From Promethearchaeota archaeon (GTDB lineage Archaea > Asgardarchaeota > Lokiarchaeia > Sigyniarchaeales > SOKP01): 24,515 nt of DNA. Each line of letters opens with the position of its first letter. Position 1 is the first letter of the stretch. The translations under genes and the position numbers were made by a program. The notes beneath the pieces were generated by a model. That model saw only the letters and a list, made by a program, of their open reading frames with translations. It searched no databases and was not told the origin of the DNA. Location: positions 1 through 24,515 of the forward strand of contig JBHLNS010000047.1 in the NCBI GenBank assembly GCA_048941285.1, in the 5' to 3' direction. This document shows positions 1 through 24,515 of this stretch, piece after piece.

Positions 1-363
1 AATTTCGGCGGATTCGGGCTTTTCATGACACATAAAGCGATGGCACGCATTGGATTGATGTGTTTAAATGGGGGAAAGTGGCGTGGAAGACAAGTTGTTA
101 CAGAAAAATGGGTTGAAACATCAACGAGTGCTCTAATAGAAAGAATATTTTTTGGAATGTTCGTATTTCATTATGGATATTTATGGTGGGTTAATCCTGA
201 TAAATATTATCAAGCTTTTGGAGCATTTACACAACGGATAATTTTACTTCCAGAATATGATATTGTGGTGGTCTTCACTGCCAATGACCCAGGTGATTTG
301 ATTTGGTCTGGTCCCGTCGATAGTGGGCTCATTGACGATTTCATAATACCGGCTGTTTTGTAA
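1..363 (+). CDS. Serine hydrolase / beta-lactamase-family (AmpC-like) protein, C-terminal part; 5' end outside the window
   Basis: Frame is open from base 1 (NFGGFGLFMT...). The segments GGFGLFMTHKAMARIG...NGGKWRGRQVV...WV, YGYLWW and A-x-G-x(3)-Q-x-I-x-x-x-PEYDIVVV are typical of the family C-terminus. Confidence 0.85.
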   Translation, partial: NFGGFGLFMTHKAMARIGLMCLNGGKWRGRQVVTEKWVETSTSALIERIFFGMFVFHYGYLWWVNPDKYYQAFGAFTQRIILLPEYDIVVVFTANDPGDLIWSGPVDSGLIDDFIIPAVL

Positions 364-414
364 AATTAGGAGTAAAAGAGAAACTGCATACGAGGGTTGA
401 AATCTTTAAATTAT

Positions 415-496
415 TATATAGAAAAAGGAGGAAAAAGGTTAGATAATTGGCTTCTCGAATGACCACACCTAAACCAATCTTCCTCCATTCTATATA
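415..496 (-). other. Long imperfect inverted repeat (hairpin) between convergent genes; possible terminator or 3'-UTR RNA structure
   Basis: TATATAGAA/TTCTATATA, GGAGGAA/TTCCTCC and GGTT-AG/CT-A-AACC arms. Several mismatches become G-U pairs on the minus strand. A T10 run lies at 499-508 on +. Confidence 0.55.
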
Positions 497-534
497 TCTT
501 TTTTTTTTATTTAAACTTAGTTAACAATATAATA

Positions 535-1368
535 CTATTGACTCGTTTTTATGACAAATTCTTCTTTGAGGAAAGGCTCTAGTTTGTTATTACAAGCTAT
601 AAATGGAAATTTTACATTTATTGATAATTCATAATCAATTTCGGTTCCATCAGTAGAGAAGATTTTACCGCCTGCTTCTTTTAAAATTAACATTCCAGCT
701 GCTACATCAACTAATCTATTGCTGGGTCTTAAATTAATAAAAGTTTCCATACTTCCTCTTGCTATTTGACATAAAGTCAATGCACTACTTCCAAGTATTC
801 TTATTCTATAGAATCTTCTTATTAATGGACTTAATTCTTGGAGATTTTTCATTAAATTTTTCATTGGAAGATTGAGTTCAAAAAAACAATTCTCTGTAAT
901 ATCTAAATCCGACACATGAATTTTTGTTTCATTAAGATATGCACCCTTTCCTTTCTCTGCCCAATAGATATCTTTTGTATTCAAATTAAGTACAACTGCC
1001 TTTTTGATGTCAGTTATTCGGTTTCCCTCGGCAAAAGCGATTGAAACAGAACAATAGGGTACGCCTCTAGCAGCGTTATTAGAACCATCGAGCGGATCAA
1101 CAATTAATACATACTGATCATTTTTAGCGATATCTATATCTCCTATAAATTGTTCTCCCAATTCTTCACTAATTAATAAAAGATTTGCATCAGCTTCTTT
1201 TAAAGAATTTAAAATTACCCCTTCGGCAATTAAATCAATTTCCATGGATAAGTCTCCACCAGCACCTCTCTTATTTTTTTTAGCAGCTTCTTTTGTACCT
1301 AAGAGAGGATTCACAGCATCAAACACATTATATGCAAGCTGTTTTAAAAAATCAATATCTGGTACCAT
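535..1368 (-). CDS. suhB: Inositol monophosphatase / fructose-1,6-bisphosphatase (archaeal bifunctional IMPase/FBPase family)
   Basis: SEE, DPLDGSNN, R-x-x-GSSAL and DVAAG motifs; 277 aa. Confidence 0.9.
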   Translation of the reverse strand: MVPDIDFLKQLAYNVFDAVNPLLGTKEAAKKNKRGAGGDLSMEIDLIAEGVILNSLKEADANLLLISEELGEQFIGDIDIAKNDQYVLIVDPLDGSNNAARGVPYCSVSIAFAEGNRITDIKKAVVLNLNTKDIYWAEKGKGAYLNETKIHVSDLDITENCFFELNLPMKNLMKNLQELSPLIRRFYRIRILGSSALTLCQIARGSMETFINLRPSNRLVDVAAGMLILKEAGGKIFSTDGTEIDYELSINVKFPFIACNNKLEPFLKEEFVIKTSQ

Positions 1369-1447
1369 AAAAATCAGAGAAAGCTTTAATGATAAGAAAA
1401 ATCTAAAATAGCAATTAACTTTTATGGAGAAAATATTAATAAAGCTA

Positions 1448-2173
1448 TTATTTTAGAATTACGTGTTTTTCAATAATCCATTTATCTACAATGAATTTTT
1501 GAGATTTTTTCTTTTCCTTCACATCATATTCACTATGGATAGTACTTTTTGGAATCCAAAATTCATCACCGGAATCCAACGTTATTAGCAATGCCTTGGG
1601 ACTTTCTACTTTAATTTTTGCTTCTATTTCAATAGGATCCCTTGAAGCACTAAACTCTGTAGTCTCAACTATATGCAATCCATCCCTAGCTGTTATATGT
1701 TCTGAGAAAACGCCATATTCGTCTTCTTCATCAACTTCTTCTTTTTCAATTGTTTTTGCTTCAAAGGTTCCGCTCGTAGCATGCTCAATTTTTTCACTTA
1801 AGATGTGACCTAGCATTAAGGTTAAAAAATTGATGTTTGGAAATCTAAGTTTCTTCTTATATTCTCCTATCTTTACCTGTAAAACCTGCCGAGATTCATC
1901 CTCCCATCCTACGTAAATCTCTGTTTTACGTTCTTTGAAAACATGATATCCTCTCCAGTTTGCACTCCTTCTTTTAAGTACTTCTATGATACATATAATT
2001 TCTTCAATTGATAATCTTACTGTTTTCCCCTCACCCTCGGAGACTTTTTCCCAAACACCATCATCTTTTCTAGTAATACAACTTAAGAAAATATAAGGTA
2101 CTTGTTTTGAAGGACTTGTCACTCTGACGCTTGTATTTTGTCCATAAAAGGTCTTAGTATGAAAATCTGCCAA
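1448..2173 (-). CDS. Hypothetical protein; possible tandem PC4/Whirly-like N-terminal region, acidic linker and small beta-rich C-terminal domain
   Basis: 241-aa ORF with TTG start and GGTG upstream. The fold guess is by eye only. Confidence 0.75.
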   Translation of the reverse strand: MADFHTKTFYGQNTSVRVTSPSKQVPYIFLSCITRKDDGVWEKVSEGEGKTVRLSIEEIICIIEVLKRRSANWRGYHVFKERKTEIYVGWEDESRQVLQVKIGEYKKKLRFPNINFLTLMLGHILSEKIEHATSGTFEAKTIEKEEVDEEDEYGVFSEHITARDGLHIVETTEFSASRDPIEIEAKIKVESPKALLITLDSGDEFWIPKSTIHSEYDVKEKKKSQKFIVDKWIIEKHVILK

Positions 2174-2360
2174 GTTAACACACCAGTCAGTTATTTTAGT
2201 TAGTAATCTTTTGATTGACTAAATAGATTATATTATTTTATTGATTTAAATCTGATTAATTATATTTCTGTTTTTTTAAAAAACTTAGAAAATAAGTAAA
2301 AGTTTTATTAAATTTGATTTTATATAACTCTAAATTAATTGTTTTTTCTAGTGAATCAAT

Positions 2361-3119
2361 ATGGAAAAGAAAAATGATAAGACCAATGAGAAAATCGAAA
2401 AAAGAGTTATTGTAAGTAGTTCAGGGGATATGCAAGAATACGATGAGCATATCAGTACTATGGGATCTGCTAAAATTTCTGGTGGAAAAACCCATAAATC
2501 TTTACGAGTGTCAGGCTCGGGAAGAATTAATGGAGATTTAGAATGTAATGGGCTTACTTCGTCCGGTACTTTAACTGGGTCTGGCAATTTAACTTCTCAC
2601 GGTGATATTAGTAGCTCGGGATCATTCAATATCGCCGGATTTCTTTACGGAGATCAAAATGCTGATTTTGCAGGTTCAACTCAGATAGGTAATCTCGTTA
2701 ACATTCAAGGTAATATGATTGTTTCAGGTTCTTTTGAAGTAGGACATTTCGTAAGAGGAGAACAAGGAATTGAGCTTTCAGGCACTTCAGAGATCAATGG
2801 AAACCTCTCTTCTGGAAAGAAAATTAGAATTGATGGTTCCACTTATATAGAAGGAAATGTCGTAGCGGAAGATGTTCTTTTTGGTGTTTCTGAAAATATC
2901 AAAAAAAGACAGCATTATAGAATTCATGGAAGCATACACGCTAAGAATAAAGTTGATGTTATTAAAACACATGTTAATGGTGATGTTAAAGGTAGAGAAA
3001 TAAAGCTCGGGAAAGGTTCAGAAATTCTTGGAAATGTCTATTATGTTGATAAAATCGAACTTGATAAAAAAGTAAAATTAAATAATGACCCTACTCAGAT
3101 TAAACTAGATGAATTATAA
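2361..3119 (+). CDS. Polymer-forming cytoskeletal (bactofilin/CcmA-like) beta-helix repeat protein
   Basis: Repeated [VIL]-S-G-S-G-x-I-x-G-[DN]-[LVI] units, ending ...IHGSIHA...VNGDVKGREIKLGKGSEILGNVYY. Confidence 0.8.
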   Translation: MEKKNDKTNEKIEKRVIVSSSGDMQEYDEHISTMGSAKISGGKTHKSLRVSGSGRINGDLECNGLTSSGTLTGSGNLTSHGDISSSGSFNIAGFLYGDQNADFAGSTQIGNLVNIQGNMIVSGSFEVGHFVRGEQGIELSGTSEINGNLSSGKKIRIDGSTYIEGNVVAEDVLFGVSENIKKRQHYRIHGSIHAKNKVDVIKTHVNGDVKGREIKLGKGSEILGNVYYVDKIELDKKVKLNNDPTQIKLDEL

Positions 3120-3157
3120 CTTAAAAAATAATTTTTTGAAATAATACTCATTTAAAC

Positions 3158-3463
3158 TTACATTAATTCAATCTCTACGAGTACTGATTCAGGAATCTGA
3201 ATCTTCATAATAAGATGCATACTACGCTCATTTGCAATAATTTCAAAAAGTCTTTTATGAATACGCATCTCAAATTTTGCCCAAGTATCGGTTCCTTGGC
3301 CACTTGGCGCTTTCATAACAGGAACACGTAATCTTTTCGTAGGAAGAGGAATAGGCCCGTTTTTTCTTATTCCTTGACTGTTACATACCGATTCGATTTG
3401 TCCGCAGACTGATTGTAAGGCATCTAATTGAGTGGAAGAAAGTCTAATTCTAGCTTTTTGTAT
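3158..3463 (-). CDS. rps10: 30S ribosomal protein uS10 (archaeal S10p), non-canonical ATA start; missing from the ORF track
   Basis: Manual translation: (M)QKARIRLSSTQLDALQSVCGQIESVCNSQGIRKNGPIPLPTKRLRVPVMKAPSGQGTDTWAKFEMRIHKRLFEIIANERSMHLIMKIQIPESVLVEIELM*, 101 aa, with GPIPLPT and FEMRIHKRL signatures. GGTGA SD (3471-3475) lies 7 nt before the ATA, and an in-frame TGA sits two codons upstream. Confidence 0.97.
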   Translation of the reverse strand: MQKARIRLSSTQLDALQSVCGQIESVCNSQGIRKNGPIPLPTKRLRVPVMKAPSGQGTDTWAKFEMRIHKRLFEIIANERSMHLIMKIQIPESVLVEIELM

Positions 3464-3487
3464 GCTTCAATCACCAAATAAAATTAC

Positions 3488-3504
3488 ATTTAAAATTTAT
3501 GGTT
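3488..3504 (-). promoter_or_regulatory. Putative BRE-TATA promoter of rps10 (AACCATAAATTTTAAAT)
   Basis: The TATA-like TTTAAAT is about 25-31 nt upstream of the ATA. A near-identical AACCATAAATTTTTAAA lies at 9374-9390 upstream of the 9441 gene. Confidence 0.45.
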
Positions 3505-3563
3505 CTTCCTTAAATTTTATGGTTTTTATAATTATTACTTGTAAATAAATTTTTTTATCCAAT

Positions 3564-4697
3564 CTAAGAAAATCCTAGTAAAAATTTGTTCCCCAAATGC
3601 ACATTTTTTAAATATTGTTTCGCAACTTCCAAACATTTTAAAGCTTGCTTGCGAGGAGTTATCCCTAAATCCCGCATTTGATAATCTCCATGAAATACTA
3701 AAAGGCTATAGGGAATATCAGGATTGATTGAGCTCACAAATTTAGCAATCTGCTCTACTTCTTCATGGTTTGTATATCCTGGGACCATTAAGGTGCAACC
3801 ACTCATTTCATATAGGCCTTTTCTAGTTCCAAAATATTTCTCCGCGAGAAATCGAAAGTTATTTAATGTTCTTTTGTTGCTTACTCCACATAAAGCTAGA
3901 TTAAGTTTCTCATTGAAGCTTTTTAAGTCAAATTTGATGTTTCCTCCAGTTTTTAAAGCAATTTGCATGCATTTTTCAATCCAATCCCTATTTCCTGAAC
4001 CATTCCATTCCCAACAAAACCTCATAATTCTTTTCTTATTTTTAATTTTTTCAATAATTTTTTCGGCTAAATTAATAGAGAATGGTAATTGAGCTTCTGG
4101 AGTACCTCCAAAATAACATAAACATGTGATTTTCTCGTTTTTAACAATTTGGTTAGCTAGGGTTTCGATATCAAATAAATTACGCTTAGAAAAAAATTTA
4201 TGAGATGCATTTTGACAAAATAAGCAATTGAATGTGCATCCATATAAAAATGCAGCATAACTAAATGTACCGAACTCAGGGCCTTTAATATTCGAAAAGT
4301 CTGGATAACCAGAACTCGTTCCAGCTGGGCAAAACCAGCCATTACAGCAATTGGTAGGATTAGGATCTATATAACCATGGATATAACCATTTGATTTTGA
4401 TGGATATGGTAATTCCCCCGACGCTCTCAACTCAATATTTCTCAATCCACAATAACTAATATCTTTTTCAGATAAACAACATTCATTAATACATAGATTA
4501 CATTTTAGCTTGATATTTGGACGTTCTGCTTTAGGAGGTCTTTCTGGTAATCCAACAAGCTTACGGACTTGTGCATGGACATTTAATATATGAGGCTTGA
4601 TTTTACTCCAATCTCCTTGCAGAATACAATTTCTACACACTTGCAATACTTCCGAAATTACTTTTTCAGTTGTTCCACAAAACTTACAAGTCCCCAT
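3564..4697 (-). CDS. Radical SAM protein (PFL-activase-like / AmmeMemoRadiSAM-related archaeal family) with extra N-terminal Cys clusters
   Basis: CTFNCLFCQN = CxxxCxxC; YFGGTPE; FDLK; N-terminal CKFC...CRNC and CNLCINEC...YCGLR. Confidence 0.88.
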   Translation of the reverse strand: MGTCKFCGTTEKVISEVLQVCRNCILQGDWSKIKPHILNVHAQVRKLVGLPERPPKAERPNIKLKCNLCINECCLSEKDISYCGLRNIELRASGELPYPSKSNGYIHGYIDPNPTNCCNGWFCPAGTSSGYPDFSNIKGPEFGTFSYAAFLYGCTFNCLFCQNASHKFFSKRNLFDIETLANQIVKNEKITCLCYFGGTPEAQLPFSINLAEKIIEKIKNKKRIMRFCWEWNGSGNRDWIEKCMQIALKTGGNIKFDLKSFNEKLNLALCGVSNKRTLNNFRFLAEKYFGTRKGLYEMSGCTLMVPGYTNHEEVEQIAKFVSSINPDIPYSLLVFHGDYQMRDLGITPRKQALKCLEVAKQYLKNVHLGNKFLLGFS

Positions 4698-4699
4698 AT

Positions 4700-5359
4700 T
4701 TACTTCTTTTTTTTTAATAATAAAAATGTTTGACCAGATTTTTGGTTTGGATTACGTTTCACCATAAATCCTTCAAAGCCATTATTAATAAATGATTTGT
4801 TAAAGATTTTTAATTCATTATCATCATTAGGATAAAATTCTATAACAATTCTTCCATTTTGTTTTAAAATAGTGTTTAGATATTTACTTGTATCATTTAT
4901 GAGTTTCACTTTTTCTCCATAATTTTCCAATCCATGGGTAATAAAATTGTAGGACGATATTGAAACTACATGATCAATTGAATTATGTCTAATTGGCAAG
5001 AAATTGATATCTGCTAAAATCAATTCTAAGGTCTTAAATCCTTTTAAAATCTTTCTTTTTTTTCTGGCTTTTGATAGCATGTCATTTAAGATGTCTACAC
5101 CAATCACTCGAAAATTATTTTGAATTAAAACTTCTGAAGAATATCCCGTTCCACATCCTAAGTCTAATATTAAGTAGGGTTTTTCCTTTTCAAGTCCATC
5201 ATCATTATATTCATTTAACTTCTCATCGAAAAGATATTTAATGGTTAATGAGGCTGTTCGCTTTTGGTTACGCTCCATCCATTTTGAACTATCATAGTCT
5301 TCCGCTTTATCGTCAATATAATCATCTGGGAATATCGGGAGTTGATTTTTTCTTACCAA
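4700..5359 (-). CDS. Class I SAM-dependent methyltransferase, Bud23/WBSCR22-like (putative SSU rRNA m7G methyltransferase)
   Basis: ILDLGCGTG motif I. Bud23-like segments: Y-x-D-x-x-A-x-x-Y-x-x-S-x(6)-Q, VVSISS, LKxxGRIVIEFYP, GFEG-x-x-V-x(3)-P and a terminal FLLL. TTG start. Confidence 0.85.
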   Translation of the reverse strand: MVRKNQLPIFPDDYIDDKAEDYDSSKWMERNQKRTASLTIKYLFDEKLNEYNDDGLEKEKPYLILDLGCGTGYSSEVLIQNNFRVIGVDILNDMLSKARKKRKILKGFKTLELILADINFLPIRHNSIDHVVSISSYNFITHGLENYGEKVKLINDTSKYLNTILKQNGRIVIEFYPNDDNELKIFNKSFINNGFEGFMVKRNPNQKSGQTFLLLKKKK

Positions 5360-5470
5360 TGATGATCACAAATGTAAAAATCATTTAAATATATAAATAA
5401 CTAAACTCAATATATCATAAAAAAAATTATTTAAGCTAGTAAGACAAAAAAAAGGATTTGGGATTTAGTC

Positions 5471-5860
5471 ATGTCGGGAAAGAATACCATACTCATCGTA
5501 GACGATGAGCCAGATATTGTGAATCTTACTGAGAAGTTTTTAAAATTGGGGGATTTTGATACTATTACAAGCAGTAATGCGAAAGAAGCGATGAAGATCA
5601 TAGAAGAAAGCTATGATAAAATCGCTTTAATACTTCTTGATATCATGATGCCTGGCCGAAGTGGATATTCCGTATTGGAGGAGGTTAAAAATAATGAAAA
5701 GTACAAGGATATCCTTGTAGTCTTATTCACTGTTAAAAGTTTTAATGAAGATGTTCAAAAGGGAAAAAAACTTGGCGCTGACGCCTATATCACGAAACCA
5801 TTTTCAGGTAAAGAACTTTTAAACAGAATCAAAGAAATTTTAGGGAATAATAATAGTTAA
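5471..5860 (+). CDS. Stand-alone response regulator receiver (CheY-like) protein
   Basis: ILIVDDE, LLDIMMPGRSG (phospho-Asp), FT and GADAYITKPF motifs; no output domain. Confidence 0.92.
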   Translation: MSGKNTILIVDDEPDIVNLTEKFLKLGDFDTITSSNAKEAMKIIEESYDKIALILLDIMMPGRSGYSVLEEVKNNEKYKDILVVLFTVKSFNEDVQKGKKLGADAYITKPFSGKELLNRIKEILGNNNS

Positions 5861-5939
5861 TCCTTTAGTTTTTCTTTTTATCATTTTATTATTCAACTTA
5901 GACATTTTTTGAAGGTTCTCTTAAAGTATTTATTTTTTG

Positions 5940-6383
5940 TTATTTGATGAGGTATGTATCTAAATTATCAGGCTTAATTACTCTATATCTATTCTCCTCT
6001 TCAAAAAATTTCACTATTCTATTGATATTTATTAAGTGAAGAGAAGGCTTATGTTGGGAATTAAATCTTTTCCAATAGTATTGATATATCATTTCTCGTG
6101 GAAACTGAGAGAGAAATTTATTCATTTCAATTATGAAAGTGGTCGTATAAAAATTTCCGTTATTTATTTCAATATAATTATTGAAAACAGTTTCAATGTT
6201 ATTTAATAGAGAATTGAATCCTGAATATTTACTCACACAAAAAATAATGATATAAAGAAATATAAAATTCAGGACTCCGACAAATTTTCTTCGAGAAAGT
6301 GATTCTTTTGAATTTTCTAAATTAATTCTCTCATTTAATTCTAAGATAAAAATTTTTATATTATATGAGCAAATTATTTTCAC
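5940..6383 (-). CDS. Hypothetical protein (start uncertain, may be shorter)
   Basis: 147-codon open frame filling the gap between two + strand genes. It has one hydrophobic stretch and no recognised motif. Confidence 0.45.
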   Translation of the reverse strand: MKIICSYNIKIFILELNERINLENSKESLSRRKFVGVLNFIFLYIIIFCVSKYSGFNSLLNNIETVFNNYIEINNGNFYTTTFIIEMNKFLSQFPREMIYQYYWKRFNSQHKPSLHLININRIVKFFEEENRYRVIKPDNLDTYLIK

Positions 6384-6426
6384 CTAACTAAAATTATAAT
6401 TGAAATACAAAAAAGAGTTAATTAAA

Positions 6427-7104
6427 ATGGTATTTGAAGCAGAATCTGATAAGATCCCTTTCTTCAAGCAATATTTTTCTGTCATTATCTTAGTGGCTAA
6501 TATTATTGTATTTATTTGGCAACTGTTGGACCCCACTGGTCAAATGCGTATACCAGAAGCTGCTTTTGTTCCGGCTGAGTTTTTTACTGGTCAGAAATTG
6601 TGGACGATTATAACATCGATGTTTATGCATGGAGATATTGTTCATATAATCATGAACATGTGGTTTTTCATTATTATAACTGATAATTGTGAGCACGCAA
6701 TGGGCCATGTTTTATATCTGATCACCTATTTTATTTCAGGCTTTTTTGGTACTTTATTACATGCTTTAAGTACATTAATTTGGCCAATTTTAACAACTAT
6801 TCCATCTTTAGGAGCTTCCGGTGCGATATTCGGTTTAATGGGTGTTTATTTAATACTATATTCTGAGAATAAATTCTATTTACCTTCTGCAACAGGTACA
6901 TCAATGCGAAGAGTAAGTGCTGGTTACTTTATCCTTACATACTTTATAGCAGAACTATCGTATGCCCTCTATTCATTAATCGATCCCTTTAGTATTGGCT
7001 CAACAGCTCATTTTGCCCACGTAGGAGGTTTTATTGGAGGCGCTATCATTGCAGGAATATATAAAGGGGTAAAAGGTTCATCTTATAAGAAGAAAAAACC
7101 CTAA
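6427..7104 (+). CDS. Rhomboid-family intramembrane serine protease
   Basis: SMFMHGDIVHIIMNM, catalytic GASG and AHFAHVGG motifs; multiple TM segments. ATG at 6427 is preferred over the TTG at 6400. Confidence 0.92.
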   Translation: MVFEAESDKIPFFKQYFSVIILVANIIVFIWQLLDPTGQMRIPEAAFVPAEFFTGQKLWTIITSMFMHGDIVHIIMNMWFFIIITDNCEHAMGHVLYLITYFISGFFGTLLHALSTLIWPILTTIPSLGASGAIFGLMGVYLILYSENKFYLPSATGTSMRRVSAGYFILTYFIAELSYALYSLIDPFSIGSTAHFAHVGGFIGGAIIAGIYKGVKGSSYKKKKP

Positions 7105-7276
7105 TCATTTCATTTTTTATTTTTTCTATTTCATAAACTTTTTTCAATAATGAGTTATTTAGAACCTTATCAGTTTAAATACTAAATATATAAGCTGAAA
7201 TCTGAAATTGCTTACCAGAATATCTGTAAATATTGAAAGAATTATTAGTTGATCAAATCAAACGAAATAGAATGAA

Positions 7277-8677
7277 GTGAAAATAATGATAGAAAAGTGG
7301 ATAGATTTAATAGAAAAAAGAGATCTTGTTGTCAGTGTTGTAGGAATAGGTCGTATCGGATTACCTACAGCATTAATGATTTCAAGAGAAGGATTTAAAA
7401 CCTTTGGTATTGATATTGATGATAAGTTAGTGAAAAAAGTTAATCAGGGTGGCGGAAGTCCTCCCATTTCCTATATTGTAGATGAGCCTGAGCTTGAGGA
7501 TTTACTTACAACAGCTATTACAAATCAGAGATTGAAAGCAACTACAGATTTTGCAAAATATGCCTCACAGTCGAATTTAATAATCCTTTGTATTCCTACA
7601 CCTATAACAGAACAAAAAGTCCCAGATTATAATATTATAAATAGAGCTCTCACAGAAGTTGGTCAATTAAAAGTAATCTTGAAGAATAAAATTGTCATTT
7701 TTGAATCTACTGTTGGACCTAACTATGTTGAAAAAACAGCGATCCCTTTAATTGAAAAAGTCTCGGAATTGAAAGTAAATGAGGACTTTTGGGTGGCATC
7801 CTGTCCAGAAAGAGCAAATCCAGGCAACATTTTAAATGATCTAGCAAAAGTACCTCAGATTGTAGGAGCAACTAATAATTTTGCACGAGATATTGTATCT
7901 TATTTTTATAAAACTGTATTTAAAGTAAAAGTATTCGAAGTAAGCAATCCCCGAACAGCAAATTCGGTAAAGCTTATAGAAAATATTTTTCGAGTAGTCA
8001 ATATAGCTTTAGCAAATGAGCTTAGCCAATTAATGAAAAAATTAGATATTGATTATATGGAGGTTTTAAAAGGTGCAGCAACAAAGTATAATTTCCTAAC
8101 CCATTATCCTGGACCAGGTGTGGGTGGTCCATGCCTCCCAAGTAATCCCTATTATCTTATCGATGACGGATATAAAGTATCATTCACACCAAATCTAGTA
8201 AGAGTTGCTACTGAAGTAAATCAAAGACAACCGTTTCATATTGTTGAATTAATTTTTGAGGGCCTTAATAAAATCAATAAACCCATAGCTGGTACCAAGA
8301 TTGCCATATTAGGTATTAGCTACAAAGCTAATGTAAAGGATATTCAAATTTCAAGTGTTATACCGATCTTAAGTCAACTACAAAAAAATAAAGCCGAAAT
8401 GGGTTTATATGACCCGTATTATAAAGAAGAAGAAGTATTAGGTTTTAAAATAGAAAGTAATTTTGAATTTATAAAAAGAGATTACCCTATAATAGTTATT
8501 CATACGGACCATAATGAATTTAAATCACCATATTTTAGAGATTTTCTTAAAGAATGCAAGAATCTTAAAGTTATTGTGGATTGCCATAGTACTTTTGAAT
8601 ATGAAGAGATACCTAATGGGATCTATTATATTGGTGTTGGTAGACCGTTGAGATTTAAATATAGAGAGAATTTTTAA
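7277..8677 (+). CDS. Nucleotide-sugar dehydrogenase (UDP-ManNAc/UDP-GlcNAc 6-dehydrogenase, WecC/WbpA-like)
   Basis: VVGIGRIGLPTA Rossmann motif, CIPTP, ESTV, CPERANPG, KLIEN, PGPGVGGPCL (catalytic Cys) and LGISYKANVKD. Confidence 0.92.
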   Translation: MKIMIEKWIDLIEKRDLVVSVVGIGRIGLPTALMISREGFKTFGIDIDDKLVKKVNQGGGSPPISYIVDEPELEDLLTTAITNQRLKATTDFAKYASQSNLIILCIPTPITEQKVPDYNIINRALTEVGQLKVILKNKIVIFESTVGPNYVEKTAIPLIEKVSELKVNEDFWVASCPERANPGNILNDLAKVPQIVGATNNFARDIVSYFYKTVFKVKVFEVSNPRTANSVKLIENIFRVVNIALANELSQLMKKLDIDYMEVLKGAATKYNFLTHYPGPGVGGPCLPSNPYYLIDDGYKVSFTPNLVRVATEVNQRQPFHIVELIFEGLNKINKPIAGTKIAILGISYKANVKDIQISSVIPILSQLQKNKAEMGLYDPYYKEEEVLGFKIESNFEFIKRDYPIIVIHTDHNEFKSPYFRDFLKECKNLKVIVDCHSTFEYEEIPNGIYYIGVGRPLRFKYRENF

Positions 8678-8698
8678 TAAGAAAATAATGTACTTTTT

Positions 8699-8760
8699 TC
8701 TCAGAATTCTTGCGGAATTCACAATTAAATCCTAACATTTTTTGATTTAATTTTTTGAGA
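8699..8760 (-). promoter_or_regulatory. Conserved 3'-UTR three-way-junction RNA element, copy B (candidate SECIS-like/UGA-recoding element)
   Basis: RNA: UCUCA-AAA-[AAUUAAAUC AAAAAAUGUUAG GAUUUAAUU]-GU-[GAAUUC CGCAA GAAUUC]-UGAGA, starting 8 nt after the stop of the 45-aa ORF. Same architecture as copy A. Confidence 0.72.
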
Positions 8761-8768
8761 TATTTTGA

Positions 8769-8906
8769 TTATTTATGGTTTTCTTCTGCGTCTCTTATTT
8801 TTCGTAGTTTTTGAGCCCTTTTATACCACATATTTAACATGCCTCAACTGGTACTATAGCAATCATCATCAAACTCGAGATCTAAATAATCATCTTTTTC
8901 TTCCAT
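8769..8906 (-). CDS. Small putative selenoprotein B (45 aa, in-frame TGA at codon 21); missing from the ORF track
   Basis: MEEKDDYLDLEFDDDCYSTS(U)GMLNMWYKRAQKLRKIRDAEENHK*. Strong SD GGAGGT (8916-8921) 9 nt before the ATG; TGA at 8844-8846. Paralog of 9136-9291. Confidence 0.75.
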
Positions 8907-9065
8907 TATATTATGACCTCCTTTCTTATATTGTCTACAAATGAAGAAAAGATATTAAAGTGGTGTTTATAAAAAATAAAAACTCAATCACGAACTAATA
9001 TATTATATAATTACAAACGAAGTAAGTTTAATTTCCAATAAAAGAAAATTAATTTTTTTTGTAAT

Positions 9066-9131
9066 AATCTCGAATTTTTAGCGGAATTCTTAAGAGTAGA
9101 TCCTCGCTTTTTATGATCCACTCCTGAGATT
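9066..9131 (-). promoter_or_regulatory. Conserved 3'-UTR three-way-junction RNA element, copy A (candidate SECIS-like/UGA-recoding element)
   Basis: RNA: AAUCUC-[AGGAGUGGAUC AUAAAAAGCGAG GAUCUACUCUU]-AA-[GAAUU CCGCUAAA AAUUC]-GAGAUU, starting 4 nt after the stop of the 51-aa ORF. The G-U pairs indicate the minus strand. Confidence 0.72.
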
Positions 9132-9135
9132 TATT

Positions 9136-9291
9136 TTATTTAACTTTTTCTTGTTTTTTTCTTTGACGTCTTTTTTTGATACTTTTTATGGCGGTTATAA
9201 ACCCATCAACAATCCCTCAACCAGTACAATTACTTTCATAATCGTAGGAAGCCGAGAATTCATTGTCTAATTTATTTTTCCATTCTGACAT
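9136..9291 (-). CDS. Small putative selenoprotein A (51 aa, CxxU motif, in-frame TGA at codon 25); missing from the ORF track
   Basis: MSEWKNKLDNEFSASYDYESNCTG(U)GIVDGFITAIKSIKKRRQRKKQEKVK*; TGA at 9217-9219. No SD, but a TATA-like TTTATCTA lies 26-33 nt upstream (short leader or leaderless). Paralog of 8769-8906. Confidence 0.75.
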
Positions 9292-9440
9292 ATTAATATT
9301 GTTATTTAGAGTTTTTTAGATAAAGAAACAATTAAGGAAATAAATATGTTTTTATTATAGTTTTAAACCCATTAACCATAAATTTTTAAAAACAAAACCT
9401 ATCTTTTATTTAATTTAAATATTTGAGAAAAGTGATTTAG

Positions 9441-10118
9441 TTGCTATTTCAATATTGGGATGTAATCGTAGTATTTTTTAATTGGGTCGCTGAATCTGCA
9501 GCAATAATGATGGTTTTAAGTGGTGCAATGGCTATTACTTGGTTAGGTTATGAAAGAAAACGCAGAGGATCTTTTACTAAAAGGAAGCTAGAAGACAGAA
9601 AGTTTGATGTAACTAAATTCTTACGAGGAATGTCTTATTTAGGACTTATACTTGGTGTATTTGTTATTTGGAGTGGAGTAATGGGTTTGATACTGGATAT
9701 TCCTCCAAGTTTTAAATATGAAGAAGTAAATCCAGGAGAGGGAGCCAATCATTTTACATGTATATTCTTGATTGTCGTTGGAATTGCTATGTTTTTCAAA
9801 CCAATCTCAGATTTACCACTCTCTAGCATTTTAGGACTTATTGCGGGAACAGCTACAGCATTTATCTTAGCATTAATTATACCAGATTCTGTTACGAACT
9901 TACTTGGAACAAGTGTAGTAAAATGGGCGATTGTGATAATTTTTATTATAGTAACACTAGCAGTAGGTCTTACGGCGAAATTTTATATAGGAACTTTACA
10001 AAAAATATCAAAATTCCTCTCTTGGCCACCAATTGCCTTTATAATTATGGTCTTCTGCTTTGTTCAAGGTTTCTGTTTATGGATTGGTGGGTTTAGTATC
10101 TTTGCCAATCTTCTCTAA
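9441..10118 (+). CDS. Hypothetical multi-pass membrane protein
   Basis: 225 aa with about 6 hydrophobic segments and a basic loop; TTG start after GTGA. Confidence 0.8.
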   Translation: MLFQYWDVIVVFFNWVAESAAIMMVLSGAMAITWLGYERKRRGSFTKRKLEDRKFDVTKFLRGMSYLGLILGVFVIWSGVMGLILDIPPSFKYEEVNPGEGANHFTCIFLIVVGIAMFFKPISDLPLSSILGLIAGTATAFILALIIPDSVTNLLGTSVVKWAIVIIFIIVTLAVGLTAKFYIGTLQKISKFLSWPPIAFIIMVFCFVQGFCLWIGGFSIFANLL

Positions 10119-10232
10119 TATAAAATTATCATTTTTTTCATTTTTCTTTATAATTTCGAAATGAGGCAATTTTCATTATTTTAATAAGTGTTAGATTTTT
10201 ATCTAGCTTAATAACGTGAATTTTGGGTAAAA

Positions 10233-10511
10233 ATGGCCGGAATTAAAGAATTAAAAGATGAAGTTTCTGATATGCGAACAAGTATAGAAAAATTAACTAA
10301 AGAATTGCATGAAACCAATTTGGCAATTAGAGAATCCTTAAAAATGACCTCAGAAGCGATTAAAGAAGCAAGCGAAAAGTTTTCACAAGCGTTAGAGAAC
10401 ACAATGGAGAGGATGTCAGATATGACAATTCAGATGAATATTAGAGATACAATCCTGAAAAGTCTCGGTATTGATGGAATGATTCCAGATTTTCTAAAGA
10501 AAAAAAAATGA
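10233..10511 (+). CDS. Small coiled-coil hypothetical protein
   Basis: 92 aa with heptad-like periodicity and a KKKK end. It terminates in TGA, showing TGA also serves as a normal stop. Confidence 0.75.
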   Translation: MAGIKELKDEVSDMRTSIEKLTKELHETNLAIRESLKMTSEAIKEASEKFSQALENTMERMSDMTIQMNIRDTILKSLGIDGMIPDFLKKKK

Positions 10512-10514
10512 GGC

Positions 10515-10721
10515 TTAGATCTTTTTTTGTCCTTCCCACCTTTTAGTAACGAAATATAGGATAACAATTGAAACAACATATACTATTGTAATTAATGACC
10601 ACAAAATAATTTCAGTCTGATTGTTTTCAATTACTCCCATAATCGCTTTATAAATAAAAAAAATGCTAAATAATGCTAAAAGTCGAATGACAGAACTTAT
10701 TTTATCCATGATCCTTTCCAA
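10515..10721 (-). CDS. Small two-TM membrane protein
   Basis: 68 aa, two hydrophobic helices and a basic C-terminus. Confidence 0.65.
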   Translation of the reverse strand: MERIMDKISSVIRLLALFSIFFIYKAIMGVIENNQTEIILWSLITIVYVVSIVILYFVTKRWEGQKKI

Positions 10722-10806
10722 ATTTTTAACTAATAATTAAAATATTATAATACTTAAAATTAAAAGTATAATAAAGAATAATTATAATCCTAAATTAGAT
10801 AAGAAC

Positions 10807-11010
10807 ATGTCGGAAAGAAATCCCCCTATATGCTATAGTTGTGGAAATAGTTGTGAAAATAGCATGGAAAATACTCATTATTGCATCTGTGACATTGCGA
10901 TTTGCCATGATTGTATTAATTCTGTTAAAAAAAATGATACAACGTGGATTTGTCCCCACTGCAAAGAAGAAAATGATATTGAAAAAAGTATATTGTTCCG
11001 ATCTCCTTAA
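10807..11010 (+). CDS. Stand-alone RING-finger protein, C4C4 (Not4/CNOT4-like) spacing
   Basis: CYSC-x13-CIC-x4-CHDC-x12-CPHC. Confidence 0.75.
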   Translation: MSERNPPICYSCGNSCENSMENTHYCICDIAICHDCINSVKKNDTTWICPHCKEENDIEKSILFRSP

Positions 11011-11060
11011 TTTATTATAGAAACTCATATTTATAAAAATCAGTTGATTAAAAGATTAAT

Positions 11061-11123
11061 AGCCTATGATGAAAAAATATATTTAATGATTCCTATATGA
11101 TTAAATTGAGGAAGACTGAGGCT
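11061..11123 (+). ncRNA. C/D box sRNA (putative 2'-O-methylation guide)
   Basis: Terminal stem AGCC/GGCT; box C ATGATGA (11066-11072); D'-like ATGA (11086-11089); C'-like ATGATTA (11097-11103); 12-nt guide AATTGAGGAAGA; box D CTGA (11116-11119). Intergenic, 63 nt. Confidence 0.7.
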
Positions 11124-11214
11124 TACTAACCTACTAATCTTTGAAAACTCAAAAAGATAAATAAGGTTTCATTATTTTACTTATTAAAAAATATTAAAAA
11201 TATACTGATTTACA

Positions 11215-11703
11215 GTGTCAGATAATATCATCTCAAAAGTCGTGGAATTGGATAATTGTAATAAGGATACGCTTATAAATTCAATCTATAAACCAGAGTT
11301 CTGGTTAATGGTAAATCCGGCAAAATCAATGGAAGCGGAATTTACTGCCCCTAACGTGTTATATACTAAAATAGTTGATGAGATCATTAGTATTAAGATT
11401 GAAATGGAAGGTGAATTAGTATTACAGGATATGGGGGAACAAGAAGGAGCGAAAGGACATTTGATTGAAATGAATGTTCGAAACAATAAAGATGTCAGAG
11501 AATTAGAAGGAAGAATGCGAATAAAAGCAGTTTCTAATAATAAATCAAAAATAGGAGTCTTTATAAACAGCTTTAAATTAGGCAGTGATTTTCTTAATTT
11601 AATTGGAAGAAGTGCAGCAGAGCTAGCTCTAAGAACAAAGATAACTGAAATGTTGCGAAATTTAGAGAAATTTGTGAAATTACATTCATTAAACGATTTA
11701 TAA
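11215..11703 (+). CDS. Hypothetical protein, possible SRPBCC/START (CoxG-like) fold
   Basis: 162 aa with GTG start. The short helix with PEFW, multiple strands and long C-terminal helix fit a helix-grip fold (by eye). Confidence 0.7.
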   Translation: MSDNIISKVVELDNCNKDTLINSIYKPEFWLMVNPAKSMEAEFTAPNVLYTKIVDEIISIKIEMEGELVLQDMGEQEGAKGHLIEMNVRNNKDVRELEGRMRIKAVSNNKSKIGVFINSFKLGSDFLNLIGRSAAELALRTKITEMLRNLEKFVKLHSLNDL

Positions 11704-11779
11704 CAATATCCATATACAAGAGATTATTTAATATAAATACTATACATTAATTGAGCAATTTAAAAGAAAGGGTTAAAAA

Positions 11780-12625
11780 ATGAATATCTGGATTATGGAG
11801 AGCGATTCGGGTATTACTCTTGTCTACAAGCCATATATGGATTTTCCAGTAAATGAAGATCTTGTTTCTGGATTATTAACGGCGTTAAACCAGTTTACTA
11901 TAGTGGAATTTAAACAAGGAATAGAATCTATAGAAATGGGCGGACTTAGATGGGTATACATAATGGATAAGGAGACGAATCTTTTATTTATAGGCGCAGA
12001 CCGAAAAGATGTTACAGCAGAGATTTTAAGAGCTAGGTTAGATGTAATAAGACAAACTTTTATTTTGCAATATGCAAATGAAGGGAATCGTTGGGGAAGT
12101 AAATGGGCTGGAAACGTGGAGATTTATAAACCTTTTGAGGATATAATTGATGAGTTTTATACTCAATGGAAGCAAGCAGAACGTATAACAACTGTAGCTG
12201 AATTTTTTGACATTATAGGAATTTTTCAACAAATTTTGAACTTGATTATTAATGTAATAGAAGCCCATTTGCCTAAGCAAAAGAAAGAAATAATATATGA
12301 TATCATTGAAGAAATGTTTAGACAATATTCAAATCTGGAAATTGTTAAAAAAAATCCAGAGCTAAGTAAAATTACTTTTGTTAAAAATGTGGGATTCAAT
12401 ATTATTGGGATAGATCCAATGAATAGTGATATGTATCTTGTTGAAAAACAAATTATCAATTTAATTAGGCGTATTGTAGAAACCCTTAAAACAGAGGAGG
12501 GGTATTTTGAGAGTTTAAAACATTTCATTGATGAGAATATTTTTGATTATTTATTGTCAAACTTTAACCTCTTGAATGATTTGAATTTATTCACATTTTT
12601 ATTACAACTTTTTCTTTTAAAGTAA
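11780..12625 (+). CDS. Longin-like domain protein (Asgard type) with helical C-terminal domain
   Basis: N-terminus IWIMESDSGITLV...EDLVSGLLTALNQF...IESIEMGG...LLFI...L..IRQTF...Y matches the recurrent Asgard longin pattern. Confidence 0.72.
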   Translation: MNIWIMESDSGITLVYKPYMDFPVNEDLVSGLLTALNQFTIVEFKQGIESIEMGGLRWVYIMDKETNLLFIGADRKDVTAEILRARLDVIRQTFILQYANEGNRWGSKWAGNVEIYKPFEDIIDEFYTQWKQAERITTVAEFFDIIGIFQQILNLIINVIEAHLPKQKKEIIYDIIEEMFRQYSNLEIVKKNPELSKITFVKNVGFNIIGIDPMNSDMYLVEKQIINLIRRIVETLKTEEGYFESLKHFIDENIFDYLLSNFNLLNDLNLFTFLLQLFLLK

Positions 12626-12798
12626 CATTATATCTGCCAATTTCCTATTATTAAACTCTTTGAGCTAGATTTTAATAATTACACCTACATTTTCAGTGTA
12701 TTCCTTTCAAAAGTAAAAAGGAGTCAATTTGAATAGATTTATTAAACGCTATTTATTTAATTTATTATTTGACCTCAAATTATTAACTTTAAAAAATA

Positions 12799-14091
12799 AT
12801 GGAACCCGTACTGCTCATTATCATTTTCATCTTGTTTTTTTTCATTATTCTAAGTTATTCAAAATCTAATTTAGATTTTGTAGCAATCTCTCTTTTATGT
12901 TGCTTTATTGCTGCTACATTAACATTTATAGTTGTAGGAACAACAATAGATAAATTCATCTTATCTATTGAATGGGAAGCAATTATTATTATATTAAGTA
13001 TGAGTATTATTACAAAAATTGCACAAGATTCAAATATTTTAGAATTTGTGGCAGTTAAACTTTTTAAATTATCCAGAGGGGAGCAAAGAATTTTCTTTTG
13101 GCTTCTTTGTATAATTACTACATTGTTAGCAGCAATAATAAGTGATGTAGTTGTAGTATTGATTTTAGCTCCAATAGTTGTAAGACTTTGTCATTTTCTT
13201 AAGATAAGAGCTGGAACTTATCTCTTGGGTATGACTATTTGCATAAATATCGGATCTATAATAACTCCATTTTCAAGTGGAGAAAATATTATTATATCTA
13301 CCTTTTTTCATCTTGATACATTGTATTTTATTCAATATTATTGGATCTTCTCTTTCTTTTTATTATTTATAACCATTTTTTTAATAGATAGATATCTATT
13401 AAGAAAAGAACCTAAAATTGAAGAACTTCAAAAAAAGTTTGTCATGGATTTAATAGATACTGATATTATGGTCAAAAATAAAAATATGTTCTATTTTAAT
13501 AGTATTGCGATAATTATTACTATCATTTTATTTGCTTCTCTTCCCCTTTTATATTTAACAGCAGGAGTTTCGGCTTTAATTCTAGTGTTAGTAAATAGAA
13601 GTTATACAAAAAAGCCAATGAGTGAACTTCTAAAGGATATTGAGTGGGAAATCATTTTTTTCTTTATAAGTTTATATGTGGTAATAGGTTGTATGTTAGA
13701 AGCGGGATTTCAAGAAATTTTTGAAGCAATACCCTTTGAAACTTTTCCTTCCTTACTTATATCATTTTCTTTACTTTTAATAATTAGTTTTATCTCAGGG
13801 CTTGTCGCCAATACCCCTACAGCTTTAATTTTCATTCCAATAGTCCAAACCTTGATTGGTGATTTTGGACCAATTCCCTTACTATTTTCCTTTATAATTG
13901 GAATAAATTTAGGTGGTAATTTTATACCTCAAGGAGCGGCTTGTGATATGATGACGTTAAAAATAGCAAGAGATTCAGGGGTAGAAAATATGAGTTATAA
14001 ACGTCTATTAAAAATGGGTGCTACTTTTGCCTTTATTCATTTAGGACTATCTATCTTATATTTATTCTTTCTCGTTTTAATCTTTGGATAG
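12799..14091 (+). CDS. ArsB/NhaD/SLC13-like (IT superfamily) permease
   Basis: About 12 TM segments; IEWE twice (internal repeat), NIGSIITPFSSGENIII, SGLVANTP and NLGGNFIPQGAACD. Confidence 0.85.
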   Translation: MEPVLLIIIFILFFFIILSYSKSNLDFVAISLLCCFIAATLTFIVVGTTIDKFILSIEWEAIIIILSMSIITKIAQDSNILEFVAVKLFKLSRGEQRIFFWLLCIITTLLAAIISDVVVVLILAPIVVRLCHFLKIRAGTYLLGMTICINIGSIITPFSSGENIIISTFFHLDTLYFIQYYWIFSFFLLFITIFLIDRYLLRKEPKIEELQKKFVMDLIDTDIMVKNKNMFYFNSIAIIITIILFASLPLLYLTAGVSALILVLVNRSYTKKPMSELLKDIEWEIIFFFISLYVVIGCMLEAGFQEIFEAIPFETFPSLLISFSLLLIISFISGLVANTPTALIFIPIVQTLIGDFGPIPLLFSFIIGINLGGNFIPQGAACDMMTLKIARDSGVENMSYKRLLKMGATFAFIHLGLSILYLFFLVLIFG

Positions 14092-14133
14092 CTATAACAA
14101 ATTATAAAAAAAGAAAAAAGTAAAATGTTTTGG

Positions 14134-15384
14134 TTATAACCAACCTCTTAAACGCATTGCTTCAATAACACGTTCAAGAGATATCATATAAGCCCCCATA
14201 CGATTGTGGGTGTTGAATTTTTTAGCTTGCTCAACTGTAGAACGATAAGCTCTTGTCATAACTCTATCAAGTGCCTCAAAAACCTCTTTCTCTGTCCAGA
14301 AATATCGATAATATCCTTGTACCATTTCAAAATAGGATACAGTTACTCCACCTGCATTACACAGGAAATCTGGAATCATAAGTATACCTTTTTCATAAAG
14401 TGTTTGGTCTGCATCTGGAGTTGTAGGGCCATTAGCAAGTTCAGCAATGATTTTTGTGTTTATAGAATCTGCATTTTTTCTTGTTATCACATTTTCAAGT
14501 GCTGCAGGCACTAAAACATCACATTCTAATTCTAATAATTCTTCATTTGATATTTCTTTAGTTCCTTTCAGTCCAATAACTGATCGTGTTTTTTCTTTAA
14601 ATTCTCCCGCAGCGTGAGGATCTAAACCATCTTTATTATAAATGCCCCCTTTAGAATCAGAAACAGCAATTATTTTACAACCGAAATTGTCTTTAAGTAG
14701 TTTTGCTGCCCATGATCCAGCATTTCCATATCCTTGAACGGCTACAGTGGCTTCATTTAAGTCTAAACCAATGTCTCTAGCAGCCTCTCTTATTGTATAG
14801 ATTCCCCCTTGTGCCGTGGCAATTGAACGCCCTGCGCTTCCTCCTAATGGTAAGGGCTTTCCTGTAATAACTGAGGGCGCATGATGACGTACTATGTGCT
14901 CATATTCATCTTGCATCCAAGCCATGATTTGTGGATTTGTATAAACATCTGGAGCGGGTACATCAATAGTAGGACCAATAAAATCAGCCAGTTGTCTAAT
15001 ATAGCTTCTAGCGAGTGTTTCAAGTTCTCGATTACTCATCTGCCTTGGATCGCATATTATTCCCCCTTTAGCACCACCTAGGGGAATGTCAACACAAGCT
15101 GTTTTCCAAGTCATCCAAGCACTTAAAGCTTTCACAAGGGAGGCACTTTCGTCAGGATGCCATCTTATTCCTCCTTTCATTGGACCTCTTGCGGAGTTAT
15201 ATTGAGATCGAAAGCCCTTAAATGTCTTTATTGATCCATCGTCCATTTTCATTGTAATTTTAATCTCAACAAATCTTTCTGGCTCACTTAATGCGTTGTA
15301 TACCTCATCTCCGTAATTGGCTAGATTACATGCATTAGAAAGTTGTTTTTGAGAAATTTTAAAAGGGTCTAGTATTTCACTCAT
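14134..15384 (-). CDS. gdhA: Glutamate dehydrogenase (Glu/Leu/Phe/Val dehydrogenase family)
   Basis: [57 protein letters not shown] and [11 protein letters not shown]. Confidence 0.96.
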
Positions 15385-15579
15385 TTAAGTTCACTTGTTT
15401 GTATATTTCATAGAATTGAATTTTTTTCAATTTTGGTGAATATAAATTAAATATTCTGAAGAAATTTTATTTTTCTTTTTAATTAAATTGAATAATAATT
15501 AATTAAATAAAATATTAGCAATAAAAGTTTGCTGTGGGAAACATCTGGGAAATAATAAAACCTTCCTTTATATCCTCTT

Positions 15580-18327
15580 TTATTTTTTAATAAGAGTAAA
15601 CTTATTATTTAGATATTCATGAATCGCTAGAGCTGCTTTTTTCCCAGCACCCATAGCAGATATCACGGTAGCTGATCCTGATACTATATCTCCTCCAGCG
15701 TAAACTCCTTCAAGATTAGTTCTACTATTCTCATCAATTTCAATATATCCCCATTTATTTAATTTTAAATCGGGAATTGATTTAGTTAAAATGGGATTAG
15801 CATTAGTACCAATACCTAATAATACTGTGTCAGTTTCAATTAAAAATTCAGAATTTTCAATTGGAATTGGTCTTCGCCTTCCTGAGTCATCTGGTTCACC
15901 TAAGCGCATTCTAATAGCCTGAATATGTTTAATATTATCATTTTCATCTCCGATAAATCTTAAAGGACTTGTTAAGAATTGAAATTCAATCCCTTCTTCT
16001 AATGCATGATGGTACTCTTCTCTTCTGGCAGGCATCTCTAATTCTGATCTCCTATATAGAACTATTACTCTGTTAGCTCCTAAACGTTTAGCAACCCTAG
16101 AAGCATCGAGAGCTGTATTTCCGCCACCTATAACTGTTACAATTTCGCCTACCCTAATTGGGGTATCATATTCTGGAAATCTGTAAGCTTTCATCAAATT
16201 TGCTCTTGTTAGGAATTCATTTGCTGTTAAAACACCATTTAAACCCAATCCAGGAACTTTAGGAAAAATTGGAAGTCCCGCACCTACTCCAATGAAAAAA
16301 GCTTCAAAACCCATTTCCCGTAAATCTTGAAGAGAAAGAATTTTCCCTATAATTTTATTATATTCAATTTTAACATCAAGCATTTTCAAGGTTTCAATTT
16401 CATCTTTGACAATTTCTTTTGGTAATCTGAATTCTGGAATTCCATAAATTAGTACACCCCCACCAGCATGGAACGCTTCAAAGATGGTGACATCATAACC
16501 TTTTCTGGCAAGTTCTCCAGCACAAGTTAATCCGGCAGGTCCAGAGCCTATAACAGCAACCTTAATATTATTCGGAGGTTTACATTCGGGACATTCTTTT
16601 AATTGGTTTTCTCGTTCCCAATCTGCTATAAATCTTTCTAAATATCCAATTGCAATTGGTTCTTCTAAATCATTTAATAAACATCTACTTTCACATTGCA
16701 CTTCTTGAGGACAAACTCTCCCGCAGACTGCAGGTAATAAGTTATAATCTTTCATAACTCTAAGCGCATCCATAAATTTCTCTTCTCTTAGTAATCTTAT
16801 AAATCGTGGAATATCAATATTTACTGGACATCCAGAAACACATTGTGGTAATCCACATTGCAAACACCTCTTTGATTCTACCTTTACCATTTCTAAACTC
16901 AATCCTTGGGGTACTTCTTGAAAATTAGTGATTCTTTTATCAGGGTCTTGCTGAATCATTTTTGGTCTCCTTAATTCCTTAAAAAACTTTTTTTTTGATT
17001 TGCTAACTCTATTTATTATAGCAAAACTTTTATCTTCTTCAGTAACTTCATTTGATTCAATTAATTGAAGATTAATTGCTTTTTGAAATAAATCTGCGCC
17101 TTTTTCTGTTCTTATAATGACTGTTGACCAACCAGGGTCTGAACCAATAGACCCTACAGAAATATCTGCTTGTTCTGAGGTTAGATCATCACAAAAAAAA
17201 CATCCCAATCTGCCATATGTTTTAAGTTTTTTTACAGGAATAGTATAAATAGAATGATCTTTATGAAAAGCATAAAATCGTCCTTTATTTATATCCATTT
17301 TTTTAATAACATTAGGAGATATCTGAAATTCAGTTTTTAAAAGCTTTTTTATATTTTCATAATCAAATGATTCCATACAAAACAGCCCAATTTTTAATAC
17401 AATGTTATTATAAAAGGGTTTATTAAGGGGATAAAAATCTATTTTTTTTAACGCGTCCATCATGCATGGTGTGCCTACTATCGCAATTTTCTTATAAATT
17501 TTTGAACTATGTAATAATTTCAAAGAATGGGAATTGGTATATTTCGTCCCTGTTGTTCTTATTAGTTCCTCTTCTTTATCAATAATAACTGGTAAGGGTT
17601 TATGTGGCTCATCTGAAACGCTTACTGCAATAGCAGCATCAATATATTTTTCTTTGAAAGCTGTCTTAAGTAAAGTTGTAACAATTCCACCATCTTGTGC
17701 AAATTCTTTTATTTTTTTATCAGTAGTTTTAGCAGAATATATATTATAATAGTGGTTTATTTGTTCTGCAAACTTTGTTTTTATTTCATTATTTTCTTGA
17801 TAATTTTTTAGACTCTTAGGAAAGAATGACCTTGGACAACAGGAAAAACACAATCCACAGTTAAAACATAAATCTTTATTAATTTCAAAGGTACCACCCA
17901 TATACTTTATAGCGTGCACAGGGCAAACCGAATCACACAAACCACAACCACAACACAATTTAGTATCACGAACAATGGAAACATTAGGAAATAGTCCTTG
18001 ATTCTCATTATCTTCTATGTCCTTGTGAAAAAATCGTGATTTTTCTCCCAAAAAATCTAAAGAACCTAATTCTTTTAAATATTCAATATTATAAATTAGA
18101 TCTTTATCAGGAATCTTTAATTCATTTCTTAATTTCTGGAGATCTAAAACCCCAATCTCATTAATCTTCTTCAAAATAACTTGTCTCTGGTTTTCGGCTT
18201 CTTGAATTGATTTGAGGAATGTATTAAATTCAGATTCATTATACCTCATTTGCTGTAAAATTTTATCTTTATTATTTGAGAGAATAGTAATTAATGGTGT
18301 TTGCTCGATCATTTTAAGAAGCTTCAC
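15580..18327 (-). CDS. nfnB: Fusion protein: N-terminal helical/wHTH-like region, 2x[4Fe-4S] + FrhB-type F420-interacting module (FqoF/FpoF-like), and NfnB/SudA (GltD-like) large subunit
   Basis: CCGCGLCDSVCP and CFNCGLCFSCCP; AQDGGIVT, GTKY, VGTPC, IGLFCME, GCFFCDD...ADISVGSIGS and GWSTVIIRT (FrhB family). From about aa 453: RCLQC...CPVNIDIP, CGRVCPQEVQCE, GSGPAG, YGIPEFRLPK, GGGNTALD, YRRS..EMPAR and YAGGD. The start may be the ATG at 18312. Confidence 0.9.
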   Translation of the reverse strand: MKLLKMIEQTPLITILSNNKDKILQQMRYNESEFNTFLKSIQEAENQRQVILKKINEIGVLDLQKLRNELKIPDKDLIYNIEYLKELGSLDFLGEKSRFFHKDIEDNENQGLFPNVSIVRDTKLCCGCGLCDSVCPVHAIKYMGGTFEINKDLCFNCGLCFSCCPRSFFPKSLKNYQENNEIKTKFAEQINHYYNIYSAKTTDKKIKEFAQDGGIVTTLLKTAFKEKYIDAAIAVSVSDEPHKPLPVIIDKEEELIRTTGTKYTNSHSLKLLHSSKIYKKIAIVGTPCMMDALKKIDFYPLNKPFYNNIVLKIGLFCMESFDYENIKKLLKTEFQISPNVIKKMDINKGRFYAFHKDHSIYTIPVKKLKTYGRLGCFFCDDLTSEQADISVGSIGSDPGWSTVIIRTEKGADLFQKAINLQLIESNEVTEEDKSFAIINRVSKSKKKFFKELRRPKMIQQDPDKRITNFQEVPQGLSLEMVKVESKRCLQCGLPQCVSGCPVNIDIPRFIRLLREEKFMDALRVMKDYNLLPAVCGRVCPQEVQCESRCLLNDLEEPIAIGYLERFIADWERENQLKECPECKPPNNIKVAVIGSGPAGLTCAGELARKGYDVTIFEAFHAGGGVLIYGIPEFRLPKEIVKDEIETLKMLDVKIEYNKIIGKILSLQDLREMGFEAFFIGVGAGLPIFPKVPGLGLNGVLTANEFLTRANLMKAYRFPEYDTPIRVGEIVTVIGGGNTALDASRVAKRLGANRVIVLYRRSELEMPARREEYHHALEEGIEFQFLTSPLRFIGDENDNIKHIQAIRMRLGEPDDSGRRRPIPIENSEFLIETDTVLLGIGTNANPILTKSIPDLKLNKWGYIEIDENSRTNLEGVYAGGDIVSGSATVISAMGAGKKAALAIHEYLNNKFTLIKK

Positions 18328-19198
18328 CCTCCGATTTTTTTAATGCTTCACATTCATGATTATATCGATCTAATGACTCTTTTTCTTGATCAAGAAACCT
18401 ATTCGCACGATTTATGAGGTTATCAAAATCAATAATATGAGCATCAACATCAGGTCCATCAACGCAGGCAAAGTATATATCACCATCTAATGTAGGAAAT
18501 CGGCATCCTCCACACATACCAGTGCCGTCTATCATAATCGTGTTTAATGAGACGTAAGTTTTCACCTTTGCTAATCCATTTATACCACTTGTAGCGAATG
18601 CTACATTTTTCATCATTATTAAAGGTCCAATTGCGATTACTAGACTTAGTTTTTGTTTTTTGATTAATTCCTTTAAGGGTGTAGTCACAAAACCCTTTAT
18701 TCCTTCACTTCCATCATCAGTTGTAATTATTACTTTATCACTTACTGTACTCATTTTATCCTTCCAAAAAACTAGATCTGAGGTCCTAGCACCTAGAATT
18801 GAAATAATTGTATTACCTATATTTTTCAATTCCATTGCTTGTGGATAACAGGGGGCAATACCTACTCCACCACCAATAATAACCACGGGATTTTCATATT
18901 TCTCTATATGTATCTTATTTCCCAAAGGCCCAACCACATCTGATATCTCATCACCTTCATCTTGATGAGAAAGTAGTAATGTAGACTTTCCAACAACTTG
19001 AACTACAAGTGTAATAATTCCTTTTTCTCTATCATAATCCGCAATTGTAAGAGGTATTCTTTCTCCTCTCTCATTAATTCTAATTAAGACAAAATTTCCT
19101 GCAAATGCTTTTTTTGCTATTAATGGAGCGTGTATATCAATCTCATATAATGTACCATTAGTATCAAGTTGAATTTTTTTTAAAATTTTATAAACCAA
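18314..19198 (-). CDS. nfnA: NfnA/SudB small subunit (FAD/NAD-binding, [2Fe-2S]; PyrK-like)
   Basis: GERIPLTIAD, VVGPLG, GGGVGIAP, TDDGS, IGPLIMMK and IMIDGTGMCGGCR...FACVDGP. TTG start; abuts or overlaps the nfnB fusion. Confidence 0.93.
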   Translation of the reverse strand: MVYKILKKIQLDTNGTLYEIDIHAPLIAKKAFAGNFVLIRINERGERIPLTIADYDREKGIITLVVQVVGKSTLLLSHQDEGDEISDVVGPLGNKIHIEKYENPVVIIGGGVGIAPCYPQAMELKNIGNTIISILGARTSDLVFWKDKMSTVSDKVIITTDDGSEGIKGFVTTPLKELIKKQKLSLVIAIGPLIMMKNVAFATSGINGLAKVKTYVSLNTIMIDGTGMCGGCRFPTLDGDIYFACVDGPDVDAHIIDFDNLINRANRFLDQEKESLDRYNHECEALKKSEGEAS

Positions 19199-19312
19199 TA
19201 TAAACCATCCTAATTTTGATTAAAAATTCTAAAGTAATTTTGAATAAAACTCGTTTTCTAATTGAAGTTATAATTTAATCTAAAAAAATATTATCTTATA
19301 TACAATAGTTAC

Positions 19313-19326
19313 GGGAATTCATTCCC
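19313..19326. promoter_or_regulatory. Palindromic operator-like site GGGAAT-TC-ATTCCC in the nfnA/guaA divergent region
   Basis: Perfect 6-2-6 inverted repeat with the same arms as 24067-24080. It lies about 10 nt upstream of a minus-strand TATATAAG. Confidence 0.55.
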
Positions 19327-19549
19327 TCATTTTACGTAGAGTGTGGATATGAAATTAAACAGTGATTATGTAATATTCTAGTTCCAATTAATAAAAAGCA
19401 CCTGTTAAAAAAAAATAATTTGCTAATTAAAAAAATTAATTTTCTAAAAAGCATTTTTAATATTAAGAATAAATTATTTCCAATTTATTAAATATAAGTT
19501 CCTATAATTTTGGAATTAATTATTATAATTTATTAGAAATTTAGTAATC

Positions 19550-21109
19550 ATGGATACTATAATCGTTTTAGACTTTGGAGGTCAATATACCCATCTAATT
19601 ACTCGTCGAATACGTGATTTGGGAGTATATTCAGAAATTTTACCTTATGATACAGATCCTGAAAATTTGAAAAAAATAAATCCGAAAGCATTCATACTTT
19701 CAGGTGGTCCTGGAAGCGTTTATGAACAACAAGATCCAAAATTAAAGGATGATTTTTATCATTTCACTATAAATAATAGAATCCCTGTTTTAGGAATATG
19801 TTATGGTCACCATTTAATTATGCATCAAATGGGAGGAAAAGTTGAATCTAAAGAATCTAAGGAATATGGTAAAGCAAGTCTTACAATATTAGACCCAGAT
19901 TTAATCTTCGATTCATTAAAAAAAGAACAAATAGTGTGGATGTCTCACGGAGACCAAATTACGAAAATTGCTAAAGGATTTAAAGCTTATGCAAAAACTG
20001 AAACATGTCCCGTAGCTGCTTATGGAAATCAAGAAAAACTATTATATGGGGTTCAATTCCATCCAGAAGTCTCAAATACTCCGAATGGAACAAAAATATT
20101 AGAAAATTTCATCTATAAAATAGCCAAGTGTAAAAAAGAATGGAAATTGGAAGGATGGATTGAAAAATCAATTGAAAAGGTAAGAAAAGAAGTCGGTCCT
20201 AATAATAAGGTTATTCTGGGATTGAGTGGTGGTGTTGATTCTTCCGTTACTGCTGTACTTCTTCATAAAGCAATAGGGAATCGATTGCATTGCATATTTG
20301 TTAATAATGGTGTTTTAAGAAAGAATGAAGAAAGAGAAGTTCAGGAAACATTTAAGAATAAATTAAAATTTGAGAATTTTCATTATGTTGATGCTGAAGA
20401 TCTTTTTCTGCAGAGACTTACAGCGGTTGAAGATCCAGAAGAAAAACGTCGTATCATCGGACACACTTTTATCGAAGTTTTTGAGAATAAAACTATTGAA
20501 TTAGAAAGAGCCTATCCAGATATTAAATATCTTGCGCAAGGTACAATTTATCCTGATCGTGTTGAAACAAGTGCTACAAGTAAAGTTTCAGCTAAAATCA
20601 AATCTCATCATAACTTAACCCTACCAGATAATATGAAATTAAAGATAATTGAACCCTTAAGAGATTTATATAAAGATGAAGTAAGAAGAGTTGGATCAAA
20701 ATTAGGTTTGCCAAAATACATCATAAAACGTCATCCATTCCCCGGACCTGGATTAGCAGTAAGGATATTAGGACCAATAGATAAAGAGAAACTTACAATT
20801 TTAAGAAATGCGGATGAAATTTTAATTGAAGAGATAACAAAGGCATGTATCTATGACCAAATCTGGCAAGCCTTTTGCGTATTCCTTCCTTTGAAGACTG
20901 TTGGAATAATGGGTGATTATCGCACGTATGAATACATTTGCTCCATAAGAATCGTTGAATCAACAGATGCTATGACAGCTAATTTTTCTAAACTAGATTG
21001 GGAACTCCTTGAAAGAATTGGAACGAGAATTGCTAATGAAGTTAAAGGTATAAATCGGGTCGTTTATGATATTTCAAACAAGCCTCCTAGCACTATAGAA
21101 TATGAATAA
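19550..21109 (+). CDS. guaA: GMP synthase (glutamine-hydrolysing), single-chain type
   Basis: LDFGGQY, SGGPGSVY, LGICYG, WMSHGD, QFHPEV, LSGGVDS, QGTIYPD, IKSHHN, RHPFPGPGLAVR and KPPSTIEYE. Confidence 0.97.
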   Translation: MDTIIVLDFGGQYTHLITRRIRDLGVYSEILPYDTDPENLKKINPKAFILSGGPGSVYEQQDPKLKDDFYHFTINNRIPVLGICYGHHLIMHQMGGKVESKESKEYGKASLTILDPDLIFDSLKKEQIVWMSHGDQITKIAKGFKAYAKTETCPVAAYGNQEKLLYGVQFHPEVSNTPNGTKILENFIYKIAKCKKEWKLEGWIEKSIEKVRKEVGPNNKVILGLSGGVDSSVTAVLLHKAIGNRLHCIFVNNGVLRKNEEREVQETFKNKLKFENFHYVDAEDLFLQRLTAVEDPEEKRRIIGHTFIEVFENKTIELERAYPDIKYLAQGTIYPDRVETSATSKVSAKIKSHHNLTLPDNMKLKIIEPLRDLYKDEVRRVGSKLGLPKYIIKRHPFPGPGLAVRILGPIDKEKLTILRNADEILIEEITKACIYDQIWQAFCVFLPLKTVGIMGDYRTYEYICSIRIVESTDAMTANFSKLDWELLERIGTRIANEVKGINRVVYDISNKPPSTIEYE

Positions 21110-21212
21110 TTTATATCATCTTGATATTTAGCATTTTCAAATTTTATCTATTAGATTTTAATTGTTATATAAATTAGATCCTATAAAATCATATTTTTAT
21201 AAATTGATTATA

Positions 21213-23003
21213 ATGACACAAGAAGAAATTGCGTGGGATTTAACAGAAATTTTTTCTGGGTATGATGATCCCAAAATTACTGAAAATATGCAAAGACTTT
21301 CTAAAGAAGCCCTCGAATTTATCGAAAATTATAAAGGTAAAATCAATACAACCGAATTTTCAGCTCAAAAATTATTAGAACTTTTCCAAAAACAAGAAAA
21401 GTTTACTGCGGATATTGATGAAATAGAACTTTATTCGAATCGACTATATGTAGGGAATATGACTATTCCTGAAAGTGAAACTTTGAAAAATCGGGTTGAA
21501 GATTTTACAACTAAGATCGCTAAGGATTTAGCTTTTCTAGAGTTGGAAGTTGCTAAGTATGTATATGAAAATGATAAAATAATTGATGAGCCAATTCTCT
21601 CTAATTATAAACACAGATTAGAAATAATTAAAAGAGCATATCCTCATTACCTATCGGAAGTCGAAGAACAATTAATCCTTGAAAAGGATCAATATGGAGT
21701 TATAGCTTGGAGTAATTTACAGTCAAAATGGTTAAATACAAGAAAGATTATAGTAAATGTTGAAGGACAAGAAAAAGAATTGTCATATGGGGAAGCCAAT
21801 GCTTTATTAAACCATCCAGATAGAGCAACACGGATCTCAGCTAATAAAGCTATATATGGTTTATTAGGGGATGAAGAGATTGTTTTTTCATCAGCATTAC
21901 GAAGTGTTTGTGGTGACTGGTTAAATAATTCAAAAAGAAGAAAATATCATAGTCCAATGCATGACAGTCTTATTGTAAATGATACGACTCAAGAAATTAT
22001 TGATAATTTAATGAAAGCTATAGAGGAAGGAGCAGGTGTATATCGAAACTATATGACTTTAAAGGCTAAAATTTTAGGATTTACAAAATTAAATTGCGCA
22101 GATGTTCGTGCTCCCATCCCAATAGCACCACATAAGATATACTCATGGGATGAGGCAAAAAAACTTGCAATTCAAGCATATGAAAGATTTGATAATGAAT
22201 TCCTCGACGTTGTAAAAGATATGTTCAAACGAAATCATATCGATGCGAGTCCTAGAAGAGGTAAAAGAAATGGCGCAAATTGTGCAGCTTGGTTTAATCA
22301 AAAGACGGCTTTTATTCTAGTGACCTATACAGGTGAAATGAATGAGATTTTTACTCTTATTCACGAACTTGGACATGCAATCCATGATTATTTAGCCATA
22401 GATAAACAAACATTCCTTAATTTTCACCCTGGTTATACTGTCGCTGAAGTGGCATCTACATTTGGGGAATTATTATTAACAGATCTCCTTCTTGAAACTT
22501 CAGAATCAAAAGAAGAGAAGATGGCAATATTAGCACATGTACTAGACGATGCAGGGCAAGCTGCATTCCAAGTAAGTGCAAGAGTTTGGTTTGAACAGGA
22601 TTTATATAGAGCACTTGATAGAGGTGAAAATTTAGATGGAAAGACAATTTCAAAATATTGGTGTGCTGGAAGAGATAAAATATATGGCGAGTCTGTAGAG
22701 TGGTTTGAGGAAATGGATTGGGAATGGACTATGAAACCACACTATTATATTCCAAATTTTCGATTCTATAACTATCCCTATGTTTATGCTCAACTATTTG
22801 TTTATGCTTTATATCAAACATATAAAAACGAAGGTAAAGATTTTGTACCAAAATTTAAGAAACTCCTTGCTGCGGGAGGGAGCGTTTCACCCGAGGAACT
22901 TGGTAAAATCGTAGGATTAGATATCACAAAAAAAGATTTCTGGAAATTAGGCATAAAACAATATGGTGATTTCGTAAACCAATTGGAAAAACTTATGAAA
23001 TAA
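21213..23003 (+). CDS. pepF: Oligoendopeptidase F (peptidase M3B)
   Basis: WDLTEIF N-terminus, GKRNGA, TLIHELGHAIH (HExxH), AEVASTFGE, PHYY...FYNYPY and L.AGGS. ATG at 21213 is preferred over the TTG at 21162. Confidence 0.93.
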   Translation: MTQEEIAWDLTEIFSGYDDPKITENMQRLSKEALEFIENYKGKINTTEFSAQKLLELFQKQEKFTADIDEIELYSNRLYVGNMTIPESETLKNRVEDFTTKIAKDLAFLELEVAKYVYENDKIIDEPILSNYKHRLEIIKRAYPHYLSEVEEQLILEKDQYGVIAWSNLQSKWLNTRKIIVNVEGQEKELSYGEANALLNHPDRATRISANKAIYGLLGDEEIVFSSALRSVCGDWLNNSKRRKYHSPMHDSLIVNDTTQEIIDNLMKAIEEGAGVYRNYMTLKAKILGFTKLNCADVRAPIPIAPHKIYSWDEAKKLAIQAYERFDNEFLDVVKDMFKRNHIDASPRRGKRNGANCAAWFNQKTAFILVTYTGEMNEIFTLIHELGHAIHDYLAIDKQTFLNFHPGYTVAEVASTFGELLLTDLLLETSESKEEKMAILAHVLDDAGQAAFQVSARVWFEQDLYRALDRGENLDGKTISKYWCAGRDKIYGESVEWFEEMDWEWTMKPHYYIPNFRFYNYPYVYAQLFVYALYQTYKNEGKDFVPKFKKLLAAGGSVSPEELGKIVGLDITKKDFWKLGIKQYGDFVNQLEKLMK

Positions 23004-23028
23004 TGGAATCTACTAAATAAAAAAAATG

Positions 23029-23118
23029 TTAATTATTTCTTTCCTTTCTTTTAAAATAAAGTATAATCACTGCGAGAGAAACGCCTGTAATTGCTACTAT
23101 TGAAATACAAAAAGGCAA
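23029..23118 (-). pseudogene. Remnant of a C-terminal membrane anchor (TM helix + basic tail)
   Basis: ...S*NLPFCISIVAITGVSLAVIILYFKRKERNN*. It resembles C-terminal sorting/anchor tails, but the upstream frame is blocked by TAA. Confidence 0.4.
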
Positions 23119-23207
23119 ATTTTATGATTGGCACATTTTATTTTCTATATAAGTTTTAATAGGTTATTCTTACATTTTTGTATTTTTGAATATTATTTTA
23201 GTAGTGG

Positions 23208-23323
23208 AGCTCTTGCCATGGAAAAAAATGCAGTCCATGGCAAGAGTAATGAACTAATGGCTAATTTCGTTCTTTGATTTGTCAAAGCGGATGAAGAAGC
23301 TTGGCGGCTATTAATTTAGAGCT
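23208..23323 (+). ncRNA. Putative structured RNA (two consecutive long hairpins)
   Basis: Perfect 13-bp stem CTCTTGCCATGGA/TCCATGGCAAGAG (23210-23246), then nested stems TAATGGC/GCTATTA, TTTCGTT/GATGAAG and CTTTGA/TCAAAG (23255-23313) with G-U pairs on +. Confidence 0.45.
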
Positions 23324-23466
23324 ATTTTTATCTAAGGTGTAGGATTTTAGCCTTTTTTCAAAATGTCATGCTTATACTGTTATTACTACTATTAAAGGTA
23401 AATCCATCCACCTAATTTTTGATTTTTATAATATTCAATAAACTTTTTTTCAACACCTCCAGCAAT

Positions 23467-23754
23467 TTATTCATAAAATATGATATGATCTCGCATTTCA
23501 ATATTTTCTTGGAGATTAAACCTCTTTGATGTTTCACAATTCCAATCATAGCTAATTGGCGTATTATCAATAATTACTTTAATAATTTCTCTAGGGTATA
23601 TATCTGAATATTCCATCTTAATTATCTCAGGATTACAATTCCATTTATAATCTTTTTTATATGCACTAAAAATTATACCAAAATGAATGGATTTACAGCA
23701 GCTAATTTTTCTCCCATAAGAAAATTCTTCTCCGCAAATCTCGCATCGTATCAT
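23467..23754 (-). CDS. Hypothetical Cys-containing protein (N-terminal CxxC...CC..H); possibly truncated by a nonsense codon
   Basis: 95-aa ORF with GGAGGT upstream. The frame continues for 24 protein-like codons after the TAA, to 23392. Confidence 0.6.
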   Translation of the reverse strand: MIRCEICGEEFSYGRKISCCKSIHFGIIFSAYKKDYKWNCNPEIIKMEYSDIYPREIIKVIIDNTPISYDWNCETSKRFNLQENIEMRDHIIFYE

Positions 23755-23783
23755 TAATTTATTACCTTTTACCTCCTGTTATT

Positions 23784-24038
23784 TTATAGTGCTTCGTATC
23801 TTCGTGCCTTTTTATTATGATGTATTATAAGTTTCTCTGGTGTATTTTCTTTAATTCTTTTTATTACTTTTGATAGTCCATTTGGGCTTTTATAACCCAT
23901 AGCCATTGACCACTCTGCTACAGAAGAAATTCCAATTTCTTTCAGCTTTTCTAAACACATTTCTTCATATGTTTTTGGAATTTGTTCAACCATCTTTAAT
24001 CTCTCTTGAAACCGTGTTCTAAACTGTTTTGAAGACAT
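23784..24038 (-). CDS. Small putative winged-helix DNA-binding protein
   Basis: 84 aa; helix (YEEMCLEKLKEIG), HTH-like SVAEWSMAMGYKSPNGLSKVIKRI and a wing-like LIIHHNKKARRYEAL. GGAG SD; operator-like palindrome upstream. Confidence 0.65.
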   Translation of the reverse strand: MSSKQFRTRFQERLKMVEQIPKTYEEMCLEKLKEIGISSVAEWSMAMGYKSPNGLSKVIKRIKENTPEKLIIHHNKKARRYEAL

Positions 24039-24063
24039 CTGTTCTCCAATTTTTTATTATTAT

Positions 24064-24083
24064 AATGGGAATATATTCCCATT
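24064..24083. promoter_or_regulatory. Perfect 20-bp palindrome AATGGGAATATATTCCCATT, putative autoregulatory operator
   Basis: 25 nt upstream of the ATG of the wHTH-like gene and downstream of a minus-strand TTTATAAATATA box (about 24110-24121). Confidence 0.65.
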
Positions 24084-24515
24084 TTTATTTATAATTATAA
24101 GAGATTATATATATTTATAAACTTTTTGGTTGGAATCTAAACATTTCTGTAGAATTCACTTATTTTATCTGAACTATAATATAGTAATTAAATATTATCA
24201 TGAACATTATTATAATAGAACAATATTTTTTGTTTGTGGGATTAAAAAATATTATAAAATAAAATTATATAACTGAACAAATAAATAAAATACCCACGAT
24301 ATCTGATAATATTTCAATGAGATTTAAAATAAAATTTTTTTCTAGAACCTCAAATTCCATAGACATAATTAAATAAAATATATTTTAGATGAGCTACAAC
24401 AAAACTATATTAAAAATTTAAGATTTCTAAAGTAATATGTATTATAAAACCTTTAAATATCTAAAATTTTTTGAGGTACTTATAAAATACCTTATAATCC
24501 AATCTTTTCAATTAA

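Follow-up and report, generated by a model that had tools for sequence, protein, structure and literature searches.

Candidate lokiSECIS-derived SECIS elements without a kink-turn quartet downstream of two small UGA-containing genes in Promethearchaeota

Two related RNA elements, named A and B, were analyzed in a window of 24,515 nt (the whole stretch of Promethearchaeota archaeon DNA studied here, contig JBHLNS010000047.1), where each lies on the minus strand directly downstream of a small gene with an in-frame UGA. They are probably lokiSECIS-derived SECIS elements that lack the kink-turn quartet and serve two undescribed families of small selenoproteins; Sec insertion, expression and binding are inferred. 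Judged from its sequence, the element is not a new type of its own; a lokiSECIS derivative that lacks the kink-turn core describes it best. The two genes met the criteria for selenoprotein genes, namely a conserved UGA, a coding signal beyond it, Cys homologues and Sec machinery, with the insertion of Sec itself remaining an inference. A recoding role of the elements is inferred from their placement only after TGA genes, their loss in Cys forms and the lack of an alternative signal. The original prediction had proposed that the RNA linked to this peptide family is a UGA-recoding element not yet described; its recoding part gained comparative support, while the notion of an unrelated type did not stand, as the elements share the hairpin, the loop and the layout of lokiSECIS.

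The two small genes and the fold of their downstream elements

Genes A and B are tandem short genes on the minus strand, and both are small selenoprotein candidates. Gene A (9136..9291, minus strand) starts with an ATG at 9291 and ends with a TAA at 9138-9136, comprising 51 codons plus the TAA, and its in-frame UGA at 9219-9217 would encode the U of a CxxU motif. The deduced peptide, in which this motif is CTGU, reads MSEWKNKLDNEFSASYDYESNCTG-U-GIVDGF...KKRRQRKKQEKVK, and the full translation is MSEWKNKLDNEFSASYDYESNCTG-UGA-GIVDGFITAIKSIKKRRQRKKQEKVK. Gene B (8769..8906, minus strand) starts at 8906, ends with a TAA at 8771-8769 and comprises 45 codons plus the TAA, and its in-frame UGA at 8846-8844 would encode the U of a CxxxxU motif (CYSTSU) in the peptide MEEKDDYLDLEFDDDCYSTS-U-GMLNMWYKRAQKLRKIRDAEENHK. 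A GGAGG is present 8 nt 5′ of the gene B ATG, and a T/A-rich box, UUUUUUAUAAACACC (8962..8976, minus strand), which is nearly invariant in a 20-genome alignment, lies ~60 nt 5′ of the same ATG. This box may be an archaeal TATA/BRE that provides gene B with its own promoter, an inference made without promoter data. On the other side, a convergent gene ends at 8677, only 22 nt past element B, so that no room is left for a further 3′ element after gene B.

Element A (9066..9131, minus strand) starts 4 nt past the TAA of gene A and 88 nt past its UGA. Its MFE fold (-19.1 kcal/mol, z -3.9) is a three-way junction, in which the closing stem P1 pairs AAUCUC (9131-9126) with GAGAUU (9071-9066), and P2 contains a 9-bp core of GAGUGGAUC paired with GAUCUACUC that is extended to 11 bp in the MFE fold (9125-9115 with 9102-9092) and capped by the 12-nt apical loop AUAAAAAGCGAG (9114-9103). 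Following a J2/3 of AA (9091-9090), P3 pairs GAAUU (9089-9085) with AAUUC (9076-9072) around the loop CCGCUAAA. Element B (8699..8760, minus strand) starts 8 nt past the TAA of gene B and 85-86 nt past its UGA, and its MFE fold (-12.2 kcal/mol, z -2.45) is a three-way junction as well. Here, P1 is formed by UCUCA (8760-8756) and UGAGA (8703-8699), J1/2 is AAA, P2 pairs AAUUAAAUC (8752-8744) with GAUUUAAUU (8731-8723) below the apical loop AAAAAAUGUUAG (8743-8732), J2/3 is GU, and P3 pairs GAAUUC (8720-8715) with GAAUUC (8709-8704) around a CGCAA loop. A comparison of the two copies shows three P2 pairs in which both bases are changed and one in which a single base is. The helices, the apical loops and the distances had been proposed in the original prediction, and they were borne out: the letters of both elements are present at the positions that it gave, both MFE folds agree with three-way junctions, P2 changes its sequence and keeps its pairing, and the measured distances match the 4-8 nt past the TAA and the approximately 85 nt past the UGA that it had put forward.

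The occurrence of the element was then quantified in the own genome (3.55 Mb, 29.7% GC), in which the loop motif combined with P2 occurs only twice. Consistently, a covariance model built from 20 B-element orthologues (R1) hit only two sites in this genome, element B with 88 bits and element A with 41.1 bits, and the next best match reached 21.8 bits (E 0.78). With a 611-nt query over both genes, matches at E ≤ 3e-9 were obtained in 33 of the 36 genomes of the same genus, and none of 24 genomes outside the genus gave a match better than 3.9e-5. In the 20 orthologous loci, elements A and B align almost gap-free, with 93.6 and 96.0% of the cells paired, respectively, and with five pairs changed on both sides in each element, compared with at most 57% paired cells in slid controls. 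At a broader range, of 151 genomes drawn from the order, 103 were matched by R1, and every one of these belongs to family f1; counted by family, 102 of 131 f1 genomes, from nine genera, were matched, and none of 19 genomes in families f2-f4. R1 yielded 162 matches over 100 loci, and among the best 150 of these 162 (137 distinct elements), 95.8% of the cells are paired and both-side changes are found in all 21 of 21 pairs, including those of P2, with slid controls at no more than 59.7%. As the best-150 alignment was fitted to the model, the 95.8% value leans towards structure.

Two MAFFT alignments were set aside. One that contained just the pair of copies was dropped for a misplaced 3′ strand of P2, and models of 20 orthologues were used; the other, which combined A and B elements and ran one column off past the P3 loop, was not used for counts.

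Relationship to canonical lokiSECIS and other SECIS types

The published lokiSECIS, as described in the available part of PMC4989117, carries AUGA 5′ of a 9-bp stem and GA or AA 3′ of it, and has an 11-nt loop that begins with adenines and whose last G is usually preceded by A. The model of Huang et al. 2024 for the Asgard eSECIS-like type I allows an upper stem of 7-15 bp and a loop of 8-20 nt, as far as the accessible text of PMC11227280 goes, and in the literature that was available the AUGA_GA quartet is reported as the defining feature of Asgard and eukaryotic SECIS. By a pattern scan, six canonical SECIS were identified in the own genome, downstream of genes of the HdrA/VhuD type, of a gene resembling peroxiredoxins and of two small ORFs for membrane proteins. 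Their lokiSECIS type, like the homologous loci present on LAZR01 contigs, is consistent with an Asgard origin of the DNA. When folded without constraints, three of these six elements form a clean three-way junction; in the other three, P1 and P3 segments were seen by eye and the MFE fold differs. When P2 was constrained, 24 of 28 canonical SECIS of the same genus fold as three-way junctions. From 5′ to 3′, the canonical layout consists of P1, ~9 unpaired nt ending in AUGA, P2, GA or AA plus 2-4 nt, P3, and the 3′ strand of P1. According to these predicted folds, the canonical lokiSECIS of this genus would itself be a three-way junction, a layout that is unreported within the literature searched. 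The supplements of PMC4989117 and PMC11227280 may show lower-stem hairpins or extra candidates. A separate scan of the own genome for P2-like hairpins recovered elements A and B and all but one of the six canonical SECIS; a further 16 hairpins in its output look like chance matches.

Compared with lokiSECIS, the elements likewise lie in the 3′ UTR near the stop codon of a UGA gene and have an upper stem of similar length, that is, 9 bp in lokiSECIS against a P2 that has 9-11 bp within this genus and, in other genera, mostly 9-12 bp. Their apical loop is 12 nt in this genus and 11 nt, AAAAAUGNUAG, in other genera, and shares with lokiSECIS a run of adenines close to where the loop begins and a final G that follows an A. 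These loop letters are nearly fixed, as among the 137 distinct elements the AAA and the last G are present in all 137, and the U and the A that precede this G in 134 each. With the canonical SECIS of this genus, the elements additionally have in common the closing stem P1 and the second hairpin P3. However, J1/2 comprises only 1-3 nt in the elements but about 9 nt in canonical SECIS, the P3 loop of the elements is fixed as YGCAA, and only two small-peptide families are served by them. If the elements derive from lokiSECIS, they would have kept the P1-P2-P3 layout, a 9-11 bp P2 with an AAA...UAG loop and the P3 hairpin with its YGCAA loop, and would have lost the AUGA_GA quartet together with the internal loop.

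The absence of the core was evaluated by scoring the P2 flanks of 117 of 160 elements, the other 43 being excluded for a mismatch or bulge in P2. GA 5′ of P2 combined with GA or AA 3′ of it occurred in none of the 117. Further, a covariance model of the canonical SECIS core of the own genome (R2), which gave 40-63 bits on true canonical elements, scored only 10.9 bits on element B, where it fitted the hairpin alone, and did not match element A. The loose type-I rule of Huang was discarded as a criterion; it passes 106 of 160 elements via pairings that contradict the covarying helices and is non-discriminating at 30% GC.

The missing quartet need not imply a missing kink. The junction itself could kink, for example in a k-junction-like manner, through the J1/2 adenine and the J2/3 bases, in which case the SECIS would not be truly coreless, and binding by the unknown reader of kink-turns would be retained, since the junction geometry would replace the sheared G·A pairs. 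We consider this unlikely, but not negligible: the canonical SECIS of the genus do carry both the AUGA_GA quartet and this P1/P3 junction, the adenine that follows P1 is kept in 124 of the 129 occupied cells, and k-junctions are cited for GA_AA cores in the available text of Huang et al. 2024 (PMC11227280). However, no tandem G·A pair could be drawn in the elements, with a J1/2 of 1-3 nt that are mostly A, a J2/3 of 2-3 variable nt and a J3/1 of 0 nt, and the lack of GA and [G/A]A flanks in all 117 scored elements speaks against such pairs, although it does not exclude a tertiary equivalent.

The coreless lokiSECIS derivative that we favor also differs from the remaining SECIS types. The euryarchaeal SECIS (Methanococcales type) has, in the accessible part of PMC4989117, a GAA_A bulge, a GC-rich lower stem and a 3-bp GC-only upper stem. 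Both it and the present elements are archaeal 3′ UTR elements close to the stop codon, whereas P2 of the latter, as read from the sequence and the alignments, is a continuous AU-rich helix without a GAA/A bulge, and no GAA_A bulge was observed in the helices. With the eukaryotic SECIS type I, the elements share the 3′ UTR position and the unpaired adenines of the apical loop, but they lack the kink-turn quartet, their upper stem is far shorter, and they form a three-way junction. Bacterial SECIS are hairpins within the coding sequence that directly follow the UGA, and no hairpin is predicted there in either gene. The original prediction had failed to fit either the AUGA/GA or the GAA/A core, which these results uphold. 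It had also called for an Rfam check of novelty; no SECIS family appeared among the Rfam matches of the window at E values up to 10. The apical hairpin is that of lokiSECIS.

Linkage of the elements to UGA genes and evidence for recoding

The covariance-model scan that had been suggested for locating the element downstream of in-frame-TGA genes supported the link, as a script run on the genome loci placed a U-containing ORF of family A or B directly 5′ of 87 of the 91 elements examined. The four exceptions were inspected individually: one has a family B gene upstream that was recovered by HMM (G112), one follows the Cys form of the gene (G021), one has an N-masked stretch upstream (L050), and the last is a decayed remnant at a locus from which gene B is deleted (G024). 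At 45 metagenome loci, the element lies right after the stop codon in 41 of 43 TGA forms, and the remaining two TGA forms without an element are at loci cut by the contig end. The distance from the UGA to the element is 70-95 nt in family A (n = 51) and 79-89 nt in family B (n = 36). In relatives, the position of the stop codon, counted from where the element starts, ranges between -19 and +35, and in 25 of 51 family A genes, this codon lies 13-14 nt inside the element, so that a terminating ribosome must melt the element there. Co-occurrence of gene and element alone could reflect synteny, since one conserved locus holds both.

Genes in which the UGA is replaced provide a contrast. In four of the 66 family B genes (G032, G029, G087 and G021), Cys takes the place of U. 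In the first three, which belong to one clade, the gene is intact, and no junction was found 3′ of it. The fourth, G021, retains a weakened element of 54 bits, compared with roughly 80-96 bits for most TGA-form copies of the same genus, with a P1 mismatch and without the GCAA of the P3 loop, in which GC is otherwise near-invariant. The element is also absent after both of the two metagenome Cys forms. Taken by sequence alone, this loss or degradation of the element in Cys forms is the classical signature of a SECIS; with DNA context, only two independent Sec-to-Cys events underlie it, one in the clade of G032, G029 and G087 together with L121 and L122, and the other in G021.

A canonical SECIS elsewhere in the transcript would have undermined the original prediction, but none was detected. 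R2 run with its filters off found no canonical SECIS in the 24.5-kb window (best score 15.9 bits), nor in 100 homologous loci (best score 19.2 bits). Between the UGA and the element, no conserved structure was predicted for either gene in 20 genomes, with an alifold energy of 0.0, compared with -13.6 and -9.9 kcal/mol for the elements in the same alignments.

A conserved RNA at the 3′-end of the transcript might still have another job in cis, such as in mRNA stability, 3′-end formation or translational control, with the UGA being recoded otherwise. Such a role would suit the position of the element at the transcript 3′-end, with T-rich tracts within about 25 nt 3′ of it, the absence of a SECIS core, and the G021 Cys-form gene that keeps most of its element. 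It is nonetheless improbable in view of the three otherwise intact Cys-form genes from which the element is gone, the invariant loop letters, which are those of lokiSECIS, and the lack of any other SECIS or structure found for the UGA. The decay of the G024 element once its gene was deleted is compatible with every kind of role in cis and at odds with an independent RNA.

A recoding function, as preferred here, presupposes that translation continues beyond the UGA. Family A follows the pattern MSEWK...C[TSA]GU[GS]I[IV]DG... and then a basic tail, with G, U and D invariant, and family B the pattern ...D.EFDDDCY.T[ST]U...MWY.RA.KL.K.... A search with family HMMs detected family A in 104 of the 151 genomes sampled from the order, with one in-frame TGA in every best match, and family B gave 66 matches in 64 of 135 genomes of the taxonomic family, of which 62 have TGA and 4 have Cys. 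In a large protein collection, 43 family B matches carry W (36) or Cys (7) at the TGA position, and we read the W residues as putative products of gene callers that use a TGA=W code. Both TGA codons are kept in the 20 orthologous loci, and the post-TGA differences at the three codon positions are 0.29, 0.13 and 0.41 for gene A and 0.24, 0.14 and 0.31 for gene B, that is, the coding pattern is kept in both. That the UGA is a true stop, yielding peptides of only 24 and 20 residues, with the downstream conservation owed to RNA or to another frame, agrees with standard gene callers stopping at TGA but is hardly tenable against post-UGA residues (GIIDG and MWY) conserved over 10 genera with third-position bias, in-frame Cys codons in place of TGA, and a TGA in 104/104 family A and 62/66 family B genes.

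Small CxxU selenoproteins, such as those of the SelW type, are short, with Cys and Sec two residues apart. The candidate selenoproteins resemble them in being short and in the Cys/Sec spacing of two residues, but show no sequence or family match to them; in this comparison, an acidic N-terminus and a basic C-terminal tail were noted for the peptides. With only 45-57 residues, a thioredoxin-like fold is not possible. In Pfam, family A matched only Vps36-NZF-N at 21 bits, under the cut-off of 27, and family B gave no match.

The Sec machinery is present in the own genome, where a tRNA-Sec was detected with 59.4 bits and a SepSecS gene adjoins it. Under strict filters, no more than 81 of the 151 genomes gave a tRNA-Sec match, and those without one include a genome in a single contig that bears the genes. 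The absence of tRNAs is common in such assemblies. In at least three genomes of the same genus, the tRNA-Sec is present but both genes are absent, indicating that the peptides are dispensable.

Proposed recoding mechanism and implications

In the mechanism that we propose, the element would form the 3′-end of the mRNA transcript and fold, and its apical loop and P3 would recruit Sec-tRNASec together with the Sec-specific elongation factor, with or without an unknown adaptor in between. The ribosome that decodes the UGA about 85 nt upstream would thereby insert U into the CxxU or CxxxxU motif. The AUGA_GA quartet links Asgard and eukaryotic SECIS, and it is read by SBP2 in eukaryotes. As a tentative extension, in which our confidence falls somewhat short of even, a kink-turn-free SECIS could direct Sec insertion in this Asgard family, with the AAA...UAG loop and the YGCAA hairpin of P3, which the canonical elements have as well, as the determinants of recognition by the machinery, and with AUGA_GA being accessory and dispensable for short-range recoding (about 85 nt). 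No SBP2 was found in Asgard according to the available part of PMC11227280.

Conserved elements after UGA genes that resemble lokiSECIS but are without its core suggest that the kink-turn core may not always be needed. If this is true, SECIS finders built on the AUGA_GA core systematically miss selenoprotein genes, and families A and B are to be added to the archaeal selenoprotein list, for which the accessible portion of a 2026 review counts 11 families with no small peptide among them. Neither these peptides nor a core-less SECIS nor a three-way-junction lokiSECIS was found in the literature searched, which was available only in part and did not extend to supplements. The element represents a natural mutant, in which the core is absent and the apical loop and P3 are kept; it could be used to probe what the Asgard Sec machinery binds, and it bears on the origin of the eukaryotic SECIS/SBP2 system. 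LAZR01 contigs carry homologous loci (L132 and L144), yet families A and B went unmentioned when that assembly was analysed in 2016.

Three-way-junction layout of the canonical lokiSECIS

The three-way junction was found to be also the layout of the genus's canonical lokiSECIS, the published Lokiarchaeota type with AUGA before the stem and GA/AA after it; in this genus, a closing stem (P1) and a second hairpin (P3) past the GA/AA are present in addition. In the genome of the window (G000), canonical lokiSECIS are located on contigs C43 (4438-4521), C67 (9251-9334), C36 (38670-38753), C4 (47137-47220), C1 (88116-88199), and C65 (193-276), while those from relatives were taken from loci L149-L178. 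P1 and P3 covary between genes, and the three-way-junction fold was obtained for 24 of the 28 canonical lokiSECIS of relatives when P2 was constrained in folding. No description of this layout for the canonical lokiSECIS was found in the literature searched, which was accessible only in part.

Further, two small ORFs of G000 carry an in-frame TGA and are each followed by a canonical SECIS, one on C65 at about 254-500 (minus strand; ...GIIGGDG-U-GCLVISSW...) and the other on C36 at about 38470-38690 (plus strand; ...GFSIIA-U-GHILIESP...). Both contain hydrophobic stretches, and they are possibly additional unannotated small selenoproteins. In the same genome, the genes for SepSecS and tRNA-Sec share a strand and are separated by about 215 nt (C52:86888-88349, minus strand).

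Variation of the elements following families A and B

Among the genes of family A (CxxU), 25 of 51 have their stop codon 13-14 nt into the element, on the 5′ strand of P2 (L010-L020 and other loci), and this element-internal stop is TGA itself in genomes G026 and G005 (L012, L013). Additional to its syntenic locus, the single-contig genome G006 carries a second cluster (L050, C1:189500-191900), in which another two genes of family B (CxxxxU) occur alongside three elements, one A-type and the other two B-type; the sequence of this cluster is partly N.

A clade of three genomes, G029, G032, and G087 (L047, L048, L100), encodes a Cys-form family B that no element follows. The element after their gene A scored 65-75 bits with the B-type covariance model, vs. 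30-54 bits elsewhere, and its P2 has the B-type sequence; these two features hint that, in this clade, the two elements were exchanged or rearranged with one another.

Family B in protein databases and a C/D-box-like sequence

In protein databases, 36 of the 43 family B entries (P0001-P0043) have W at the Sec position, which we read as TGA translated under a TGA=W code. Family B selenoprotein candidates are therefore already in public protein sets, although mistranslated.

A sequence resembling a C/D-box sRNA is located at 11061-11124 of the window (plus strand). It carries the boxes UGAUGA and CUGA, its ends pair as AGCC/GGCU, and Rfam SNORD60 matched it with 32.3 bits (E 0.007), below the gathering score of 42.

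What the first reader, a model, noticed from the sequence alone, without database searches (positions are those of the whole stretch)
8769..9291. Tandem pair of hidden UGA-containing mini-genes: candidate new selenoprotein family
Seen: two minus-strand ORFs missed by the ORF track. A (9136-9291) is MSEWKNKLDNEFSASYDYESNCTG*GIVDGFITAIKSIKKRRQRKKQEKVK. B (8769-8906) is MEEKDDYLDLEFDDDCYSTS*GMLNMWYKRAQKLRKIRDAEENHK. In both, * is an in-frame TGA. They align with M-x-E-x4-LD-x-EF at identical positions, a 4-aa indel, then [C/S]-T-[G/S]-*-G-[I/M]-[V/L]-[D/N]-x-[F/W] and a basic amphipathic tail ending in TAA. Codons on both sides of the TGA differ synonymously (ACT/ACC before, GGG/GGC after) and conservatively, as expected if translation continues through it. 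B has a strong GGAGGT SD. Established: CxxU is a classic selenoprotein redox motif, and Lokiarchaeota encode selenocysteine machinery. TGA is a normal stop at 10509-10511 and occurs inside no long gene, so this is not a code reassignment. Inference: these are 45-51 aa acidic/basic selenopeptides. They do not resemble VhuU (DPUxxC) or other archaeal selenoproteins I recognise. Possible roles are redox, metal binding or selenium sensing. An alternative is 24/20-aa peptides ending at UGA, for example RiPP-like precursors with an LDxEF leader.
Basis: partly seen in the sequence, partly recalled or inferred. Interest (0 to 1): 0.95.

Follow-up and report, generated by a model that had tools for sequence, protein, structure and literature searches.

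The report
Two mini selenoproteins with coreless SECIS
Two tiny neighbouring genes (51 and 45 codons), each with a stop-like UGA in the middle, are very probably real selenium-containing proteins of one family of Asgard archaea, and the RNA signal behind each gene looks like the known selenocysteine signal of these archaea but lacks the motif thought to be its core.

Summary

- **TGA conservation, gene A:** all 102 strong homologs of A (window 9136-9291, minus strand) keep exactly one in-frame TGA. They come from 9 genera of one family-level clade.
- **TGA conservation, gene B:** of 66 homologs of B (8769-8906, minus strand), 62 keep TGA. The other 4 have TGT (Cys) at that codon. No homolog has TAA or TAG there.
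- **Coding after the TGA:** the 20 codons after the TGA have dN/dS of 0.24 (A) and 0.23 (B) and no stops. The off-frames give 0.66-1.63 and 25-49 stops.
- **RNA element:** each gene is followed by a ~70-nt three-way-junction RNA. Across 82 copies, 95% of positions are paired and all 22 pairs show compensatory changes.
- **Likeness to genuine SECIS:** the element shares the layout, a 9-10-bp stem and the AAAAUnnUAG loop with the genome's genuine Loki-type SECIS elements. It lacks their AUGA...GA core.
- **Cys forms:** where B became Cys, the element is gone (3 genomes, one lineage) or decayed (1 genome).
- **Sec machinery:** the genome has tRNA-Sec, SepSecS, a SelB-like gene, a PSTK-like gene and two Sec-containing SelD genes.

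Neither family has a Pfam match or a mention in the papers I read. The proteins' function is unknown. I infer redox chemistry from CxxU and CxxxxU motifs at a helix start.

The parts
9136..9291 (-). Gene A: 51-codon ORF including stop TAA. Family consensus is MSEWKNKLDNE..C-T-G-U-[GSA]-I-[IV]-D-G-x-I, followed by a Lys/Arg-rich tail.
   Evidence: There are 102 homologs, each with one in-frame TGA. dN/dS is 0.27 before the TGA and 0.24 after it. The AF2 model has helices at residues 3-19 and 25-50, with C-T-G-U at 22-25, mean pLDDT 69.9.
9217..9219 (-). In-frame TGA of A (codon 25), read as selenocysteine.
   Evidence: TGA in 20 of 20 aligned loci and in 102 of 102 strong hits.
9065..9135 (-). 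3' element of A. It is a three-way junction with a closing stem AAUCUC/GAGAUU. Hairpin 1 has a 9-10-bp stem and the loop AUAAAAAGCGAG. Hairpin 2 is GAAUU(C)...(G)AAUUC. It starts directly after the stop codon.
   Evidence: Model R1 scores it at 81.2 bits. RNAfold MFE is -19.1 kcal/mol as a three-way junction.
9336..9350 (-). Conserved A/T-rich box (..CATATTTATTTCC..) about 45-57 nt before the ATG of A. I infer it is the archaeal TATA/BRE promoter of A.
   Evidence: It is conserved in the upstream regions of the 20 loci printed. Its promoter function is inferred, not tested.
8769..8906 (-). Gene B: 45-codon ORF including stop TAA. Family consensus is MEDQEDYLDxEFDDDC-Y-S-T-S-U-G-M-L-N-M-W-Y-R-R-A-Q-K-L-R-K.
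   Evidence: There are 66 homologs, 62 with one TGA and 4 with TGT. dN/dS is 0.10 before the TGA and 0.23 after it. The AF2 model has one long helix at residues 14-44, and pLDDT is 86-91 over residues 21-40.
8844..8846 (-). In-frame TGA of B (codon 21), read as selenocysteine.
   Evidence: TGA in 18 of 19 aligned loci and TGT in 1. Three further TGT forms are shown.
8697..8765 (-). 3' element of B, with the same three-way junction. The closing stem is (A)UCUC/GAGA. Hairpin 1 is AAUUAAAUC / loop AAAAAAUGUUAG / GAUUUAAUU. Hairpin 2 is GAAUUC-CGCAA-GAAUUC.
   Evidence: Model R1, built from A elements only, scores it at 53.2 bits. RNAfold gives a three-way junction.
8962..8975 (-). Conserved TTTTTATAAACACC box about 56-69 nt before the ATG of B. 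I infer it is B's own promoter.
   Evidence: It is conserved in the 19 upstream regions printed. Its function is inferred.
8916..8921 (-). GGAGGT, 9 nt before the ATG of B (Shine-Dalgarno-like).
   Evidence: Relatives have GGAGGT, AGGTGA, AGCGGT or AAGGT at the same place.

Best explanation
A and B are two paralogous, lineage-specific selenoprotein genes. In each, the single in-frame UGA is decoded as selenocysteine by the organism's Sec machinery (tRNA-Sec, SepSecS, PSTK-like, SelD, SelB-like).

The signal for this decoding is the ~70-nt three-way-junction RNA directly behind each stop codon. That RNA is a derivative of the Loki-type SECIS. It keeps the closing stem, the 9-10-bp stem with the A-rich 11-12-nt loop ending in UAG, and the second small hairpin. 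Ordinary base pairs or short linkers stand where the AUGA...GA kink-turn quartet would be.

The products are 45-57-residue peptides. Each has an acidic N-terminal part, a Cys...Sec motif (C-x-x-U in A, C-x4-U in B) at the start of a long amphipathic helix, and a Lys/Arg-rich tail.

What is shown and what is inferred:
- Shown by comparison: translation runs through the UGA, Sec and Cys interchange at that codon, and the RNA structure is real.
- Inferred: the RNA is the Sec insertion signal, and the peptides do thiol/selenol redox chemistry by forming an intramolecular or intermolecular selenenylsulfide. The basic tail may hold them on a polyanion such as nucleic acid or membrane. I put about 0.85 on the selenoprotein part and about 0.4 on the redox function.
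For: 1. **Codon identity.**
   - A: 102 of 102 strong hits (E <= 6.5e-6) hold exactly one in-frame TGA. They lie in 102 of 135 genomes of family f1 and in 9 genera. None of the other 265 genomes of the phylum sample has a strong hit.
   - B: 66 strong hits lie in 64 genomes of 4 genera. Of these, 62 have TGA and 4 have none. All 4 read TGT = Cys at that codon.
   - TAA or TAG never occurs there, although TAA ends 73% of long frames in this genome.
2. **Coding constraint after the UGA.** dN/dS over the 20 codons after the UGA is 0.24 (A, 20 sequences) and 0.23 (B, 19 sequences), with 0 in-frame stops. The two other frames give 0.66-1.63 and 25-49 stops.
3. **The RNA element is real.**
   - Across 82 copies from 52 loci in 9 genera, 95.4% of cells are paired.
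   - All 22 pairs show changes on both sides (241 cells).
   - 0 of 500 shuffles reach any measure, and slid partners give 26-60% paired.
   - A model built from A elements alone finds all 20 B elements. In the own genome it finds only these two places, at 81 and 53 bits, with the next hit at 23 bits.
4. **Likeness to genuine SECIS of the same genome.**
   - Seven type I elements lie behind PrxL, VhuD (two), HdrA-VhuD and three unnamed U-containing ORFs. They read AUGA + 9 bp + 11-nt loop (AAAAAUnnUAG-like) + 9 bp + GA/AA.
   - These seven and the two SelD elements all sit in the same frame: closing stem, SECIS hairpin, second hairpin with a YGCAA-like loop, then the closing stem.
   - The A/B elements have that same frame and loop. 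In other genera the loop is exactly 11 nt, for example AAAAAUGUUAG.
   - These features match those described for lokiSECIS in Mariotti 2016, PMC4989117, section 11.
5. **The element follows the Sec codon.**
   - G207, G220 and G221 (one lineage) have Cys-B. They keep the element behind A but have none behind B, with filters off and E <= 1.
   - G021 also has Cys-B. Its element is the weakest found behind an intact B gene (33 bits), has a broken closing stem, and does not fold as a junction at minimum free energy.
   - In genera g21 and g13, A and B lie about 20 nt apart and share one element behind B. Mariotti 2016 reports the same arrangement for HdrA-VhuD.
6. **Sec machinery in the genome.**
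   - tRNA-Sec lies 68 nt from SepSecS, which scores 472.6 bits.
   - A SelB-like gene lies on the same contig at 239.7 bits, against a cut-off of 242.25.
   - There are two SelD genes with in-frame TGA and a PSTK-like gene at 153.9 bits.
Against: - **No SECIS core.** The element lacks the AUGA...GA quartet that defines Loki-type and eukaryotic SECIS. Model R1 does not hit the SelD SECIS elements, and Rfam reports nothing. Rfam also misses the genuine SelD SECIS elements, so its silence is uninformative.
- **The loop signature alone is not specific.** A genome scan for a 9-bp stem plus that loop gives 62 hits. Twelve are perfect, and 6 of those 12 lie in unrelated places.
- **No Cys form of A** was found in 102 hits.
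- **SepSecS was not detected in three MAGs that carry TGA forms:** G204 (72% complete), G257 (79%) and G262 (95%).
- **Few independent events.** The Sec-to-Cys events number only two independent lineages.
- **No expression or protein data** exist for these genes.
- **Weak protein-level evidence for paralogy.** The A/B protein likeness is weak (hhalign probability 16%). Paralogy therefore rests mainly on the shared RNA element and gene architecture.
- **Function is inferred only from motif position.** The AF2 models have moderate confidence (pLDDT 69.9 and 72.7, pTM 0.35 and 0.38).
Confidence: 0.85

Rival explanations
1. The UGA is decoded, but not as selenocysteine. The 3' junction RNA would be a read-through stimulator, and a near-cognate tRNA would insert Trp, Cys or another residue.
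For: - The element lacks the AUGA...GA core of known Loki-type SECIS.
- Public gene callers have printed these proteins with W at the position (11 of 12 database hits). That only shows that a TGA=W code was applied to short contigs.
- No Cys form of A was found.
Against: - The replacement seen in nature is Cys, which is the usual Sec counterpart, in 4 of 4 non-TGA forms. No TGG was seen.
- The position lies 2 or 4 residues after a conserved Cys, as in redox selenoproteins.
- The element shares its frame and apical loop with the genome's genuine SECIS elements.
- The whole family carries Sec machinery.
- TGA is an ordinary stop elsewhere in the genome.
Confidence: 0.07
2. The genes are mainly regulatory selenium sensors. 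How often the ribosome passes the UGA would report the Sec-tRNA supply and set the fate of the mRNA or of neighbouring transcripts. The peptides themselves would matter little.
For: - The ORFs are very short, each has its own promoter-like box and its own element, and the UGA lies mid-ORF.
- No enzyme-like fold is predicted, and the neighbours have no redox or selenium link. They are a nucleotide-sugar dehydrogenase, a 92-residue coiled-coil ORF and a membrane ORF.
Against: - The peptide sequence is under purifying selection on both sides of the UGA (dN/dS 0.10-0.27 before, 0.23-0.24 after).
- Residues around the Sec are invariant: C22, G24, U25, D29 and I32 in A; C16, Y17, U21, W27, Y28 and R30 in B.
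- Cys forms of B keep the rest of the peptide. A pure UGA sensor would have no need to do so.
- No gene downstream on the same strand is placed to be controlled, because B is convergent with the next gene.
Confidence: 0.06
3. Translation ends at the UGA, giving 24- and 20-residue peptides, for example RiPP-like precursors. The conserved sequence after the UGA would be RNA or something else.
For: TGA is a normal stop in this genome. The N-terminal parts are conserved.
Against: - The stop would be TGA in 164 of 164 cases and never TAA or TAG, although TAA is the usual stop.
- Four homologs put a Cys codon there and keep the frame open to the same end.
- The part after the UGA evolves like protein in that frame only.
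- No RiPP maturation genes lie nearby.
Confidence: 0.02

Closest known systems
Loki-type SECIS ('lokiSECIS', Mariotti et al. 2016, PMC4989117; eSECIS-like type I model of Huang et al. 2024, PMC11227280)
   Same: - It lies in the 3' UTR directly behind the coding sequence.
- It has a 9-10-bp stem.
- Its apical loop of 11-12 nt begins A-rich and ends in AG (UAG).
- In this genome both kinds sit in the same three-way junction, with a second hairpin carrying a YGCAA-like loop.
- One element can serve two adjacent ORFs, as reported for HdrA-VhuD.
   Different: - There is no AUGA before the stem and no GA/AA after it. The stem runs straight into the junction through 2-4-nt A/U-rich linkers.
- The loop is 12 nt in genus g1.
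- A covariance model of the A/B element does not pick up the SelD SECIS elements.
VhuU, the ~50-residue selenoprotein subunit of F420-non-reducing hydrogenase in Methanococcales and Lokiarchaeota
   Same: It is an archaeal selenoprotein of about 50 residues with a single Sec (size and Sec count from Mariotti 2016, section 10).
   Different: - VhuU is the split-off C-terminus of a NiFeSe hydrogenase large subunit and lies with hydrogenase genes.
- A and B have C-T-G-U and C-x4-U motifs, an acidic head and a basic helical tail.
- They have no Pfam match, and no hydrogenase gene was identified among the adjacent ORFs that were checked.
Rdx-type CxxU selenoproteins (SelW/SelT/SelH class)
   Same: A has a Cys-x-x-Sec motif at the N-terminal end of a helix.
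   Different: Those proteins carry a thioredoxin-like fold of roughly 85 residues or more (recalled, not from a call). A and B are 45-57 residues and are predicted as one or two helices. No Pfam family matches.
Euryarchaeal SECIS (GAA_A bulge type)
   Same: It is a 3' UTR stem-loop that directs Sec insertion in archaea without a kink-turn quartet (Huang 2024, sections 7 and 14).
   Different: The A/B hairpins have no internal GAA_A bulge and no run of G-C pairs above one.

Membership tests
Selenoprotein gene (UGA = Sec) | In-frame UGA conserved among homologs | tested here: met
   A: 102 of 102. B: 62 of 66.
Selenoprotein gene (UGA = Sec) | Protein-level conservation continues after the UGA in the same frame | tested here: met
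   dN/dS over the 20 codons after the UGA is 0.24 (A) and 0.23 (B), with 0 stops. Off-frames give 0.66-1.63 and 25-49 stops.
Selenoprotein gene (UGA = Sec) | Homologs with Cys aligned to the UGA | tested here: met
   B: TGT in G021, G207, G220 and G221, and in database protein P0010. A: none found among 102 hits. The feature is therefore met for B only.
Selenoprotein gene (UGA = Sec) | SECIS element on the mRNA | tested here: inconclusive
   A conserved 3' element has the SECIS-like frame, stem and loop, but no AUGA...GA core. It is lost or decayed in the Cys forms of B.
Selenoprotein gene (UGA = Sec) | Sec machinery in the same genome | tested here: met
   tRNA-Sec; SepSecS at 472.6 bits; SelD twice; PSTK-like at 153.9 bits, below cut-off; SelB-like at 239.7 bits, just below the cut-off of 242.25.
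Selenoprotein gene (UGA = Sec) | Selenium shown in the protein | not testable with these tools
   This needs 75Se labelling or mass spectrometry.
Loki-type / eSECIS-like element (Huang 2024 type I model) | Core 5'-(AU)GA ... [G/A]A-3' flanking the upper stem | tested here: not met
   The flanks are A/U-rich linkers or further Watson-Crick pairs in all genera inspected. The model's criteria were read.
Loki-type / eSECIS-like element (Huang 2024 type I model) | Upper stem of 7-15 bp and apical loop of 8-20 nt beginning with adenines | tested here: met
   The stem is 9-10 bp and the loop 11-12 nt, reading (R)(U)AAAAUnnUAG.
Euryarchaeal SECIS | GAA_A bulge between a lower and an upper stem | tested here: not met
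   The predicted hairpins have no internal bulge.
VhuU | Homology to the C-terminus of the NiFeSe hydrogenase large subunit, and hydrogenase neighbours | tested here: not met
   No Pfam match for any of the 39 members scanned. The three window ORFs compared across loci are a nucleotide-sugar dehydrogenase, a coiled-coil ORF and a membrane ORF.
Rdx / thioredoxin-fold CxxU selenoproteins | Thioredoxin-like fold | tested here: not met
   The proteins are 45-57 residues and are predicted as helices only. No Pfam match.

The most novel reading that the evidence does not exclude
In this Asgard family the AUGA/GA kink-turn is not needed for Sec insertion. A kink-turn-less three-way-junction SECIS decodes UGA in two helical mini-selenoproteins that are found nowhere else. 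On this reading the apical loop plus the junction is what the archaeal Sec elongation machinery recognises. The kink-turn, which is the SBP2 site in eukaryotes, would then be an add-on. That would change the picture of how the eukaryotic SECIS arose.
Probability: 0.5. Interest if true: 0.82.

Novelty: new variant of a known kind. Interest (0 to 1): 0.72.

Why it matters
**More archaeal selenoprotein families.** Few are known. Huang 2024 lists seven for Asgard archaea, all found by homology to known families. The passages of the 2026 review that I read add none like these. A and B would add two lineage-specific families of 45-57 residues that gene callers miss or print with W.

**An undercounted selenoproteome.** Three further unnamed U-containing ORFs in the same genome lie before canonical SECIS elements. 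This suggests that the selenoproteome of this clade is undercounted.

**A natural test of what the SECIS needs.** The RNA element keeps everything of the Loki-type SECIS except the motif held to be its core. [quoted passage not shown] A working core-less variant makes it directly testable which part of the RNA the machinery needs.

**Accessible chemistry.** The peptides are short enough for chemical synthesis, so their redox or metal chemistry can be measured.

Tried and rejected
- **Rfam.** Nothing scored at gathering thresholds in the window. At E <= 10 in 8400-9600 there were four weak hits: C/D-box snoRNA models at 12.6-20.9 bits and a plastid UTR model. I rejected these because no box C/D architecture is conserved and the region evolves as protein. 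As a positive control I scanned the locus holding two genuine SelD SECIS elements, and Rfam found no SECIS there either. Rfam's silence is therefore uninformative.
- **Short-query tblastn.** I ran tblastn of A and B on the own genome with PAM30. It returned only noise besides A itself, and A did not retrieve B.
- **Pfam Vps36-NZF-N.** It matched A at 21 bits, below the cut-off of 27. Only 1 of 20 family members shows the match, so I rejected it. RHS_N matched 8 of 19 B members at best E 0.0054; I rejected it as a compositional match.
- **Co-occurrence with Sec machinery.** SepSecS is present in 130 of 135 genomes of the family and in all 13 genera. The test cannot discriminate.
- **Loop motif as a stand-alone SECIS detector.** It gave 62 hits, most of them unrelated. 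It is not specific by itself.
- **Search for a canonical AUGA form of the element.** I looked behind A in the other genera. None was found in 13 of 13 loci.
- **Expression.** No RNA holder was listed. The four runs laid gave only three contig pieces under 90% alike, from relatives, over parts of B and its element. This is no evidence either way.
- **Sigma-70 promoter and intrinsic terminator scan.** There was no enrichment, and the scan does not apply to archaea.
- **Neighbour ORFs.** PDB-sequence and NCBIfam searches of the 92-residue neighbour gave only coiled-coil noise.
Full report
**The observation.** The two minus-strand ORFs are in the window as described.
- A is 9136-9291: MSEWKNKLDNEFSASYDYESNCTGUGIVDGFITAIKSIKKRRQRKKQEKVK, with TGA at 9217-9219.
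- B is 8769-8906: MEEKDDYLDLEFDDDCYSTSUGMLNMWYKRAQKLRKIRDAEENHK, with TGA at 8844-8846.
- B has GGAGGT 9 nt before its ATG.
- TGA ends the neighbouring 92-codon ORF at 10509-10511.
- Of the 1454 frames in the genome that are open for 300 codons or more, 181 end in TGA. The next TAA or TAG follows after a median of 10 codons.

The genetic code is therefore the ordinary one. Taken alone, the two peptides are only 29% identical. Profile comparison of the two families gives a weak match that aligns the two U positions (probability 16%, E 0.0015).

**Sec machinery.** The window is contig C80 of a 3.55-Mb assembly with 29.7% G+C. The assembly holds:
- a tRNA-Sec (anticodon tca) at C52:88257-88349, 68 nt from a SepSecS gene that scores 472.6 bits;
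- a SelB-like gene about 4 kb further on, at 239.7 bits against a cut-off of 242.25;
- two adjacent SelD genes, each with one in-frame TGA;
- a PSTK-like gene at 153.9 bits, below its cut-off.

**Homologs of A and B.**
- *First search.* I searched 41 genomes with A, with stops read through. The 21 best matches (E <= 3.5e-6) were the own genome and 20 genomes of the same genus. Each held exactly one in-frame TGA, and the match ran over the whole 51 residues.
- *The 20 fetched loci.* A is present in 20 of 20 and B in 19 of 20, always in tandem about 230 nt apart. In G024 the B ORF is deleted.
- *Profile of A over 400 genomes of the phylum sample.* It found 102 strong hits, all in family f1 (102 of 135 genomes, own genome included), in genera g1, g13, g14, g16, g17, g18, g21, g22 and g23. 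Every hit has one in-frame TGA. The other 265 genomes gave only 6 hits at E 9e-4 to 6e-3, mostly inside long ORFs.
- *Profile of B over the same sample.* It found 66 strong hits in 64 genomes of g1, g13, g21 and g22. Of these, 62 have one TGA and 4 have none.
- *The four hits without TGA.* G021, G207, G220 and G221 all have TGT at the aligned codon, with the rest of the peptide kept, for example ..DDDCYYTSCSLINMWHRR... G207, G220 and G221 are close to one another. I therefore count two independent Sec-to-Cys events.
- *No other stop at the position.* No homolog has TAA or TAG there.

**Coding after the UGA.** I used pooled pairwise Nei-Gojobori estimates on codon alignments.

| Gene | dN/dS before the TGA | dN/dS, 20 codons after | In-frame stops | Other two frames, same columns |
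|---|---|---|---|---|
| A (20 sequences) | 0.27 | 0.24 | 0 | dN/dS 0.66-1.63; 25-49 stops |
| B (19 sequences) | 0.10 | 0.23 | 0 | dN/dS 0.66-1.63; 25-49 stops |

The sequence after the UGA is thus under protein-level selection in the frame of the upstream part. Invariant residues flank the Sec: C22, G24, D29 and I32 in A; C16, Y17, W27, Y28 and R30 in B.

**The RNA element.**
- *Architecture.* Directly after each stop codon lies a conserved stretch of about 70 nt. It folds as a three-way junction. It has a closing stem (AAUCUC/GAGAUU) and a 2-4-nt A-rich linker. Hairpin 1 follows, with 9-10 bp and a loop of 11-12 nt reading (R)(U)AAAAUnnUAG. After a short linker comes hairpin 2, with 4-7 bp and a loop like CGCAA. 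The 3' arm of the closing stem follows directly.
- *Pairing within the genus.* 95.0% (A) and 90.5% (B) of cells are paired.
- *Model search.* A covariance model built from the 20 A elements finds all 20 B elements at 22.9-57.6 bits. In the own genome it finds only window 9065-9135 (81.2 bits) and 8697-8765 (53.2 bits). The next hit scores 22.9 bits at E 0.7. Note that only 150 of 6486 first-look candidates were scored.
- *Pairing across genera.* Across 82 elements from 52 loci of nine genera, 95.4% of cells are paired. All 22 pairs have changes on both sides, 0 of 500 shuffles reach any measure, and slid partners pair at 26-60%. That alignment was fitted to the model, which favours the structure. 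The differences between A-type and B-type stems, and between genera, are nonetheless plain in the raw sequences.

**Comparison with genuine SECIS elements.**
- *Published features.* Mariotti et al. 2016 describe AUGA, a 9-bp stem, an 11-nt loop that starts with adenines and ends in G (mostly AG), then GA or AA (PMC4989117, section 11).
- *Canonical elements in this genome.* A scan found such elements behind PrxL, VhuD (two), HdrA-VhuD and three unnamed U-containing ORFs. Type II elements lie behind both SelD genes.
- *Shared frame.* In all nine, the SECIS hairpin is followed by a second small hairpin, often with a UGCAA loop, and the whole is enclosed by a closing stem. RNAfold returns that junction as the minimum-energy fold for six of the nine.
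- *What A/B share.* The A/B elements have the same frame, stem length and loop signature. In other genera the loop is exactly 11 nt, for example AAAAAUGUUAG.
- *What A/B lack.* The AUGA...GA quartet and its internal loop are missing, so the stem joins the junction directly. No AUGA form was seen behind A in any of 13 loci from six further genera.
- *Limits of the likeness.* The loop signature alone is not specific (62 hits genome-wide). The likeness therefore rests on the combination of frame, stem, loop and position.

**The element follows the Sec codon.**
- In G207, G220 and G221 the model, run with filters off, finds the element behind A but nothing behind the Cys form of B.
- In G021, the other Cys form, the element scores 33.3 bits, the lowest behind any intact B gene. 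It carries a C-to-A change in the closing stem and no longer folds as a junction at minimum free energy.
- In g21 and g13, A and B are about 20 nt apart and share a single element behind B. In g22 and g1 each gene has its own. Sharing of one SECIS by adjacent genes is what Mariotti et al. report for HdrA-VhuD.
- In g1, conserved A/T-rich boxes 45-70 nt before each ATG suggest that each gene has its own promoter. This is inferred.

**The proteins.**
- Neither family has a Pfam match. The only hits are sub-threshold and inconsistent across members.
- In the large protein collection, the B profile finds 12 proteins of 45-51 residues. Two carry the name 'hypothetical protein' and the other ten carry no name. 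Eleven are printed with W at the U position and one is a Cys form.
- AlphaFold2 with the family alignments predicts two helices for A (residues 3-19 and 25-50), with C-T-G-U at the turn and helix start (pLDDT 69.9).
- For B it predicts an unstructured acidic head and one helix at 14-44 that starts at the Cys (pLDDT 72.7).
- A Cys...Sec pair at a helix N-terminus suggests selenenylsulfide redox chemistry. The Lys/Arg-rich tail suggests binding to a polyanion. Both are inferences.

**Genomic neighbourhood.** The neighbours were compared across 39 loci.

| Neighbour | Position relative to A/B | Loci with it |
|---|---|---|
| Nucleotide-sugar dehydrogenase | Convergent, downstream of B | 33 of 39 |
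| 92-residue coiled-coil ORF | Divergent, upstream of A | 30 of 39 |
| 225-residue membrane ORF | Upstream of A | 13 of 39 |

None points to a function.

**Novelty.**
- Huang et al. 2024 list seven selenoprotein families in Asgard archaea, found by homology to known families (PMC11227280, sections 13 and 14).
- Mariotti et al. list five (section 10).
- The passages I read of the 2026 review add none like A or B (PMC13188914).
- Two full-text searches gave no paper on small Asgard selenoproteins or on a core-less SECIS.
- The supplements of these papers could not be read.

I therefore rate A and B as new selenoprotein families, and their element as a new variant of the Loki-type SECIS. The tools give no taxon names.

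**Verdict.** I put about 0.85 on A and B being genuine selenoproteins whose UGA is decoded with the help of the 3' junction element. The main open points are these:
- Is the core-less element sufficient for Sec insertion?
- What do the peptides do?
- Does A, for which no Cys form exists, behave like B?

Noticed in passing
Own genome, contig C65:271-501 (-) = L081:271-501: A 77-residue ORF with one TM-like segment and ..GGDGUGCLV.. lies directly before a canonical lokiSECIS (AUGA + 9 bp + AGAAAUCUUAG + 9 bp + GA). Homologs, each with one TGA, occur in 5 of 12 same-genus genomes searched. It has no Pfam match. It is another candidate unannotated selenoprotein.
   Followed up: partly
Own genome, contig C36:38441-38653 (+) = L082:242-454: A 71-residue, two-TM-like ORF with ..SIIAUGHIL.. 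lies before a canonical lokiSECIS. TGA-containing homologs were found in 1 of 12 same-genus genomes searched (three copies in G007). The only Pfam hit is a sub-threshold holin-like one.
   Followed up: partly
Own genome, contig C24 = L083:201-677 (-): A 158-residue ORF with a U-U dipeptide (..VVHADUUADVM..) lies before a canonical lokiSECIS. It has no Pfam match.
   Followed up: partly
Own genome: C1:88137, C4:47158, C24:5591, C36:38691, C43:4500, C65:255, C67:9313, C39:21563, C39:22871: All nine canonical SECIS elements of this genome sit in a three-way junction: closing stem, SECIS hairpin, then a second hairpin with a UGCAA-like loop. I did not find this frame described in the sections of the two SECIS papers that I read.
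   Followed up: partly
Own genome, contig C52:86888-93350: A Sec gene cluster: SepSecS (86888-88189, -), tRNA-Sec (88257-88349, -) and a SelB-like gene (92457-93350, +) lie within 6.5 kb.
   Followed up: partly
Own genome, contig C39:20490-22862: Two tandem SelD genes, each with an in-frame TGA in the ..G-U-x-C-K.. motif and each with its own type II SECIS. Huang 2024 notes that multiple selD copies are common in Loki- and Thorarchaeia.
   Followed up: no
window 10233-10511 (+): A 92-residue coiled-coil ORF is transcribed divergently from A. It is conserved beside the A/B pair in 30 of 39 loci across three genera (55-92% identity). It has no family match.
   Followed up: partly
window 9441-10118 (+): A 225-residue multi-TM ORF with no family match lies between the coiled-coil ORF and A. 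It is present at this place in only 13 of 39 loci, and also beside A in genus g16.
   Followed up: partly
Proteins P0003-P0014 (database hits of the B profile): Eleven of 12 public predictions of B homologs carry W at the Sec position. Gene callers applied a TGA=Trp code to these short metagenome contigs.
   Followed up: no
G006:C1:190236-190370, 191271-191405 and 2131886-2132020: One single-contig genome of the genus carries three B copies, each with one TGA. Two of them lie about 1 kb apart and far from the A/B locus.
   Followed up: no
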